Shown here piece after piece: positions 1-64,000 of a stretch of 64,000 nucleotides of DNA (position 1 is its first letter; each line of letters begins with the position of its first letter). The DNA is from an uncultured Parachlamydiaceae bacterium. Lineage in GTDB: Bacteria; Chlamydiota; Chlamydiia; Chlamydiales; Parachlamydiaceae. The stretch spans positions 1,088,001-1,152,000 of the forward strand of contig CAVULX010000004.1 of the NCBI GenBank assembly GCA_963742415.1. The letters are read 5' to 3'. A model generated the notes under the pieces. The model saw only the letters and a program-made list of their open reading frames with translations. It ran no database searches and was not told where the DNA came from. Position numbers and translations under genes: made by a program.

Positions 1-120
1 ATTTTGGCCTTTCAGATCGTTTTCAGCGCCGAAGGTGCGAATGTCATAGCCCAGGTCGTAGCGAAGCGAAGGCCTGGGTAAAATGCAAAAAAAACAGAGT
101 CCTGTAAGGACGACATAAAA
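1..120. repeat. Palindromic element family A, copy 1 (loop and right arm; left arm lies outside the window)
   Basis: atagcccaggtcgtagcgaagcgaaggcctgggtaaaatgcaaaaaaaacagagtcctgtaaggacgacataaaa matches the right arms at 17404-17476, 42529-42608 and 51289-51370. Confidence 0.93.
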
Positions 121-130
121 TTCTTCTTTC

Positions 131-213
131 ATAGAGGACAGTTTCAGGAAAAATTTGCAAGCTTTTGAAGCTAAAAGCCATATTGTTTGCAAATTTATTT
201 AGATCAAAAATAC
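131..213. repeat. Repeat family D, copy 1 (aaatttgcaa...ttgcaaattt core)
   Basis: Aligns by eye with the reverse complement of 17101-17190; both copies abut a family A end. Confidence 0.7.
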
Positions 214-375
214 AAATATTTTACAAAAGTGCCAAACTCGAGCAGGCCTTTTCGGCCTGAGAAAGAGTAAACTTGAGATTCCCATCGTCTATTTTCTATT
301 TTTTTACGAAAATAGCAAATGTCAGTCTAGAAACGTCCAAACTTTAGGTAGTCTATGAACTTGAACAAACCTCGT

Positions 376-1701
376 TTAACCTGAGGAAAAAGCTCTCAAT
401 CTTTGAAGATAATTGAAAAGGCCGAAAACTCTGGACACTTGTCTTAAGGTTAATTGAGCTGCATTAATCCATGACATTTTAAATTCTGACCACCATCTTT
501 CATTCTCGAAGATTTTCCTAGTTTCTTCTTGATAAGATAAAAATTGATGAGGCATGTTCTCAAAAATTGTTTCTGTACTAAAGGCTTCCGATATCGCTTT
601 AGCACACAAAGCCCCCTCCATTAATCCTTTATTAAATCCTCTTTCTAATACCATGCCTGAATTGGCATCCCCTGCTAGTAGAACAAATTTATCCCCAAAT
701 TTCTTTAGGCTATCTTCACTTCGAAAAATTCTTAATTCAAGCGTAGATATCTTTTCATCTTCACAGCTTCCACCTCGTTCTTTTACGCTTTTCAAATGCT
801 TGATAAATGTTTGATAAATTAGTTTAATTTTTGGATTGGACTTAGCTTTATCCTTAATTTCTTTCAATGTCCAGGAATTGCCGAAGACGCCTTTAAGCCT
901 CCCATTCACTTTTTGCCTAAGATTTTCATAAGTTTCTTTATCGGTAAAAATGTGCAGCGTCGCAGGTTTTTTTCCCTGTTTGGAACTTTTACTTATTGTT
1001 TCGAAGTCAAGCTGCCCGCAGAGTGAGCCTTCTTTAGAACTTTCAAAAGAATTTCTTGGTATGGTTTTTCCGTCCGTTTCGTATTTCAACTCTATAAGAT
1101 ATTGTAACGTTTTCTCTCCAAGAAGCTTATTATTCATCACTCTTTTTCTTATGTAACTATGAGCGCCATCTGCCCCAACAATAACTTGTGCCTTCTCGAA
1201 AATAGCATGTAATTTTTTTTCTGTATCAGATAACTTTTCATCAATGGTTTCTTCTTCATGGAAATCTATTTCTTTTAATATTTTGTTGGGTTCAAAAAGA
1301 AGATCGTAATTTTTGTCGTTTACTTCGTACTCTTTGCCTCGCAAGATACTTATTCCCATTTTTGTTGCAACATCTATTAAGCGATCTTGGATCTCATTTG
1401 TTCTAGGAAAACTGTTTTTCCACCACTCAGCAAAAATGTCCTCTAATTTTTTAATTTCGTCTTGGTTAGCACTCCCATTCTGATTTTTTAGAGCTTCATT
1501 TAAAATTCCACGGATCTTACCCACAGAATCACCTTGGACGTGTAAGCCATGGCTACGGGAATTTTTATCATGCTTTTCTAAAATGCATATATTTATATTT
1601 TTATTTAATGCTTTTAATGTGCAAGCGGTGGTCAAACCAACGGGCCCTGCTCCTACAATAACAACGTCATAATTACTATTTAAACGATTACTAGCTTCCA
1701 T
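376..1701 (-). CDS. FAD-dependent monooxygenase-like flavoprotein
   Basis: GAGPVG Rossmann motif, VGADGAHS (DG motif) and LAGDA (GD motif) of flavoprotein hydroxylases. Confidence 0.8.
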   Translation of the reverse strand: MEASNRLNSNYDVVIVGAGPVGLTTACTLKALNKNINICILEKHDKNSRSHGLHVQGDSVGKIRGILNEALKNQNGSANQDEIKKLEDIFAEWWKNSFPRTNEIQDRLIDVATKMGISILRGKEYEVNDKNYDLLFEPNKILKEIDFHEEETIDEKLSDTEKKLHAIFEKAQVIVGADGAHSYIRKRVMNNKLLGEKTLQYLIELKYETDGKTIPRNSFESSKEGSLCGQLDFETISKSSKQGKKPATLHIFTDKETYENLRQKVNGRLKGVFGNSWTLKEIKDKAKSNPKIKLIYQTFIKHLKSVKERGGSCEDEKISTLELRIFRSEDSLKKFGDKFVLLAGDANSGMVLERGFNKGLMEGALCAKAISEAFSTETIFENMPHQFLSYQEETRKIFENERWWSEFKMSWINAAQLTLRQVSRVFGLFNYLQRLRAFSSG

Positions 1702-1794
1702 AAAACAACCTTTACTGTTAATATTAATAAATAATTAGATAAGTTTTATCAAAAAATCAAATTCAATTCAATAATTTTAGAATAAAAAGAAGGC

Positions 1795-1823
1795 TTGATA
1801 GCCTTCATTTTTTTTGCTATGGT
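1795..1823 (+). promoter_or_regulatory. Putative sigma66/sigma70 promoter overlapped by an inverted repeat
   Basis: TTGATA-N17-TATGGT upstream of ATG 1845; the IR gaaggct-N4-agccttc (1789-1806) covers the -35. Confidence 0.45.
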
Positions 1824-1844
1824 GGCTATATTAAGGTAGAAAGT

Positions 1845-2810
1845 ATGGATCCGACTCAAATCGTTGATTATTCAGAAGCCGAAAGCCCTAAAATAAGAAA
1901 AGAAAAGGATTCTGTTATCCTTTTAAACGAACGGTATAACACACCAAATACAAGTCTGCTTCTCTTTCATTTCGAACCTCATCCCTACACATCTTCCGAT
2001 TTACGCCTCAAAAACGGTTCCATCCTGCACCACGCTGTCGAAGGAAGGGACATTTATATCTTTGATGATTTCTTTCTAGAAAGCGAACAAAAGGACCTGC
2101 GCAACTATTCTAGAAATGCCTCCTTTAGTCGAAGCAGCTACGCCAGCCAAGAAAGCCGCGAAAAAGGGGAAGAGCCGGCTCATTCCATGAACAATAAAGA
2201 AAAATGGGATTTTTTTAACCGACCCCCAGATGCGATCAAAGAAATTTACAAGCTTCTCGGAACATTCGCCCATCAAATCAATGCCAGCATCACCACCCTC
2301 CCCTGGGACATTTGCGATCAAAATATCTGCGCTTCAGCCGTAGCTACCAACAAGTTGGAAAAAGTCTCAAAAGAAAGCATGGAAAGGGGTAAGCACGAAG
2401 ATTTTAATACCGAAAAAGGGATCCCCTTTGGGATCCCTATTCTTCACCAAAAAGAAAAAACATACTTCCCAAGCAAGTTTGCCAACGGCACCCCCTCAAA
2501 CCCTTGGCTAATTTCTCTCATGGTTTACGCCACAGAAGATAATTTTCTGGTCCCGGACTTCGGGATCGGCACGATGTTTTATAAAAAAAATGGGGAATTT
2601 ACCTTAAAGGCCGACTGCCGGCATACGCGATTTGTCTTATTTGACGGCGATATCCTGCACAGCATCGAAGAATCAAAAATTCCTTTCCAAACTAATTCTT
2701 GGCGAGTATCCTACGTCTTCAAGTTAATCATCAATCCAAAAGAAGCTCATAAAAGCATGCGAACAGCCTTTTATGAATTCCTTAAAACAAAATCGGTGAA
2801 AAACCTTTAA
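1845..2810 (+). CDS. 2OG-Fe(II) oxygenase (prolyl-hydroxylase-like fold)
   Basis: H-x-D (KHEDF), distal His (ILHSI) and R-x-S (WRVSY) motifs; IYIFDDFF N-terminal strand. Confidence 0.7.
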   Translation: MDPTQIVDYSEAESPKIRKEKDSVILLNERYNTPNTSLLLFHFEPHPYTSSDLRLKNGSILHHAVEGRDIYIFDDFFLESEQKDLRNYSRNASFSRSSYASQESREKGEEPAHSMNNKEKWDFFNRPPDAIKEIYKLLGTFAHQINASITTLPWDICDQNICASAVATNKLEKVSKESMERGKHEDFNTEKGIPFGIPILHQKEKTYFPSKFANGTPSNPWLISLMVYATEDNFLVPDFGIGTMFYKKNGEFTLKADCRHTRFVLFDGDILHSIEESKIPFQTNSWRVSYVFKLIINPKEAHKSMRTAFYEFLKTKSVKNL

Positions 2811-2837
2811 CAGCCCAAATTTATGAGGAGATTTAAT

Positions 2838-3701
2838 ATGGACTCCAAAACTGCCAAAGCCAATGAAAATAGGCTCAAAATTCTCTTAGAATGGAAAAAG
2901 CTATACACAGAAGCGATTATCGACTCCTTAAAACCAACAGGAAATGTCTTACAAATAGGCTTTGGGCTCGGATTTGCAGCCGACCTGATTCAAAAATACC
3001 ATCCTAAGACCCATACTATTATCGAATCAAATCCCAAGATCTCAGCTAATGCCACGAAATGGAGCGGCAAAAACAAAAATATCACCTTTATCCAAGGTTC
3101 ATGGAAAACTGCCCTGCCCAAATTGGGAACGTTTGACACCCTATTTTTTAACGATTATCCTCCGGAGCAAGAGGTAGAAATCATGAACTTCTTGTTCCCT
3201 GAAGATGTCCTTCAAGCCTCTAAAGAAGCACAAAAAATGTTGAGCAGCTTAAAAGACGAAATGTCGCAGCTAACGAGACGATTCACTGACAAGGACATTG
3301 AAGATTTTTACCAAAAGAGCGGCCAATTTAACTTGAAAGATCTCCCTCTCTTTTTCCAACAGCTCAAAGACAATGGCAACATTTCAAAAACCCAGTATGA
3401 AAATTCTCTAAAAAAATACCACTTCAACGACCCGCAAAAAAGTGCAAAAAATCTGAAACAAAACACCCCCAAAGCAAAGGATGTCATGCTCTTCTGCTTG
3501 GAGGATTGCCTAAAAAATCACATGGATGCAGGAAGCCGCTTCTCCTCTTTCTTGATCAATCAAATGTCAAAATATGAAGACGCTCAATTTTTCGATAACA
3601 TCATCACAAACACTGACGTCAACTATAATGAAACCGCGGCCATCATCAAAATGTCAGACAAAACCCGCCAAGGGCTCATCATTTCCATAGAAAAACAATA
3701 A
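2838..3701 (+). CDS. Class I SAM methyltransferase, GAMT/Rmt2-like, degenerate motifs
   Basis: VLQIGFGLG motif I, HTIIE, FDTLFFNDYP; AGGAG RBS precedes ATG 2838 (ORF track starts at 2823). Confidence 0.7.
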   Translation: MDSKTAKANENRLKILLEWKKLYTEAIIDSLKPTGNVLQIGFGLGFAADLIQKYHPKTHTIIESNPKISANATKWSGKNKNITFIQGSWKTALPKLGTFDTLFFNDYPPEQEVEIMNFLFPEDVLQASKEAQKMLSSLKDEMSQLTRRFTDKDIEDFYQKSGQFNLKDLPLFFQQLKDNGNISKTQYENSLKKYHFNDPQKSAKNLKQNTPKAKDVMLFCLEDCLKNHMDAGSRFSSFLINQMSKYEDAQFFDNIITNTDVNYNETAAIIKMSDKTRQGLIISIEKQ

Positions 3702-3946
3702 AAAACGTGATTGCGCCCATTCCCGTTGTTTCTCTAGACCGATTTCTGTTTCGTTAAAAAACATCGGGAGTGCCTTTTTTTTTCAGAGGCATGGGCACGT
3801 TTCCTCCTAAGTCCCTAAACATCTGCATTAATTTGCCTGTTTTGAAGATTTTTATTTTTTCGCTTGGAAAAAAATAAAGGGTTTGGGATAACTGTACTTT
3901 CTTAAGCGAAAGACTAGTTGAATACACATTATGCAAATGTGAATGA

Positions 3947-6900
3947 ATGAGCCTCATGAAAATGCAATTTTCAAATCACTTGTTTTGTAAGCTTGGGTTA
4001 ATTGTCGCTTCCTATGCCCTGAGCCATACATACCTACCGCCAATAGATGCTAAAGAGGCCGCCTTGTCGCGCAATGCATCTAAATTAACTAACTTTTGGG
4101 CTATTGATGGTCAATCTTCTTCAACAGAATTCTTGAGCGAAAATGACCAGGAGTTTTACGATTCTTTGAATGAGTTCGATAACTCGTTCCCCCTTTCTGA
4201 ACAAAATCAAGAACCTATTATCCATTGGGATGATGACTTTGTTGAGGGAGCTCAAGAAGACTTTTCAAATCCACAGGTCCTTTTTTCTTTCGATAGCCCA
4301 GCAGAACCTGCAACAAATACCTACCCCACTGTTCAAGCCAACACATCTGAAGGGGATTTTCCCGACTCATTCAACTCATGGGCAAAACAAGAAGAGTCTC
4401 AAAACTATCCTTTCGAAATGCCCATCAGCACTTCCTCCGATGACCTCAATTCCCTTCTACTTTCTCCAAAATTAGAGGCCTTCGAAGAAAATAACACAAG
4501 CTCCTCATCAAAAGAACAGTTTCCAGAAGTATCCTACCCCCGCGCTTTGACAAATGACCCTCTTCCCCCTCCTTCAAGACAAAAAATCGCCCCTTATGAA
4601 CCAGCAGAAGAAGCCTCAGAGCCCCTAGACCTCGGTCTGTCTTCTCAGATTTATAGTCTGGAGCCTTCCCCAACGGCCAACCCCATCAAAGCTTGGATAG
4701 AAGAACCTCTCATAGCTGACCCTTTTACAGAAGAACCTTTCATCTCGCAAGAAGAGGCTCCCCCTCCCATTCAACCTCAAGTGCAAGAACCTCAAGTGCA
4801 AGAACCCCAAGTGCAAGAACCCCAAGTGCAACAACCCCAAGTGCAACAACCTCAAGAAAAAGTAGAACAAAATAATGAAGAAAAACCGACAAAAGAACAA
4901 CTTCCTAAGGCTGCATCAACAGAATCTAAGTCGATTTTGATCAATTTTAATAATGTTGGGATTATTGAATACATCCGCTTTATCAGCCGCATTTCAAACA
5001 AAAACTTCGTATTCGATGAAGCGGATCTTCAATTCAATGTAACAATTGTTTCCGAAGAACCAACGTCTATTGAAAATGTCATGGCTGCTCTCATTCAAGA
5101 ATTGCGTATCCACGACTTGATATTGACCGAACAAGGGAACAATTTGATTATCCATAAGAATCCCAAAGTCAGCAATGTATCACAAGTGATCGCTGAAGAC
5201 TTGTACGATTCCGAACCCATTAAAACTGAAATCGTAACTCAGGTTTTCCGCTTAAATACCTTGGAACCAGAAAGGGCAGCGGCCATCATCCGCCCCTTGG
5301 TTTCCGATAAAGCCCTAGTGGAAACCCTCCCGCAAACCAACCACCTCATCGTCACCGACATCTTGACTAACATCCAGCAAATCAGCAAGTTAATCAAAAG
5401 CATAGACGCCCCCAATAGTGGGTTGGTCATCGGCCAATATGTCGCCCGCACAACCGATGTTGACACTTTACTGCCGCTAGTGCAAAAAATCATGATCCCC
5501 ATTTCGCAGGATCAACCCCTATCCCTTATTCCTTATGCTCAAGCAAATAGCATTTTTATCGTTTCAACCCCTTTCCTTGTAGAACGAAGCATTTCTATCC
5601 TACAACATCTCGACCAAGAGGCCGGAAAAACAGGAATCATCAATCTTGGTCAGCCCAAGCATGAACAAGGAAAACCTGGTGCTCCAGAAATCGAAAAGTA
5701 TCTCGAGGAATTAAGAGAAGAAAAACCTAGTGGAAAATTCCCTCAATCCGCATGGGATTACGGTCCTGGCAATACAGAACAAACGGGAGGTTTTGGGACC
5801 CCCGATTGGTTGAAAAGGATGGGAGGCAATTATGTGCCTATCTTTATCCCGTTAGAAGAAACGCAAGAGCAAAAAGAAGCCCGAGAACGTGCTATCCGTG
5901 TCCCTTCCCCTACTCAGGTGGGTGTTACAGACTTTCAAGAAGCTGAAAGGCTTAGACGCAACGTACCAACGAATTACGAATACGTTCCATTACCCATACT
6001 CAGATCGAAATTTTATATCCATAAACTGCAGTATCGAAAAGGGGATGCGATTCAAACGCAACTGCAACAAATAGGGAAAAGCCTCCTAAACGTAAGAGGC
6101 AATGAAGAATTATTGAGCGTTATTGATACTGTCCAATGGCTAGAAGACGCAAAATCTCTTGTTTTCACCGGTACACCCGAATATTTGGAAAAAGTAAAAC
6201 AACTTATTGAGGAAATAGATATCCCCCTGCGTCAAGTATTCATCGAAATGTTGATTCTCACTACAACAGTAGATGATTCTTTAAACTTTTCCGTCAATTG
6301 GGGATCACGTTTTGGTGGTGGAAATCAAGCAGGTTCACAAGGATTCCTAACAGGGGCTTCTCCTTTGCAGGGAACGCTCGATACTACTGGAGTCTCAGAC
6401 CTTGGCGGCATTCGCCCGAATCCTCCCACAGCTATACCTTTCAACAACGTCCTTATTCCTAGTCCAAATACATTGGCAAAAGCTCAAGGATTCAGCTTAG
6501 GTGTCATCGGACAAAACATCGTTCACAAGGGTTTGGGGCTGCAATTTAATTCCATTGGGGCACTCGTTAAAGCGATACATACAAGAAATGAATCTCGTAT
6601 TGTAATGACCCCCAAAATCATTACCGAGGATAATGTCCCTGCCTATATTTTTGTTGGGATCAATACCCCCTTCCAGACGCAATCGATTGCCAATGACCGT
6701 GGAAGTGTTATTACTAACAACTTTGACTACCGAGACGTCGGAACAAGCCTTCAAGTCACCCCCCATTTAGTCAATTCCGATGTCGTGACTTTAGATATTG
6801 TGCAAGAAGTCAGCTCGATTTCAACAGTGACAACTTCCTCACAAAATTCAAATCAACCAATTGCTCCTACAACAAACAAAAATACAACAAAAACCACTGT

Positions 6901-7258
6901 CCTCATCCCCGACGGCTATTTTGTTATCATTAGCGGCATGATGCAAGACGAAACCATCCGCAACAGGATCCAAGTTCCTTGCTTGGGTTGCATTCCTCTT
7001 GCCGGCTCAGCATTTAGCGATAAGGAAACACAAGATAATAAGAGAAATTTGATGATTTTCATCAGACCGCAAATTATTGATACAGATGAAGAATATCAAA
7101 ATGCTACACGGCATCAACAAGACATTTGGAAATTCAGAGATGAAACACCAAAAATATGGGTTCAGGAAACCGAGCAGGCTTTGGATTTCTTGAATGTCCG
7201 TCGTAGTATCAATACCGATGATGAAGACAACATCCCATGCGATCAATTCGCACACTAG
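3947..7258 (+). CDS. sctC: Secretin, chlamydial CdsC/SctC-like, with long acidic Pro-rich N-terminal extension
   Basis: INFNNVGIIEYIRFISRISNKNFVFDE, KFYIHKLQY, QVFIEMLIL, DVGTSLQVTP and NLMIFIRPQII resemble chlamydial CdsC and secretin domains; N-terminal signal-like segment. Confidence 0.8.
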   Translation: MSLMKMQFSNHLFCKLGLIVASYALSHTYLPPIDAKEAALSRNASKLTNFWAIDGQSSSTEFLSENDQEFYDSLNEFDNSFPLSEQNQEPIIHWDDDFVEGAQEDFSNPQVLFSFDSPAEPATNTYPTVQANTSEGDFPDSFNSWAKQEESQNYPFEMPISTSSDDLNSLLLSPKLEAFEENNTSSSSKEQFPEVSYPRALTNDPLPPPSRQKIAPYEPAEEASEPLDLGLSSQIYSLEPSPTANPIKAWIEEPLIADPFTEEPFISQEEAPPPIQPQVQEPQVQEPQVQEPQVQQPQVQQPQEKVEQNNEEKPTKEQLPKAASTESKSILINFNNVGIIEYIRFISRISNKNFVFDEADLQFNVTIVSEEPTSIENVMAALIQELRIHDLILTEQGNNLIIHKNPKVSNVSQVIAEDLYDSEPIKTEIVTQVFRLNTLEPERAAAIIRPLVSDKALVETLPQTNHLIVTDILTNIQQISKLIKSIDAPNSGLVIGQYVARTTDVDTLLPLVQKIMIPISQDQPLSLIPYAQANSIFIVSTPFLVERSISILQHLDQEAGKTGIINLGQPKHEQGKPGAPEIEKYLEELREEKPSGKFPQSAWDYGPGNTEQTGGFGTPDWLKRMGGNYVPIFIPLEETQEQKEARERAIRVPSPTQVGVTDFQEAERLRRNVPTNYEYVPLPILRSKFYIHKLQYRKGDAIQTQLQQIGKSLLNVRGNEELLSVIDTVQWLEDAKSLVFTGTPEYLEKVKQLIEEIDIPLRQVFIEMLILTTTVDDSLNFSVNWGSRFGGGNQAGSQGFLTGASPLQGTLDTTGVSDLGGIRPNPPTAIPFNNVLIPSPNTLAKAQGFSLGVIGQNIVHKGLGLQFNSIGALVKAIHTRNESRIVMTPKIITEDNVPAYIFVGINTPFQTQSIANDRGSVITNNFDYRDVGTSLQVTPHLVNSDVVTLDIVQEVSSISTVTTSSQNSNQPIAPTTNKNTTKTTVLIPDGYFVIISGMMQDETIRNRIQVPCLGCIPLAGSAFSDKETQDNKRNLMIFIRPQIIDTDEEYQNATRHQQDIWKFRDETPKIWVQETEQALDFLNVRRSINTDDEDNIPCDQFAH
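4775..4858 (+). repeat. Intragenic 15-bp tandem repeat: PQVQE x3, PQVQQ x2, plus a partial unit
   Basis: ccYcaagtgcaaSaa units read directly from the sequence. Confidence 0.95.
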
Positions 7259-7259
7259 A

Positions 7260-8237
7260 ATGAAAAAAGTTCTGCTCAAAGCGATAAACAGATTTCCAAT
7301 AGTTTTCTATTGTTTGTTTATCGTTTTGCTCACAGCCTGCCAAACTCACTGTAATAACATCGAACCCAACATTTGCTACACGCCCCCTGCAAAACTTATA
7401 CAAAATCGCCCCTCCCCTTTTGAAAAATTGTCTCGGGAAGAGCTCCGTCAAGATTGGGGAAAAGAATTCTACGTAGGGCTTAACTTTGCGAACGATCTTG
7501 ACCTCTATCGCGCCATTACAGCTTTTAAACGGGCTCTCTTTTTTCTTCCTAAAAATTGTGCGGAACGACGCTTGCAAATCGAATATTTTCTTTTTGAATG
7601 TTACTATTTAGGCCAAAAATACCAAGAGGCCTTGACTGTTTTTGATGAAAGCCAATTAATCACAGTCCCTGAGACATTTCCCGCTTTCAAAGATCTCTTG
7701 ATCATGCTGTTCGATTGCTATCAAAAAACAGGACAGCTCGAAAAAGCCGAAAAAATTTACCAATGCCTCAGCGGTTATGATTGTGATATCAGCAGAGATT
7801 TGCTCTTGTCGTTAGCTTTTCAAAATGGAAATTTAAATGGAATAGAGAGCCTAAGCGCAAACCACCCTCAAAGGGAGGCTTTATATTCATTCGTTGACAA
7901 TTATCATTGTGCAGAAAAATCCATTGAAAAGGCACGCAGGCTGAATGCTTTGTTACCTGGCGCAGGATATTCGTATGCCGGTCAAAAAAAGGCTGCCGTG
8001 ACATCTTTTCTCATTAATGCCCTTTTTATCGGCGCCACCTATTTTTTCATCAAAGAGGGGAATTATCCTGCAGGAATCATTACAGCTAGTCTAGAATCGG
8101 GATGGTATATTGGTGGAATTAATGGCGCAGGGCTTGCAGTTAAAGAATATAACGAACGTTTATATGAAAAAAATGCAAAAGAAGTGATGCTTCAAAATAA
8201 ACTTTTTCCTATTCTCATGTTGGAAAAATCGTTTTAA
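7260..8237 (+). CDS. TPR-containing lipoprotein/membrane protein, conserved upstream of yidD in chlamydiae
   Basis: LLTAC lipobox, TPR-like helices, ALLPGAGYSYAGQ motif and C-terminal TM segment; ATG 7260 follows the secretin stop. Confidence 0.65.
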   Translation: MKKVLLKAINRFPIVFYCLFIVLLTACQTHCNNIEPNICYTPPAKLIQNRPSPFEKLSREELRQDWGKEFYVGLNFANDLDLYRAITAFKRALFFLPKNCAERRLQIEYFLFECYYLGQKYQEALTVFDESQLITVPETFPAFKDLLIMLFDCYQKTGQLEKAEKIYQCLSGYDCDISRDLLLSLAFQNGNLNGIESLSANHPQREALYSFVDNYHCAEKSIEKARRLNALLPGAGYSYAGQKKAAVTSFLINALFIGATYFFIKEGNYPAGIITASLESGWYIGGINGAGLAVKEYNERLYEKNAKEVMLQNKLFPILMLEKSF

Positions 8238-8298
8238 GTTCTAACTGTCAAAATCAATAACTTAAGAGAAGTTACTTAGGAGACAGAGAGAAGGAAAA

Positions 8299-8450
8299 AA
8301 CAGGATAAGCAAGATCGTAAACGGCAGGATAAGCAGGATAAAAGAAAAAACGATGTTTTCGAACAGTCTTAACTTAATCATATCTGCATTTCCTTAATCT
8401 TTATTCAATATCCTGCTTATCCTGCCGTTTACGATCATGCTTATTCTGTT
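8299..8450. repeat. Palindromic element family B, copy 1
   Basis: ~42-bp IR aacaggataagcaagatcgtaaacggcaggataagcaggata / tatcctgcttatcctgccgtttacgatcatgcttattctgtt around a ~68-bp spacer; homologs at 17006-17570 and 63059-63209. Confidence 0.9.
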
Positions 8451-8478
8451 TCTTCTCTGTGCATAGCTACTTAGGAGG

Positions 8479-8503
8479 CAGTGATCTCACTGGCTCTGTG
8501 GTT
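8479..8503. repeat. Family C right arm (solo)
   Basis: cagtgatctcactggctctgtggtt is identical to 17573-17597. Confidence 0.85.
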
Positions 8504-8522
8504 TTTTTTGGAGTATGATATT

Positions 8523-8915
8523 ATGAAAAATATGACTCTATTTTGCTTCATCATCTTTGCCCTCTTGCAATTCCCTTTGCAAGCTGACCCTTGGGGAAAA
8601 GATGCCGACTTATCTTTCTATTGCCCCGAGCAAAAGGAGTCCGCTTCTCCCAAATGCAAAACTCCCTTCTTAGGCTTCCTTGCAGAAAAATTAATTAAGT
8701 TTCATCAAAACGTTATTTCCCCATGCGACGGTCCCCGCAGCCACTATATTCCCAGCAGTTCCCAATACGCGTTAGAAGCGATGCAAAAATATGACTTTTT
8801 AACTGGCCTCGGCATGGGTTGTGACCGGCTCATTCGCGAAAACAAAGAAGAATGGGTCTACCGAACAACCGTTGATGGTGCTGGAAAGCCCATTAAATAC
8901 GACCCCGTGCCATAA
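8523..8915 (+). CDS. yidD: Membrane protein insertion efficiency factor YidD-like protein with signal peptide
   Basis: FHQNVISPCDGPRSHYIPSSSQYALEAMQKY...DRLIREN...YDPVP pattern of the YidD family. Confidence 0.75.
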   Translation: MKNMTLFCFIIFALLQFPLQADPWGKDADLSFYCPEQKESASPKCKTPFLGFLAEKLIKFHQNVISPCDGPRSHYIPSSSQYALEAMQKYDFLTGLGMGCDRLIRENKEEWVYRTTVDGAGKPIKYDPVP

Positions 8916-8916
8916 A

Positions 8917-9969
8917 ATGTCGACACCTATCGATAAAAATAGTTTTATTAATTCCGGCGCTCTAATGAGTGTTTCCCCGCAAGAAATCCTCATCGGATGG
9001 GGCAAATCATGTTGGACGGAAACTCCCGTGCCTCCTCCGCAAATTTCGTTTTATTTTCCCGACTACTTTCTCCATAAATCAACCCCTTGGTTGACTCATG
9101 AATACCAAATTATTTTATCTGCCCAGCAAGTCTGCTCTCTTTTTGATGTCGATCATAAAAAAAGGCCTCCTTATCATTGGACAATCTACTCTCAGGCCCT
9201 ATTCATGCAAGAGATGACCAAGCTGGAAAAGCTCTTTGCTTCTAAATCTCTTCTCAAAGCTGTTCCCTATGTGATGGAAAAAACTCAGCAAACCATGAAG
9301 CCTCAACAATTGAAAACCAGCCTAGCCAAAGCTAGCCGCTACGTTTTGTCACATCAAGCTTTCATCTATGGTTTTTGGAACTCAAAAGAGGGTCTTTTCG
9401 GGGTAACCCCCGAAATTTTGTTCACTTTAGATAAGCATCAGGAAAACTGGATCATCAAAACGACAGCCTTAGCAGGCACATCAAAAGATAAAAGCTCCCT
9501 TTTTACCGAAAAAAACCTCAATGAACACGCTTTTGTTGTCGATGGGATTTCATCTTCTTTAGCTCCCTTTGGCAAAGTCAAAAAAGGCTCATTACAAGCT
9601 CTTGAGCTGCCCCTTTTAAACCATCTGATGACTCCGCTCGAACTCATTCTCCCCTCCCCCCTTTCTTTCCAAGATCTAGTCAGAGCCCTTCATCCCACAC
9701 CGGCTCTTGGGGCTTATCCCCGCAGGGAAGGATTCTCATGGCTAAGCCAGTACGAAAAACAGATCCCTAGGAAACGTTATGGAGCTCCCGCTGGAATAAT
9801 AAAAAATGATTCTGCAAAATGCTTTGTCGGCATCCGAAATGTGCAATGGGATGAAACCGGAATGCAAATCGGAGCCGGCTGCGGGGTTATCGCTGAAAGC
9901 AATGCCAAAGATGAATGGAACGAAATTTTAATGAAACTACAAGCTATTAAGGAAGTTCTAGCCCTATGA
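8917..9969 (+). CDS. menF: Isochorismate synthase
   Basis: GVTPEIL, ALAGT, NEHAFVV, LHPTPALG, FVGIRN and GAGCGVIAESN chorismate-binding motifs; first gene of the men cluster. Confidence 0.88.
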   Translation: MSTPIDKNSFINSGALMSVSPQEILIGWGKSCWTETPVPPPQISFYFPDYFLHKSTPWLTHEYQIILSAQQVCSLFDVDHKKRPPYHWTIYSQALFMQEMTKLEKLFASKSLLKAVPYVMEKTQQTMKPQQLKTSLAKASRYVLSHQAFIYGFWNSKEGLFGVTPEILFTLDKHQENWIIKTTALAGTSKDKSSLFTEKNLNEHAFVVDGISSSLAPFGKVKKGSLQALELPLLNHLMTPLELILPSPLSFQDLVRALHPTPALGAYPRREGFSWLSQYEKQIPRKRYGAPAGIIKNDSAKCFVGIRNVQWDETGMQIGAGCGVIAESNAKDEWNEILMKLQAIKEVLAL

Positions 9970-11552
9970 AACAAACCCTCTCAGAACCTACCGTCACCAC
10001 TGTCTTACAAGAAATTGTCCGCTGCGGCGTCAAAGATTTCTGCATCTGTCCAGGAGGCCGAAATGCTCCTTTCGTCGCTGCTTTAAAATTAGAACCGCAA
10101 CTGGCCTGCTACTATTTCTATGATGAGCGCTCGGCTGCCTTCTTTGCTTTAGGCCGATCCCAGGCGCTCAACCGCCCTGTAGCAATTATCACCACATCGG
10201 GAACAGCCCCAGCTCATCTTCTCGCAGCCGTCATGGAAGCCTATTATACAGGAACCCCTCTCGTTGCGATCAGCGCCGATCGCCCTCGCCGCTTTCAAAA
10301 CAGCAATGCTCCACAAACTTGCGAGCAAAACCATCTTTATGGGGTCTATACAAAAATCTTCCTCGATATAGCTCAAGAAGAACCGTGCGACCTAACAGGG
10401 TGGGACCGTTGTTCTCCGGTGCATATCAATATCTGCCTAGAAGAACCTTCCCCTGCTCTCTTCCCTCAAACTTCTGAGCTAGAAATAACTGAAAGCCCAT
10501 ACACCCCAAGCCTCCAAGATCCGGAACCCTATCACAAAGAACTTGACCTTTTCCTTTCCAATGTCAAACATCCCCTTGTGGTTGTTGGAAAACTCCAACC
10601 ACGCTATCGGGAAGCTACTGCCCAATTCCTTCTTCAACTTCAGGCTCCCGTTTACCTTGAAGCCATCTCAGGGCTAAGGGAAGATAGCCGCCTTCAACCT
10701 TTGGCAATCACACGTTCAAGCAGGCTATGGGACGATTCCAATAACGGCGGCTACCCCATCGACGGGATCTTGCGGATTGGCGGTGTGCCCACTTTCAGAT
10801 TGTGGCGCGACTTAGAGTACAAACAAAGTCAAATTAAGGTTTTTTCCGTTAACGATAGGCCCTTCTCCGGCTTGAGCTGGGGCCCTATAGTCCATTATCC
10901 CATGGACGTTTTTTTCGAAAGCTACGAAGTTTGCCAAAGATTCATTTCCCCAGCTTTAGAAAAATGGCTTTCAAACGAAAAAATTTACCAGCAAAATTTA
11001 CTTTCTCTTCTTGCCGAGGAGCCCCATGCAGAGCCTAGCCTCATCCATGCCCTGTCTGCCAAAATTCCGAAAGGCTCAATTGTCTATTTAGGCAATAGCC
11101 TGCCTATCCGCGAATGGGATTTGGCTGCCACGCTAGAAAACCGCCATTTTAACATGCATGCCACCCGAGGACTCAATGGGATCGATGGGCAATCATCGGT
11201 ATTTTTGGGATATAGTTCTCCTCAACAGGAAAATTGGGCCCTTTTAGGTGATTTGACAGCTTTGCATGATCTGGCAGCCCCCTGGATTTTACCCCAGCTC
11301 CCCTCTACAGTTGTCAATTTGACCATCGTCAACAACGGAGGGGGAAAATTATTTGAAAGGATGTTCCCCCAAAAAGAAATTCAAAATTGCCACACTACTC
11401 GGTTTCCTTCTGTGGCCTCCCTTTGGAATTTATCTTACGAGGAATGGAACGAAATCCCCTCAAACATTTCTTGCAATAAAAACCGTTTAATTGAAATCAT
11501 CCCCGACAACCAAGCTTCTCAACGTTTTTGGGACAAATTGGAGAAACTATGA
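9966..11552 (+). CDS. menD: SEPHCHC synthase
   Basis: PGGRNAP, DERSAAFFALG, TTSGTA, GNSLPIR, RGLNGIDG, GDLTALHD and NNGGG motifs. Confidence 0.95.
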   Translation: MKQTLSEPTVTTVLQEIVRCGVKDFCICPGGRNAPFVAALKLEPQLACYYFYDERSAAFFALGRSQALNRPVAIITTSGTAPAHLLAAVMEAYYTGTPLVAISADRPRRFQNSNAPQTCEQNHLYGVYTKIFLDIAQEEPCDLTGWDRCSPVHINICLEEPSPALFPQTSELEITESPYTPSLQDPEPYHKELDLFLSNVKHPLVVVGKLQPRYREATAQFLLQLQAPVYLEAISGLREDSRLQPLAITRSSRLWDDSNNGGYPIDGILRIGGVPTFRLWRDLEYKQSQIKVFSVNDRPFSGLSWGPIVHYPMDVFFESYEVCQRFISPALEKWLSNEKIYQQNLLSLLAEEPHAEPSLIHALSAKIPKGSIVYLGNSLPIREWDLAATLENRHFNMHATRGLNGIDGQSSVFLGYSSPQQENWALLGDLTALHDLAAPWILPQLPSTVVNLTIVNNGGGKLFERMFPQKEIQNCHTTRFPSVASLWNLSYEEWNEIPSNISCNKNRLIEIIPDNQASQRFWDKLEKL

Positions 11553-12292
11553 AGAAAGAGGTGAACATTTACGCGATTCCAGGTTTTTTGGGGCGCCCTT
11601 CCGACTGGAACTTCTTGCATCCCTCTCCGCACGTCATCGATTTATTTGGGGAGACACTGCCCCTGAGATCCCCTTGGGAATGGGCTCACCGATTCAATCA
11701 CGACTATGTGCAACATCGCAATACACTGAATATTCTTGTAGGATATTCTTTGGGAGGTCGATTAGCTTTGCATATTTTGCTCGACGATCCTACACAATGG
11801 GATGGGGCTGTCATTGTCTCTGCCCACCCCGGGTTGTCTTCCCCTGAAGAGAGAGAGCAAAGAAAAGCGAAAGATGCGGATTGGGCCCACCGTTTTGCTG
11901 TTGAACCTTGGCATCATCTCATGGAGGCATGGAATCAGCAAGACGTTCTGAAAGGCTCTCAAGCCATCCCGCGTAAAGAAGCCGACTACTCCCGAAAACG
12001 GCTAGCTTCATCTCTAACAATGTGGTCGCTAGGCAAACAGGACGATCTTCGCAAATCACTTCAAAAACTCAACTTGCCTATCTTGTGGCTAGCCGGAGAA
12101 AATGACCCGACCTACTCCGCCCTTGCTAAATCCCTCACGCTCAGACACCCCCTTTCCTCCATTAAAATCATTCCCCAAGCCTCCCATCGGCTGCCTTGGG
12201 ATCAACCTAATCTCTTTCAAGGTCTTTTAAACAATTTCACCAACACTTTACAGGAGAATGCCCATGCACACCCAAAACACAGTCTGGCATGA
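11549..12292 (+). CDS. menH: SHCHC synthase (alpha/beta hydrolase)
   Basis: [18 protein letters not shown] and catalytic His (ASHR); ATGA overlap with the menD stop. Confidence 0.88.
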
Positions 12293-13094
12293 AATAAAAA
12301 AATATCAAGATATCAAATACCACAAGACAGAAGATGGGGTCGCTAAAATCACCATCAACCGTCCCGAAGTCCACAATGCTTTTCGTCCCGAGACTGTGTT
12401 GGAGATGCAAGATGCTTTCCATCACGCCCGCCACGATGGGTCCATCGGGGTCGCCATCTTAACCGGCGCGGGCGGCAAAGCCTTTTGCTCCGGTGGAGAC
12501 CAGCGGGTACGGGGCGACATGGGATATAACGACTCGCAAGGAAATCCTGGCTTGCATGTCTTGGACCTGCAAAAACAGATTAGGCAGCTCCCCAAACCTG
12601 TTGTGGCTATGGTTGCAGGCTATGCCATCGGCGGCGGACATGTCTTGCATGTGGTCTGCGATTTAACAATTGCCGCCACAAACGCCCGCTTTGGGCAGGT
12701 CGGTCCCAAAATGGGCTCCTTTGACGGCGGACTTGGAAGCAGCTACCTCGCCCGGATCGTAGGGCAAAAAAAAGCACGGGAAATCTGGTTCCTCTGCCGG
12801 CAATATTCAGCTCAAGAAGCTTTAGATATGGGGCTTGTCAACTGCATCGTTCCCTTGGACAAGCTCGAAGAGGAAACCTTAAAATGGTGCCGCGAGATGC
12901 TGCAACATTCCCCCATGGCTCTCAGGTGCCTTAAGGCTTGCCTCAACGCCGACTGCGACGGGCAGGTAGGTCTTTTAGATTTAGCAGGAAATGCTACCTT
13001 GCTCTATTATATGACTGAAGAGGCTAAAGAAGGAAAAACCGCGCTGCTAGAAAAGCGGAAACCTAACTTTGGACGCTTTCCAAGATTATCTTAA
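12258..13094 (+). CDS. menB: 1,4-dihydroxy-2-naphthoyl-CoA synthase
   Basis: [25 protein letters not shown] and [13 protein letters not shown] motifs. Confidence 0.97.
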
Positions 13095-13115
13095 AAAAAA
13101 TTAATTTTCCTAGAG

Positions 13116-14231
13116 ATGACACACATTGACTGGGAGTCCTCCCAAACAGATGTTTTAATCAATCCCCGCTTTCCCAAAATAGAAAGAGAGGAGATTTTGA
13201 CTTTGTTCAAACAAAGTCCCGCTCTTCCAGGCCATTTGTGGCTCTCCACCTCAGGTTCTTCAGGTCAGATTAAATGGGTCGCGTTGTCTAAAAAGGCCCT
13301 TTTATTATCCGCCCATGCTGTCAACAAGAGGCTCAAAAGCACAGCTGCAGATATATGGGTCAACCCGCTCCCTTTGTTCCATGTCGGAGGTCTCGGAATT
13401 TTTGCCAGAGCTTATTTGAGTGGGGCCAAAATGGTCGACTTTTATACCGCTTCATCGGGAAAATGGGATCCTCTTTTATATTGCCAAACTTTGAATGACT
13501 CACATGCTTCCTGGAGCTCCTTAGTGCCGACGCAGGTGTATGATCTGGTCGTACGGAACTTAACATCCCCCCATTCGATCAAAGGGATCATTGTTGGAGG
13601 GGGAAAACTGAACGAATTGCTTTATCAAGCCGCCAAAAATCTAGGATGGAAGCTGTTGCCTAGTTATGGAATGACCGAGTGTTCCTCGCAAATAGCAACA
13701 GCTGATCTTGAGTTTGAGGGTAAAAAAATCCCCCCTTTAAAAATTTTGGAGCATGTTGAAGCGGCAATCTCTGCCGAAGGCAAAATCAAAATAAAAAGTC
13801 CCTCCTTGCTGTCTTTGTACGCCATGAAAGAGGAAAATGTCTTTGCCTTTCGCGACCCTAAAGTTGATGGGTGGCTGACAACCGAAGATCAAGGGGAAAT
13901 CGAACGTGATATATTGCACATTTTTGGCCGCGGCAATAGTTTCATTAAAATCGGGGGGGAAAGCAGCAATTTAAATAAATTGGCAGAAATTTGGGAAGCG
14001 GTTTGTTTGAAGCACTGCTTCAAAGGTGATTCCGTTTTAATAGCGGAAGAAGATGAAAGATTGGGTCACGCCATCTACTTGCTCGTCTTGAAAGACAATC
14101 AGAAAGATACAGTCCTGAAGCCTATCTTAGAGGAGTACAATCGATCTGTAATGCCTTTTGAAAAAATACGACTCGTCCGCTTCGTCGAAAAAATTCCACG
14201 TTCTCCATTGGGAAAGCCTCTGAAAAGTTGA
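13116..14231 (+). CDS. menE: O-succinylbenzoate-CoA ligase
   Basis: TSGSSG, PLFHVGG, SLVPTQ, SYGMTE and PRSPLGK AMP-binding motifs; lies in the men operon. Confidence 0.88.
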   Translation: MTHIDWESSQTDVLINPRFPKIEREEILTLFKQSPALPGHLWLSTSGSSGQIKWVALSKKALLLSAHAVNKRLKSTAADIWVNPLPLFHVGGLGIFARAYLSGAKMVDFYTASSGKWDPLLYCQTLNDSHASWSSLVPTQVYDLVVRNLTSPHSIKGIIVGGGKLNELLYQAAKNLGWKLLPSYGMTECSSQIATADLEFEGKKIPPLKILEHVEAAISAEGKIKIKSPSLLSLYAMKEENVFAFRDPKVDGWLTTEDQGEIERDILHIFGRGNSFIKIGGESSNLNKLAEIWEAVCLKHCFKGDSVLIAEEDERLGHAIYLLVLKDNQKDTVLKPILEEYNRSVMPFEKIRLVRFVEKIPRSPLGKPLKS

Positions 14232-14276
14232 ATCTTTTTCCCATTTTTTATATGTTTGTTTTTCAAATTTAATATT

Positions 14277-15776
14277 ATGGAATGCTTTATGGATGGTTTA
14301 AATTCTATTGAAACATTCACGAATGAATTTGGAGCTTGGGGTGAATGTGAAAATGATACAGCACTTTGGAAACTTCACCAAAGGATCATGCATACTTTAA
14401 ACCTAAAAACTCTATTTAGTACTACTTCTATTAACATATTTCTTTCGAATTTATCTAAAGAAAATACAAAGGAGAACAAAGCCATAATTTGGAAACAAAT
14501 CGAGACGGAAATTGATAAATGTCCCTCTGTCCTCGCTTTTAAGGGGCCAAATGAGCCTAAGATGGAAATAGTTTCCGACACTAAAATTGACAACAGACTC
14601 TCTTTTTGGAAAGAGTTGAGAAAATTTAAATTTTATAAAAACCATTTTGATGCAATTGAAAATGTCGCGGCTATTTTTAAGGGTTACAATCAACTAATCC
14701 AAGAATTTTCAGAAAAACCGTTGAATCATTCTCATCCTCTGCAAGATCTCCATGATCGTTGCCGCCGCATGGAAACTATTGCTAAAGAAAAGCAGGCATT
14801 CAAACTCGCACTCATTTCCCATCAATGCGTCTTCAAAAAAACCTACACCACTTCTGAAAGAATCATTTTTGCCATGACTTATTGGGCTCTTTCTTTTTTT
14901 AATTCTTCTTACAAACCTGCTGTTATCCCTAAGCTACAGGTCGACATCGACTCGTTTGTCGATAAAAAATCTGTTAAACTTTCTGAAATGGAAGCAGGGG
15001 GTCATCAAGTCGAAGTTCGCGCCAAATTAAATTCTATAAACAAAAAAACCCCATCTTCAGCTGTCACAATCCAACTAGTCGATAAAAACAATGGCAATGA
15101 CTTTATGCAGGGCTGCTTTACTATCCAGCGTGTCTGGGATGAACAAGATAGAAAGAAACGGATTAGTAATTGGGATGAGGATTGTGATAAAAAAATAGGT
15201 GAATTATCAAATTGTCGATTAAGAGTAAAAAATGTTTCTAACTTTTTAATTTCTACAGATGAATCTAAAAATCAAATGGTTATTCGCCTTCTAACTCAAA
15301 TTGCTGTTGAAATTTTCCAATGCGAGGATGAAGAACGATTAGAAATAAAATCAGTTTGCGAGCATGGCTTTGTATATGCTTCTGCAGGTTTTTACTCCTC
15401 TTTTGACAAAGATAACAAAATACTTGATGAAATAAAAAAAGCTAGAAAAGGATCCGCTCCACAATTGTATCCAGACCACATAAATTTATCTAATTACTGT
15501 GTATATCTCGATAAAGCAGAATTGTGTTCACCTCAGCATAAAACCAAAACCCAGTTTTCAAAGAGGGTTAAAATTGTCGAATCTGAACAGCAACATCCAG
15601 CTCTCGTCGACTTTAAACTTGATGAAAAGCCCATCACATGGGAAGAACAGATCAGCCAAAATAGGATTTTAAATGATAGTCAATATAGCCCCGGGGAGCC
15701 TATCTTGCCTGCACCCATCGTCTATTCAAATCTTGTTTCTAAAAATGGTAATGGTAGTTATATTGACATGTATTGA
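14277..15776 (+). CDS. Hypothetical AT-rich protein with a possible C-terminal GNAT-like domain
   Basis: ~500-aa ORF; IRLLTQIAVEIF...RLEIKS...FVYASAGF resembles GNAT motif A/B spacing; start uncertain. Confidence 0.55.
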   Translation: MECFMDGLNSIETFTNEFGAWGECENDTALWKLHQRIMHTLNLKTLFSTTSINIFLSNLSKENTKENKAIIWKQIETEIDKCPSVLAFKGPNEPKMEIVSDTKIDNRLSFWKELRKFKFYKNHFDAIENVAAIFKGYNQLIQEFSEKPLNHSHPLQDLHDRCRRMETIAKEKQAFKLALISHQCVFKKTYTTSERIIFAMTYWALSFFNSSYKPAVIPKLQVDIDSFVDKKSVKLSEMEAGGHQVEVRAKLNSINKKTPSSAVTIQLVDKNNGNDFMQGCFTIQRVWDEQDRKKRISNWDEDCDKKIGELSNCRLRVKNVSNFLISTDESKNQMVIRLLTQIAVEIFQCEDEERLEIKSVCEHGFVYASAGFYSSFDKDNKILDEIKKARKGSAPQLYPDHINLSNYCVYLDKAELCSPQHKTKTQFSKRVKIVESEQQHPALVDFKLDEKPITWEEQISQNRILNDSQYSPGEPILPAPIVYSNLVSKNGNGSYIDMY

Positions 15777-15832
15777 AAATTAAAATATAATAATTAACCA
15801 AATCTTTTATCAATCGTTAATTTTGAGGAATT

Positions 15833-16954
15833 ATGGAAAAATTAAAATGTCTTTTCTTCGCTTTTATCCTTTGCTTCCCTGAGATATTCTTCGCTTCTGA
15901 AAGTGCTCCTTATACTTTAATCGACATGGGAACATTAGAAACAGACGGAAGCATCGCAAAATCCCTTAACAATGATGGGAATGTGGCAGGGAAATTTTTT
16001 ATTAATAAACAAGCCTCCGATTTCATCTGGAATAAGAAAACAGGATTGCAAGTCATAGCTGAAAACAGCAATAAAAATATGCTTCCGCAGATCAACGACA
16101 GTGGCCAGGTTGCTTGTATTGCCTACGATCCTAATGCTTCCTTCTGGTCAACTTGTACCGATTGCGTTTTCTTATATGATCCTAAAGATGGACTAAAAAA
16201 GCTGGGCGAACCAAATAATTTCATCAATCGTTTTTCAACCTGGAACCGACGAGATGATATTAACATTGTTGGGATGGACAATCGGGGATTGATTCTTTTT
16301 GCAAACAATAAAGATATGTTCAAATCAACGAAATTTGCCATATGGAGCAATAAAGATTTGATTTCATTGACCAACCGTGAGTTTATTACCTTATATCATA
16401 CCGCTTTGGGTCGAAATATGCAGGAGGACGCCTATTTTGTCGCGTTCAATAACAATTTGGATTTTTTAGTCACCAAACATGATACGTTCATCTTACCTTG
16501 TTTAAGAACAAATCTTTTGCAAGTTCTTAATTTACAGACAAAAAAAGATTTCCTGCTTCCTGAAGGAAAATCCTATTTCGGTGTAGGAATTAATGATAAG
16601 CAACAAGTCATTGGAAGGCACAAGAAAAAGAAAGAGGGTGCTTTTTGGCCTTCCAAAACAGAATTGGTAATATTAGATCACTTTATTCCGGTAGCCCTGA
16701 ATAATCATGGGGATATTGTAGGAAAGATAATAGATCCTCAAAATAAGAATAAGCATACAGTTTCCCTTCGAAAAGCAGATGGAACCGTGATCGATTTAAA
16801 CAGCGCAATCAATTCCGATGCTGTTACCAATTTTGAAAGCCTTGTGGATGTAACGGGAATCAATGATGAAGGCCAAATCATCGTCATAGCCAAAGTTTCC
16901 GGCAAAGAGCATGTCCTCTTCTTGGACCCTGTAGCAAGCCAAAATCAACAATAA
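15833..16954 (+). CDS. Secreted HAF-type extracellular repeat (beta-propeller-like) protein
   Basis: Signal peptide, YTLIDMGTL, and repeated (I/L)N(N/D)xGxVxG units. Confidence 0.75.
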   Translation: MEKLKCLFFAFILCFPEIFFASESAPYTLIDMGTLETDGSIAKSLNNDGNVAGKFFINKQASDFIWNKKTGLQVIAENSNKNMLPQINDSGQVACIAYDPNASFWSTCTDCVFLYDPKDGLKKLGEPNNFINRFSTWNRRDDINIVGMDNRGLILFANNKDMFKSTKFAIWSNKDLISLTNREFITLYHTALGRNMQEDAYFVAFNNNLDFLVTKHDTFILPCLRTNLLQVLNLQTKKDFLLPEGKSYFGVGINDKQQVIGRHKKKKEGAFWPSKTELVILDHFIPVALNNHGDIVGKIIDPQNKNKHTVSLRKADGTVIDLNSAINSDAVTNFESLVDVTGINDEGQIIVIAKVSGKEHVLFLDPVASQNQQ

Positions 16955-16979
16955 CAGGATAAATTTTAAATTAATATTT

Positions 16980-17596
16980 ACCATATAGGCAGTGAGATCG
17001 CTGAGTTAGGAACAGGATAGGCAGGATCGTAAACGGCAGGATAAACAGGATGTTAATAGGTCGATGCTGAATTAACCAGGATTTCCGCTTAACATCTGCC
17101 TATAGAGGCATTTTAAACCTAAAAAAATTTGCAAGGAAGTGACTCTTTCACTATCAAAAGCTTGCAAATTTTAACCGGAAACCTGTACTCCGTAATTATG
17201 TCGTCCTTACAGGACTCCCTTTTTTTTGCATTTTACCCAGGCCTTCGCTTCGCTACGACCTGGGCTATAACATTTCGGCCTTTCAGGCCGTTTTCAGCGC
17301 CGAAGGCGCGGAATATCATAGCCCAGGTCGTAGCGAAGCGAAGGCCTGGGCTATAACATTTCGGCCTTTCAGGCCGTTTTCAGCGCCGAAGGCGCGGAAT
17401 ATCATAGCCCAGGTCGTAGCGAAGCGAAGGCCTGGGTAAAATGCAAAAAAAAGGGAGTCCTGTAAGGACGACATAAAATTCTTTTTTTGTAGATATAGAT
17501 GTTAAATCAGCATCGACTAATAACATCCTTTTTATCCTGTCGTTTACGATCCTGCCTATCCTATTCCTAACTCAGTGATCTCACTGGCTCTGTGGT
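16980..17596. mobile_element. Nested palindromic composite C[B[E[D+A]]] between convergent genes
   Basis: C arms 16980-17005/17571-17596, B arms 17006-17056/17521-17570, E arms 17057-17104/17490-17518, D 17101-17190, A 17196-17476; non-autonomous and mobility is inferred only. Confidence 0.75.
17196..17476. repeat. Family A copy 2 with an internal 86-bp tandem duplication
   Basis: Perfect 73-bp arms 17196-17268/17404-17476; unit 17259-17344 is repeated at 17345-17430. Confidence 0.97.
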
Positions 17597-17619
17597 TAGT
17601 AAAAAAATCTAAAAATGAG

Positions 17620-18201
17620 TCATACCAAATCGCAAGCCTCTTCCGGCATCCAATGGTTGTCTTTTCCTTCCCATTTAACATTACAACCAATAGGATTCGT
17701 CAATGGGGTTCTAACGGGTTTTCCCGCCAGATGATCCTGTAGGGCATTTTCCAAGTCATTAACCTTCATTTTAGTTGTATCGCGGGGACTATCCACTCCA
17801 CGCCCTGTGTAGATCAACTTACGATCTTCGTCAAAAACATAAAAATGGGGGGTTCTCAAAGCTCCAAATCGCTTGGCTACTTCTTGGGTTTCATCGTGGA
17901 GATAGAGCCAAGGGAAATGGTGCCGTTTCATCCTCTCTTTCATGTGTTTAAAAGAGTCCTCCGGAACGGTTGTTTCACTATTGGAATTGATTCCTACAAA
18001 AACCACCCCTTTATCTTTAAACTTTTCCACAGTCTTTCGGGTCACTTCGTCCGAACCTATTACATAAGGGCAATGGTTGCAGGTAAAAAAAATCACGAGA
18101 ACAGGCGCCTGGGCAAAATCTTTTAATGCATACGTTTTTCCGTCCGTTGCCGGTAAAGAAAAATTGGGTGCTTTAGACCCCAATGAAAGAGTAAATGGCA
18201 T
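17620..18201 (-). CDS. Thioredoxin-fold AhpC/TSA family protein
   Basis: [24 protein letters not shown] and PIGCNVKW motifs. Confidence 0.9.
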
Positions 18202-18343
18202 ATTTTTCTCCTTATTAACCTATTAAAATCATTCCCGTTTTTACTCTAAATTCTAATTTAGTTCAAAAAAATCCTTGTAAAGCCAAAGTTCAGATTATAA
18301 AGAATTATTGAAAATATTCATCCCCTATTTTAACATCCCCACC

Positions 18344-20275
18344 ATGGATCCTCTTTCCGTAATAACTGCTCAAAATCAACCTCAAGCAAATTCGCAAGTG
18401 CCATTTGCCAATTTGACGCCGGGATTACCTGTTTTGGAGAATCTTGCAAATAGGTCTTTTAACGAATTTGAAAACGCAGGAGATCCCTCCTTAAATGAAA
18501 AAACTGTCCATCCAATTTTATCCGAATTTGGCATCCCCCAAATCAATAATGTAGCAAAACTTCAGCAGCTATATTCAGCAGCCAAGAAACCGGGAAGTGA
18601 AAAAAAAACATTTTTGGATGAGGCGCTTGAGCTGCCCCATATACACACCCGAGATTACACTGTGGAGGAGATACGCAAGATCACCATGGACCAAGTCCGT
18701 GCCATCCTAAAAGAAAAGCTAGTCTCCATCGAACAATTAGACCGTCTGTTCGACCACCCGAACACCCTTGATTTTCTTACAAAATTAGGCCTCTTAAATC
18801 CCTCGGCCGCCACCTTGCTGCTTGTTCATCTTGTTCTTTGGGGAAAGTCTATCCTTAGGCTTGGGACTGAAAAGCACTGGAAGGCTTATCTCGAAAAAAG
18901 CAATAATCTCGAAATCATGGGGTGCTGCTTGATGACGGAGATGGGTCATGGCTCCAACGTGCCCGGCCTTGAAACTACAGCCACCTATGATCCGAACACA
19001 CGGGAATTCATCATCCACACCCCCACCCGAACCGCTAACAAGGCATTCATCGGCGGCGCAGCTCAAAATGCCACCCATGGGATCCTTTTTGCTAATTTAA
19101 TTTTAAACGCTCAACCCATGGGGGTACATGCCTTTATTGTCCCTCTCCGTGCAAATAGTCAAACATTGCCCGGCATTACCATCCAAGACATGGGTGCAAA
19201 AAGGGGTCTTAATGGGGTGGATAACGGTTTTGTTGCATTTAATCAGGTGAGGATCCCTTATGACAATTTCTTAGATCATTTTGCTGAAATATCGGACGAT
19301 GGAATTTATATCCCTAAAAACGGAAATAAGGATCCACAAACTCTCATTTATTTCCTGTTATGCCAACTCAACACAGGACGGCAAACGATAGCCTGGAACT
19401 CGGCTAGTTCCCTTCCCTTTCTAACTTCTTTATTCTGCTGCTATCCCCCTTCCATCGGGATTACCTTCCATAAAAAGCTAATGGTCAAATTTCTGAGCCG
19501 TGCATTTGCCTTAAAATTTGCTCAGCCCATTTATCTAGGAAATAACATTGAAGACCACGTTCCAGCTTCTTTAATGAAAGCCGTTTCAAGCGAAATGGCA
19601 ATGGCTTTTTTTCAAGAGTTGCTTTTTTATTATGGATGCAATCCGCAGGCCAATCGGGTTTACACACTCATCAAAAAGTTTGCGCATGATTTTGATGCGA
19701 CATTGACATATGAAGGGGACAACATGGTTCTCCTGCAAATGGTCACTAAATACATCTTTAAAAACATCTACAACGAAGATCAAGACGCTCCCCCTGAACA
19801 AGATCCCTACCACCTTCTTCAAAGGGAAGTTTTTAATCTCGCGTCAGAGATTGGGAAAAAATTAGAAACTAGTGGAGGGGATGTGGATAAAGGGCTTGAA
19901 ATATGGAATCAGGAATGCCAATTGGAAGGCATAAAAATGGCCGAAATTTATGGTCAAAAATCAATTCTTAAAGAATTTTACAAAAAAGCCTGTGCTCTAG
20001 ATGCAGAACAAAATACAACTAAATGGTCGAAACTTTATTTTATCTATGCCTACGAAACTTGCAGCAAATACTTAACGCTGCCAAAGACTCCCGATTTAGC
20101 CGCCATCTATAATGAGCTGTATCCCGATATCTATGGATTGCTCATCCACTTCGACCTAAAAATGGAGTGGCTCTATGCGATGCTTCCCCCGCCAACCCAT
20201 TCGATCCCCTTTGAAACATTTGCTACATCCCCAAAACAATTGTTGTCGAAGCTGCAATTCAATAATAAGCTGTAG
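18344..20275 (+). CDS. Acyl-CoA oxidase-like flavoprotein with N-terminal extension
   Basis: MTEMGHGSNVPGLETTATYDP, GVHAFIVPLR, GLNGVDNG and TYEGDNMVLL motifs of acyl-CoA oxidases. Confidence 0.82.
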   Translation: MDPLSVITAQNQPQANSQVPFANLTPGLPVLENLANRSFNEFENAGDPSLNEKTVHPILSEFGIPQINNVAKLQQLYSAAKKPGSEKKTFLDEALELPHIHTRDYTVEEIRKITMDQVRAILKEKLVSIEQLDRLFDHPNTLDFLTKLGLLNPSAATLLLVHLVLWGKSILRLGTEKHWKAYLEKSNNLEIMGCCLMTEMGHGSNVPGLETTATYDPNTREFIIHTPTRTANKAFIGGAAQNATHGILFANLILNAQPMGVHAFIVPLRANSQTLPGITIQDMGAKRGLNGVDNGFVAFNQVRIPYDNFLDHFAEISDDGIYIPKNGNKDPQTLIYFLLCQLNTGRQTIAWNSASSLPFLTSLFCCYPPSIGITFHKKLMVKFLSRAFALKFAQPIYLGNNIEDHVPASLMKAVSSEMAMAFFQELLFYYGCNPQANRVYTLIKKFAHDFDATLTYEGDNMVLLQMVTKYIFKNIYNEDQDAPPEQDPYHLLQREVFNLASEIGKKLETSGGDVDKGLEIWNQECQLEGIKMAEIYGQKSILKEFYKKACALDAEQNTTKWSKLYFIYAYETCSKYLTLPKTPDLAAIYNELYPDIYGLLIHFDLKMEWLYAMLPPPTHSIPFETFATSPKQLLSKLQFNNKL

Positions 20276-20308
20276 GTTTACCCCGTAGGGAACGAGCGTT
20301 AGCGAGTG

Positions 20309-20481
20309 ATCAGTTTTTTGGAGTGCGGCGGCTTGCCGCGCTTTGACAAGCATCGCCTTGGCGATGCTTCAAGGCAGAGGCAAAGTGTTACCTATGTGGT
20401 TGGGTTAAAGTGTTACCTATGTCCCTGGGGTCGGACCGCCTAACAAAGCGGCGGCAAGCCGCCGCACTCCAAAAAACTGAT
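20309..20481. repeat. Family F REP-like doublet with cargo
   Basis: Arms atcagttttttggagtgcggcggcttgccgcgctttg (20309-20345) / caaagcggcggcaagccgccgcactccaaaaaactgat (20444-20481); internal hairpin 20348-20369 and a 16-bp direct repeat. Confidence 0.9.
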
Positions 20482-20483
20482 TA

Positions 20484-20801
20484 TTAGACTTTCCATCCAA
20501 AATGAGAAAAAATTTGTTCTTTAAGATTATCAGCTTCGAATTTAGCTTCTGCGTATTTTGATATTTTTTCTACACATTCGAACGGAAGCTCTATCTCTTT
20601 AAAGGATTTCCCTTTAAGAGGTTCTCTCGACCAAACACATTCACCTAATGAATTGATCGCTATTCCTATAGAAGAAATATGAATCTCTTTAGCTATCTCA
20701 TCAGGGCAATCATTCATCAAATTCCAAACAGAATAACATCTCTCTGTTTGATAAGAAATAGCTGGAATTGTTGAGGTTGTGGTTGTGGTTGGCGATGCCA
20801 T
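20484..20801 (-). CDS. Hypothetical protein (105 aa) with Thr/Ser-rich N-terminus
   Basis: ORF with AGGAG RBS; no recognisable motif. Confidence 0.6.
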   Translation of the reverse strand: MASPTTTTTSTIPAISYQTERCYSVWNLMNDCPDEIAKEIHISSIGIAINSLGECVWSREPLKGKSFKEIELPFECVEKISKYAEAKFEADNLKEQIFSHFGWKV

Positions 20802-20994
20802 AAAAAATCTCCTTTATAAAGGTTTAGAAAATCGAACGGCATTCTAAAAAAGTATTTAAATACGATCAATGTTAATTTAATTTGACCCGACATCCAAAAG
20901 ACCCATTCCTGGACCTATTTAAGATTCATTTTTTCTATTTCTTCTCAATGTATCTCACCCCCTCTGTGGTTAACCTTGCAGCAGCAAGCAATAT

Positions 20995-22095
20995 TTACAC
21001 CCAAATGATCTTCTTTTTATTCTCCCTGGTCGACAAATTGGGGAGAGATTTTCTTAGTGACGGTTTTTCACTAATGGGGATATTTTTTTTACTTTTTTTC
21101 TTGATAAACTCTTTACTTTCTATTTCCTTAGCAATCTTTTCCATGAATTCTTGGGTCATTTTTCCATCCTGGGTAATCACACAAATTTGGGTAGTAATAT
21201 GAATAGGGTTGTCAAAGTCCCGTTCCATGATCAGACCCTTAAGCCCATCAAAGGATTCATCATCTACTTTTTCAAATGGCATGCCAAGGTTAGCTTGTAT
21301 TTCTTTAATGGGGATTTGGATGATAAACAGCTTTCTGTTCCAAAGATCGTGGCTTTGATGCGCAATGAAACTCCGCCTTTTTCCATTGTCGTTGAAATAT
21401 AATTTTGTGTTCTTAAACTCATTGGTATCATCCACAATTTGAACGCTTGTCCCATCCCAAGATCCGATAATAACAATAGTTGCAGGACCATTCACATAGT
21501 CTGGATTATTATTAAAAGACACATTAAATGACACAGTCTCCTTGTCGCTATTTTCCTTGTCCAGGGGTAATAGACAGGCTTGCACAAAATGGCTAACTTT
21601 AAATTCATGTTCCCCGACCAAACGCCCTTTAACATGTCCTGAAATATCATATTTGGAAAAATCACTTAAATATTCTTTTAGCAGTTTTGTTTCCAATTTT
21701 TTTTCTACATCATTTTTTACTAGGACGGAAAAACTATCCATCAGTACCAATTCAGCATCTTCAGAAAAATTTTCTCGCCGGATAACCGGCAACGCAACAT
21801 CCTTGCCATCCTCTTTTATTTGCAGGGTTAAATCGGAAATTTTAGTTTCAAAAGAAACTCCTTTAACCTGGAGGGTATTCCAAACCACATTTTGAATGAT
21901 TAATTCTTTTTCCCTGGCATACATTTCAACAACCCTGCTTTCCGCCATTTTTTGAACTCTTTCAAGAGCCGTTTGCTTATCTAAATCTCGTTCCTTTTTT
22001 TTATCCAATTCATGTTGTATTGTCAGTTCTCCTTCAATATCCATCTGAAACATCATGCGTTGTTTAACAAAACCTTGTTGTACGCCACCAACCAT
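20995..22095 (-). CDS. Hypothetical protein (366 aa)
   Basis: Long ORF with GAGGAG RBS downstream of sulP; no recognisable motif. Confidence 0.65.
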   Translation of the reverse strand: MVGGVQQGFVKQRMMFQMDIEGELTIQHELDKKKERDLDKQTALERVQKMAESRVVEMYAREKELIIQNVVWNTLQVKGVSFETKISDLTLQIKEDGKDVALPVIRRENFSEDAELVLMDSFSVLVKNDVEKKLETKLLKEYLSDFSKYDISGHVKGRLVGEHEFKVSHFVQACLLPLDKENSDKETVSFNVSFNNNPDYVNGPATIVIIGSWDGTSVQIVDDTNEFKNTKLYFNDNGKRRSFIAHQSHDLWNRKLFIIQIPIKEIQANLGMPFEKVDDESFDGLKGLIMERDFDNPIHITTQICVITQDGKMTQEFMEKIAKEIESKEFIKKKSKKNIPISEKPSLRKSLPNLSTRENKKKIIWV

Positions 22096-22126
22096 AGCAA
22101 AATCTCCTCTTAACGTTGCCCAAATA

Positions 22127-23989
22127 TTAATTTGTAACTTTTATTGGTTCAATTTGTATTCCAGTCTCCATATTCTTATTGTCAGTCGATTCCGCCACCA
22201 ACTGCGTCGCTCTATTTATCGCTTTTTGCATGTAAAGATGGGGATGCCGCTCATCGAATAAGAAGAGATTCTCTTTCCGGATGAGGTCGACAACTCCTGA
22301 ATCACTTAAAACGTCCCATAGCTGAGTCGTAATTCCGCAACAAATTAATTGCCGATTTGACCCTTTAAGATAATCGTGAAGCTGTTGTAAGGCTAAACAA
22401 GCGGTGGCATCGATATCTCGTGTATTCTTGAGCTGCAAAATAATCACCTGGGTTGTGGTGTCATCTTCAGCAAAGGCTTTGAGGGTAGTTTGAAATAAAT
22501 CTGCGGCACCAAAAAATAATTCCCCCTCGACTTTAATGACCCGGATCGGCTTATGTTCTCGCGCCTGGCAAAAGTGCAAGTTGACTAATTCCCCATGCTC
22601 ATCTACATCATATTCTACCAAATGGGGAACAGCGGCTTTTTTCAAGTAAAGGATAATGGAAAGAACAACGCCGATGTAAAACGCAATGTCCAGACTAAAA
22701 AACACGCACGCTAAGAGGGTCATCCAAAGCACAAAGGCATCTGAACTTGTCGCTTTAAGGCACAAGAAAAACTGCTTCGGATTCACAATATTGGCAGCAG
22801 AATAAAGCAAAAGAGCTGCCAAGGCGGCCAATGGGATCATCGCAATAAGCTGCCCGCAAGTAAAAACTAAAATTCCCACAAACAAGGCGCTTAGCATAGC
22901 TGAAAACCGAGTCTGCGCTCCGTTGCAAAAGTTCAGCGTCGTCCTCGAAGGACTTCCTGATACAGGCATTCCCCCGACAAAGCTAGAGACCAAGTTGCCT
23001 AGTCCGATTCCAAAAATTTCCTGGTTGACCGAAAGCCTCTGCCCCGACGAAGCGGCAATCGATTTAGCTACCGAAGTGGTTTCCATAATCCCTAAAAGTG
23101 CTAAAGCAAAGGCAACCGGCAACAAATCATTCATGATGCTTGTGCTAAAGTAAGGAAATGAGAATTTCGGCAAAAAATCCAACATCCCTCCAGCATCTCC
23201 AACAACCATCACTTTTGCATGGTGTTCCGCCGAATAGGGGTCGACAACCCCCGATTCAGGTCCATAAGAAGATAAGTCAAAAATATAAACAACTAAAGCG
23301 CTTAACACCAGGGCAACTCCTGCAGCTGGAATCCTATTGTCGACTCTTTTTAATCCGATAATCATCGCCAAAGAGCCTAAGCCTACCAGAAGAGTGGGCA
23401 CATGAACTTTCTGCAAATGGGTCAACAAATAAGCTCCCTGCTCATAAAATGAATGGACACCCTGCATGCTTTCAATGCCCATAAGTGTAAATAACTGATT
23501 CACTACAATAGCTATAGCAGTCCCCGCAATATAGCCGACAATCACCGAATGGCTGACAAATTGGATCAAACGCCCCAATTTACAAACGGCGGCAGCCAGT
23601 TGTAATAGAGCGATCAAAAAAACCAGTTGAGTCATGACCTGAATGGCCATCATATCCCACTCGCTTCCCGTCAAATGGCGATAATAATTAAATAGAACCT
23701 GAGAAGTCCCCGCCTGCACAAGGATAGCAATCGCATTGCTAGGGCCTACAATGAGGTGTCGCGAAGAACCGAAGGCCGGAGCGACAAAAGCAGAAAAGAT
23801 CGCTGCGAAAAATCCGCATGCTAGCGGAAGGCCCGCCAATAGGGCATAAGCCATCGCTTGTGGGACTGTCAGCAAACAGACATTGAAAGCCGACGAAACA
23901 TCCAGCTTGAAAGATTTCCACGAATACGATTCAATATCTTTCCGCAAAGGGGAAAAAGAAATATCGTCAACATGGTAGTTAATCGACAT
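22127..23989 (-). CDS. SulP/SLC26 anion permease with STAS domain
   Basis: VPQAMAYALLAGLP, GSSRHLIVGP, NQEIFGIGLGN, STAS motif GELFFGAAD...DIDATA. Confidence 0.93.
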   Translation of the reverse strand: MSINYHVDDISFSPLRKDIESYSWKSFKLDVSSAFNVCLLTVPQAMAYALLAGLPLACGFFAAIFSAFVAPAFGSSRHLIVGPSNAIAILVQAGTSQVLFNYYRHLTGSEWDMMAIQVMTQLVFLIALLQLAAAVCKLGRLIQFVSHSVIVGYIAGTAIAIVVNQLFTLMGIESMQGVHSFYEQGAYLLTHLQKVHVPTLLVGLGSLAMIIGLKRVDNRIPAAGVALVLSALVVYIFDLSSYGPESGVVDPYSAEHHAKVMVVGDAGGMLDFLPKFSFPYFSTSIMNDLLPVAFALALLGIMETTSVAKSIAASSGQRLSVNQEIFGIGLGNLVSSFVGGMPVSGSPSRTTLNFCNGAQTRFSAMLSALFVGILVFTCGQLIAMIPLAALAALLLYSAANIVNPKQFFLCLKATSSDAFVLWMTLLACVFFSLDIAFYIGVVLSIILYLKKAAVPHLVEYDVDEHGELVNLHFCQAREHKPIRVIKVEGELFFGAADLFQTTLKAFAEDDTTTQVIILQLKNTRDIDATACLALQQLHDYLKGSNRQLICCGITTQLWDVLSDSGVVDLIRKENLFLFDERHPHLYMQKAINRATQLVAESTDNKNMETGIQIEPIKVTN

Positions 23990-24105
23990 AAAACATAACC
24001 GATATATTCCACAATATAACCCTTTAAGAATAAATTTTTATTTATTTTTAATCCACTTATAGTTAATATTTTGCCTATAAAAGTTAAAATTTTGAGTTAA
24101 TCCCC

Positions 24106-25538
24106 ATGCCTAAATTCCCCAAACTTGCCATCGTTGGCCGCCCAAATGTCGGCAAGTCAGCTTTATTCAATCGGATATGTAAAAAAAAATCGCCATTGTC
24201 GATGAAGCAGAAGGCGTCACCCGCGATAGGCTCTATGCTACTACCGATTTTTTTGGAAAACCTTTCCAAGTGATCGATACGGGAGGAATCAATGCCCGCT
24301 CCAAGGCGTTATTCAACGATCAAATTAAACAGCAGGCCGAAATCGCAATCGAAGAAGCTGATACGATCGTCATGGTCGTGGATGGCCACGCTGGGATCAC
24401 AGATTTAGATCAGGAAGTCGCCCAAATTCTTCACCGGACAAAAAAGCCTGTCACTCTCGCAGTTAACAAAATCGACAACTTAGAGCAGCAGCACCTCATC
24501 TATCAATTTCAATCCCTAGGAATAAAAAAAATTGTAGCGGTTTCCGCCGCCCAATCGTGGCACATCGCAGAACTTCTCGAAGCGGCTTTTCAAGATCTTT
24601 CCCAGGAGAAAGAGAGCGATCCCCATGGGGAGGCCATCTCTATTTGCATTGTGGGCCGGCCAAATGTGGGAAAATCCTCTTTGATCAATTACCTTCTCGA
24701 CGAAGAACGATGCATTGTCAGCCCGATTCCCGGCACCACCCGCGATAGCATCGACATCCCCTTCATGCACGGGGATGATCGCTACGTTTTGATCGATACG
24801 GCAGGAATTCGGCGAAAACATGCCGAACATGAAGTGGTCGATAAATTTGCCTCCATCCGTACTAAGCGGGCTATCGAAAGAGCCGATATCTGTTTGCTCA
24901 TGTTGGATTCCCAGCAAGGGATGACTGTCCAAGAAAAGAAAATTGCCAACATGATCGAAGAGGCGGGAAAGGGATGCCTTATTTTATTTAACAAATGGGA
25001 CCTCGTAAAGGGATTCCGCATGGAGCACTGCCTCCAAAGCATCGAAGAAGATGTCGAATTTTTGAAACACTGTCCGAAAATTTTTATTTCCGCAAAGACC
25101 GGACGAAATGTGGACAAAATCTTTCCAGTGATCAAACAGATCGATGAAGATTCCCGAAAACGGATTTCTACTCCTCAATTGAATAAATTTATTGAAAACT
25201 GCCTGCAGAAAAACCACCCCCCCATGCTCACAGGAAAACGGTTGCGCATTTATTATATGGCGCAAGTTCAAGAACAGCCACCCCGTTTTATCTTGTTTGT
25301 AAATAATCCTGCCTTGATGACCGAAACATATAAAAAATATCTTTATAATCAATTCCGGGAAACCTACGGCTTTGTAGGCGTCCCTTTGCTCTTCCACCTC
25401 AAAGGGAAGCCGAAAAAAACCAAGCAAGAACGACTCGAAGACGCCTCCCACCATCGACCCGAAAATGGGGATGCAGATGATGGGAATGATCTGTATGCAA
25501 CTGGCAATGATTTTGACGAGGAATTTGAGCAGCAATAA
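24106..25538 (+). CDS. der: Ribosome biogenesis GTPase Der/EngA, frameshifted at an A9 run (24181-24189)
   Basis: ATG 24106 gives MPKFPKLAIVGRPNVGKSALFNRICKKK; IAIVDEAEGVTRDR...IDTGG continues in another frame; second GTPase domain GRPNVGKSS and KH-like tail intact. Confidence 0.92.
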
Positions 25539-25562
25539 GAGCTACCGGATAAATACCGTTAA

Positions 25563-26063
25563 TTATACCAAATGCAAAAGCCAAAAAATAAAAGGGTAAT
25601 TTGGCATCTCATGAGGTGCATCGATAGGAGGATAGCAAGGTTCAGGGAAAGACCCAGGTCTTACGTTAGTATTAACTATCCAAGTCAGATTATAAATCGT
25701 ACCGATGACATCTAGAGCAAAATTGGCCTGCTTTCCATAAGGCACAAAAGCTTCCAATATCCCACGTGCGATTTGAGCAGTTGCCATTAGTAAAGCCTCG
25801 TCGTACCAACGCCCTATTATTACTCCACCCTTGGAATTACGTTCTCCAACGCATAACGTGACAGCTGCCAATGTAAGCCCTGAACCAATTCGACCGATGC
25901 CAGAATATTTCGAATATTTTGAGTAGCCTAAGAAATTTAAGCTTAAGTTATGTATTTTAAAAAGGGAAACAATAATGTCTCGTGCTCGTTTTCGATAGGT
26001 GATACCATCCCAATATTGATTAAAAGAAGCACTATTTATAGAAAATAGTCCATATGTATTCAT
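25563..26063 (-). CDS. Hypothetical membrane-associated protein
   Basis: AT-rich ORF with Gly-rich hydrophobic segments; start uncertain. Confidence 0.55.
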   Translation of the reverse strand: MNTYGLFSINSASFNQYWDGITYRKRARDIIVSLFKIHNLSLNFLGYSKYSKYSGIGRIGSGLTLAAVTLCVGERNSKGGVIIGRWYDEALLMATAQIARGILEAFVPYGKQANFALDVIGTIYNLTWIVNTNVRPGSFPEPCYPPIDAPHEMPNYPFIFWLLHLV

Positions 26064-26154
26064 TATTAACATCCCACACATTAAATTAAATCAAAAGAAT
26101 ACTCTATAACTTAATTAATATCAATTATAATTTAATATTAATAATACATTTTTA

Positions 26155-27291
26155 TTACACCAATTCATAGGGCAAGAGAAGTTTTTGGGCAAAATAGGAA
26201 GGGCCAGCCGCATCTATGACGGCGCCGCCAAGGCATCTATCCCCCTCATAAAAGACGATCGATTGCCGAGGGGTAATCGCTCTTTGAGGCCGCAAAAAGC
26301 GGACAAAAACCTGACTATTTTCAATCCCTTCGATGACACACTCTTGATCTTGCTGCCGATAACGTATTTTAGATTTGCAATAGAAAGGGAATCCAGTCGG
26401 CACATCATTGCCTATCCATGTCAAGTCAACTGCAGTTAAAGTATCGGCAAACAAAGCCGGATGGGAAGCCCCCTGATCTACAAAAACCACATTGCGGGCA
26501 ATATCCTTCCCCACCACGTACCAAGCTTCTCCAGCTCCTCCAATCGCCAATCCCCGCCTTTGCCCAATAGTATAATAAGCCACACCATCGTGCCGCCCTA
26601 CAACTTTCCCTTCCATATTCTCGAAATTTCCCGGTTGAAAAGGAAGATGCTGGCTCAAAAAAGCTTTAAAGTTCCGCTTACCAATAAAACAGATTCCCGT
26701 GCTGTCTTTCTTCTCCGCCGTCGCCAGACGATGCCTTTGAGCGATGGCTCTAACCTCTTTTTTTAACATACCCCCAATGGGAAAAAGGACCTTCTCAAAA
26801 ACGGAGGCTTTCACCGCGTGCAAGAAATAACTTTGATCTTTTCCATCATCCTCCCCTTTTAAAAGGAGAGGGGTGTCATTTTGGCTCGCGATCTGACAAT
26901 AATGGCCGGTAGCTAAAAAATCGGCTCCTAGTTCCAAAGCCTTTTCAAAAAGAACCTTAAACTTAATTTCCCGATTGCATAAGATATCAGGATTAGGCGT
27001 ATGCCCCTTTTCAAATTCTTGAAGAAAATATTGAAAAACGGTTTCTTTATATTCTTGCACGAAATTGATCGAATAACAAGGGATGCCGATCTGTTCGCAC
27101 ACAGCGACAACATCCTCATATTCTTTCGAGGCGTTGCAGATCCCATTTTCATCTTTTTCTTCCCAGTTTTTCATGAACATGCCGATGACACGATACCCCT
27201 GGAGCTTAAGCAGCAAGGCCGAAACAGAGGAATCGACCCCTCCGGACATGCCAACGACAACGGTTTTTGAGGAACCTGAAAAAGAAGTCAT
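26155..27291 (-). CDS. mnmA: tRNA 2-thiouridine(34) synthase
   Basis: GMSGGVDSSV, TPNPDILCNREIKF, ATGHY, KDQSYFL and KKDSTGICFIG; start moved to the Met just after the upstream gene's stop. Confidence 0.97.
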   Translation of the reverse strand: MTSFSGSSKTVVVGMSGGVDSSVSALLLKLQGYRVIGMFMKNWEEKDENGICNASKEYEDVVAVCEQIGIPCYSINFVQEYKETVFQYFLQEFEKGHTPNPDILCNREIKFKVLFEKALELGADFLATGHYCQIASQNDTPLLLKGEDDGKDQSYFLHAVKASVFEKVLFPIGGMLKKEVRAIAQRHRLATAEKKDSTGICFIGKRNFKAFLSQHLPFQPGNFENMEGKVVGRHDGVAYYTIGQRRGLAIGGAGEAWYVVGKDIARNVVFVDQGASHPALFADTLTAVDLTWIGNDVPTGFPFYCKSKIRYRQQDQECVIEGIENSQVFVRFLRPQRAITPRQSIVFYEGDRCLGGAVIDAAGPSYFAQKLLLPYELV

Positions 27292-27295
27292 GGCT

Positions 27296-28594
27296 TTAAG
27301 AGGGTTCGACAGAGGGGTTTTCATTTGAAACAGCAAGAATATTTTTTTCCCCCTCCGATTTGGCGACAAGTGCGGCACAACAAGCTGTGCCAAAAACATT
27401 CACCGGAGTTCGAAACATATCCAAAATCCTTTCAACAGCCATAATTAAAGCGATCCCATCCGCCGGCAACCCTAGCGTGTTCAGGATCACAATGACAGAG
27501 AACATGCTCGCAGAGGGGATCCCTGCTGTCCCCAAAGAAGATAATAACGTCATCAACACCACTACACAGAGCGAGGGGATGGTCAAATGGACTCCATAAG
27601 ACTGAGCAATAAAAAGCACACTGACACAAGTGTAGAGAGCTGAACCGGATAAATTAACAGAAGTGCCAAGGGGCAAAATGAAACTACTGATCCGATTGGA
27701 GATCCCCGCCCGCTTTTCTACACAGTCGATGGTTACAGGCAACGTGGCCGCTGATGATGTTGTCGAAAAAGCAGTTATCAAAGCCGGAAACAACGCCCGT
27801 ATATATTCCAAAGGATTAAGTTTGGCCACGGATTTCAGTAAAAGGGGCAAAAAAACGAAACCATAAACTCCCAGTCCAATGATCACCGTGCAGAAAAAAT
27901 AGGCCATCGAAACAATGGCTTCCAACCCAGTCATCGCAATAGCTTTCGCAACTAAGCCGAAAACACCTAGGGGGAGAGCTTTGATCACTAGTTGTGTGAT
28001 CTGCATCATAATTTGAAAGACTCCCTTCCAGAAGCCTAACAAAATCGAAGCGGCATGGGATTCCGTCTTTGAAATAAAATACCCAAACAACATGCAAAAA
28101 ACGATAATTCCTAACATCTGCCCTTGGGAAGCTGCAAAAATGATATTTGCAGGAACGACTTTCAGTAAAATTTGCTCCACAGACTGGAATCCACTTATCT
28201 GAGTCTGCTTTTGAATTTCGGCCAGCTGATCCAGGTTAATCTTCGAAGCCAAAGTGGATGACAAGTCAGATGCAGAACCCGGGGAAAAAATAAGAGCAAC
28301 AGCCACCCCTATAAGAATGGCGCAAAAGGATGTTAAAATAAAATAGCCAAATGTTTTAAGCCCAAGCGAACCGAACGCCTGATCCGTCCCCATCCGCGCC
28401 ATCCCTATGATGATGGAAGAGGCCACCAAAGGGACGACAACTAAACTGAGGGCATTAAGAAACAGCTGGCCGATCAAGTTGTAAATTTGAAAAAAAGGGA
28501 TCCCAAAAAAAGTCTTTTCGACCCCAGTGATTAACCCTGCAGTTACTGCGAGAGCAATAGCCAATAAAACTTTAACTAATAATCCATTTTTCAT
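27296..28594 (-). CDS. Dicarboxylate/amino acid:cation symporter (GltP/GltT family)
   Basis: AFSTTSSAATLP, LPLGTSVNLSG, GTAGIP and RILDMFRTPVNVFG motifs. Confidence 0.93.
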   Translation of the reverse strand: MKNGLLVKVLLAIALAVTAGLITGVEKTFFGIPFFQIYNLIGQLFLNALSLVVVPLVASSIIIGMARMGTDQAFGSLGLKTFGYFILTSFCAILIGVAVALIFSPGSASDLSSTLASKINLDQLAEIQKQTQISGFQSVEQILLKVVPANIIFAASQGQMLGIIVFCMLFGYFISKTESHAASILLGFWKGVFQIMMQITQLVIKALPLGVFGLVAKAIAMTGLEAIVSMAYFFCTVIIGLGVYGFVFLPLLLKSVAKLNPLEYIRALFPALITAFSTTSSAATLPVTIDCVEKRAGISNRISSFILPLGTSVNLSGSALYTCVSVLFIAQSYGVHLTIPSLCVVVLMTLLSSLGTAGIPSASMFSVIVILNTLGLPADGIALIMAVERILDMFRTPVNVFGTACCAALVAKSEGEKNILAVSNENPSVEPS

Positions 28595-28640
28595 CTTAAA
28601 GCACATTTAATGATTTGGAAGCAATGTTTCGATGCTTCGA

Positions 28641-28666
28641 GGCAAGCCGCCGCACTCCAAAAAACT
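28641..28666. repeat. Family F solo arm
   Basis: ggcaagccgccgcactccaaaaaact is identical to part of 20444-20481. Confidence 0.85.
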
Positions 28667-28733
28667 ACAATATCAGTAAAAATTGTATATGAATTTCCAA
28701 TTATTTAAAATAACATTCATTGAGGATTAATGA

Positions 28734-28824
28734 TTAACGCAGAGCCGGGGAGTCGGGGAGACGCAGAGATAAGTCATTTTCTCGATTATCTCTGCGTCTC
28801 CCCGACTCCCCGGCTCTGCGTTAA
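28734..28824. repeat. Family G perfect palindrome (39-bp arms, 13-nt loop)
   Basis: ttaacgcagagccggggagtcggggagacgcagagataa and its exact reverse complement at 28786-28824. Confidence 0.95.
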
Positions 28825-28853
28825 ACTCATTTAAAGATAGATTTATTCTATAA

Positions 28854-29870
28854 TTAAATTTTTATTTCATACTTTTTATTTCCAACATTGTCTTTGAGAT
28901 AATTTTCAAAATTTCTAAAGGCGATTTTTTCTTGCAATTCAGACCCGATCCCTAACTCTTGCTGCCAAATCTGCATCACCTTGCCATAAATAGAAGAATT
29001 ATCAAAACCAGGAAAAAAAATCTCTTCGGGAGGTCTTCTATATTGAAGAGGGACATCATTCCCATAAAAAAAGTCAGCTCCAAAGCCAATAAAGTGTTCC
29101 CCGCCAAGCTTCAATGCATGCTCTAGCTGCTTAGCAAAAAAAACGGGGTCGGTGGAAAAGACGCCGACAAAATAACGGACAAAGTTGAACCCTATGATCC
29201 CCTTCCTTCTATAAATCTCCAAAACCAATTCATCAGGCAAATTGCGCGGGACGTCTGCCACCGCCCGCATATTTGAATGGCTAGCCATTACCCGGATGTC
29301 AAGTTTGCGGGAATCGATGTACTGGAGAATGTCAAAAGCCAAACTATCCGAAGCGTGGCTCAAATCAACAGCCACTTTTTTTTCATGCAGATAATCGAGA
29401 AGGACTCTGCCATCAGGCTTCAATCCAACATTTGTAAACGCTCCCCCTCCAAACCGATTTTCTTCATTCCATGTAAGGCTGATGTAGAGGAGCTTATGCG
29501 GCAAAAAGAACGTTTCCAGTCTTATTAAACTTTGTTCCAGTGGCTCTGTTTCCTCGCTAAAAGAGGATCCGTTCTCTAGAGCTAGCTTGATTTGAATCCC
29601 CTTTCGACTTTTGAAATCTCCCTCAAAAAGCTTAAATTGTTCAGGATATTGTTTGGGAAGAGAAGCAAAGACAGCGGCTTGTTTCATCCCGCTCTGAGAA
29701 GAATTTTTTGCAGTTTCAACAAACACAGGTAAAACCTGCAATTTAACATTCCCGGCAACCAGCTGCGGAAGAGCACACCTCACACATAAATCGTTAGCTG
29801 TACGAGAAGAATCCCCCGCTAAGTAACATAATAAATCAGCATGCAAGTCATAGACAGGCGCGTTTAACAT
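28854..29870 (-). CDS. Membrane dipeptidase (peptidase M19)
   Basis: DLHAD, SLTWNEENRFGGG, VDLSHAS, ASHSN, PRNLPDE and GFGADF motifs. Confidence 0.9.
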   Translation of the reverse strand: MLNAPVYDLHADLLCYLAGDSSRTANDLCVRCALPQLVAGNVKLQVLPVFVETAKNSSQSGMKQAAVFASLPKQYPEQFKLFEGDFKSRKGIQIKLALENGSSFSEETEPLEQSLIRLETFFLPHKLLYISLTWNEENRFGGGAFTNVGLKPDGRVLLDYLHEKKVAVDLSHASDSLAFDILQYIDSRKLDIRVMASHSNMRAVADVPRNLPDELVLEIYRRKGIIGFNFVRYFVGVFSTDPVFFAKQLEHALKLGGEHFIGFGADFFYGNDVPLQYRRPPEEIFFPGFDNSSIYGKVMQIWQQELGIGSELQEKIAFRNFENYLKDNVGNKKYEIKI

Positions 29871-29895
29871 ATCCTTATCCTAATTTTCCTTTATC

Positions 29896-31383
29896 TTGAG
29901 CTTTGAATTGGTTAAGATGAGCACAAATAACCAAGGGGAAATTTTGTTTTCAAATCTAATTTTTTTGATCATTCTTTTATTTCTGATCAACATATCACCG
30001 GAATTTACTACGGATGTTTTGCCATTTTCTCCTTTCATCCGCGGTTTGATAAGCCTAGGGATCTACGCCGGCCTGCTTAGTTTTATTGTTTTGCAAAATT
30101 TCCTATCGAAAGCCTTGAATTTATTTTCCAAAAATACCCTTTCCGTTCTCGTTAATCTGGAATTGATCGTTTTTTTTACCGTATACTATATCATTCTCGG
30201 AGGGAATAATCTTTTCAATTCATTTTTTCTAACCGATCTTCAATTTATTCCTATCGTCATTTCTTTATTTTTCTATTTTTTTGCCTTGGTTATCTTTCAT
30301 TATTCTTATTCGAAAATTTATTACGCCCCCTTCCCCTTCGCTAATGCCATTAAGCAAATTCGGCTCATCCTCCCTTTTGCCCTCCCTTTTTTGTTATTTA
30401 CGATCTTATTAGATCTTATTGTCAATATCCCCAACCAGTCGATCCAAAATTATCTCACCAACTATTCAGACACAACCCTAGGCACCCTTCTTTTGTTTTG
30501 CGGCACTCTCTTACTTATGGGACTTCTACTAGCCTTCCTGCCACCCTTAATCATCCGCATATGGCAATGCCGCCCCCTTTCTAATACAGCACTAAAGCAA
30601 CGCTTAGAAAAGCTTTGTGAAAAAGCCAGCTTCAAACATGGAGGGATGCTGGAATGGTCCATCCTCAATCAATCTTTGACAGCAGCGATTGTCGGCGTAG
30701 TTCCGCGCCTCCGCTATGTATTGTTCACAAAACGTCTTGAAGAGGAACTTAAACCCGAAGCCATCGAAGCGATTCTCGCTCATGAAATCGGCCACAGTCA
30801 ATGGCATCACCTTCTCATTTATCCTTTTATTTTTTTCGGCATGGTCGTTTCTTTAGGAATTTTTTCCCTGCTCTTTTCTGAAGCAACCCTGACTTGGTTT
30901 TCCATCCACTCTGAGCAAAATCCCTCACCATTCTGGATTATTCTTTACCCCGTCGTTGTATTTATTTCATTCGCCCTTTTCATTTGGTTCTATTTCCGGT
31001 ATGTTGTGGGCTTTTTCTCCCGGTTGTTTGAAAGGCAAGCCGACTTGCACGGATTCAGCCTGGGCTTGCCCCATCAGTCCATGGTTCAAGCTCTTGATGA
31101 TGTCGCCATCGCCACAGGCTTCACTCACATGATCCCAAACTGGCATCACTACAGCATTCAAGAGCGGATCGATTTTCTTCAGGCAGCTGCCAAGACCCCT
31201 TCTATGATCCAAGCTCACCACCGCCGTGTAAAACGGTATCTGTTTTTTTATTTTCTTTTGCTTGCAGCAAGCTCGTGGATGGTGTTTGCCCCAATTTTCC
31301 CCAATGTTTCTTTTTTCAAACAGACAAACAAAGAAATTTCCCGGCTGTCGTTTAAAATTTCCAAAATCATAAATTCACCTTGA
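29896..31383 (+). CDS. M48 family membrane zinc metalloprotease
   Basis: Multiple TM segments, AHEIGH (HEXXH), FERQAD and HYSIQERI; start uncertain. Confidence 0.88.
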   Translation: MSFELVKMSTNNQGEILFSNLIFLIILLFLINISPEFTTDVLPFSPFIRGLISLGIYAGLLSFIVLQNFLSKALNLFSKNTLSVLVNLELIVFFTVYYIILGGNNLFNSFFLTDLQFIPIVISLFFYFFALVIFHYSYSKIYYAPFPFANAIKQIRLILPFALPFLLFTILLDLIVNIPNQSIQNYLTNYSDTTLGTLLLFCGTLLLMGLLLAFLPPLIIRIWQCRPLSNTALKQRLEKLCEKASFKHGGMLEWSILNQSLTAAIVGVVPRLRYVLFTKRLEEELKPEAIEAILAHEIGHSQWHHLLIYPFIFFGMVVSLGIFSLLFSEATLTWFSIHSEQNPSPFWIILYPVVVFISFALFIWFYFRYVVGFFSRLFERQADLHGFSLGLPHQSMVQALDDVAIATGFTHMIPNWHHYSIQERIDFLQAAAKTPSMIQAHHRRVKRYLFFYFLLLAASSWMVFAPIFPNVSFFKQTNKEISRLSFKISKIINSP

Positions 31384-31398
31384 AATGCAGGAGTCTTC

Positions 31399-32781
31399 AT
31401 GGAAAAATTCAAAAAATATTATGAAAAAATCAAAGACAAGGCTTTAGAGGAATACTTCAAATTTCTCAAATTCGAAAGTATAAGCACCGATCCGGCCTTC
31501 AAATCTCAACTCCTAGCCTGTGCGGATTGGCTTGCTGACTACATAAAAAAAATCGGGTTTGACGTTGAGTTATGGCCCACTTCAGGAAATCCTGTCATTT
31601 TTGCTTCCAATCTAAAAGCAGGCCCTAATCACCCCACGCTGTTAATCTACAACCATTATGATGTCCAGCCGGTCGATCCCCTAGAATTGTGGAAGTCCCC
31701 TCCCTTCCAGCCCACCATGCGCCATGGAGAAGTTTATGCCCGTGGAGCCGAAGACAACAAAGGGCAATGCTTTTATGTCTTGCAAGCTTTAAAAGCTCTT
31801 TCAGAAATATCTCCAACTCTGCCTATTAACATTAAGCTCTGTATTGAAGGAGAGGAAGAAAGCGGCAGCGCAGGCCTCGCCAGTATCCTCGGCGACAAAC
31901 ACAGGCAGCAACAGCTCAAAGCCGATTATCTGGCTATCGTCGATATGGGATTGCGAAATAAACTTACCCCCGCAGTCACCTTGGGGGTCCGAGGCCTTGT
32001 CGCCATGGAGGTCCATGCCCAAGGATCTAACACCGATCTTCACTCCGGATCCCATGGCGGAATCGTATACAATCCCCTACGTGCCCTTGTCGAAATCTTA
32101 TCTAAGCTGCATGATGCAGAAGGCAAAGTCATGATCCCCGGTTTTTACGATTCCATTGTGGAATTCAGCCCTAAAGATAAATCTATAATCTCATTAGACT
32201 TTGATCCTTCTACATACGAGACCATGTTTGGCGCAAAAGCCACCGGGGGAGAAAAAAAGTACTCCCCCTTGGAGCGTGCTTGGATTCGGCCGACTCTTGA
32301 AATTAATGGGATCACCGGAGGGTATGGAGGTCCCGGATTTAAAACAGTCATCCCCTCCCGAGCGACTGCAAAAATTTCCTGCCGCTTAGTTCCAAACCAA
32401 GATCCAAAAAATATCGGAAACCTCGTCGCAAACCACATTATGAAATTGACGCCGGATGGGATCAAGCTGGAAGTAAATATTTTAAAGGGAGGAGGGAAAG
32501 CAATTCGAGCCAATCCCTCTTCGCCTGTAGTGAAAGCTTTTGCTAAAGCCTATGAAGAACTCTTCCAAAAACCTTGCGAGTATATTTTTGATGGGGGGTC
32601 TATTCCGATCGTGACCGAACTTGCCGATGCGAGCCATAGCGAAGTTATCCTTTTGGGTTTTGGATTGCCAGATGATTGCATCCATGCACCCAATGAACAT
32701 TTTGGGATCGATCGCCTAGAAAAAGGGTTCTTGATGATGTGCCGCGCAATTGAATTGCTCAATAGCGCTCAGGAACTTTAG
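31399..32781 (+). CDS. M20 family dipeptidase
   Basis: YNHYDVQP, ARGAEDNKGQ, EGEEESGS, DLHSG and HAPNE motifs. Confidence 0.93.
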   Translation: MEKFKKYYEKIKDKALEEYFKFLKFESISTDPAFKSQLLACADWLADYIKKIGFDVELWPTSGNPVIFASNLKAGPNHPTLLIYNHYDVQPVDPLELWKSPPFQPTMRHGEVYARGAEDNKGQCFYVLQALKALSEISPTLPINIKLCIEGEEESGSAGLASILGDKHRQQQLKADYLAIVDMGLRNKLTPAVTLGVRGLVAMEVHAQGSNTDLHSGSHGGIVYNPLRALVEILSKLHDAEGKVMIPGFYDSIVEFSPKDKSIISLDFDPSTYETMFGAKATGGEKKYSPLERAWIRPTLEINGITGGYGGPGFKTVIPSRATAKISCRLVPNQDPKNIGNLVANHIMKLTPDGIKLEVNILKGGGKAIRANPSSPVVKAFAKAYEELFQKPCEYIFDGGSIPIVTELADASHSEVILLGFGLPDDCIHAPNEHFGIDRLEKGFLMMCRAIELLNSAQEL

Positions 32782-32891
32782 TTTTATCCACCACAAGGCG
32801 CAAAGGTACAGAGAAAGGGGATATGTTCTATAGGTGCTCAATTGCGCATAAATCTTGAATTTGATAGCTTGATGATTCAAAACATACTGAG

Positions 32892-34370
32892 GTGACATTT
32901 ATGTTCCATCCTTCCATTCTAACAAAATTTTTCTCTAGGATGATCTCGTCTTTCATTTTCACAACAACCCTACTGACACTTCCTTTAACTGCAGCCCTTA
33001 GTGAATCGAATTCAAATAGTCCATCATCACAAGAAGCTAGAGACTTTCGGGATGTAGCAAAAACCGCCACTCCGGCTGTCGTTTCCATCAAAGTCGAAGG
33101 GACCCAAAAACAATCTTCCTGGTCTTCCGGCGATGATGAAAACGGGAATGGAAATTTGTTTAATGAAGATTTTTTGCAAAAATTTTTCGGTTTGCAAAAA
33201 CGGCAAAATGAGCCTCAAACTGTTGCAGGGCAAGCTTCAGGATTTATCATTTCGCCCGACGGTTACATCTTGACAAATAGCCACGTCGTAAAAGGGATGA
33301 GTGAGATTATCGTCACCACCAACGACGGCAAAGAATATCGCGCTAAAGTCATCGGGATGGATCCTAACACCGATGTGGCTGTAATTAAAATCGAAGCTAA
33401 AGATCTCCCCTACCTCAAATTCGGCAACTCTGACAACTTAGAGGTCGGCCAATGGGTTGTTGCCATCGGGACCCCGCTCGGACTTCAAGCCTCGTTAACA
33501 GCAGGCGTCGTGAGTGCCAAAGGGCGCAATAACCTCGACATCTCCGGCATTGAAGATTACATACAAACAGACGCTGCCATTAATCGCGGCAACTCCGGTG
33601 GCCCTCTCCTTAACCTTAATTCAGAAGTAGTCGGAATGAATACGGCCATCGTCACCAATATGGCTACAGGTGGCTATATGGGAATCGGATTTGCTATTCC
33701 TAGCAACTTATTGAAGAGAGTCATGGAAGATCTAAAAAAAGATGGATCCTTTAAACGGGGCTTCCTCGGAGTTGCTCTTCAATCCGTCGATGAAAATTTA
33801 GCCCAGTCTTTTGGTCTTGCAAATACAAATGGAGCCCTTGTTGCAGAGGTGTCCAAAGGATCCCCGGCAGAGAAAGGGGGGATCAAACAAGGGGATATCA
33901 TCCTAAAATATAATGATCAGACCGTCACCAATATTGGGGCATTGCGCAATGCAGTATCCATGATCAAGCCAGGCTCTAAGATTATCTTGTCTATTTTAAG
34001 GAATGGCAAACCCATAGAGCTTTCGGTTGAAGTCGGCCTCTTCCCTAGTTCAGAAACGGTCGCAACTAATACTTCTTCCTCCAAAGATAACAAACTGGGT
34101 ATCGAAGTAGAGAATTTGTCCTCTGAACTTGCTGACAAGCTCGGATATACAAATGAAAAAGGGGTTGTAATTACAAACGTTGACCTCCAAGGGCCTATTG
34201 CTTGGGCAGGGGTCAAAAAAGGGGCTTTAATTTTAGAGATCAACAAACAAAAAGTAACCAATATCGATGAGTTTAATAAGAGCTTGAAGCAAATTGACAA
34301 TAGCAAACCTATCCTTTTGCTCATTAAACAAGGAGATGTGACGCGCTTTGTTTCCTTTAAAATAGGATAA
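32892..34370 (+). CDS. htrA: HtrA/DegP serine protease with two PDZ domains
   Basis: TNSHVV, DVAVIKI, IQTDAAINRGNSGGPL, two PDZ-like domains and a signal peptide; start uncertain. Confidence 0.93.
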   Translation: MTFMFHPSILTKFFSRMISSFIFTTTLLTLPLTAALSESNSNSPSSQEARDFRDVAKTATPAVVSIKVEGTQKQSSWSSGDDENGNGNLFNEDFLQKFFGLQKRQNEPQTVAGQASGFIISPDGYILTNSHVVKGMSEIIVTTNDGKEYRAKVIGMDPNTDVAVIKIEAKDLPYLKFGNSDNLEVGQWVVAIGTPLGLQASLTAGVVSAKGRNNLDISGIEDYIQTDAAINRGNSGGPLLNLNSEVVGMNTAIVTNMATGGYMGIGFAIPSNLLKRVMEDLKKDGSFKRGFLGVALQSVDENLAQSFGLANTNGALVAEVSKGSPAEKGGIKQGDIILKYNDQTVTNIGALRNAVSMIKPGSKIILSILRNGKPIELSVEVGLFPSSETVATNTSSSKDNKLGIEVENLSSELADKLGYTNEKGVVITNVDLQGPIAWAGVKKGALILEINKQKVTNIDEFNKSLKQIDNSKPILLLIKQGDVTRFVSFKIG

Positions 34371-34377
34371 GCGATGC

Positions 34378-35784
34378 ATGGAAATTTTGATCATTACAAC
34401 GAATTCAATTGCTCAAGGAGCTTTTTGGCATCGCCATTTTGATCTCCTGTCGCAATCTTTTCCCTCTCGAGATCAAATGATTTTGATCATCTATGAAGAT
34501 TGGAATGGGGGGGCCGGCAATGGGCTAGGATCGTTGTATTGCTATCAAAAAGCTCGAACCGCAGCCTTGAAAAAATATCAAATAGATATTCTCGACAAGC
34601 AAAAGCAAGGTGCATCTGTGGTCATGTATCATACAGCCGGCCAAGGGACGCGCCTTGCTCCACTCACCTGCAGCGAACACAATAACAAATCCGCTGTCAA
34701 ATTGCCCGGGATTATTGCCAACAGCTCCATTTATACAATTCTAGATGCGATTATCAAACAAACTTCACAATACATCCCTCATAAAGAAGGAAGATTTTCC
34801 GTCTTTTGGGGAGATCAAGTTTTCCTCCCTGCCAAAACTTTATCGAGTTCTTTTAACCACCATGCATGTCTTCTATCACGAAGCCTAGCAATGCCCTCTG
34901 AAAAAGAATGGGTAGACTTGCATTTTGATGCCTATGGATTGATAGCTTCAAACGGTAACAACGAACCTCATATTTTAGATAAATGTTCCTATCCGGCAGT
35001 TCTTAAACTTATTCAAGAAAAAAAAATTTGTATCGAAAACGGGATTGGGCAAAGTTTGGGAAGCTTCAGCCTTTCATTTCCTTTGACACAAGCCCTGCTA
35101 GAACTCTTTAAAAAAGAATTAGAGCAAAAAACCGAAAAATGGGACACCGACCCTTTTTTCTGGATGCCCACAACATTGGATGAAAACACCTATCTCTCCA
35201 TCATGCAAGCCAAAAAATGCCCTGAACATGTAGTTAAAGCTCATTATCAGCGAATGCAAAAATTCAAAAAATCTTTCTGTTCCCAATTTCCCGACTCCCC
35301 CTATTTCAGCGTCGTGGATATCGGCAAAGAAGGGTATTGGTGGGATTATGGTACTTTGGAAAACTACTTTAAAAATATCCTGAAGCTTTGTGGAACAACC
35401 CCGGAGGGGGAAACAATGAGAGATTTCTTCAATGTGCCTCTCGGTTCAAATTCCTCCTGCCTCATGAACTGCGAAATCGGCAATGGCCGCATCGAAAATA
35501 GCATCTTGGTTAACGTGAAGGCAGCATCTTTGGATGTAAAAAATTGTGTGATCATCAACTCCAAGCTAAACACATTAAAGGGCAACCAATCCCTCATTTA
35601 TAACGTCCAAGAAACTTCCCCCATAACCCTAGAATCCAACACTGTCCGCGCCGATGTGTCAACGCAGGATCAATATTTTAAAATGTATACAAAATTAGAA
35701 CGGGATGGCAACACAGATTGGACCATCCGCCTCCCCGGCAACCCCCTCTCTTACGAAGAACTCTCCCTCATCAACTCAGGTTAG
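34378..35784 (+). CDS. Uncharacterised nucleotidyltransferase-like protein
   Basis: HTAGQGTRLAPL...NNKSAVKLP resembles the GxGTRLxPL...K sugar-nucleotidyltransferase motif; WGDQ, YWWDYG and a beta-helix-like tail. Confidence 0.55.
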   Translation: MEILIITTNSIAQGAFWHRHFDLLSQSFPSRDQMILIIYEDWNGGAGNGLGSLYCYQKARTAALKKYQIDILDKQKQGASVVMYHTAGQGTRLAPLTCSEHNNKSAVKLPGIIANSSIYTILDAIIKQTSQYIPHKEGRFSVFWGDQVFLPAKTLSSSFNHHACLLSRSLAMPSEKEWVDLHFDAYGLIASNGNNEPHILDKCSYPAVLKLIQEKKICIENGIGQSLGSFSLSFPLTQALLELFKKELEQKTEKWDTDPFFWMPTTLDENTYLSIMQAKKCPEHVVKAHYQRMQKFKKSFCSQFPDSPYFSVVDIGKEGYWWDYGTLENYFKNILKLCGTTPEGETMRDFFNVPLGSNSSCLMNCEIGNGRIENSILVNVKAASLDVKNCVIINSKLNTLKGNQSLIYNVQETSPITLESNTVRADVSTQDQYFKMYTKLERDGNTDWTIRLPGNPLSYEELSLINSG

Positions 35785-35848
35785 TTTGATTAATTCTTGT
35801 GTAAGATCAGTGTCTTCTCTATGCTATGAAATTATTTGAGGGGTGGTT

Positions 35849-36598
35849 ATGCAAAATAAACTCAAAGGTAAAGTCGCCCTTGTAAGTGGGGGCTCTCGAG
35901 GCATTGGAGCCGCCATTGCAAAAAGATTGGCTCTCGAAGGCGCCGATGTTGCCATAAGCTACATGACCTCTGGGGATAAAGCAGAAGCAATTGTTAAAGA
36001 AATGAAGAAAAATGGGGTTCGTGCAGCCGCGTTCAAAGCCGATCAATCCAACCTTGCACAAGCCGAAGAGTTAGTAAAGAATGTCATCAAACAATTCGGC
36101 CATCTCGACATTCTCGTCAATAACGCGGGTGTCTTCGTCGGAGGAGCTATCGATGACCCTTCCGTAGATATTTCCGCTTTGCAACGGCAACAAGCCATCA
36201 ACGTCAATGGTGTCGTTGCAACAGTACGCACAGCCGTTAAGCACATGGGTGAAGGGGGAAGAATTATTTTGATCGGTTCCTGCCTTGGCGAAAGGGTCCC
36301 CTACGCAGCTGCAGCCGACTACAGTGCAACAAAAGCTGCGTTAATTGGCTATGCTCATGGATGGGCAAGGGATCTAGGAAAAAAAAATATCACTGTGAAT
36401 GTTGTCCAGCCTGGCCATATTGACACAGACATGAATCCTTCCAGCTCAGAATTTGCTGCTACAATGATTAAATTAGTCCCCCTCGGACGCTATGGCAAAG
36501 CAGAAGAGGTGGCCTCTGCGGTAGCTTTTCTCGCTAGCCCCGAAGCTTCCTATATCACAGGGACGGCGCTAAACGTCGATGGGGGCATAAACGCATAG
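35849..36598 (+). CDS. SDR family oxidoreductase
   Basis: GGSRGIG, LVNNAG, YSATK and PGHIDTDM motifs. Confidence 0.93.
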   Translation: MQNKLKGKVALVSGGSRGIGAAIAKRLALEGADVAISYMTSGDKAEAIVKEMKKNGVRAAAFKADQSNLAQAEELVKNVIKQFGHLDILVNNAGVFVGGAIDDPSVDISALQRQQAINVNGVVATVRTAVKHMGEGGRIILIGSCLGERVPYAAAADYSATKAALIGYAHGWARDLGKKNITVNVVQPGHIDTDMNPSSSEFAATMIKLVPLGRYGKAEEVASAVAFLASPEASYITGTALNVDGGINA

Positions 36599-36606
36599 AG
36601 CCTGAC

Positions 36607-38202
36607 ATGCGAGACAGCACCGGAACCATTTTAAGTTCAGCCAAACGATTTCTATCGGGCACCCTCCTCAGCAGAATCACAGGGTTGTTGCGCGATATTG
36701 TCATGGCCAGCGCATTTGGCACCCAAGAGGCGATTGCCGCTTTTCTTGTCGCCTTCCGCTTTGCCCACCTTTTGCGCCGCCTTCTTGGCGAAGGAGCCCT
36801 TCAGACAAGTTTCATTCCCCAATTCGAAAAACTGCGTCAAGACAATCCCGCTCGCGCTTGCACCTTTTTTAAAGATTTGACCGCCCTGCTTTCCCTATTC
36901 CTTGCTGTTTTTATCACCCTCGCTATGGCGGCCCTTTTTTATTTGTCTTCTTCAAACAGCATCAGCCCATCCAATTTGAACATTATCCACTTGACATTCC
37001 TCATGATGCCAAGCTTGCTTTTCATCTGTTTATACGGTCTCAACGCTTCCCTTCTTCAATGTGAAAGAAATTACTTTACAGCTGGCATTGCCCCGGTTGC
37101 CTTTAACGTCGTTTGGATCATTAGCCTCCTAGGCTTAAGGAACTTGAATTCTTCAGAGGCGATGCCGTGGCTTTCCCTCTTTATCGTCCTCGCTTGCGCA
37201 GCCCAATGGCTCGTCACGTTGCCTTTAACCCTAAAAATACTAAAAAAATACGCAACCCCCTTTCGTTGGAATGAAATCAAATTTTTTTCTGCTGATTTAA
37301 AGACTCTCCTTAAACCTTTTATCCTAGGCATTATAGGAATTTCCGCCTCCCAAGTTAACAATGCCCTCGATACTATTTTTGCCCGGTATGCTGATCTTGA
37401 AGGTCCCGCTTTTTTGTGGTATGCCATCCGTCTTCAACAACTCCCTTTAGCCCTTCTCGCCATTGCCGTTTCCAGTGCACTTCTTCCCCCCTTGGCTCGC
37501 GCTCATAAATCTGGGGATCCAGCGTCCTATAAACAATTTTTAGAATTCGCCATCCGCCGCAGCTTGAGCCTCATGATCCCCATAACGATCGGCATTTTTG
37601 TCGTTGGCGATACAGCCGTTAATTTTGTTTACGGACGAGGAGACTTTACTGTGGAATCCACGGTGGGGACCACCCAATGTCTTTGGGCTTACGGCTTTGG
37701 GCTTATCCCCATGACACTCGTACTCATTTTTAGCCCTGCTTTTTATGCCTTAGGCGATTATCGGACTCCAATGCAAGCCTCGGTAGCCTCAGTTTTGGTT
37801 AATATCTTACTTAACTTTGTTTTAGTCGTTAAACTCAACGCCGGAACCCCAAGCATTGCCTTGGCAACAAGCTTGAGTGCTTGGGTCAACTTGGGGATTC
37901 TCAGCTGGAAACTCAATTTGACTATTGATTCCTTTCTTTCCCCACAATTTTGGATCAAGATTGGAAAAACGGTACTGGCCTCTATCATGGGAGGCCTGGC
38001 TCTTGTTTTAGTCGATCAGGTCTGGCATGGAAGTCAAGCCTGGCAAATCTTGATTGGCCAATTGCCGGTCTATTCCCCCTCTTTCTTGGAACAAGCTCTT
38101 CGGCTGGCGCTCCAAGCTTCCGCTTTTGCCGGTGGGTTTGCGGTTGTAGTTTTCCTTCTTAAAGCAGATGACTTAAAGGGATTTATAACAAGAAAGATTT
38201 AG
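36607..38202 (+). CDS. murJ: Lipid II flippase MurJ/MviN
   Basis: SRITGLLRD, RRLLGEGAL, RLQQLPLAL, YGRGDF and FYALGDYRTP motifs. Confidence 0.95.
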   Translation: MRDSTGTILSSAKRFLSGTLLSRITGLLRDIVMASAFGTQEAIAAFLVAFRFAHLLRRLLGEGALQTSFIPQFEKLRQDNPARACTFFKDLTALLSLFLAVFITLAMAALFYLSSSNSISPSNLNIIHLTFLMMPSLLFICLYGLNASLLQCERNYFTAGIAPVAFNVVWIISLLGLRNLNSSEAMPWLSLFIVLACAAQWLVTLPLTLKILKKYATPFRWNEIKFFSADLKTLLKPFILGIIGISASQVNNALDTIFARYADLEGPAFLWYAIRLQQLPLALLAIAVSSALLPPLARAHKSGDPASYKQFLEFAIRRSLSLMIPITIGIFVVGDTAVNFVYGRGDFTVESTVGTTQCLWAYGFGLIPMTLVLIFSPAFYALGDYRTPMQASVASVLVNILLNFVLVVKLNAGTPSIALATSLSAWVNLGILSWKLNLTIDSFLSPQFWIKIGKTVLASIMGGLALVLVDQVWHGSQAWQILIGQLPVYSPSFLEQALRLALQASAFAGGFAVVVFLLKADDLKGFITRKI

Positions 38203-38254
38203 AAAGGATTAGGGACACTAGCGACATTGGAGAAACTAAGAACGCCAAGGGCGT

Positions 38255-38273
38255 CAAGCCGCCGCACTCCAAA
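38255..38273. repeat. Family F solo arm between convergent murJ and rpsD
   Basis: caagccgccgcactccaaa preceded by ggcgt, as at 56836-56860. Confidence 0.8.
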
Positions 38274-38304
38274 TGGAGCCTGAGGCCCTTGGTGGCCTTT
38301 TTGC

Positions 38305-38925
38305 TTAGGTCGTATGCGCTAAGAAGTCGCAAATTTCATGCATGTTAATCTCAATGGGCCATGGGAGCTGCTCAACCATGGGTTTGGCCAGCAATTGCCC
38401 GGAAAAGTTTCCGTGATCCGCACCGACATAGTCTGGCACATTGCGAACCGGACTTTCCATCGCATCTGTGACTTGCTTCATATTGCGCGACTTTTCTTTA
38501 ATAGAAATCACCATTCCGGGTTCAACTTGAAAGGCTCGGCGGTCCACTTTTTTTCCATTAACGAGAATATGACCATGGGACACGAGCTGATGAGCCGCAA
38601 AAATAGTCGGGGCAAGCTTCATCCTATAAACCATGTTGTCGAGGCGGCATTCTAGCATTTGACCTAACAACTCGACAGTGTTGCCTTGCATTCTTAATGC
38701 TTTTTTGAAATAGTTGACGAGTTGCTTCTCGGTCAACATCCCATACACGGCTTTCAACTTTTGCTTTTCCTCAAGCATCAAACCAAAATCGGACTTTTTA
38801 CGGCGGCGAGCACCATGCATCCCAGGTGGATTTGCTTTGTGCAGCAAGGGATTGCGTATACGGCCAAAAATATTAACACCAAAGCGGCGTGCAATACGGT
38901 TTTTATTGCCAATAAAACGTGACAT
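38305..38925 (-). CDS. rpsD: 30S ribosomal protein S4
   Basis: ARRFGVNIFG, PPGMHG, LEEKQKLK, LECRLDNMVYR and QLVSHGHILVNG. Confidence 0.97.
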   Translation of the reverse strand: MSRFIGNKNRIARRFGVNIFGRIRNPLLHKANPPGMHGARRRKKSDFGLMLEEKQKLKAVYGMLTEKQLVNYFKKALRMQGNTVELLGQMLECRLDNMVYRMKLAPTIFAAHQLVSHGHILVNGKKVDRRAFQVEPGMVISIKEKSRNMKQVTDAMESPVRNVPDYVGADHGNFSGQLLAKPMVEQLPWPIEINMHEICDFLAHTT

Positions 38926-39129
38926 TTGTTCTCCTAAAACTGAAATAACAAATAGGGATTATGTCATTCATTTCATTTTTGAACAAGGGAAAAGCACATC
39001 GACCAAAATTTCTCCCTTCCGGGCTGGATTCTTTTTACTTATACTTGCGAGTTTTTAAAATTTTTTATACTGTAAAATTAGAATAATTTTTTTATGAAAT
39101 TAACTCAATATTTTAAGGTTTAACTAATT

Positions 39130-39558
39130 ATGGCAGAAAAACCTCTCTTTATGCACGAAATGAATAAAGATCAGATGCTCTACCAATTGCTAAAGAAAGA
39201 ATATGGCTATTATAAAGCCATTCTAGAAATTGGCAAAGAAGAACATGAAAAGTTAAATTCAAATCAGCCTTTAAACGAGCTCAGGCCCTTGATCAAGAAA
39301 AAAAAGATCCTCCTCTCCTGCATCAATGAGATTGAAGCCGCTATGAATCCATTAAAAAAGTACTGGCAAGGGAAGGAAGATAGAACAGACGAAGTTTCCC
39401 AGAAAATCAGGCTTGAGTTGGATGTTTTAAATACTCTTTTAAAAGAAATTTTGCAACTCGACCTTCTCAGCCAAAAGACTTTAGAGAACCATTTATTGTT
39501 CTTGAGAGAAAAAAATAAAGCGATGGAATCCGCTGCGGCTTCGCAGAGGAAATCTTAA
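39130..39558 (+). CDS. Helical chlamydial conserved protein (CT466-like), first gene of the ctcBC operon
   Basis: LLKKEYGYYKAILE...IKKKKILLSCI; position upstream of the kinase/regulator pair. Confidence 0.6.
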   Translation: MAEKPLFMHEMNKDQMLYQLLKKEYGYYKAILEIGKEEHEKLNSNQPLNELRPLIKKKKILLSCINEIEAAMNPLKKYWQGKEDRTDEVSQKIRLELDVLNTLLKEILQLDLLSQKTLENHLLFLREKNKAMESAAASQRKS

Positions 39559-39568
39559 AAACAGGTTT

Positions 39569-40861
39569 ATGTCAAAACAGCGCGTAAAACGTCTAGATGT
39601 TTCAACGGAGCCCCCCCCTAATGCGGCATCCAATGAAAAAATTTCTATGTTAACTGAAGCGCTTGCCCGATTTACGAAAGAGGCAGAAAAGCTGCAAATC
39701 GCTTACGCAGAACTGAAAGAACAATATCAAAATATTAATAAAGAGCTGGAAACGTCAAATCGTGCATTGCAAAATAAATTAGTTGAATTTGATGCCGTTA
39801 CATCCTATCTTAGCAGTATTTTAAGCAATATTTCTCAAGGCATTTTATTTATCGACTTCAGCGGCGGCATCACTACCTACAATCCCGCCGCGGAAAAAAT
39901 TCTTGGAAAAAGCGGCGACCAGGTGCTTTTTCAAAGCTTTTGGTCTAGCTTTGATGATGAATGCTTCGGCTTCTCTATGCGGAAAGCTTTGTCGGTACAA
40001 GAGGCCCCAGGCACAGCATATGCTTCCTTTCTTCGAGAAGACGGGGAAAAAAGAGAGCTGGAAATAGAATCAGGCCTGGTCCTGCGCAAAGAAAAAGCCC
40101 TCAATTCATCCATCAATGCCATGCAAGGGTTGATCGTCCTTATACGCGACATCACCGAGATTCGGCGGCTTCAATCCATTGCAAATCGACACGACCGGCT
40201 AAAAGAATTAGGGGAAATGGCCGCCATGGTGGCCCATGAAATTCGGAACCCTCTGGGGGGAATCAAAGGATTCGCCATGTTGCTTAAAAGGGACCTCTCG
40301 GATCACCCGGAGATGCAAAAGATGGCTCAACATATAGTTGAAGGAACAGATCACCTCAATCATTTAGTGACCACAGTGCTAAATTATGCTCGTCCGGTGA
40401 AGCCCGAAATCGAATGGGCCGACCTGATCCATTTTGGACAAGAGCTTTTAGACCACCTAAAAGCCGACGCAAACACCCCCTCGACTATCGTGATGCATCT
40501 TGAAGCAAAGGCTTCTGTCATTTTAGCCCCTATAGATCCAAATTTAATGCGGTCGGCTTTATTAAACCTCATGGTCAATGCCATTCAAGCTATGCCAGAT
40601 AAAGGCGATTTGACCTTAGAACTCGATCTCCAGAACGACCACGCTGTGATCGCAATTGCAGACACCGGAGTCGGAATACCTCCCGAAAATTTTGATAAAC
40701 TTTATTCCCCCTTTTTTACTACAAGGCCTGAGGGGAATGGCTTTGGTTTGGCCGAAGTCTTAAAAATCGTCCAAGCCCACGGAGGAACCATTGAAGTGGT
40801 CTCAAGCGTTGGTAAAGGCACTACTTTTACTATAAAAATCCCTCTGAAAATTAAAGGATGA
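39569..40861 (+). CDS. ctcB: PAS sensor histidine kinase (AtoS/CtcB-like)
   Basis: AHEIRNPLGGI H-box, NLMVNAIQA, DTGVGI, PFFTTRPEGNGFGL. Confidence 0.85.
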   Translation: MSKQRVKRLDVSTEPPPNAASNEKISMLTEALARFTKEAEKLQIAYAELKEQYQNINKELETSNRALQNKLVEFDAVTSYLSSILSNISQGILFIDFSGGITTYNPAAEKILGKSGDQVLFQSFWSSFDDECFGFSMRKALSVQEAPGTAYASFLREDGEKRELEIESGLVLRKEKALNSSINAMQGLIVLIRDITEIRRLQSIANRHDRLKELGEMAAMVAHEIRNPLGGIKGFAMLLKRDLSDHPEMQKMAQHIVEGTDHLNHLVTTVLNYARPVKPEIEWADLIHFGQELLDHLKADANTPSTIVMHLEAKASVILAPIDPNLMRSALLNLMVNAIQAMPDKGDLTLELDLQNDHAVIAIADTGVGIPPENFDKLYSPFFTTRPEGNGFGLAEVLKIVQAHGGTIEVVSSVGKGTTFTIKIPLKIKG

Positions 40862-40864
40862 CAA

Positions 40865-42268
40865 ATGACTATTGATAAAGTCTTAATCGTCGATGATGAG
40901 TTGCTCGTCAGAAATTTTTTGGCAGAAACACTAAAGCGTAAGGGATTGGATGTCTCTACAGCCGAAAATGGGCAAAAAGCAATCAATATGCTTAAGGAGA
41001 CGACATTCGATTTGGTGGTTACCGATATGAAAATGCCAGATATCACAGGCATTGATGTCTTACGCAAAGTCAAAGAATTAAGTCCTGGTACGCTCGTCGT
41101 CGTCATAACCGCTTTTGGCAGCATTGAAAACGCTGTGGAAGCCATGCGCGCCGGTGCTTTTAACTATCTTATCAAACCCTTTTCTCCAGATACCATTGAA
41201 GCCATCCTTGAAAAAGCTAAAGAACATGTATCGCTTCTAGAAGAAAATCAATATCTGAGGCAACAAGTATCTTCAAGCGGCAACCGCAGCATGTATCAAG
41301 TGATCGGCCAAAGCCCCGCAATGAAACAGATTATGGAATCGGTTGAACGGGTCGCTAAAAGCAATGCTAGCGTTTTCATCAACGGAGAATCAGGCACTGG
41401 AAAAGAAGTGATCGCCCATGCCATCCATTATAACTCTTTGAGAGCCAATAAACCGTTCATTAAAGTTAACTGCGCGGCAATCCCCGAAACACTTATCGAA
41501 TCGGAGTTTTTCGGCCATGAAAAAGGGGCCTTTACGGGAGCAAATTTGCGGAGGCTGGGACGTTTTGAGCTGGCAAATGGGGGAACTTTGCTTCTCGATG
41601 AAGTCACAGAAATCCCTTTAGCATTGCAAGCCAAACTTTTGAGAGTGATCCAAGAACAAGAATTTGAGCGTGTTGGGGGAACCAAACCTGTCAAAGTTGA
41701 TGTCCGCTTGATCTCAACATCCAACCGCAATATCAAAGAGACCATCGCCCAGAAAATTTTGCGGGAAGATCTTTATTACCGCTTAAATGTAGTGCCTATT
41801 TATTTACCCCCTCTGCGTGAACGGAGGGAAGACATCATCCCTTTAGCAGGTTACTTTTTGCAAAAAATGTGTGAAGAAAACCACAAGGAATTGAAAGCCC
41901 TTTCCCCTCAAGCCGAAAAGAAGCTGCTCGACTATAGTTGGCCGGGAAATACTAGGGAGCTAGCCAATATTATAGAAAGGGCTGTTGTCATGGATACAAG
42001 CAAATATATAGAACCTGAGCTCCTCTACATTGAAGGGGCTCCCCCCTTTCCCGGAGCGGACACTCACATCCCTCAACTGCCCCCTCCGGCAATTATATCC
42101 AATAAATTGCCTGTAGGAATCACTTTGCAAGAACTTGAAAAGCGGCTCATCATTGAAACATTACAAGCTTGCCATAACAACCGCACAAAAACAGCCGAAA
42201 CCCTCGGAATCAGCATCCGTACATTGCGCAATAAGCTTCACGAATATAATCTGATGCCTGAAAAGTAA
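40865..42268 (+). CDS. ctcC: Sigma54-dependent response regulator (AtoC/CtcC-like) with Fis HTH
   Basis: Receiver domain (VDDE, DMKMP), GESGTGKE, GAFTGA and C-terminal NRTKTAETLGISIRTLRNKL. Confidence 0.88.
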   Translation: MTIDKVLIVDDELLVRNFLAETLKRKGLDVSTAENGQKAINMLKETTFDLVVTDMKMPDITGIDVLRKVKELSPGTLVVVITAFGSIENAVEAMRAGAFNYLIKPFSPDTIEAILEKAKEHVSLLEENQYLRQQVSSSGNRSMYQVIGQSPAMKQIMESVERVAKSNASVFINGESGTGKEVIAHAIHYNSLRANKPFIKVNCAAIPETLIESEFFGHEKGAFTGANLRRLGRFELANGGTLLLDEVTEIPLALQAKLLRVIQEQEFERVGGTKPVKVDVRLISTSNRNIKETIAQKILREDLYYRLNVVPIYLPPLRERREDIIPLAGYFLQKMCEENHKELKALSPQAEKKLLDYSWPGNTRELANIIERAVVMDTSKYIEPELLYIEGAPPFPGADTHIPQLPPPAIISNKLPVGITLQELEKRLIIETLQACHNNRTKTAETLGISIRTLRNKLHEYNLMPEK

Positions 42269-42310
42269 CAATAGGCTAGCCCTTTTTGCCGCTGGCGTCG
42301 CCCTAAAAAA

Positions 42311-42746
42311 ACCACAGAGTGAGATCACTGAGAAAATACGAGAAATTGAGTAAAAAGGGTTTGTAGCCCGATGTTGATTAACATCTCTACCTATTAAAAT
42401 AAAATTGTATGCCGTCCTTACAGGACTCTGTTTTATTTGCATTTTACCCAGGCCTCGCTTCGCTCAACCTGGGCTATAACATTTCGGCCTTTCAGGCCGT
42501 TTTCAGCGCCGAAGGCGCGGAATATCAAAGCCCAGGTTGAGCGAAGCGAGGCCTGGGTAAAATGCAAATAAAACAGAGTCCTGTAAGGACGGCATACAAT
42601 TTTATTTTTATAGATAGAAATGTTAAATCAGCGCCGACCCTATCTTTACCAAAATTATTCCATACCCTCCATTCCCCTTATTCCTCCTCAATTCCAAATT
42701 TCTCACTGATCTCAAACTTCCTCAGTAATCTCAGTATCTCTGTGGT
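42311..42746. mobile_element. Nested palindromic composite C[E[A]] between convergent genes
   Basis: C arms 42311-42332/42721-42746, E arms 42368-42394/42610-42638, inner A copy 3; mobility is inferred only. Confidence 0.72.
42396..42608. repeat. Family A copy 3
   Basis: Perfect 80-bp arms 42396-42475/42529-42608. Confidence 0.97.
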
Positions 42747-42790
42747 GAAAATTCGGGCAACACATAAATTAGGAGGAGCACGAGCAAACA

Positions 42791-43408
42791 TTAAAATTTA
42801 ATTTCATCTGAATGAAGGATATGCGCTCCAGCCCTTTTCATCTCTTCGTAAGCAAGTTTTTCATCGCTTTCCTGGAGGTTAACTGGTTGGCAAGCATCCG
42901 AGATCACATAGACATTAAAACCTAAATTGATAGCATCCAAAGCGGAATATTTTATGCAATAATCTGTCGTGAGCCCAGCTAGGTAAATATTATTGATCAT
43001 TTTTTGCCGCAGAAAATCTTCTAAACCTGTTGCTCGTTTGTGGTCATTGTCAAAAAAGGTGCTGTAGCTATCCACAGTTTTGTCGGTCCCTTTGTGAAAA
43101 ACTCTTTTTACTTTGCTTACATCCCATCCAGAAGCGAATTCAGCCCCGTGAGTGCCTTGAACGCAGTGGACCGGCCATAAAATCTGTTCCAGCCCATGCA
43201 ATTCAACCACTTCTCCAGGCTCTTTTCCATGCGTCCGTCCAAAGCTTCCATGGTTGCTTGGATGCCAATCCTTAGAGGCTACAATCACATCGAAATTTTT
43301 ATTAATTAACTTATTGATGATAGGAAGTATTTTATCTCCATTTTTAACCGCTAAGGCTCCCCCAGGTAAAAAGTCATTTTGAATATCGACCAACACTAAT
43401 GCACTCAT
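42791..43408 (-). CDS. pncA: Nicotinamidase/pyrazinamidase
   Basis: VDIQNDFLPGGALAV, KDWHP, WPVHCVQGT, DSYSTF and TDYCI motifs. Confidence 0.95.
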   Translation of the reverse strand: MSALVLVDIQNDFLPGGALAVKNGDKILPIINKLINKNFDVIVASKDWHPSNHGSFGRTHGKEPGEVVELHGLEQILWPVHCVQGTHGAEFASGWDVSKVKRVFHKGTDKTVDSYSTFFDNDHKRATGLEDFLRQKMINNIYLAGLTTDYCIKYSALDAINLGFNVYVISDACQPVNLQESDEKLAYEEMKRAGAHILHSDEIKF

Positions 43409-43425
43409 TTAATTTCTCCACTATA

Positions 43426-44937
43426 TTATTCATTTTCCTCAGGCGCAATATGAGCATGAGAAGATTGATCCCTAATCTGACGAATTAATTCCACTTTATG
43501 ATCATATAACGTTTTTTCCATCCCCACAATATACTGATGGGGGTTCAAAAATCGCTTGATCCCTACGTCAAAATGTCTCAACTCGGCCGAAGTCTTGGCC
43601 TTGATCTCTTGGAGGGTGGGAAGCTGATAAACCCTTTTTCCCTCGCGAAAAATAGGGATCAACAATTCATGATAAAGGATCCCCTTTTTTAACACTCTTT
43701 GTCTCGTCGGATCGAGCGGATCAACAATTGTGCAATCTTCCGATAATGGAGCATGGATATCATACATCATATCGGCCACATTTTCTTTCTTAGTATAATA
43801 CCGCCGGACCTGAAGAATCCCTGGATTTGAGACCTTCAACATTTGTTCAGATAGTTTGAGTTTATATTTCCAAGGGCCTCCAGGATCTCTAATAGCAGAC
43901 AACTTATAGACCCCATCTAAGGCAGGCTGGTCTTTGCCAGTCACCAAATTCGTTCCCACCCCCCAGAAAGTAATTTGAGCTCCTTGCCGTTTGAGCTCGC
44001 TAATGATCGTTTCATCCAATTCATTGCTCGCAACAATAAAGGCATCTTGAAAACCAGCGGCATCTAACATCTCCCGGCTTTTGATGCTCAAATAAGCCAG
44101 ATCTCCCGAATCCAAACGGATGCCCAGCAACCTCTTTCCATGGCTCCTAAGCCATTTTCCTACCTCGATGACCCTCTTTACGCCATTCAAAGAATCATAC
44201 GTGTCTACAAGAAAAACACAGTCATTCGGGAGACTTTCCGCATAGGCCTGAAATGCTTCCAACTCATCATCAAATACCATCACCCAACTATGGGAATGGG
44301 TCCCTTTTACCGGAATCCCATAAAGTTTGCCTGCCAATACGTTAGAAGTCGATTCACAACCTCCTATATAAGCTGCGCGGCTGGCGGTCAACGCCCCATC
44401 GATCCCTTGAGCCCTCCTCAATCCGAATTCAATGATAGGCCCTCCATTGGATGCAATGCACATGCGGGCGCTTTTCGTAGCAATCAAGGTGGGAAAATTG
44501 ATGAGATTTAAAAGAGGGCTTTCCAGGATTTGGGCTTGAATTAAAGGGCCTTGCACCCTCAGCAAGGGCTCATAAGGGAAAACGACAGTCCCTTCCGGCA
44601 CCGCATCTACTTGGCATGAGAACTTCATGCCCGCTAAATAATCAAAAAAATCGGAAGAAAAAAGAGGGGAACCATCGGCCGATTTCAATGTGGATAGATA
44701 ATTCAAATCTGAATCAGTAAATCGGAAATTTTCTAGAAAATGAACAACATTTTCAAGCCCTGCTGCTATTGTGAATCCTCCATTAAAGGGCCTTCTCCGA
44801 AAAAAAAGGTGAAAGACAGCTTCCTTTTCATGCAGCCCTTTTTTCCAATACCCATACGACATGGTCATCTGATACAAATCTGTAAGCAAAGCTAAGGAGG
44901 GTTTGTAAAGATCAAAAGGTTGAATCGGGTCATTCAT
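43426..44937 (-). CDS. pncB: Nicotinate phosphoribosyltransferase
   Basis: LLTDLYQMTM, EFGLRRAQG, GTHSHSW, LVDTYD and GIRLDSGDL motifs. Confidence 0.96.
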   Translation of the reverse strand: MNDPIQPFDLYKPSLALLTDLYQMTMSYGYWKKGLHEKEAVFHLFFRRRPFNGGFTIAAGLENVVHFLENFRFTDSDLNYLSTLKSADGSPLFSSDFFDYLAGMKFSCQVDAVPEGTVVFPYEPLLRVQGPLIQAQILESPLLNLINFPTLIATKSARMCIASNGGPIIEFGLRRAQGIDGALTASRAAYIGGCESTSNVLAGKLYGIPVKGTHSHSWVMVFDDELEAFQAYAESLPNDCVFLVDTYDSLNGVKRVIEVGKWLRSHGKRLLGIRLDSGDLAYLSIKSREMLDAAGFQDAFIVASNELDETIISELKRQGAQITFWGVGTNLVTGKDQPALDGVYKLSAIRDPGGPWKYKLKLSEQMLKVSNPGILQVRRYYTKKENVADMMYDIHAPLSEDCTIVDPLDPTRQRVLKKGILYHELLIPIFREGKRVYQLPTLQEIKAKTSAELRHFDVGIKRFLNPHQYIVGMEKTLYDHKVELIRQIRDQSSHAHIAPEENE

Positions 44938-44966
44938 AAAGATTTTTTCTCTTTAAGATTGAAAAT

Positions 44967-45293
44967 TCACTTATTTTTCAAAAGATCCCGTTTTTGATCA
45001 AGGAGTTCTTGAATCCTCTTTTGAATTCGATCCTCCTCATGTTGACTTTTTTCCGCTTCTTTCATGTTTTCAACAAAATCATGCCCTCTTTGACGAAAAT
45101 TCTCTTGCCCTTCAATTTCGGTATTCATCTCTTTCAAACGTGTATCATGGAGTTTAGTTGTAAGCTCAGTGAGTTCAATTTCTATAGCTTGCAACCGCTT
45201 TTCTCTTTCTTTTTTGGCAGGATCTTGGGAACAGGAGGGTAAAATAAAGCAGGTAAAAAGAGCAAATAAGGCTAAAGGGACCGCAATTTTCAT
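44967..45293 (-). CDS. Hypothetical coiled-coil lipoprotein
   Basis: AAGGAG RBS, hydrophobic leader with LPSC lipobox, charged helical body. Confidence 0.65.
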   Translation of the reverse strand: MKIAVPLALFALFTCFILPSCSQDPAKKEREKRLQAIEIELTELTTKLHDTRLKEMNTEIEGQENFRQRGHDFVENMKEAEKSQHEEDRIQKRIQELLDQKRDLLKNK

Positions 45294-45378
45294 AAAAATC
45301 TCCTTGTATTGCAATCCGCATATTACCGTATCTGATTAATTTTCAATAGGAAATCTATTATACCGAACGGTATAGTTA

Positions 45379-48300
45379 TCAAACAGCCGTTTCTTCTGAT
45401 TCAAAACCTGTTTGCGATTCTATAAACTGTTGCAATTCGTCAGGCAATTTGGAGGCATTTTTGCTTTTTAGATACTCATGAATTTGAGCTACAACTTGCG
45501 TAAAATAAGTCGGAACAGCAAAGCTAGGATCCTCCTCCTCCATGCCTCCCAGGGACTCCCAAATAAGCTCCAGAAACTTTCGGTAATTGGTTCGGTGATC
45601 TTTTGAAGCTACATCTTGTTCGTTTTTCCACTTAGTTTTATTTCCCGATAAATCCTCTTCATTTGGAACTGTTTCAAAATATCCAAATTCGACCCCTTTA
45701 TTTATCATAGCTGTCTTTAAATCTTTTCTTTTTTTATCAAGGGTCATTTTCAAATTAGCTTGGGCAAGTTTTTCCTGAAGGCTGTTTATCTCTTTCAATA
45801 ATCCATCTTTCTCTAAATCAGCCTTGTTTCTATTATTTTGTTTTTTTTGTATTGTTTTCTTTAAGTCCATGATCTTCTTTGCCGTTACTTCTATTTCTTT
45901 TTTAAGAGAAGACTCTCCTTTTTTTCGCCATTCTCGAAATAAAGCCTCCTTATAAACGTCTGATAAGTAGCTATTTATAAGCTCTTTCCCCTCTTTTAAT
46001 AGGCTCTCTCCCAGAGCATCAGCGTTCAGATTTTTATTATTCCTTAATGCGCATAATTGATCGGTTAATTTCTGCATTTGTTGATCAAAACTTATAAAAC
46101 GCTCCTTCTCTTTCGAATCAAAGTCGAACCTTTGTTCTCTGAAAAATTTCATTTCGAACTGCATCTGCCACAAAAGCGCATGTAAGTTGTCCTTTTCAAA
46201 ATTGTATAAAGGTGATGATTGCAATTTCTTTTCCAACTCCGCTAATTTCCTATTTTTCTCATTTTCTTCTGAAGTTATCGATAGCGCAATATCTCGCTGA
46301 ACTTGATTAATGTGAACATTCAAAGAATAGATTCGCAGTTCTTTTTTTGATTTATTTAATTTTTCTTTGACTGAGCTATGCTCTTCTTTTTGCAGCCCGC
46401 TTTTCTCTTCTATCGGATCGATTTTCTCTTCTTGGCTTTCCCCTCTTTTTTCTACTAGTTGTTTAAATTTTTCTTCAAATTCACGAAGGAAAACCGTTGA
46501 CAACTTGTTTATTTTTTGCGGTTTTCTTTCACATGTCTTTTCATTTTCTTCTCGTTCAATAGCTTCTTTTCGAGCAGTAAATAATCCATTCTTTGCCAAA
46601 ACATTTGCTATTGTTTTGACTTTATCATTCTTCTGCTCTACGGTGCCATCCACTACGGATTTTTTTACATTTATAGACTTATTAAGTTCATTCTCAAGAG
46701 CTTTTCGCTTTCTTTTCCAATCTTCTTCTACCTGATAGGTTACATATAATTTTGACCCTTGTACGTATACTTCTATTGAACTTTTTAATGCTCTTTTCAT
46801 ACTGTCGAGAACTGAAATAAATGAGCCATCAGCATGATCATTAAAAGTCTCAAAGGGTTTGCGCTCTTTTAGAGCCTGCCAATCCTTTAAGGATTCGACG
46901 AAGTCTTGTGAGTCTTTTTCTTGCTGAAGTGTTGACGGAGCCAATTGTGAGTATAAAGAAACTATTTGTATTTCTGAAAGCTTGGATATATTTTCGAACA
47001 ATTGCTTATTCAACTTATTAATATTTTGCTGAGATTTGCAAATTTCTTGATATTGCCTTTTTTGATATTGAAATAGACTACTTTTTCTGGCTTCTTCCTT
47101 TACTGTTTCAATAGATTGATTAATTTTTTGCCTGATTTCTTCATCTTCAATATTAAAAGTAAAGTTTTTAAAATTCAGCTCTAGTTTTTCTAACTGTTGC
47201 TGACAGTCTGCTAAATCTTGAATGGACTGTGGAAGATCAGATTCAATTTTTGCATTTTCATTCAATTCTATCTGATGTTTTTTTAGTCGCTCTTCAAACC
47301 CATACATTTTTTCGCATAACTCAGGGATTTTTTTAAAAAACTTCTTAATCCTTTTATAGCCATTTTTTTCGTTAAAATAAGGATCTGGTATTTCTATAAA
47401 GGGTATCTTTCGATTTATGTATTGACGTAGGAATGCAATCAAAAGAAAAGCCCTATCCCGAGGTATTAAATATTCATCCAGAGTTTTTAGGGCTTCTAAT
47501 CCGCTGCTCAACAATGCTGGTTTCAATTTTTTAACATCTTCAAACAAATTCTCTTTCTGAGAACAAATTAAATCATCATTATATTCAACAGTTTTATCAT
47601 TATATTCAACAAATTGATCCTTATATTCAACAGTTTTATCATTATATTCAACAAATTGATCCTTATATTCAACAGTTTTATCATTATATTCAACAGATTT
47701 ATCCCTTGCCCCAACATACTTTTTTAGCAGAGGCTCCCATTGAGCCCCTTTGGTCTCGATTTTCTCAATTTTTTTATTTAAAATTTGAATTAGAATAGGA
47801 ATCGAACTCAAATCCAAATTTGCTAGTTCCTCTTCTGCCTTTTCTAGAAACGAGCTGTATTTGTCCAATTTGTTTTTCTGGCTTACGGTTTCTTCCAAAT
47901 CAATCGAAATTCCCGTTGTTTTGGCTCTTTCTAAAACCAGATCCAACAGAGATTTTATAAAATCAGTTTCTTTCTTTTTGTTTTCTAATTTCTTCTTTTC
48001 TTTTATTAATTTACTTTTATTCAATTCTGCTTCATCTAATTGCTTCATATAGACTGATTGAGATTTTTTCATCCATTCGTCCGTTAGAGGTTTTTGAATT
48101 TCAGCCCAAAATATTTTTATATTGGCCAAACAAACTTCAATTTTTTGATCAAGATCAGCTATATTTTTATCTATGCTTTTGAGATCTGGTAATTTAGCAT
48201 GTAAGAAAATAATCAAATATTCAAATACTTTTTTTACATCTCTAGCTTTTGATAATTTTCCTTTAAAAAAACCTCTTATTTCTTTCTTGAGTTCTGTTTC

Positions 48301-49377
48301 ATCGTTACAACTTCGAAAGATCTCTTCTTTCAATGCGGTTTTAATTCCCTCAAGTTCTTCGAGCTTTTTTGAATCTATTTTTTCAACAGGTTTGATTGTT
48401 GGAAGAAATGCCATCCAAGGTTTTCTTGTTGGGGTTGGGGTTGGGGTTGGGGTTGTCTTAACTTCTTCTTGTTTTATAACTTTTCTATCTATTTTTGCTT
48501 CTATATGGTTTAATCTCGCTTCTTTTTTATCTGCTTGAGCGGCCTTTTCCTGGAATGTTCTTTTTATTACTTTCAATTTTTCCTTTTGAGCTTCTCTGAG
48601 GAGGTTTTCAAGATCTTGGATTTTGTCTTTAAGGCTTAGCTCACTCTTTGCTTGTGCTTCGCAATTTATTTTGAGATCTTCTAGCTCTTTCTCGACTTGT
48701 TGATGTTTCTGTTTAGAAGATTCAAGCAGTTGGTCTTTTTCTGTTAATTTTGCATTCAGTTTATCTTCAGCTTCATTGATTTTTCTTTTATAGCCCTGCA
48801 CAATCTGGGCTTGTTCCGTATATTTTCTTTGAAGTTCTTCCAACTTTTCTTTAATAGCTAGAAGTTCATCTGCTTGCTTTGTTTGTTCGCTGCTTTCGAG
48901 CTCTTCGTCTTCTTCTGTTTCTAGATTCCTCTCTTTTTCTGGTTCAAAATACCTGTCTTTTATGTCATTAAGTTTTATTGCTGTGTCTCGGTAATCAATT
49001 GCATTAATTAAGCTCTCTTTTCTTAACTCTATCTCTTTTGTAGAAGATGAAATTCCAATTAAAGATAAAAAATAATGAACCAATGAATGAATATACCCTT
49101 TCTTTTCAGATGAGATAGCCTTGATACGAGTTTTAATTTTTTGTAAATCATTACCCGAAGCTTCTTCTTCTAGGTCACGAACCATCTCTTGGATACGTTG
49201 AAACACAACAGCCAAATCACTTGTCGTTCCATTTCGATAATGGGTCCAACAACTAGATTTTTTGGGGCCTTCGCATGCTACTTTCCCGCTGCTTTTTTTG
49301 GAAGCAATCAGCCTTTCTGAAGGAGGGCTTTCAGCTAAAGTTTGCAAATTTAAAAAAATATTATTATCTGTATTCAT
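45379..49377 (-). CDS. Large Lys/Glu-rich coiled-coil protein (1332 aa), candidate type III effector
   Basis: AT-rich, heptad-rich, no Sec signal; internal (TP)n and 7-aa tandem repeats. Confidence 0.7.
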   Translation of the reverse strand: MNTDNNIFLNLQTLAESPPSERLIASKKSSGKVACEGPKKSSCWTHYRNGTTSDLAVVFQRIQEMVRDLEEEASGNDLQKIKTRIKAISSEKKGYIHSLVHYFLSLIGISSSTKEIELRKESLINAIDYRDTAIKLNDIKDRYFEPEKERNLETEEDEELESSEQTKQADELLAIKEKLEELQRKYTEQAQIVQGYKRKINEAEDKLNAKLTEKDQLLESSKQKHQQVEKELEDLKINCEAQAKSELSLKDKIQDLENLLREAQKEKLKVIKRTFQEKAAQADKKEARLNHIEAKIDRKVIKQEEVKTTPTPTPTPTRKPWMAFLPTIKPVEKIDSKKLEELEGIKTALKEEIFRSCNDETELKKEIRGFFKGKLSKARDVKKVFEYLIIFLHAKLPDLKSIDKNIADLDQKIEVCLANIKIFWAEIQKPLTDEWMKKSQSVYMKQLDEAELNKSKLIKEKKKLENKKKETDFIKSLLDLVLERAKTTGISIDLEETVSQKNKLDKYSSFLEKAEEELANLDLSSIPILIQILNKKIEKIETKGAQWEPLLKKYVGARDKSVEYNDKTVEYKDQFVEYNDKTVEYKDQFVEYNDKTVEYNDDLICSQKENLFEDVKKLKPALLSSGLEALKTLDEYLIPRDRAFLLIAFLRQYINRKIPFIEIPDPYFNEKNGYKRIKKFFKKIPELCEKMYGFEERLKKHQIELNENAKIESDLPQSIQDLADCQQQLEKLELNFKNFTFNIEDEEIRQKINQSIETVKEEARKSSLFQYQKRQYQEICKSQQNINKLNKQLFENISKLSEIQIVSLYSQLAPSTLQQEKDSQDFVESLKDWQALKERKPFETFNDHADGSFISVLDSMKRALKSSIEVYVQGSKLYVTYQVEEDWKRKRKALENELNKSINVKKSVVDGTVEQKNDKVKTIANVLAKNGLFTARKEAIEREENEKTCERKPQKINKLSTVFLREFEEKFKQLVEKRGESQEEKIDPIEEKSGLQKEEHSSVKEKLNKSKKELRIYSLNVHINQVQRDIALSITSEENEKNRKLAELEKKLQSSPLYNFEKDNLHALLWQMQFEMKFFREQRFDFDSKEKERFISFDQQMQKLTDQLCALRNNKNLNADALGESLLKEGKELINSYLSDVYKEALFREWRKKGESSLKKEIEVTAKKIMDLKKTIQKKQNNRNKADLEKDGLLKEINSLQEKLAQANLKMTLDKKRKDLKTAMINKGVEFGYFETVPNEEDLSGNKTKWKNEQDVASKDHRTNYRKFLELIWESLGGMEEEDPSFAVPTYFTQVVAQIHEYLKSKNASKLPDELQQFIESQTGFESEETAV
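47575..47700 (-). repeat. Intragenic 21-bp tandem repeat x6 with 42-bp higher-order period
   Basis: Encodes DKSVEYN-DKTVEYK-DQFVEYN-DKTVEYK-DQFVEYN-DKTVEYN. Confidence 0.95.
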
Positions 49378-49564
49378 ATTATGTTCATAACTAAATTATT
49401 TGCTAATTATAATCATATTTTTCATTAAAATCGAGAGAATTAGAATAAAAAACGCGAGAAATTATTGATTTGAAATCATATATCATATATAAATTGAAAT
49501 CTTTACACAACTTTGAAAAAGAACAGTATGCCTTGCTCATTGTCACTATTAGATTTTTCACTAT

Positions 49565-50902
49565 ATGCTTTTACAAACACAGCAAAAAATTAAACTCACA
49601 ATCCGCAACTTAGGACATCATGGGGAAGGAATTGGCTCCTATGAAGGGTATACCATCTTTGTCCCTGGAGCGTTGCCTGGTGAAACTATCGAAGCTCAAT
49701 TGCTCGAAAAGCATAAAAGTTATGGGCGAGCGCGTCTTCTGTCTATTATCCAACCTTCTGCGGCCCGTATTGATCCCCCTTGCCCCTATTTCGGAAAATG
49801 CGGTGGATGCCAATTAATGCATCTTGCTTATTCAGAACAACTCCTCATCAAGCAGCAGCGGGTCAAAGATGCTCTCGAACGTATCGGAAAATTGCAGAAC
49901 ATTCAAGTTGCTCCATGCATCCCATCCCCTTCTACGTTTGCCTATAGAAATAAAATTCAGCTGCCCCTCAAAGAAGATCAAAATGGAGTGAAAATGGGGC
50001 TTTATGCCCCCTCATCGCATGACCTTATTGAAGTCGATCATTGCCTCATCCATGGCACTTTGGGTGAGGAAATCTATCAAAAAATCCAAGGTATCATTAA
50101 ACAGTCGAATGGAGCTGCAAGAGAATTACGTCATCTCCTGATCCGAAGTGCAATGAATACCCAAGAGGTCTTGGTTATTTTGGTGACAGCGAAAGAGAGC
50201 TGTCTCCCATTATCCTCGCTAGCAAAAAAAATTATCTCCTGCCATCCCTCCATCAAAGGGGTTGTCCAAAATATCAATCAAAGTGGAGGCAACACGATCT
50301 TGGGAAAAACTTATAAAGTCTTGGAAGGGGTAGGTTACATCACAGAATGTTTAGGGGGCCTTTACTTTAAAATCTCTCCCGCTTCTTTCTTTCAAGTCAA
50401 CCCTGAGCAAGCTGAAGCGCTTTACGCCAACGCGATCGAGTTGGCAGAGCTTAATGGATCTGAAACAGTATTGGATGCCTATTGTGGAGTTGGAACTCTT
50501 TCCCTCTTTTTTTCTAAACATGTAAAAAAGGTTCTGGGAGTAGAGTGTGTACCCGAAGCTATTGCAGACGCGAAAGAAAATGGCAAAATCAACCGAATTG
50601 ATAATGTGAACTTTGTTTGCAGCAATACCGAAGCTTTCATTAGCACCTTGTCTGATGTTGACGTGATCCTTTTGAACCCCCCGAGAAAGGGATGCGACCC
50701 CTCTGTTTTGAACGGGATCCAAAAGATACTTCCAAAAAAAGTGATTTATATTTCCTGTGATCCGGCCACTCTTGCAAGAGACCTTTCCCAATTGCAAACC
50801 TACGGCTATAAAATCCAAACGGTCCAACCATTTGACATGTTCCCTCAAACCGCCCATGTCGAATGTATCGTCAAAATGGGTTTGGCAATTTCCCAAGGTT
50901 AA
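49565..50902 (+). CDS. rlmD: 23S rRNA (uracil-5)-methyltransferase RlmD/RumA family
   Basis: TRAM domain, CPYFGKCGGC, SFFQVN, LDAYCGVG, YISCDPATLARD and DMFPQTAHVE. Confidence 0.93.
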   Translation: MLLQTQQKIKLTIRNLGHHGEGIGSYEGYTIFVPGALPGETIEAQLLEKHKSYGRARLLSIIQPSAARIDPPCPYFGKCGGCQLMHLAYSEQLLIKQQRVKDALERIGKLQNIQVAPCIPSPSTFAYRNKIQLPLKEDQNGVKMGLYAPSSHDLIEVDHCLIHGTLGEEIYQKIQGIIKQSNGAARELRHLLIRSAMNTQEVLVILVTAKESCLPLSSLAKKIISCHPSIKGVVQNINQSGGNTILGKTYKVLEGVGYITECLGGLYFKISPASFFQVNPEQAEALYANAIELAELNGSETVLDAYCGVGTLSLFFSKHVKKVLGVECVPEAIADAKENGKINRIDNVNFVCSNTEAFISTLSDVDVILLNPPRKGCDPSVLNGIQKILPKKVIYISCDPATLARDLSQLQTYGYKIQTVQPFDMFPQTAHVECIVKMGLAISQG

Positions 50903-50906
50903 AATT

Positions 50907-51158
50907 ATGCTGCATATGATTAAAAAAGTTGAATACATAGAAGGATACAAACTAAGACTCTTTTTCAATGATTTAAAAATTAAAATTATTGATTTTGAAG
51001 AAAGGCTTAGAGAAGCAAAAAATATGTTTCTTCCTCTAAAAAATATTGATTATTTCAAAAAAGTCAAAGCCGATGGCACAACACTGGTTTGGCCAAACGG
51101 CTTGGATCTTTGCCCTGATACTTTGTACGCAATCGGCAAAGAAGAAATCATAAAATAA
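50907..51158 (+). CDS. DUF2442-family protein
   Basis: KVEYIEGYKLRLFFND...FKKVKADGTTLVWPNGLDLCPDTLY; true start is ATG 50907, not 50757. Confidence 0.85.
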   Translation: MLHMIKKVEYIEGYKLRLFFNDLKIKIIDFEERLREAKNMFLPLKNIDYFKKVKADGTTLVWPNGLDLCPDTLYAIGKEEIIK

Positions 51159-51370
51159 AATTTATGTCGTCCTTACAGGACTCCATTTTTTTGCATTTTG
51201 CAACCAGGCCTTCGCTTCGCTCGACCTGGGCTATGATATTACGCGCTTTCAGCGCTAAAAAAAAGGCCTGAAAGGCCGAAAATGTTACAGCCCAGGTCGA
51301 GCGAAGCGAAGGCCTGGTTGCAAAATGCAAAAAAATGGAGTCCTGTAAGGACGACATAAATTTTATTTTA
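51151..51370. repeat. Family A copy 4 (loop in the opposite orientation to copies 1-3)
   Basis: Perfect 82-bp arms 51151-51232/51289-51370. Confidence 0.97.
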
Positions 51371-51505
51371 GGGGACGTCAATTCTACATTGACGACTTTG
51401 CAAAAAGCCCTCTAGAGAGTACTATTTTTTTCTTCATTCAAAATTTATTTTTACGTACAGTTAGGCTTAGCAGGCTAGTAAGCCTTGCAATGAAAAAGAT
51501 AAATC

Positions 51506-52897
51506 ATGGCCGATAACAAGACCTATTGCCGCTACCACATAGAAACCAAAAGAGCTCCTAATATTGCTCGTCATCCCCATCGGTTCCAAGTCAAAATAAA
51601 CAAATTGGCTTTAGCAAAACTGCTGTTGAAAGAACTCCTTCACTACCGAGGGAAACTCCGCGTCATCTCTAGCCGTCCTTGTGTTTATGGTGTTTTTTCA
51701 GGCCCATTTGGTGGATTTTCCCCTCGCGAACAGCTCTGTGTGGGCTGTTTGCGCTGCACAACACAATATCCTGAAATTGCCCAAATTTTGCGAAATCCAG
51801 AACGTGCATTACTTGGAGATGACTACTTCACATCCGACCTAGTAGACACCATTACCTACGAAGCGGAAACTGGCCACATCCCCATCAAAGGGGCAGGCTA
51901 TCGCGGCAAATTTGGCGGTAAGGAGTGGGATTCCATGTGGACAGATATGTCTGAAATTGTCCGCCCGACTCGCGATGGGATCCATGGCCGGGAATTCATT
52001 TCAACAGAAGTGGATATCGGAACAAAACCCCCCTTTTTGAACTTTGATTCCCTTCAACCTCAACAAATCATCACGCTGCCCCTCCCACTCCTATTTGATA
52101 TCCTTCCCTCTTCACAAACTTCAAATAAAACAGCATGGTCAATATTGAGCGAAGCCTCCCAAGACCTCCAAACTTTTGCCTTCGTCCCCATAGAAACCCT
52201 TCTCCAATATTCTTTGAAAGGACACCATCTGATCCCGCTAGTCACTCTACATAATTTCAATCGCTTGCACTCTCTCCCTTTTAAACATTCGCATGTCGCC
52301 ATGGATGGCTGGAATGATCTCCTTTTTCAAAAAATACAAGCCTCCTTCCCGGATAATCTTATAACCTTAAGAACCCATGCGGATGATGGCAACCTGCTAA
52401 CCTATTATCAAAAAGGGATTCGCATTTTTCATCTGGTTGCAAATTACCATGGAAAAGGAAAAAGCGGAGATTTCATATTAGATTTAATCCGCAAAGCACA
52501 TCTGACTTTCGTTGAAGCTGGATGCCGCGATGCTGTAACACTTCTCGGCAGCGGAGGCATTGTTGCCGCTGAACATGTTCCTAAAGCCATCATCTGCGGT
52601 TTGGACGCCGTTGTTTTAGATACATCCCCTCTCGCAGCCCTTCAAGCTAAGTTTATAGGAAATTGCTACAGCCAAACAGAAAATCTATTCGAACTGCCAC
52701 AAGCCCTCACAATAGAATGGGGAAAACAACGTCTAAAAAATCTCGCGGGATCCTGGCGTGATCAACTTTTGGAGATCTTGGGAGCCATGGGACTAAGAGA
52801 AGTCAGACGTTTGCGCGGGGAAATGGGAAGAGCGATGTTTCAGAAAGATTTAGAAAATGAAGCCTTTATAGGAATCGCCGGCTATGAACCCTCATAA
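51506..52897 (+). CDS. Glutamate synthase-related FMN-domain protein with N-terminal Fe-S-like motif (divergent GltB2-like)
   Basis: CVYGVF...CVGCLRC, DSMWTDMSEIVRPTRDGIHGRE, RDAVTLLGSGGI, KAIICGLD and LGAMGLREVRRLRGE. Confidence 0.75.
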   Translation: MADNKTYCRYHIETKRAPNIARHPHRFQVKINKLALAKLLLKELLHYRGKLRVISSRPCVYGVFSGPFGGFSPREQLCVGCLRCTTQYPEIAQILRNPERALLGDDYFTSDLVDTITYEAETGHIPIKGAGYRGKFGGKEWDSMWTDMSEIVRPTRDGIHGREFISTEVDIGTKPPFLNFDSLQPQQIITLPLPLLFDILPSSQTSNKTAWSILSEASQDLQTFAFVPIETLLQYSLKGHHLIPLVTLHNFNRLHSLPFKHSHVAMDGWNDLLFQKIQASFPDNLITLRTHADDGNLLTYYQKGIRIFHLVANYHGKGKSGDFILDLIRKAHLTFVEAGCRDAVTLLGSGGIVAAEHVPKAIICGLDAVVLDTSPLAALQAKFIGNCYSQTENLFELPQALTIEWGKQRLKNLAGSWRDQLLEILGAMGLREVRRLRGEMGRAMFQKDLENEAFIGIAGYEPS

Positions 52898-54185
52898 ATC
52901 TGACGAACAGCTTATCACAGACAAACATACAACTTGCCTCCGGCGTGGTTTCCATCTTTGGCCAACACTTGAATTTGGGAAGATGCCAGCCTTGGGAGAT
53001 GCCCGCTGGACGGATGATCTCATTTATTCCATCTGGGCGCAAGCAGAGACAGGCCGACCCCCAACCAGCAACCTCGAATATCGTATTGGCGCTTCAGAAG
53101 GGGGATTCGACCTGCTTGATTTCCAATTTCTGCCTCCTGAAGAACATCTGCCACCCAATATTAAACCCTCCCTTTCCATTCCACTCAACAAACGGAAGCA
53201 AGGGCGGCAAATTGAAATCCCTATTCCGTTTTATGGGGCCGGAATGTCGTTTGGATCCGTCAGCGAACACATCATGCTTGCGCGCGCTATGGCCGCTCAG
53301 CAATGGAATACCTTCACATCTACAGGAGAAGGGGGATACCCCATCTCTCTAGTTCCCTACAAAGAGCATGTTATCACCCAAATAGCAACAGGGATGTTTG
53401 GAGTACGTGAAGAAACAATCCAATACGCTCCCATCGTCGAATTCAAATACGCTCAAGGGGCCAAGCCTGGATTAGGAGGGCATCTCCTGGGGGATAAAGC
53501 CACCCTGGCAGTAGCTAAAATGAGGGAATCGGTTCCTTGGGTCAGTTTATTTTCCCCTTTTCCATTTCATAGCGTATACTCCGTAGAGGACCATAAAAAG
53601 CACGTCGATTGGATAAAAACCGTCAATCCTCAGGCATTGATCTCAGTTAAAGTTTCCACTCCCATTGATATCGATATGGTCGCAGTCGGGAGTTATTATG
53701 CTAATGCAAATATCTTGCAAATTGATGGTGGGTACGGCAGCACAGGGGCCGCTCCTGAAATTGCAAAAAAAAATATTGCAATGCCGATCGAATTAGCCCT
53801 TCCGAAAGTCCACCGCTATCTTTCAGCGGAAGGGATCCGGGACGACATTGTCCTCATGGCCAGCGGAGGCATCCGCACTGCCTATGATGTCGCTAAAGCC
53901 ATTGCGTTAGGAGCAGATGGATGCATTTTAGGAACCAGCGAACTGGTCGCTTTGGGCTGTACGCGCTGTGCAAACTGTGAAAGAGGCAGAGGATGCCCTT
54001 TTGGATTGACGACGACAGATCCGGAACTGACCAATTTAGTCGATCCTGCGTGGGGTGCGCAGCGCATCCATAATCTCTACACCTCTTTTGCCTATCAGCT
54101 CCAAGACATCTTGCGCAGGCTCGGTCTGAACTCTATTCAAGAATTAAGGGGAAAGTTTGACTTATTAAAATATCAAAAACAATGA
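52884..54185 (+). CDS. FMN-binding glutamate synthase subunit (GltB2/GlxD-like)
   Basis: GMSFGSVS, TGEGG, EFKYAQGAKPGLGGHL, ASGGIRT, KAIALGAD and CTRCANCERGRGCPFG. Confidence 0.9.
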   Translation: MNPHKSDEQLITDKHTTCLRRGFHLWPTLEFGKMPALGDARWTDDLIYSIWAQAETGRPPTSNLEYRIGASEGGFDLLDFQFLPPEEHLPPNIKPSLSIPLNKRKQGRQIEIPIPFYGAGMSFGSVSEHIMLARAMAAQQWNTFTSTGEGGYPISLVPYKEHVITQIATGMFGVREETIQYAPIVEFKYAQGAKPGLGGHLLGDKATLAVAKMRESVPWVSLFSPFPFHSVYSVEDHKKHVDWIKTVNPQALISVKVSTPIDIDMVAVGSYYANANILQIDGGYGSTGAAPEIAKKNIAMPIELALPKVHRYLSAEGIRDDIVLMASGGIRTAYDVAKAIALGADGCILGTSELVALGCTRCANCERGRGCPFGLTTTDPELTNLVDPAWGAQRIHNLYTSFAYQLQDILRRLGLNSIQELRGKFDLLKYQKQ

Positions 54186-54204
54186 TCAATTTTTGTTCCA
54201 ATAT

Positions 54205-56787
54205 ATGAACACTTTTCAAGAGGCGATCCAAAATCTCTTATCCTCCAGAAAAACATCACCCTCCTCCTCTTATCAGAGGAAGCTCGAAGGGGAAGGGGGT
54301 TGCGGGGTCATTGGAGTTGCAGCCGCAGATAAAATTGCTGGAAAACATCTGCTGATTGCTCTCACGCAAATGAGAAACCGGGGGAATGGCAAAGGGGGCG
54401 GCATTGCCGCTGCAGGGTTGAATCCTCAAAGCTTTGGCATCCAACAACATCTCTTAAAAGATGACTATCTTTTAGCCATTGCTTATCTGGATTTGGATTG
54501 TCAGTTAGATGTCGAAAAACAGTTTATAAATCCTTTTTTTGAAGTCCATCATGTACACCGGATGTCCCATATTTCCGATTTTAAAACACTTCCGGGTCTA
54601 GAGATCCCTCCCCCCGAAGCGATCCTCTATTTTGTCCGTGTGAAAAAAGAAGCGCTTCAAGAATTCCAACGACTGCGGGGTCTTCTTTCCCTCCCTATCG
54701 AAAGGGTGGAAGATGAATTCGTTTATCAAAATTCTTATCTCTTAAATCAAACTTTTTATTCATCCATCGGCGAAAAAAAAGCGTTTGTGCTTTCCCATGG
54801 AAAAGATCTCTTAGTGTTGAAAATGGTGGGATATGGAGACGATGTCATCAGATACTACCAACTAGAGAATTTACAAGCCCACATCTGGATCGGCCACCAT
54901 CGCTACCCCACAAAAGGAAGAGTGTGGCATCCAGGGGGTGCACACCCCTTTGTAGGGCTGCATGAAGCTTTAGTGCATAATGGCGATTTTGCCAACTATT
55001 TTTCCCTATGCGAATATCTTGCCCAACGGAACATCCACCCCCTCTTTTTGACAGATACTGAAGTTTCTGTGCTTATTTTTGATCTTTGGCATCGGATCTA
55101 TCAATATCCCTTAGAATATGTCATTGAAGCCCTTGCTCCAACGACAGAACGGGACTTTGCCTTGCTGCCAAAAGAAAAAAAGGAGATTTATCAACAGATA
55201 CAAAAAGTGCATATGCATGGCTCTCCGGATGGCCCCTGGTTCTTTCTGATAGCCCAATCGGTAACTTCTAAAGAAAATCAACCTGTTTATCGCCTCATTG
55301 GTATCACAGACACAAGCATGCTGCGCCCTCAGGTTTTTGCGGTTCAAAATGGGAGCGCCCCCATCGGTTTTGCTGCTTCAGAAAAACAGGCCATCGATGC
55401 CGCGTTGCAATCTTTGGCTCAGGAGGATTCCCGTTACTGGACCTATGCAGATCATTATTGGAACGCACGAGGGGGGAGCCACACAGATGGGGGAGCCTTT
55501 AGTTTTTCCGTCTATCCCAATCCGGGCAAACAAGCGACTTTAGTGTGCTCAAATAAATTCGGCCAACCGGTTCACTCCCCTTCCATAAAATCCTCTAATA
55601 ATAACTTAGCCACCAATTCTCCTGCCTCCATTCCCGATCTTCCACAGGAACAACTTTCTGCCTGGATCCGCAAAGAGATCCAAAACTGGAAGGGAGATCA
55701 GGCCGAAAAATTCCTAATCACCTTAAAAGAAAGCGTCCATTCAGAAACACAATGGCAAAGGGCTTTCAGAGTGATGACGGACCTTCTGGATCAACACTTT
55801 CCGCTTGCCCACATGAAGCGCAGCTTTTTACGGGCTCTAACATACAAACATTTATCTGCATTATTAGACTCTATAAGCTTCCAAACCTTCCCCTCTTATG
55901 CTTCCATCTCCTTTAAAAGCTCCTGCCCTTCTAAGCCTCTCACAGATACTCAAACTCTCATTATCAACGCCCAAGATTTTCCCTCCGAAGGGGAAAACTC
56001 CCTCTCTCGCGAAATCGTCCGCCTTTATAAAAAGGGATTCAAAAAATTTATCCTGTTTCATACTCGGGGCCAAAGATTCATTGCAAATGGGTTAGGTCCT
56101 AACTCCCATCAGGTGCAAATAGATGTTTATGGCTCACCGGGAGATTATTTAGCATCGGGTATCGATGGCGCACAAATTCACGTTCACGGAGATGCTCAAG
56201 ATCAGCTTGCCCAAATCATGAAGGATGGAACTTTAGTTGTTTATGGAGATGTGGGCCAAACCTTTATGTATGGCGCTAAAGGGGGCAAAGCTTTTGTCAA
56301 AGGGAACGCTGCAGGGCGCCCTCTTATCAACGCAGTCGGCAAACCTAGGGTAGTCATCAACGGCACTTGCTTGGACTATCTTGCTGAGTCGTGTATGGCA
56401 GGAAACCCTCTCCAGGATGGGGGATTTGTCATCGTCAATGGGGTCAGCTTCGACGAAAACCAAAATATAGTCGAACTAGACTCCCCTTATCCAGGAAGCA
56501 ACTTATTTTCCCTTGCTTCTGGAGGTGCCATTTACATCCGCGACCCATCATTTAATATTTCTTCCGACCAGTTGAATGGGGGTGAATTTACTCGAATGAC
56601 TCCCAAAGATTGGCAATTAATTTTGCCTTATTTAGAAGAAAACGGTTCCCTCTTCGGAATTCCCATTTCCCGTTTATTAGAATACAAGAAAAAATCTCTT
56701 GAATACCACGCTGTTTATAGAAAAATTATACCTTCAGCAAAAAAGGCCTTACAAGAAGAAGAGATTTGGATTAAAGCTAAAGATTAA
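54205..56787 (+). CDS. Glutamate synthase amidotransferase (GltB1) and GXGXG (GltB3) fusion
   Basis: EGGCGVIG Ntn Cys, RNRGNGKGGG, GHHRYPT, HPF, HNGD and TDTE; C-terminal GSPGDYLASG, GDVGQTFMYGAKGG. Confidence 0.85.
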   Translation: MNTFQEAIQNLLSSRKTSPSSSYQRKLEGEGGCGVIGVAAADKIAGKHLLIALTQMRNRGNGKGGGIAAAGLNPQSFGIQQHLLKDDYLLAIAYLDLDCQLDVEKQFINPFFEVHHVHRMSHISDFKTLPGLEIPPPEAILYFVRVKKEALQEFQRLRGLLSLPIERVEDEFVYQNSYLLNQTFYSSIGEKKAFVLSHGKDLLVLKMVGYGDDVIRYYQLENLQAHIWIGHHRYPTKGRVWHPGGAHPFVGLHEALVHNGDFANYFSLCEYLAQRNIHPLFLTDTEVSVLIFDLWHRIYQYPLEYVIEALAPTTERDFALLPKEKKEIYQQIQKVHMHGSPDGPWFFLIAQSVTSKENQPVYRLIGITDTSMLRPQVFAVQNGSAPIGFAASEKQAIDAALQSLAQEDSRYWTYADHYWNARGGSHTDGGAFSFSVYPNPGKQATLVCSNKFGQPVHSPSIKSSNNNLATNSPASIPDLPQEQLSAWIRKEIQNWKGDQAEKFLITLKESVHSETQWQRAFRVMTDLLDQHFPLAHMKRSFLRALTYKHLSALLDSISFQTFPSYASISFKSSCPSKPLTDTQTLIINAQDFPSEGENSLSREIVRLYKKGFKKFILFHTRGQRFIANGLGPNSHQVQIDVYGSPGDYLASGIDGAQIHVHGDAQDQLAQIMKDGTLVVYGDVGQTFMYGAKGGKAFVKGNAAGRPLINAVGKPRVVINGTCLDYLAESCMAGNPLQDGGFVIVNGVSFDENQNIVELDSPYPGSNLFSLASGGAIYIRDPSFNISSDQLNGGEFTRMTPKDWQLILPYLEENGSLFGIPISRLLEYKKKSLEYHAVYRKIIPSAKKALQEEEIWIKAKD

Positions 56788-56806
56788 TTTACGATTGTCA
56801 TCTCTC

Positions 56807-56860
56807 TTTTTGGAGTGCGGCGGCTTGATGCGTAGGCGTCAAGCCGCCGCACTCCAAAAA
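56807..56860. repeat. Family F hairpin without cargo, between convergent genes; possible bidirectional terminator
   Basis: tttttggagtgcggcggcttgatgcgtaggcgtcaagccgccgcactccaaaaa. Confidence 0.9.
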
Positions 56861-56875
56861 AAGACAAAATGACCT

Positions 56876-56910
56876 AAAAAAAACAGGGGAAAGTTATGTT
56901 TTTCCCCTGT
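56876..56910 (-). terminator. Intrinsic terminator of the Cys-rich protein gene
   Basis: 10-bp stem acaggggaaa/tttcccctgt followed by a U-tract on the minus strand, 30 nt after the stop. Confidence 0.75.
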
Positions 56911-56940
56911 CTTCCAAGATAATCATTATTTTGGACTTGC

Positions 56941-57573
56941 TTATTGAGCACAGTTGTTGCAATCAGGTTGACAAACATGTTTCCAGTAATAACGGGGAAC
57001 ATATTCACACTGTTGATCGCAAACCCACTTTTTGCAAGTTTTGCACTCGTCAACATCATAATATTCAGGTACTTTGCAGCAGCATGTTTCACAATAATAT
57101 TGAGGAACATATCTGCAACGTTGTACTTGATATTCTTTGTCAACATATCTGCAACATCTTCTTTTGCAAGGTATTTGCTCTTCTACACAACGTTTGGTTG
57201 TATAGTAGCAGGGCTCATAATGGCAATACATGCACCAACAATCATTGCAAGGTTGGTCATCACAGGGATGATCTGCTGGACAACCCCCTTGACCTCCAAA
57301 AGTATTTTGCCCATCGCCCCCTTGCCCGCCACGCCAATTTTGATATTGACCTCTACGCCAATTTGGATCCTGCGTTTGGCCATCTTGCCCGCCACGCCAA
57401 TTTTGATATTGTCCTCCATGCCAATTTGGATCCTGCGTTTGACCATCTTGCATTCTTGCTTGTTCTTGACCAGCATTTTGCATTGGCTGAACTGCAGAAC
57501 GATCTTGCGCATGGCTTAATTGGGTAACGAGAAGACCACAAAGGACTGCGCCTATCTGGAACAATTTTTTCAT
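56941..57573 (-). CDS. Secreted cysteine-rich protein, candidate envelope (COMC-like) component
   Basis: AAAGGAG RBS, signal peptide (SHA-QD), Gln/Gly-rich repeats, 23 Cys in the last ~114 aa. Confidence 0.8.
   Translation of the reverse strand: MKKLFQIGAVLCGLLVTQLSHAQDRSAVQPMQNAGQEQARMQDGQTQDPNWHGGQYQNWRGGQDGQTQDPNWRRGQYQNWRGGQGGDGQNTFGGQGGCPADHPCDDQPCNDCWCMYCHYEPCYYTTKRCVEEQIPCKRRCCRYVDKEYQVQRCRYVPQYYCETCCCKVPEYYDVDECKTCKKWVCDQQCEYVPRYYWKHVCQPDCNNCAQ
57321..57451 (-). repeat. Intragenic 63-bp tandem duplication (QDGQTQDPNWxxGQYQNWRGG x2)
   Basis: 57321-57383 versus 57384-57446, near-identical. Confidence 0.93.
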
Positions 57574-57852
57574 AGCATTCTCCTTTAATTTAACAACACC
57601 TTGTTTAAATTCTCCTCATGCCGAGCTAATGAGAACTTTAACTTTAGCTTCTATCTGTAAAATCGAAGCACTAGGTAACAAGTATACCTTAAGCCTCAAG
57701 ATGAATTTTTTCAGGAATATTGACAAGTATTTTGTTTAATTTTGGGTCTAACAATGCAACCTCTCCTCGTAGGAACCCGATATAAATCTTTCTAGCATTT
57801 AAAAAAACGATGTCCTAAAATAATTGTTTTCTTTCCAATTGAAGAGGGAAAC

Positions 57853-58596
57853 GTGAAATCCATTTTAGTTTGTTTGCTGTCTTTCGCACTCCTTTTTTCT
57901 TTTTTGAACGCTAAAGAAGAAACTTTTCTGAAAAACAATCTAAAAAAAGCCCAGGCAGGCGGCTACATCGTCACTGCTCAAAATAAAAATTACACAATCT
58001 TGCATATCTTCGAGCGCACCCCCGCAACACTCACGATCGAAGAGATCACAGTCCCCGCCCAGCGGATGCAGGGACGATTTACTTCCTGGAAAACATGGAT
58101 CAAAAACAAAGCCCCAGACAACACCTCATGGGTCCTATATAAACTCGACTTGCCTACCGGCAAAATGCTAGAATATTATTCTCTTACAAAAAAAACTTGG
58201 TTTGACCTCTCAAAAGCCAACAACTTCTTAACAACCCTCATCAACTTAAAATTCGAAAAAGTACCCTATAAAGAACGGAGGAGGATAGGACTCCCCCCCA
58301 TCCTAGGGGAAGACCAACGCCCATTTTGGCAGCCTCGCATGGTTGTCGATGGAAATGAAATCAGCAACGTTTCTTTCGATGCTTGGCAAACCTCTTGGCC
58401 TAAAGACGGGTCTGATCTCTCTGGCAAATCGATTGAAATCTACTTACCTGTAGATAATAATAAATACCCTTCCTATTTCCCCTATTGGCTTCAGATCAGT
58501 GGAATCATTGGCAACGCTAAAGTACGCATCGTAGATTCCGGTACTCATATGGAATCGCCGGCACCTCTTTTAGATAGCATTCCCAAACTTCGCTAA
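57853..58596 (+). CDS. Conserved chlamydial exported protein (CT021-like)
   Basis: Signal peptide, WPKDGSDLSGK and FPYWLQI motifs; position upstream of lepB. Confidence 0.65.
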   Translation: MKSILVCLLSFALLFSFLNAKEETFLKNNLKKAQAGGYIVTAQNKNYTILHIFERTPATLTIEEITVPAQRMQGRFTSWKTWIKNKAPDNTSWVLYKLDLPTGKMLEYYSLTKKTWFDLSKANNFLTTLINLKFEKVPYKERRRIGLPPILGEDQRPFWQPRMVVDGNEISNVSFDAWQTSWPKDGSDLSGKSIEIYLPVDNNKYPSYFPYWLQISGIIGNAKVRIVDSGTHMESPAPLLDSIPKLR

Positions 58597-58873
58597 CAAC
58601 CTGAGTTTTCAGGATAGTAGGCACAAGTTATCGACAATCTCTTGACCTCTCTGATAAATACCTTCAAGACATGCTGTGAGAATGAAAATTTCTAGTCAAT
58701 CTTATTTTTACTGACAGCCTGTTAACACGTTTTCCACAAAAAAGTGCCTTTAAATAGAATTAGTTATCTTCAATAAGCGTACATTCAGCGCACAAGAAAA
58801 GCCGTTGATTTTCTTTTCGCCCCAATTTAAAATCATCACTGCATATAAAAACTAAATCTTAGGCAAGCTCCTC

Positions 58874-60766
58874 ATGAATCAAACCGTCTATTCTCTACGT
58901 AAATCAAAAAAAATCCTTATCCATAGCTACAGCTTTTACAAAACAAAAGGGGACTCCCTCAACGCTTCTCAACTTGCAGACTTGGAAGCTACCTTAGCCG
59001 CCTGCGATGAAGCTTGCTTAAGTAAAAACAGGGAAAAAGCCAGCGAACTTTCTCAAAAGCTGGAACTATTCGTTAATGAACACTTCAAAAAAACCCCTTT
59101 ATACTATGCCAAGGAATTGATTTTTGCTTTGATTATAGCTCTAGCCATCGCCGTCATCGTAAGGCAAACATGGTTCGAACTCTACGAAATTCCCACCGGC
59201 TCAATGCGCCCTACTTTCAAAGAGCAAGACCGCCTTACAGTTTCAAAAACTCAGTTCGGCATCAACATTCCCCTACGAACTGAACACTTTTATTTTGACC
59301 CCTCCCTTGTCCAACGCACCGGCATCGTGATCTGGTCCGGCGATGGGATCCCCCTGCCCGATACAGACACAACTTACTTTGGCATTTTCCCCTACAAAAA
59401 AAGGTATGTTAAACGGCTCATCGGCAAACCGGGCGATTTTTTGTATTTTTATGGGGGAAAAATCTATGGGATCGACAAAAAAGGGAACCCTATTGAAGAG
59501 CTTCTCAACAGCCCCTGGCTAGAAAAAATCGAGTATGTTCCTTTTATGACTTTTGAAGGAAACCTTGTCAATCCATCCCACGGTGTTCTGCAATTTGAGC
59601 AAATGAGGCAACCTATTGGCCGCCTTACTTTTACTCCAAAAGGGGAATGGATCGGAGAAGTTTACGACAGGGACACATGGATCAAAGATCAGCCAGCCGA
59701 ACAAGCCGTTCCTCACGAACGCATCAAGGCCTTTTCTGATTTCCTTGGCATTCGTAATTATGCCATGGCCCGCTTACTCACAAAAAATGAACTAAAACAA
59801 TACCCAGACATCGACTCTTCCGGCCTGCCTGAAGGGGTCTTATACCTTGAACTTGCTCACCATCCTAGCCTCACCTACCCCAAACCTTTTATTCGTAAAA
59901 ATCAAAGCATCCTCAGTATCGCCCTCAACCCTCTAACGAGTATTATCCCGCTGCAGCAGAAGCATTTGGATGCTCTAATGAACAACATGTACACCTCCCG
60001 TTTTGAAGTTGAAGGTGGGCGGGCAAAGCGATATCAAGTCAATGAACAACCTGTAAATGCAACAAACCCCCGTTTTCCTGGTATTCCCGACGGGAAATAT
60101 GAATTCTATTACGGCAAGGGTGTGAAAATTGGATGGCAGGGGACGACCTCTTCCCTTTCTTCCGATCACCCTCTCTATAGCCATGACCCTGCAAATGTTC
60201 AAAATCTTTATAACTATGGGATTGATTTCAGCACCTATTTCGAACCCAAACCTTCAAACACCACCTTTTATCCACGCCGGTATGCCTATTTTCGGGATGG
60301 CGACCTATACCTCTTAGGCGCTCCTATCTTGAAAAAAGAGGACCCCATACTCAAAGATTTTCTTGCCAGAGAAGAGCAGCGGCAAAAACAGTCCTCGGAA
60401 TCCCGCCCATATACCCCTTTTAAGGATTACGGTCCCCCAATAAAGGAGGGGAAAATCGATGCCGGTTTTATTAAAGCTTTTGGAGTTGAAATTCCTGCTA
60501 AAAATTACCTTGTCTTAGGAGATAACCACTCGGTAAGTTCCGACAGCCGGATTTTCGGATTCCTTCCCCAGGAAAACCTTCAAGGTGTTCCAGATCTTAT
60601 CATTTGGCCCCCCCAAGATATGGGCCGCCCCGCACAAAAGCCATATCCTGTTTTTACTACACCCCGCCTCACCATTTGGGCTCTTGTGATTTTGATTGCC
60701 ATTGGATTTTATCTATTTGATCGTCATCGGATGCAAAAACCTGTCTTCAAAAAAATCGAACGGTAA
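58874..60766 (+). CDS. lepB: Signal peptidase I, long chlamydial form
   Basis: YEIPTGSMRPT, YVKRLIGKPGD and VLGDNHSVSSDSRIFG motifs. Confidence 0.95.
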   Translation: MNQTVYSLRKSKKILIHSYSFYKTKGDSLNASQLADLEATLAACDEACLSKNREKASELSQKLELFVNEHFKKTPLYYAKELIFALIIALAIAVIVRQTWFELYEIPTGSMRPTFKEQDRLTVSKTQFGINIPLRTEHFYFDPSLVQRTGIVIWSGDGIPLPDTDTTYFGIFPYKKRYVKRLIGKPGDFLYFYGGKIYGIDKKGNPIEELLNSPWLEKIEYVPFMTFEGNLVNPSHGVLQFEQMRQPIGRLTFTPKGEWIGEVYDRDTWIKDQPAEQAVPHERIKAFSDFLGIRNYAMARLLTKNELKQYPDIDSSGLPEGVLYLELAHHPSLTYPKPFIRKNQSILSIALNPLTSIIPLQQKHLDALMNNMYTSRFEVEGGRAKRYQVNEQPVNATNPRFPGIPDGKYEFYYGKGVKIGWQGTTSSLSSDHPLYSHDPANVQNLYNYGIDFSTYFEPKPSNTTFYPRRYAYFRDGDLYLLGAPILKKEDPILKDFLAREEQRQKQSSESRPYTPFKDYGPPIKEGKIDAGFIKAFGVEIPAKNYLVLGDNHSVSSDSRIFGFLPQENLQGVPDLIIWPPQDMGRPAQKPYPVFTTPRLTIWALVILIAIGFYLFDRHRMQKPVFKKIER

Positions 60767-60790
60767 GACTCTGCATCTTTGCGGTTATAG

Positions 60791-62089
60791 CTATAAAATA
60801 TCAGCCGCAATAGCAGCCAATTCCGACCGTTCAGTTTTATCTAAAAAGATATGCCCGAAAATTTTATGGTCGCTAAATCTGCCCACAGTATAAGTCAAGC
60901 CATTTGAATCCTTATCAAGATAAGGATTGTCAATTTGAGTCGGATCCCCTGTCAAAATCACTTTGGTTCCTTCTCCAGCCCTAGATATCACAGTTTTAAT
61001 CTCATGAGGGGTCAAATTCTGGGCTTCATCGACAATGATAAACATTTTGGGCAAAGAGCGCCCCCTAATGTAAGTCACCGCCTCCATTTCGATTTTCTTA
61101 CTTTCCATAACCCATCTGAGAGTTTCATTCATCTCCCCACCCGAAGAATCACAGAGAAATTCCAAATTATCGAAGATCGGTTGCATCCAATTTAAGAGCT
61201 TTTCTTCTTTGGTTCCAGGGAGATACCCAATATCTCTTCCTAATGGAACCACAGGGCGGCTGACCAAGATCCGCGTATAAGTTCCCTCGTCAAAAACTTT
61301 TCGCAAGCCACACGCTAAAGCTAAAAGCGTTTTGCCCGTTCCTGCAGGACCTATCAACGTCACCAATTTCACATCATCGCGGAGGAGAATATCAACTGCA
61401 CACTTTTGCTCGACATTTCTGGGTTTAATCCCCCATAAATTGGCTTGTTTCAGCAAAGGTTCCACTTGCTGCTTATGGGGATCGAACTTTCCAACCGCAG
61501 AGGAATGCTCCAAAGAAGTCATAATGCAGTATTCATTCGGTTTGAAATCTACATTCGATAAATTCAAGATCCCATCTTTATAAAAAACATCCACCTCGTG
61601 CTTGCTAACTTCAATCTTTTTGATCCCCCGATACATCCCCTCGTAGGAATATTTCAAATTTTTATAATCTTGCGCTTCTAACCCTATGGCTTCGGCTTTA
61701 ATCCTTGCAGCAAAATCTTTGGAAACAAAAACAACGTTTTCACCTCGCTCTTGCAAGAGAAAAGCCGCCATGATAATCCGGTTATCATTGAGCGAGAGCG
61801 CAAGAACATGGGTGTGATCCGGTTTGATTTCTAATTGAATCCGAACGATAGCCTCATTTTCCAGCTTGATCCCCTTGTGCAGATCCCCTTTGCCAATGGT
61901 TGGCAAAGAATCCAAAAGCCGAAAAACTGCCCGGGAATTTTTCCCTAACTCATTCGGCAGTCTTTTCATTTTGTCCAACTCTTCCAGGACCGTTACTGGA
62001 ATGACAACATGATGGCGAGGAAATTTCATAAAGGATTCAGGATCATGAAGCAGGACGTTTGTGTCGATGACAAATGTTTTTTTAGCCAC
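60791..62089 (-). CDS. phoH: PIN-PhoH family protein (PhoH2/YlaK-like, CT015 homolog)
   Basis: IDTNVLLHDP PIN domain, GPAGTGKT, IRGRS, DEAQN and GDPTQID. Confidence 0.93.
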   Translation of the reverse strand: MAKKTFVIDTNVLLHDPESFMKFPRHHVVIPVTVLEELDKMKRLPNELGKNSRAVFRLLDSLPTIGKGDLHKGIKLENEAIVRIQLEIKPDHTHVLALSLNDNRIIMAAFLLQERGENVVFVSKDFAARIKAEAIGLEAQDYKNLKYSYEGMYRGIKKIEVSKHEVDVFYKDGILNLSNVDFKPNEYCIMTSLEHSSAVGKFDPHKQQVEPLLKQANLWGIKPRNVEQKCAVDILLRDDVKLVTLIGPAGTGKTLLALACGLRKVFDEGTYTRILVSRPVVPLGRDIGYLPGTKEEKLLNWMQPIFDNLEFLCDSSGGEMNETLRWVMESKKIEMEAVTYIRGRSLPKMFIIVDEAQNLTPHEIKTVISRAGEGTKVILTGDPTQIDNPYLDKDSNGLTYTVGRFSDHKIFGHIFLDKTERSELAAIAADIL

Positions 62090-62175
62090 AGCCCCTCTCT
62101 TACAAAATAATGATCAAATAAAGGAGTGTAAGCGTAGATCTTAAAACTGAAAAGAAAAATTTGAATGAATTTAAT

Positions 62176-62202
62176 TCAGCACTTGACCGCCTTGAGTGCT
62201 AA
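62176..62202. promoter_or_regulatory. CIRCE operator (HrcA binding site)
   Basis: TCAGCACTT-N9-GAGTGCTAA versus consensus TTAGCACTC-N9-GAGTGCTAA (2 mismatches, both in the left arm). Confidence 0.88.
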
Positions 62203-62208
62203 ATTCTA

Positions 62209-62237
62209 TTGACAACTCTTCTTTTATTTATTATAAT
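62209..62237 (+). promoter_or_regulatory. Consensus sigma66/sigma70 promoter
   Basis: TTGACA-N17-TATAAT, 34 nt upstream of ATG 62272. Confidence 0.9.
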
Positions 62238-62271
62238 ACAATCAAAGTAATAAAATTTGTTTAGGTGATTT

Positions 62272-63009
62272 ATGAGAATTAATTCAAAGTTTTTCAGTTT
62301 GCCTCCTTATATTTCAACTAGTTGGAATAACGTCATCGCCCTTCGCCTCAAAGACAATATCCTCAGCATTTCCTTAGCCGATGGAGACATCATTGAAATC
62401 CCAGACCTGAACAAGGAACTCATCGCCCTCATCTTTGAAGCGCATCAAACATTTCTTGAAAACGAAGTGGCCTCCGAGCGCACCCCCTCAAAAGCCTCCG
62501 AAATCAAACAAGTCAATCCACTTCCTGCTCAGGAAAACAACTCTCTAGAACACCCTTTCAAAATTGGATTTGCAACGCTCGATCATTTAGGGAGCGCTCT
62601 AGAACATAACCCTTCCCAAGCAGAAAGTCCCGAAATTCCTAAAGAAATCCTCCAAAAGATAGCTGCAATTGCCAAAATTGTTGCTCCCGAAGACCTTAGC
62701 CATTTCAAAGTAGAACCCCATTATCGGCATTGCAACTGTTTGCATTGCCAAATTTCTCGAGCCATTGAAAATGGCTCTCAAGACTTAAAAGAAAACTCTC
62801 CAGGAATATCAAACACTGTGGAGCCTTCCGTTTCTGATGAGGAGCTTCAATTCTGCCAATGGGATATCACCCAAACTGGGGAAAAAATGTATCTTGTGGC
62901 CAACCGTCTAGAGCCTGGAGAAAAGTATAGCGTCTATTTAGGGGAGCCTATCGGGTGCACTTGCGGCAAACCCGGATGTGAACACGTCTTGGCCGTCTTA
63001 AAATCTTAG
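62272..63009 (+). CDS. Conserved chlamydial protein (CT016-like) with Cys/His metal-binding motifs
   Basis: LPPYISTSW, HCNCLHCQI and SWIM-like VYLGEPIGCTCGKPGCEH; syntenic between phoH and the CT017-like gene. Confidence 0.8.
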   Translation: MRINSKFFSLPPYISTSWNNVIALRLKDNILSISLADGDIIEIPDLNKELIALIFEAHQTFLENEVASERTPSKASEIKQVNPLPAQENNSLEHPFKIGFATLDHLGSALEHNPSQAESPEIPKEILQKIAAIAKIVAPEDLSHFKVEPHYRHCNCLHCQISRAIENGSQDLKENSPGISNTVEPSVSDEELQFCQWDITQTGEKMYLVANRLEPGEKYSVYLGEPIGCTCGKPGCEHVLAVLKS

Positions 63010-63058
63010 AATAAATTGGATACACAACCGAACAGGGAAATGAGACAGAGAAGGAAAA

Positions 63059-63209
63059 AACAGGTAAGCATGATCGTAAACGGCAGGATAAGCAGGATAT
63101 TGAATAAAAAGGTTCAGGATGTGGGAATATAATTAAGTTTAAACGATTTAAAAAAAAATTTTTGTTTTATCCTGCCCATCCTGCCGTTTACAATCATTCT
63201 TATCCTGTT
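63059..63209. repeat. Family B copy 3, degenerate; a family C right arm follows at 63322-63343
   Basis: caggtaagcatgatcgtaaacggcaggataagcaggata / tatcctgcccatcctgccgtttacaatcattcttatcctgtt; tgatctcactgcctcggtggtt downstream. Confidence 0.85.
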
Positions 63210-63462
63210 GAAAAAAGTTGAGATGATGCGAAGGAATTGCGTTGCTCCTTAAAAAGATTCGTTAGTTAGTTTTAAAATTCCATTCTTACTTCTTCTTCTC
63301 CATGATCTCATGCTATCTCATTGATCTCACTGCCTCGGTGGTTAATCTGTGGTTAAATTGCGCAAATGTCGAGGGCTGCACATCAAATTTTCTTCTTCCC
63401 TCTTTCATCGACATAATTTACTATGGCAACAAAAAGCATCTAATTATTAGGAGCTCTTTGCT

Positions 63463-64000
63463 ATGCGTAAAAAAGTCATCCTATTTCTCTTCATTTGCAT
63501 CTCCCCCTTCACACTTTTTGCAGACGCTATCGGAGAGGTAAAAACCCCTGAACCTATTTCACAATCAAATACCCCTTCGGCCCCTTTTCAGGCTTTTACA
63601 GGCAAAATCACTCGCAATAAAGTGCGCCTTAGGCTACAGCCAAGCCTAGAAAGCACAATCCTCCGTGAATTCGAGAAAGGGGACCTCATCCTAGCGACCG
63701 GTGATGCCGGCGACTTTTATTCAATAAAAGCCCCGGAAACTATAAAATCTTACATCTTCCGCACCTTTGTTCTGGATAACACTGTAGAGGGGAAACATGT
63801 CAATGTTCGCCTTTACCCCGACCTCGAAGCTCCTGTCATCGCCCAGTTGAACAGTGGAGATCCCGTCGAAGGGACCATTAGCGCATTAAATAGTAAATGG
63901 CTGGAAATTCCCACTCCCGATAGCGCCCGCTTTTATGTCTGCAAAGACTACGTAGAAAATATCGGCCCCTCCTCATTATTTGCAAAATTGCAAAGACAAC
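63463..64000 (+). CDS. Bacterial SH3-domain exported protein (CT017/Ctad1-like), truncated by the window end
   Basis: Manual translation MRKKVILFLFICISPFTLFA...FTGKITRNKVRLRLQP...YIFRTFVLDNTVEGKHVNVRLYPDLEAPVIAQL; absent from the ORF track. Confidence 0.85.
   Translation, partial: MRKKVILFLFICISPFTLFADAIGEVKTPEPISQSNTPSAPFQAFTGKITRNKVRLRLQPSLESTILREFEKGDLILATGDAGDFYSIKAPETIKSYIFRTFVLDNTVEGKHVNVRLYPDLEAPVIAQLNSGDPVEGTISALNSKWLEIPTPDSARFYVCKDYVENIGPSSLFAKLQRQ

Follow-up and report, generated by a model that had tools for sequence, protein, structure and literature searches.

The 665-bp gap between two convergent genes of an uncultured Parachlamydiaceae bacterium is occupied by four concentric palindromic layers, C[B[E[A]]], of which B and C are doublets without a gene, made of arms like those on either side of GxxExxY nuclease genes from two different clades. 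We consider it probable that this nest is a pile-up of four independent non-autonomous elements, produced by insertion between arms, perfected by template switching and, in the case of composites, copied whole. The nest lies in a window of 64,000 nucleotides (the whole stretch of DNA that was analysed), and arm profiles were searched throughout the assembly to which the window belongs (G000; 2.69 Mb, 84% complete). Positions outside the window are given by contig (C3 or C4).

Structure of the nest and related loci in the window

The gap (16955-17619) is delimited by an ORF on the plus strand (15833-16954), which encodes a 373-residue protein without a Pfam family, and an ORF on the minus strand (17620-18201), which encodes a peroxiredoxin of the Redoxin/AhpC-TSA family. 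The nest extends from 16980 to 17598 and folds as one hairpin (z -37.6), with a predicted ssDNA energy of -245.1 kcal/mol against a mean of -73.8 (sd 4.6) for shuffled sequences, none of the 20 shuffles equalling it. Left and right arms are identical in 22/26 positions for C, 38/41 for B, 14/15 for the terminal repeat of E and 69/69 for A. Arm identities and fold therefore bear out the concentric inverted repeats that a preliminary description had seen filling this gap. That description counted five nested families; C, B, E and A hold as layers, whereas D, which follows the 15-nt left end of E in a fixed arrangement, is the asymmetric interior of E, so that the layers are four.

The outermost layer consists of the C left arm (16980-17005, plus strand), a GxxExxY-type arm of the C clade with tandem 8-9-nt words that also brackets GxxExxY genes at loci L447 and L449, and the C right arm (17571-17598, minus strand). 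A 5-nt spacer between C and B (17006-17010) is mirrored at 17566-17570 with 5/5 complementarity. The B left arm (17011-17051, plus strand), a GxxExxY-type arm of the B clade, is paired with the B right arm (17525-17565, minus strand), and B arms flank a GxxExxY gene at locus L002. Between B and E, a spacer that represents half of the short AT-rich B interior (17052-17059) is mirrored at 17518-17524 with 6/8 complementarity, and a TA adjoins each E end in these spacers. Layer E comprises a left terminal inverted repeat (17060-17074, plus strand), an interior (17075-17196, plus strand) that includes D as a profile match at 17117-17182, and a right arm (17476-17517, minus strand) made of the terminal repeat (17503-17517) and an extension. 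The left part of E together with D matches free copies at C3:435285 (131/137) and C4:1299530 (121/139). Innermost are the A left arm (17197-17265, plus strand) and right arm (17407-17475, minus strand), whose outer hairpins at 17203-17215 and 17457-17469 are terminator-like on the plus and minus strand, respectively. The A core (17263-17434, strand undefined) contains two exact 86-nt tandem units (86/86), each with one minus-strand match to Acido-Lenti-1 (17296-17350 and 17382-17436).

The same layers were found in five other loci of the window, in the combinations previously reported for them. A C[E[A]] composite (42311-42748) shows a symmetrised E without D and a C extension common to C[B] loci such as C4:1320710. 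Two B doublets are each accompanied by a single inward-facing C arm, corresponding to the C right arm described earlier: one at 8299-8502, with the common 70-nt interior, and one at 63060-63344. An E[D A] composite located at C4:1087611 is truncated by the window start, so that its right part alone is seen, at 1-205, and an A doublet without a full E layer is found at 51163-51358; the latter may keep a decayed E right arm, to judge from a weak alignment (31/50 columns). A short ORF-like stretch of less than 100 amino acids (50906-51153) lies immediately upstream of this doublet.

Additional repeats of the window include family F (20311-20479, 28641-28666, 38250-38278 and 56807-56863), which usually surrounds another hairpin family, H, and family G (28734-28824), which resembles GxxExxY-type arms. 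Furthermore, tandem coding repeats are found at 47533-47721 (21 nt), 4773-4862 (15 nt) and 57316-57441 (63 nt), within ORFs 45379-49377, 3947-7258 and 56941-57573, respectively.

Enzyme genes bracketed by the arms

As stated in the preliminary description, the window encodes no mobilising enzyme: the only Y1 match and the only GxxExxY match of the genome both lie outside it. That description suggested looking for Y1/HUH transposases (RAYT, IS200 TnpA) or other nucleases flanked by the arms. For A, profile searches of the genome located the predicted Y1/HUH partner, a TnpA gene flanked by A arms; for B and C the enzymes are PD-(D/E)XK nucleases of the GxxExxY family and not of RAYT or IS200 type.

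The sole PF13366 match of the assembly (C4:902297) is flanked by B arms. Its product scores 129.8 against TIGR04256 (cut-off 35) and 130 against PF13366 (cut-off 22), and E40, D79, K91 and Q103 are invariant, and E89 near-invariant, in 108 close homologues, the nearest named ones being Parachlamydiaceae and Waddliaceae records. The predicted model (pLDDT 87) adopts a PD-(D/E)XK restriction-like fold. A sequence search for solved structures gave no informative match; the best structural match was the Cas4-like SSO0001 (E 6e-5; Z 8.5, rmsd 3.6, 101 aligned residues), among many restriction-fold proteins. We took 111 GxxExxY loci, 101 of which had enough flank, and 72 of these 101 carry inverted arms compared with 1 of 186 shifted controls. 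Among 49 partly redundant loci, GxxExxY genes with a C arm at either end were seen in G030 and G203, and genes with a C arm at one end in another three genomes. In a tree of 102 rows, all 52 B-armed proteins fall in one branch of 57 rows (98/93), and 24 of 25 C-type proteins in a branch of 29 rows (100/99). The arm labels of this tree follow our own patterns and the B set comes from a query-centred search; since kin share arm labels, the tree gives a clustering of arm word with clade rather than proof of co-evolution.

At C4:902238-903298 (L002:1440-2500), the GxxExxY gene is followed by three tandem copies of 205 nt, each with both B arms and an internally deleted gene of 88 nt, and a fourth, dispersed gene-deletion derivative with B arms is located at C4:715846. 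The tandem derivatives are a snapshot of non-autonomous elements forming. The commonest B interior (46/77) is one family that matches no GxxExxY gene DNA, and the B arms at the gene are of another variant than the common one. A C-clade GxxExxY gene was not detected in the 84%-complete assembly. At C3:198618, C3:834264 and C4:1297816, copies of family Q adjoin or overlap pieces from the 3' end of a C-type GxxExxY gene, with 90-92% identity over 21-25 amino acids at two of these loci; these pieces are remnants of a gene that the assembly lacks.

Near-identical GxxExxY genes, 16-18 per genome, were found in G132 (L128-L144) and G110 (L145-L147), riding in a larger repeated element that looks like one of the IS5/IS903 group and carries a second ORF in opposite orientation. 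These copies were rejected as proof of self-mobility, since 19 of 20 share 420 nt upstream, containing the start of another ORF, and a common end; the GxxExxY genes are passengers there.

The sole PF01797 match of the assembly (C4:1304441; L001) is flanked by A arms. The protein contains HVH and YISNQKEHH, corresponding to the HuH motif and the Y---Q--HH signature, the latter described for TnpA-Y1 subclass 1.2 (Quentin et al. 2018, PMC6006769). It is present in single copy and scores 54.2 bits against the IS200/IS605 model NF033573 (cut-off 55), and 21.4 against the RAYT model NF047646, below the cut-off of 80. Layer A is a doublet of the arms found around this subclass-1.2-like Y1/HUH TnpA. 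Among 31 Y1 loci, 16 show the signature and 12 of those 16 have inverted arms scoring at least 61, a count made without a control set and with 8 loci giving no alignment; arms of A, J and K flank some of the signature-bearing genes. Families K and J of G000 flank other subclass-1.2-like TnpA genes in relatives (L244, L245, L251 and L254), which suggests that several Y1-linked families coexist in G000 without their genes. In the window, the A core matches Acido-Lenti-1 of Rfam (RF01687) with 43.6, 43.6 and 39.6 bits, above the gathering score of 37.

Layer E has short terminal inverted repeats (14/15 nt) and no coding capacity, TA precedes 23 of 39 E ends, and a minimal E palindrome is present in G113. 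From these features, E with its D interior looks like a TA-flanked MITE. At the nest, a TA stands on each side of E within a B loop of ~12 nt, which fits ordinary MITE insertion, and the two may represent a TA duplication. The assembly, 84% complete, holds no IS630-type DDE_3 transposase (PF13358), no E-bounded gene was found among 21 non-self loci, and in other genomes the search for an E enzyme gave single pattern matches at control level. The preliminary description had taken all layers for ssDNA-hairpin elements; the MITE-like TA flanks of E mean that not every layer need be of that kind. Asymmetric E[D,A] and symmetrised E[A] coexist in the genome, free E[D,A] units occur elsewhere in it, and the 17 E[A] loci seem to go back to one or two events, multiplied by repeated copying.

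Distribution, nesting order and origin

The genome-wide search gave full-length arms of B (151), A (65), C (49), F (26), G (23), E (19) and D (17) in 194 loci, of which only the four-layer nest carries all of A-E. With ten further palindrome families the catalogue of G000 reaches 293 loci: B is present in 92 (58 alone), C in 46 (15 alone), A in 35 (9 alone) and E in 30. Two-armed loci (72 B, 31 A, 17 C and 11 G) are hairpin-forming, extragenic and dispersed. According to our own ORF calls, repeats occur in 108/305 convergent, 142/1109 tandem and 37/337 divergent gaps. The independence earlier ascribed to the families holds for C, B and A, with their solo loci and separate cognate genes, but not for D.

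Some catalogued loci show other arrangements. A cores are amplified to 5 or 6 tandem 86-nt units inside symmetric E arms at C3:243916 and C4:172847. Family I is an element of ~140 nt with short terminal repeats after TA (43/48 ends) that carries a tail-to-tail pair of CACAGAG arms; it is found at C3:517073, C4:1248367 and ~27 more loci, and one copy sits within a B interior with an AT word duplicated. Five more low-copy palindrome families are represented at C4:547303, C3:61426, C3:196151, C4:1326670 and C4:122063, and some of their ends resemble what we take to be Rickettsia RPE or ERIC elements. At C4:41397-41917, B arms surround an unrelated AT-rich stretch of 439 nt that includes a gene-like fragment, and 4.5 kb away (C4:45924) there is a 57-nt derivative whose ends are identical, so B arms can carry foreign DNA. 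In G003, G210 (L356, L364) and G213 (L341), B arms are mostly tail-to-tail instead of head-to-head and look like the joint of a right and a left end.

Enclosures with both outer arms detected are C[B] (12), C[A] (2), B[E[A]] (1), E[A] (17), B[F] (4), C[F] (2), F[H] (9), G[B] (2), B[G] (1) and G[A] (1); the reversed orders B[C], A[E], E[B] and E[C] were not found in G000. Where C and B occur in one locus, the C arms, 29 in number, are without exception directed towards B, in agreement with the proposal that inner elements lie between the arms of outer ones. Inward word-arms enclose 14 of the 72 B doublets, and outward-facing word-arms within 130 nt occur at 0 of 72. By eye, C+B loci fall into ~12 junction classes, ~7 of them among fully enclosed loci. 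C and B share 21 gaps, compared with 3.4 expected under an orientation-matched null and 14.3 under an occupied-gaps null; the modest excess over the latter indicates that their co-location partly reflects few tolerant sites.

The nesting hierarchy is not a law. The order C outside B outside E outside A, regarded previously as fixed, is never reversed in this genome, but other layers reverse within G000, where B[G] at C4:328004 stands against G[B] (one event, two copies), and between genomes. A pair of CACAGAG-/CGCAAAG-type arms, words that are relatives of C and not strict C, is enclosed by B in 7/19 doublets of G004 (20 regions fetched for 72 arms) and 1/6 of G192 (30 of 93 matches fetched), and encloses B in 2/15 doublets of G185 (30 of 105 matches fetched). 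At C4:540435, E probably encloses G (right arm 32/39, left arm partial), which would make the order circular, E>G>B>E, and at two loci the A core is interrupted by a foreign fragment. B arms are present in 24 of 73 family genomes, with 0 to >100 arms each, and C arms in 24 of 401 class genomes (controls 0 in both cases). Strict C[B] recurs once in another family (G230), and B[strict C] was absent from the loci examined in G000 and its relatives. An age gradient behind the order was rejected, mean pairwise distances being 0.104 for C, 0.117 for B, 0.079 for E and 0.116 for A.

Insertion between arms is indicated by G004 and G185, each of which has both empty and filled B doublets, with the inner element where the loop would be, and one B unit with an exact end was found in many different symmetric flanks. 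Symmetry extends beyond the B arms in 30 of 72 loci, compared with 6% of cross-locus pairs, and some insertions carry direct duplications. Partner arms of B are closer to each other (0.043) than the average (0.117) in 72/72 loci; the nearest arm at another locus is closer still (0.025), which implies that units are copied whole and that homogenisation is episodic. Continuous homogenisation at every locus was not supported, in a test that did not include E and A. Correction of inverted repeats by template switching is an established process (PMC5941160).

No empty orthologous site was found for the nest, as 40 relatives include no same-genus genome. Arms downstream of the peroxiredoxin gene were seen in 0/14 relatives, but 0/14 keep the upstream gene; among metagenome loci with enough flank, 0/72 have the upstream gene and 2/72 an arm match, and the best metagenome match reaches 77% protein identity. 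In a congener test for B, one of three loci was informative: the gap measures 393 nt with a B pair in G213, ~125-150 nt in G113 and G212, and is short in G214 (70-75% identity, breakpoints not mappable), which suggests an empty site for B at this locus. No empty C with a junction word equal to that of a C[B] locus was found. The idea that the nest is the scar of a rearrangement parting the peroxiredoxin gene from its frequent neighbour was dismissed, with no repeat within 2.5 kb of the neighbour gene.

In the course of events that we propose, A would have entered E once, and the E[A] composite would then have multiplied. One copy would have inserted at TA into the small, AT-rich loop of a B doublet, which itself lies at the top of a C stem, and the A core would have duplicated in tandem. 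Most new elements that arrive or persist would be those between existing arms, where a gap of convergent genes tolerates them; template switching between paired arms would copy one side onto the other with loss of the unpaired remainder, leaving loop-less concentric stems, and composites would be copied whole. Copying would probably start with a nick that each enzyme makes in its cognate arms when the DNA is single-stranded or cruciform, a putative step by which GxxExxY or TnpA would mobilise the arms. Layer order would record the insertion and amplification history of the genome, with no built-in rank. This pile-up draws on the cognate genes, arm controls, clade clustering and deletion derivatives with B arms, and on the enclosure counts, exact B ends, extended symmetry, coexisting E[D,A] and E[A], empty and filled B doublets and order reversals. 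We count against it the lack of an empty orthologous site and of a matching empty C, the passenger GxxExxY genes, the unmatched B interior, the absence of a C-clade gene and of DDE_3 from the assembly, the occupied-gaps null and the episodic arm copying; that strict C never lies inside B is something a pure history would explain only by chance. Some of the same observations could come from active loop targeting, the mechanism of the preliminary description but without fixed rank, in which nucleases would recognise extruded hairpins, cleave them where stem and loop meet and exchange the loop for an incoming element in one step. Junction spacers that are near-equal and complementary (42/42, 30/30, 24/24, 38/38, 5/6, 4/4 and 10/10), filled B copies in G004 without the 25-30-nt loop of the empty ones and the lack of outward-facing word-arms at B doublets all speak for such a swap. 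Asymmetric intermediates (19/38, 56/17, 38/2 and E[D,A] with ~125/28) speak against it, as do insertions with direct duplications or at TA-rich words, like those of ordinary MITEs, and the lack of a matching empty junction for C[B]; we consider it rather unlikely, though a serious rival. A wider claim, which we offer as possible but doubtful, is that GxxExxY proteins are structure- and word-specific nucleases driving an undescribed form of mobility, with a cut at the stem top of extruded hairpins and replacement of the loop by another palindromic element. If true, arms of different GxxExxY clades, HUH-associated repeats and MITEs would assemble themselves into nested replicators that hitch-hike on one another, with C arms as a class whose intrinsic role is that of an outer wrapper for arbitrary DNA.

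The repeats might also have no dedicated mobility at present, having spread long ago or by host recombination, with nests built by gene conversion across the shared 30-70-nt arms and kept by selection for stable RNA hairpins that act as terminators or processing sites between convergent genes. The higher occupancy of convergent than of divergent gaps agrees with this, the outer hairpin of A, terminator-like on both strands, may explain why such repeats are retained between convergent genes, one-sided C+B loci have the look of recombinants, and exchange through shared arms would keep pairwise order. The terminator scan, however, gave consensus matches only (2 compared with a shuffle mean of 0.9), and exact B ends in many unrelated flanks, the patchy expansion of B among genera and the catalytic residues kept by the GxxExxY gene make an account without mobility quite improbable. 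A single fixed composite that decays by deletion, the case named earlier as one that would refute independent families, holds for D within E and largely for E[A]; it is contradicted by the full nest at 1 of 194 loci and by B, C and A, which have their own genes and solo copies here and in other genomes. Misassembly is a risk with long palindromes, but the outer-arm mismatches (22/26 and 38/41) are not expected of a fold-back, and we give fixed composite and artefact together very little credence. The pile-up of independent elements is our preferred explanation.

Comparison with known systems

The best functional analogue that we can propose for GxxExxY and its arms is Ssn/NTS, in which hairpin repeats flank a small single-domain nuclease gene and have further copies scattered over the genome (Chenal et al. 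2025, PMC11893778). Ssn is a GIY-YIG enzyme with ssDNA cleavage shown, whereas GxxExxY is a PD-(D/E)XK protein known here from sequence and model, and the available part of that article describes no nesting (PMC11893778). The two GIY-YIG matches of G000 are not at catalogued repeat loci; the flanked genes are PD-(D/E)XK and HUH. In the literature searched, mostly open-access texts without supplements, we found no description of a GxxExxY-arm partnership, of PDDEXK-linked repeats or of multi-family concentric nests in chlamydiae. The present results connect specific dispersed repeats with the GxxExxY family, which is widespread but uncharacterised, and with TnpA subclass 1.2, on which little work exists, and each enzyme gains a named candidate substrate.

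E is similar to TA-targeting MITEs such as Correia and RUP, of the IS630/Tc1 type, in its short terminal repeats mostly preceded by TA, with the difference that no cognate DDE_3 was found. The A cores recall E. coli BIMEs in their tandem arrays of up to six units, but BIMEs are linear alternations and not concentric nests. Subclass 1.2 TnpA genes are reported mostly from Cyanobacteria and Bacteroidetes and generally lack typical IS200 terminal structures, according to the available part of the survey (PMC6006769); the TnpA of G000 agrees with them in signature and low copy number, and differs in its long inverted arms, dispersed as family A. Acido-Lenti-1 appears in an earlier list as an RNA without known function (Weinberg et al. 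2010, PMC2864571); the A core passes its gathering score within a repeat of transposase-flanking DNA, which suggests that this Rfam family is part of such a DNA repeat.

REP dimers at the centre of longer palindromes have been described in Anabaena, Thermomicrobium and Halothiobacillus (Di Nocera et al. 2013, PMC3733652). As far as the available text of that study goes, those structures have two layers only, with no enzyme assigned to the outer palindrome and no chlamydial family (PMC3733652). REPINs within or beside other REPINs have also been published (Bertels and Rainey 2011, PMC3116915), and further material for comparison is found in PMC3184786 and bioRxiv 10.64898/2026.10.21.760802. These REPIN-in-REPIN and REP-in-palindrome cases, together with the unfixed hierarchy and the inferred movement, bound the significance of the nest. 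The spread of REP-like hairpins is a long-open question, and empty, asymmetric and symmetric nests in one genome record its steps, so that loop targeting and later symmetrisation become distinguishable. The families described here share with the REPIN/RAYT system (PMC3116915, PMC3337134) the inverted-pair hairpins dispersed extragenically and a single-copy enzyme gene flanked by repeats. They differ from it in that B and C go with PD-(D/E)XK nucleases, the enzyme of A scores far below the RAYT cut-off, and nesting is concentric, with up to four layers, across unrelated enzyme classes. The nest works like REPIN-type doublets and is not a member of the REPIN/RAYT system.

Follow-up and report, generated by a model that had tools for sequence, protein, structure and literature searches.

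How can the two arms of a long palindrome remain identical to each other while one copy of that palindrome differs from the next? This question is raised by Family A, a repeat with three copies in a 64,000-nucleotide stretch of DNA from an uncultured Parachlamydiaceae bacterium. This stretch, referred to here as the window, corresponds to C4:1088001-1152000 of a 2.69-Mb assembly that comprises four contigs and is 84% complete. An earlier reading of the window, made from the letters themselves (the sequence-only reading), had reported that the arms are perfect within each copy, that each copy nevertheless has private variants present on both arms, and that one arm is probably templated from the other, either as the element propagates or by intramolecular conversion.

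Structure of the Family A palindrome

Read from the outside inward, each arm consists of an AT-rich stretch, a mini-hairpin termed h1 (GTCCT-TAC-AGGAC), a variable spacer and a second hairpin, h2 (CCCAGG, loop, CCTGGG). The two arms enclose an asymmetric centre with two small hairpins, which in copy 42396 are CGGCC-TTTCA-GGCCG and GCGCC-GAA-GGCGC; in the left arm of this copy the spacer between h1 and h2 is ~20 nt long. The coordinates are collected in Table 1, where copies are named by the first position of their left arm.

Table 1. Features of the Family A copies in the window (positions are those of the window unless a contig is given)
Feature	Position	Strand	Evidence or remark
Y-type outer module (variant), left of copy 17196	17156..17195	+	BLAST, 100% over 16 nt
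Left arm, copy 17196	17196..17268	.	73/73 complementary to 17404-17476 (exact check)
86-nt inner unit (centre + h2'), duplicated in tandem	17259..17436	+	2.1 copies, 100% identical
Acido-Lenti-1 (RF01687) matches, copy 17196	17296-17350 and 17382-17436		Aligned; equivalent to the match in copy 42396
Right arm, copy 17196	17404..17476	.	Exact complementarity check
X-type outer module, right of copy 17196	17484..17518	-	C4:1105484-1105518, 100% over 35 nt
Full inverted repeat, imperfect outer extension included	42378..42626	.	116-nt arms, 91% complementary
Left arm, copy 42396	42396..42475	.	80/80 complementary to 42529-42608 (exact check)
h1 mini-hairpin GTCCT-TAC-AGGAC	42414-42426		Left arm of copy 42396
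Centre, copy 42396	42476..42528	+	Orientation called C+; sequence, fold, BLAST orientation
Acido-Lenti-1 (RF01687) match	42505..42557	-	39.6 bits, gathering score 37
Right arm, copy 42396	42529..42608	.	Mirror of 42396-42475; h1' at 42578-42590
Left arm, copy 51151	51151..51232	.	82/82 complementary to 51289-51370 (exact check)
Centre, copy 51151	51233..51288	-	Orientation C-, opposite to the other two window copies
Right arm, copy 51151	51289..51370	.	Exact complementarity check

The perfect arms described in the sequence-only reading were reproduced exactly for all three copies, with the pair counts listed in Table 1, and in each of them the next pair outward and the next pair inward are mismatches. 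Compared pairwise, the left arms of the three copies are 2-7 substitutions and 4-10 gap columns apart. Each variant string quoted in the earlier reading was found, together with its counterpart on the partner arm. Copy 51151 belongs to a subfamily with a different spacer, and the outer end of its left arm overlaps the stop codon of an ORF at 50757-51158. The inner unit that is duplicated in copy 17196 has been amplified elsewhere in the genome, at C3:243904 (6 units) and C4:172877 (5 units).

When treated as single-stranded DNA, positions 42378-42626 are predicted to fold into one long hairpin of -123.5 kcal/mol, compared with a mean of -26.1 for shuffled sequences (z = -29, with 0/200 shuffles as good). 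The outer extension included in this interval is formed by an X-type outer module on either side. A second measurement of the same interval gave 98-nt arms with three mismatches, every one of them in the outer part.

Most copies of the main subfamily have such an outer module, X or Y, on each side. Among the copies with a centre, 13 combine the two types (X..Y' or Y..X'), three are X..X' and none is Y..Y'. Copy 17196, with Y on the left and X' on the right, is therefore a Y..X' copy, whose ends are not complementary; in the X..X' copies the outer modules also match, with a few mismatches. With the 13 mixed copies all read from X to Y', six have the centre in one orientation and seven in the other. 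Centre orientation has no relation to local GC skew (7/9 versus 6/4, Fisher p = 0.69), so there is no strand signature of single-strand transposition, and the orientation of X and Y relative to GC skew is likewise even.

This architecture could be taken for that of a classical MITE of a DDE transposon, with X and Y as its terminal inverted repeats and the palindromic core as a passenger. Genome-wide, 33 of 37 X/Y matches adjoin Family A (BLAST), which would suit such an element, and X ends often abut T..A when read by eye. However, X and Y are mutually non-complementary in the 13 mixed copies, no clear target duplication was seen by eye, and the diverged subfamilies of Family A are without any X or Y module. 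The transposase gene described below is, moreover, flanked by Family A halves and not by X or Y. We regard a MITE as very improbable.

Arms group by locus and not by side

BLAST searches with the three window copies identified 35 Family A loci, all of them on contigs C3 and C4. Thirty-one are two-armed; of the remaining four, one is a solo h1 site, one is a fragment of a right arm, and two are halves on either side of a transposase gene. The solo h1 site, at C4:120340, is a candidate excision footprint, and there is also one empty Y-X' site (C4:166260-166360). By crude ORF calling, all 31 two-armed copies fall between ORFs (minimum length 120 aa), small overlaps aside, and 21 of the 29 classifiable copies sit between convergent ORFs. 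Across the whole genome there are 232 inverted repeats whose arms reach 25 nt or more, and 68 of these are perfect.

Within the 31 two-armed copies, the arms were compared over 44-67 aligned columns. They are perfect in 13 copies and have at most one difference in 25; one-arm differences are kept in 18 copies, including two old copies with 16 and 17 differences. Between loci the median is 6 differences, and it is the same whether left arms are compared with left arms, right with right or left with right. An arm's own partner is its unique nearest arm in 38 of 56 cases and is tied for nearest in seven more. The expectation of the sequence-only reading that arms should cluster by locus was borne out by a maximum-likelihood tree, which pairs L with R' as sister tips at 19 of 28 loci and on which the side label switches 26 times. 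Forcing all left arms into one clade cost 49.8 log-likelihood units and was rejected (p-AU 0.0003).

Could the assembler, or subsequent polishing, have made the arms identical? The symmetry is read from the assembled sequence, and five of the one-arm sites described below are differences in T-run length, a long-read type of error, so that base-level errors are conceivable. However, a unique asymmetric centre lies between the arms, the variants are locus-specific, and the homogenising of arms would not create private mirrored indels. The one-arm differences retained in 18 copies, together with a mirrored-arm pattern in 6 of 6 copies examined in another genus (G014, separately assembled, 370 contigs), make an artefact scarcely credible. 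We checked 21 public sequencing runs for the window; none exceeded 0.05 of the sampled words, and there was no RNA run. A search of metagenome loci with a 467-aa neighbour protein found no close strain for in situ comparison: the best match among the 80 kept was 74% identical, and Family A was present in 0 of the 80.

Mirrored changes outnumber what independent mutation would give

Variants were counted in the main subfamily (21 loci), with sites scored against the consensus. At 38 variant sites the change is mirrored between the arms, and 12 of these sites are private to one locus; at 21 sites a single arm is changed. Five of the latter are the T-run length differences already mentioned, and nine stem from two loci. 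If one-arm changes were independent, ~0.05 mirrored private sites would be expected by a rough estimate, against the 12 observed. These counts, which include single-base indels, sustain the earlier argument that independent compensation is implausible.

The mirrored changes are of several kinds. Copy 42396 has mirrored single-base deletions at two sites and mirrored substitutions at two more, located in the h2 loop and the spacer. In the diverged subfamilies the whole ~20-nt spacer is different and is still perfectly mirrored (C4:276846, 356741 and 343116, and C3:495106). At columns 9, 11, 55 and 59, variants are mirrored in certain loci and one-armed in another locus. Position along the arm gave a signal too weak to use (13 one-arm sites among 28 variant sites in the outer third, 5/20 in the middle and 3/11 in the inner third); the gradient is driven by the T run. 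Transitions and transversions among the one-arm differences stand at ~9 to 6, with no signal of RNA-level G-U tolerance.

Selection without any templating might also leave mirrored changes behind. If only perfectly pairing copies are mobilised, or if the copies are functional as RNA or DNA hairpins, second mutations would restore pairing, and what we see would be the survivors. This is how the pattern in Pseudomonas REPINs was described, as 'compensatory changes' with hairpin capacity as the selected feature (Bertels & Rainey 2011, PMC3116915). It would also suit the spacers flanking Y1 transposase genes, which stay complementary across ~500 nt in several genera, and the position of many copies between convergent ORFs, where a hairpin could be a terminator or mRNA stabiliser. 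The mirrored single-base indels and private mirrored sites are, however, too many for independent hits when set beside the one-arm sites, and selection should barely perceive a single mismatch within an 80-bp stem worth -123 kcal/mol. At C3:435330, a mirrored T-to-C change even breaks the own stem pairing of the h1 mini-hairpin and so damages it. The sole transposase gene found is broken, and in one relative (G018) units have spread with unmatched spacers. Selection of this kind is, in our judgement, unlikely to be the explanation.

Family A in relatives and a second palindromic family

Family A or relatives of it are present in 10 of 40 other genomes searched, which belong to the same family and order. 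The genome studied here also has a second, unrelated palindromic family of six copies, with 75-143-nt arms and 0-2 mismatches, in which the spacers differ between copies and are mirrored within each. Homogenisation is not universal for Family A units: in G018 these form tail-to-tail doublets whose spacers are unmatched in 5 of 6 readable pairs (by eye), which also means that spacer pairing is not needed for spread in that genome.

Solo halves, and tail-to-tail pairs with unrelated spacers, occur in relatives. They would be expected if the half element is the mobile unit and the doublet is made by fold-back copying at birth, after which the arms decay and nothing corrects them in place. The one-arm differences in 18 of the 31 copies and the two strongly decayed copies are consistent with such a history. 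So are columns 9, 11, 55 and 59, where loci relate to each other like parent and daughter, and the solo h1 site, which resembles the asymmetric excision product of REPINs (PMC3116915). On the other hand, birth by fold-back needs an active transposase or another source of copies, and the only Y1 gene found is frameshifted, although another may be missing from a genome that is 84% complete. It leaves unexplained the X..X' copies with matching outer modules and, taken alone, gives no account of both centre orientations in X..Y' copies. That birth by fold-back is the whole story seems to us rather doubtful.

A Y1 transposase gene flanked by Family A halves

There is only one PF01797 (Y1_Tnp) gene in the genome, and it lies outside the window (C4:1304374-1304851, 81.6 bits). 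A tandem duplication of 25 nt (1304421-1304470) shifts its reading frame, and a Family A half stands on either side in inverted orientation, with h1 adjacent to the gene. These flanking arms are 93 nt long with seven mismatches, and 498 nt lie between them. The HUH and Tyr motifs (HVH and KYISNQ) can be read in the translation and are invariant in the alignment of orthologues, which are intact 151-aa proteins with 45-65% identity (G008, G013, G014 and others). The closest relatives that were fetched, at 60-65% identity, come from G008, G013, G014 and G022, and all four of these genomes carry Family A relatives. Orthologous Y1 genes in other genera are bordered by the same h1-spacer-h2 arrangement. 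From genus to genus the spacers vary, yet by eye they largely match across the gene (for example 16/16 in L045 and 19/20 in L032).

Family A is a REPIN/TIR-repeat family of a Y1 (IS200-like) transposase, with the gene in a REPtron/TIRtron arrangement and the dispersed copies as REPIN-like doublets. The transposase presumably moves the Family A elements. Against curated models, the protein scored 21.3 bits with the NCBIfam RayT model NF047646 (cut-off 80) and 52.8 bits with the IS200 model NF033573 (cut-off 55), the latter for the frame after the break, without the first ~13 residues. Because both scores are below the cut-offs, we have filed it as a RAYT/TIRYT-like relative, outside the curated RayT family. 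Its flanks are inverted repeats, unlike IS200 ends, and it is present in a single copy. REP hairpins are recognised by a GTAG tetranucleotide at their 5' foot (PMC3733652), which is absent here, where TATGCC or TATGTC precedes h1; in the lack of this tag, as in the RayT model score, Family A differs from REPIN/RAYT systems.

The synteny of the Y1 locus could not be used as a guide to its history: all tblastx matches (11 loci) fall inside the gene and its repeats (L013 1313-2018), so the locus is unusable as an orthologous site. A PF01797 gene of any kind is found in 9 of 10 genomes with Family A and in 18 of 30 without it, a co-occurrence that is uninformative because several Y1 types are present.

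The inner module and the Acido-Lenti-1 motif

The window has three matches to the Rfam family Acido-Lenti-1 (RF01687), at 43.6, 43.6 and 39.6 bits (the gathering score is 37). The match in copy 42396 covers the h2 hairpin, a linker (GGCTA..TAT.CCG) and the GCGCC hairpin of the centre. RF01687 is above its gathering score at 49 places in the genome. Judged by these matches, the inner module of Family A (h2 and part of the centre) is Rfam's orphan motif Acido-Lenti-1. The motif has been classed as probably a small RNA, with no known function (Weinberg et al. 2010, PMC2864571), whereas here it is a module of a DNA palindrome and flanks a transposase gene as an inverted pair, with the upstream match on the minus strand and the downstream match on the plus strand. 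In the literature that our search covered, no paper links Acido-Lenti-1 to a transposase.

Relatives of the 151-aa Y1 clade number at least 585 in the genome collection and come from Planctomycetota, Acidobacteriota, Bacteroidota, Verrucomicrobiota, Chlamydiota and others. Flanking inverted repeats exceed shuffled controls in 50 of the 78 clade loci with enough flank. RF01687 was above its gathering score in 6 of 12 top-ranked, unselected loci of the clade from other phyla, and in 16 of 20 loci picked for their inverted-repeat score (on both sides in 13). The corresponding numbers were 3 of 20 for Y1 loci from relatives of this genome, where by eye the modules are recognisable in more than the three scored, and 0 of 8 for classical IS200 loci. 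These results support re-reading an abundant orphan motif as the DNA signal of a transposase clade; that clade occurs in Planctomycetota, Acidobacteriota, Verrucomicrobiota, Chlamydiota and others. For annotation, the consequence is that Acido-Lenti-1 loci should not default to small-RNA genes.

How the arms could be kept alike

On balance, we favour the reading that sequence passes between the arms at the DNA level, with the arms templated from each other. The private mirrored variants, indels included, make independent compensation implausible, and this leaves templating as the best reading. Family A is a non-autonomous, REPIN-like palindrome in which two inverted composite units, each ~80-95 nt long, meet head to head; each unit has an h1 hairpin, a free spacer, an h2 hairpin and half a centre. 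The family belongs to a single-strand-DNA transposase of the Y1 type (HUH, IS200-like), akin to RAYTs and TIRYTs. Recognition by this protein is presumably why the hairpin modules have been conserved across genera; the spacer is free to drift. In single-stranded DNA the palindrome may fold as a hairpin, and a polymerase could copy one arm off the other (template switching, or quasipalindrome correction); alternatively, the mismatched stem could be repaired. Either way, a change on one arm would be erased or written onto its partner, indels included.

Template switching, an established process, can turn imperfect inverted repeats into perfect ones in one step and can invert the spacer (PMC5941160), and arm homogenisation with spacer inversion is the stated signature of inverted-repeat template switching (PMC8604942, PMC5941160). 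Near-perfect arms, mirrored indels, the matching outer modules of X..X' copies and the presence of both centre orientations all fit templating, as does the similar behaviour of the second palindromic family and of another genus. The two centre orientations could also mean that the core was inserted either way into an X|Y' site; an empty Y-X' site exists, as noted above. The unmatched spacers of G018 and the two old copies with 16-17 arm differences count against templating. We infer it from assembled sequences.

The sequence-only reading had gone further and taken templating as a clue to how the element replicates. The mirrored counts support the templating itself; as to its tie to replication of the element, correction in situ fits the data as well as fold-back synthesis at propagation does. 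Such correction, taking place during host replication, is a possibility that we put forward tentatively, and templating while a new copy is being made, by fold-back at the central hairpins, appears somewhat unlikely to us. The broken Y1 gene favours maintenance in situ, but weakly because the assembly is 84% complete.

A more far-reaching and speculative reading, to which we give a low likelihood, is that arm copying is an obligatory step in the propagation of the widespread 151-aa Y1 clade, and not a by-product of host replication. Acido-Lenti-1 would then be the DNA signal of this clade, and a single-stranded half element or an asymmetric intermediate would fold back at the central hairpins and be completed into a palindrome. 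The expected products would be perfect arms, free but mirrored spacers and flip/flop centres, as with hairpin-primed replicons. If true, this would answer what Bertels & Rainey 2011 (PMC3116915) named an open question, namely the re-establishment of the symmetric element.

Relation to known systems

The kind of system to which Family A belongs is already known, given that mirrored ('compensatory') changes in REPIN hairpins are in print (Bertels & Rainey 2011, PMC3116915), as are Y1 genes with long inverted repeats at their flanks, which make up repeat families (Di Nocera et al. 2013, PMC3733652). As in the REPIN/RAYT system of Pseudomonas fluorescens SBW25, two inverted units and a spacer fold into a long hairpin, there are tens of extragenic copies and tandem clusters, and one Y1 transposase gene is flanked by the same repeats. 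REPs, however, are ~20-40 nt long, whereas Family A units are composites with two hairpins and a free spacer, and the mirrored changes of Family A, unlike those of REPINs, include indels and whole spacers. The hosts also differ, being a gammaproteobacterium in one case and a chlamydia-like organism in the other.

Family A is also similar to the TIRtrons, or TIRYTs, in which a RAYT-like Y1 gene has long terminal inverted repeats (TIRs) instead of REPs, and whose TIRs can form moderately abundant families, dimers or clusters (PMC3733652); this likeness is one of gene and flank arrangement. TIRtron examples come from Acidobacteria (Koribacter versatilis), a phylum in which Acido-Lenti-1 was defined. 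The TIRtron paper deals with neither arm symmetry, Chlamydiae examples with repeat families nor an identity with Acido-Lenti-1, and it names the PVC group only for GTAG repeats.

A second precedent is quasipalindrome correction (Ripley 1982, and work of the Lovett laboratory cited in PMC5941160), which likewise produces perfection in a single step, even where several bases change. It is also able to invert the spacer and has been proposed for 'compensatory' stem changes (PMC5941160, PMC8604942, PMC8794818). Most descriptions concern arms of 5-30 nt and come from E. coli, phage T4, yeast and humans; the 80-nt arms of a mobile repeat, and Chlamydiae as hosts, are outside its demonstrated range. 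In Family A it is read from sequence.

Our literature search found no paper on REPIN-type repeats in chlamydiae. The BIMEs of E. coli consist of REPs in alternating orientation with linker motifs. Like them, Family A is a mosaic of palindromic units in alternating orientation, with head-to-head and tail-to-tail joins, extra outer modules (X and Y) and tandem amplification. Its sequences are different from those of the E. coli BIMEs, which are mentioned in PMC2817692, and its units are much longer.

What is new beyond the known kind is the combination of very long arms and free spacers, the mirrored indels and the flip/flop centres, along with the chlamydial host and the identity, by sequence match, with an orphan Rfam motif. 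A REPIN-type repeat system is thereby placed in environmental chlamydiae. Long arms with free spacers are a natural read-out of arm-to-arm information transfer, in which mirrored substitutions, indels and inversions of the centre are preserved copy by copy, and it becomes testable whether template switching or selection is the source of the 'compensatory' changes in hairpins. As to the host, a chlamydia is suggested by the Hc1 histone-like gene of the genome and by its four TLC nucleotide transporters, members of families that mark chlamydiae.

Other palindromic repeats in the genome

Family A, the REPIN-like palindromic repeat, is accompanied in this Parachlamydiaceae genome by a second palindromic family, in which a hairpin of the form GCCGCT.CCGCGGC is followed by a variable spacer and then by CCCCACGTT..CGCGGGG. 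Its arms, of 75-143 nt, carry 0-2 mismatches even where the loops span 264-467 nt, and the spacers are mirrored within a copy, yet differ from copy to copy.

Inverted repeats also enclose Family A copies. The copy starting at window position 17196 lies inside an inverted repeat of the AACAGGATAGGCAGGATCGTAAACGGCAGG family, which has further members in the window, and at C4:343068-343342 the TTAACGCAG..GGGGAG family surrounds another copy, which results in 111-nt arms free of mismatches. Here too, the arm sequences differ from those of the family's palindrome in the window.

Further matches above the gathering score to Acido-Lenti-1 (Rfam RF01687), the motif that forms the inner module of Family A, were found elsewhere in the genome, as a 45-nt form whose h2 (inner hairpin) loop is short. 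These point to at least one additional family that uses this module.

Contigs C1 (71 kb) and C2 (284 kb) returned no Family A copy in the BLAST search of the genome, whereas the copy density of C3 and C4 predicts approximately 4-5; C2 has other palindromic families. C1 and C2 may be separate replicons.

Positions of repeats, signal-like matches and the transposase gene
Feature	Location	Positions	Details
Promoter-like match, 42396 copy of Family A	window	42378-42405 (+) and 42626-42599 (-)	consensus match only
AACAGGATAGGCAGGATCGTAAACGGCAGG-family inverted repeat	window	16990-17055 + 17521-17586	66-nt arms, 4 mismatches, 465 nt between
Further AACAGGATAGGCAGGATCGTAAACGGCAGG-family repeats	window	8294-8455 and 63065-63202	
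TTAACGCAG..GGGGAG-family palindrome	window	28734-28824	39-nt arms, perfect
Second palindromic family	C4	1333219-1333505, 1268659-1268951, 485645-486130, 643363-644115, 1021465-1021668	
Second palindromic family	C3	755359-755647	
Acido-Lenti-1 outside Family A	C3	85857, 419392, 853945, 854127, 590322	
Acido-Lenti-1 outside Family A	C4	1035485, 1289424, 1065927, 196518, 959345, 1287730, 766168, 1222524	
Acido-Lenti-1 outside Family A	C1	53952	
Y1 transposase gene, broken	C4	1304374-1304851	locus L013 1374-1851; outside window

Gene context and footprint-like sites

By crude ORF calling, convergent ORFs border 21 of the 29 classifiable Family A copies (31 two-armed copies are present in the genome), and divergent spacers hold five, mostly of diverged subfamilies. 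The outer hairpin, h1, together with the T run scored as terminator-like on both strands, directed inward. In the 42396 copy, the outer module X and the adjoining outer arm contain a promoter-like TTAACA-16-TAAAAT (10/12, a consensus match only), which is symmetric, with both sides facing into the element.

At C4:120340-120374, a variant of X is followed by a single h1 and a variant of the inverted outer module Y. The site looks like a Family A copy that lacks everything from the left h1 through the right spacer, and an asymmetric excision product in the REPIN literature resembles it. At C4:166260-166360, there is one Y-X' junction (X' being inverted X) and the Family A core is absent.

Transposase genes and related genomes

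A perfect tandem duplication of 25 nt (C4:1304421-1304470) disrupts the sole gene in the genome for Y1, an IS200-like single-strand-DNA transposase. Remnants of a second repeat type, whose h2 is of the CCTGGGGCAACGCCCCAGG kind, are present to the right of the gene. On a 3.1-Mb contig from an uncultured Chlamydiae MAG, two genes (L113 and L121) of the 151-aa Y1 clade, which has relatives in several phyla, are approximately 2 kb apart.

In G018, one of the other genomes carrying Family A relatives, we found more than 60 'inside-out' doublets of Family A-type units, with their h1 sides facing across a linker of approximately 20 nt (loci L049-L069), and a few spacer types recur among them, combined differently. 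Many unit matches in G018 and in another of these genomes, G014, lie no more than 250 nt from the end of a contig, and the repeats therefore break short-read assemblies.
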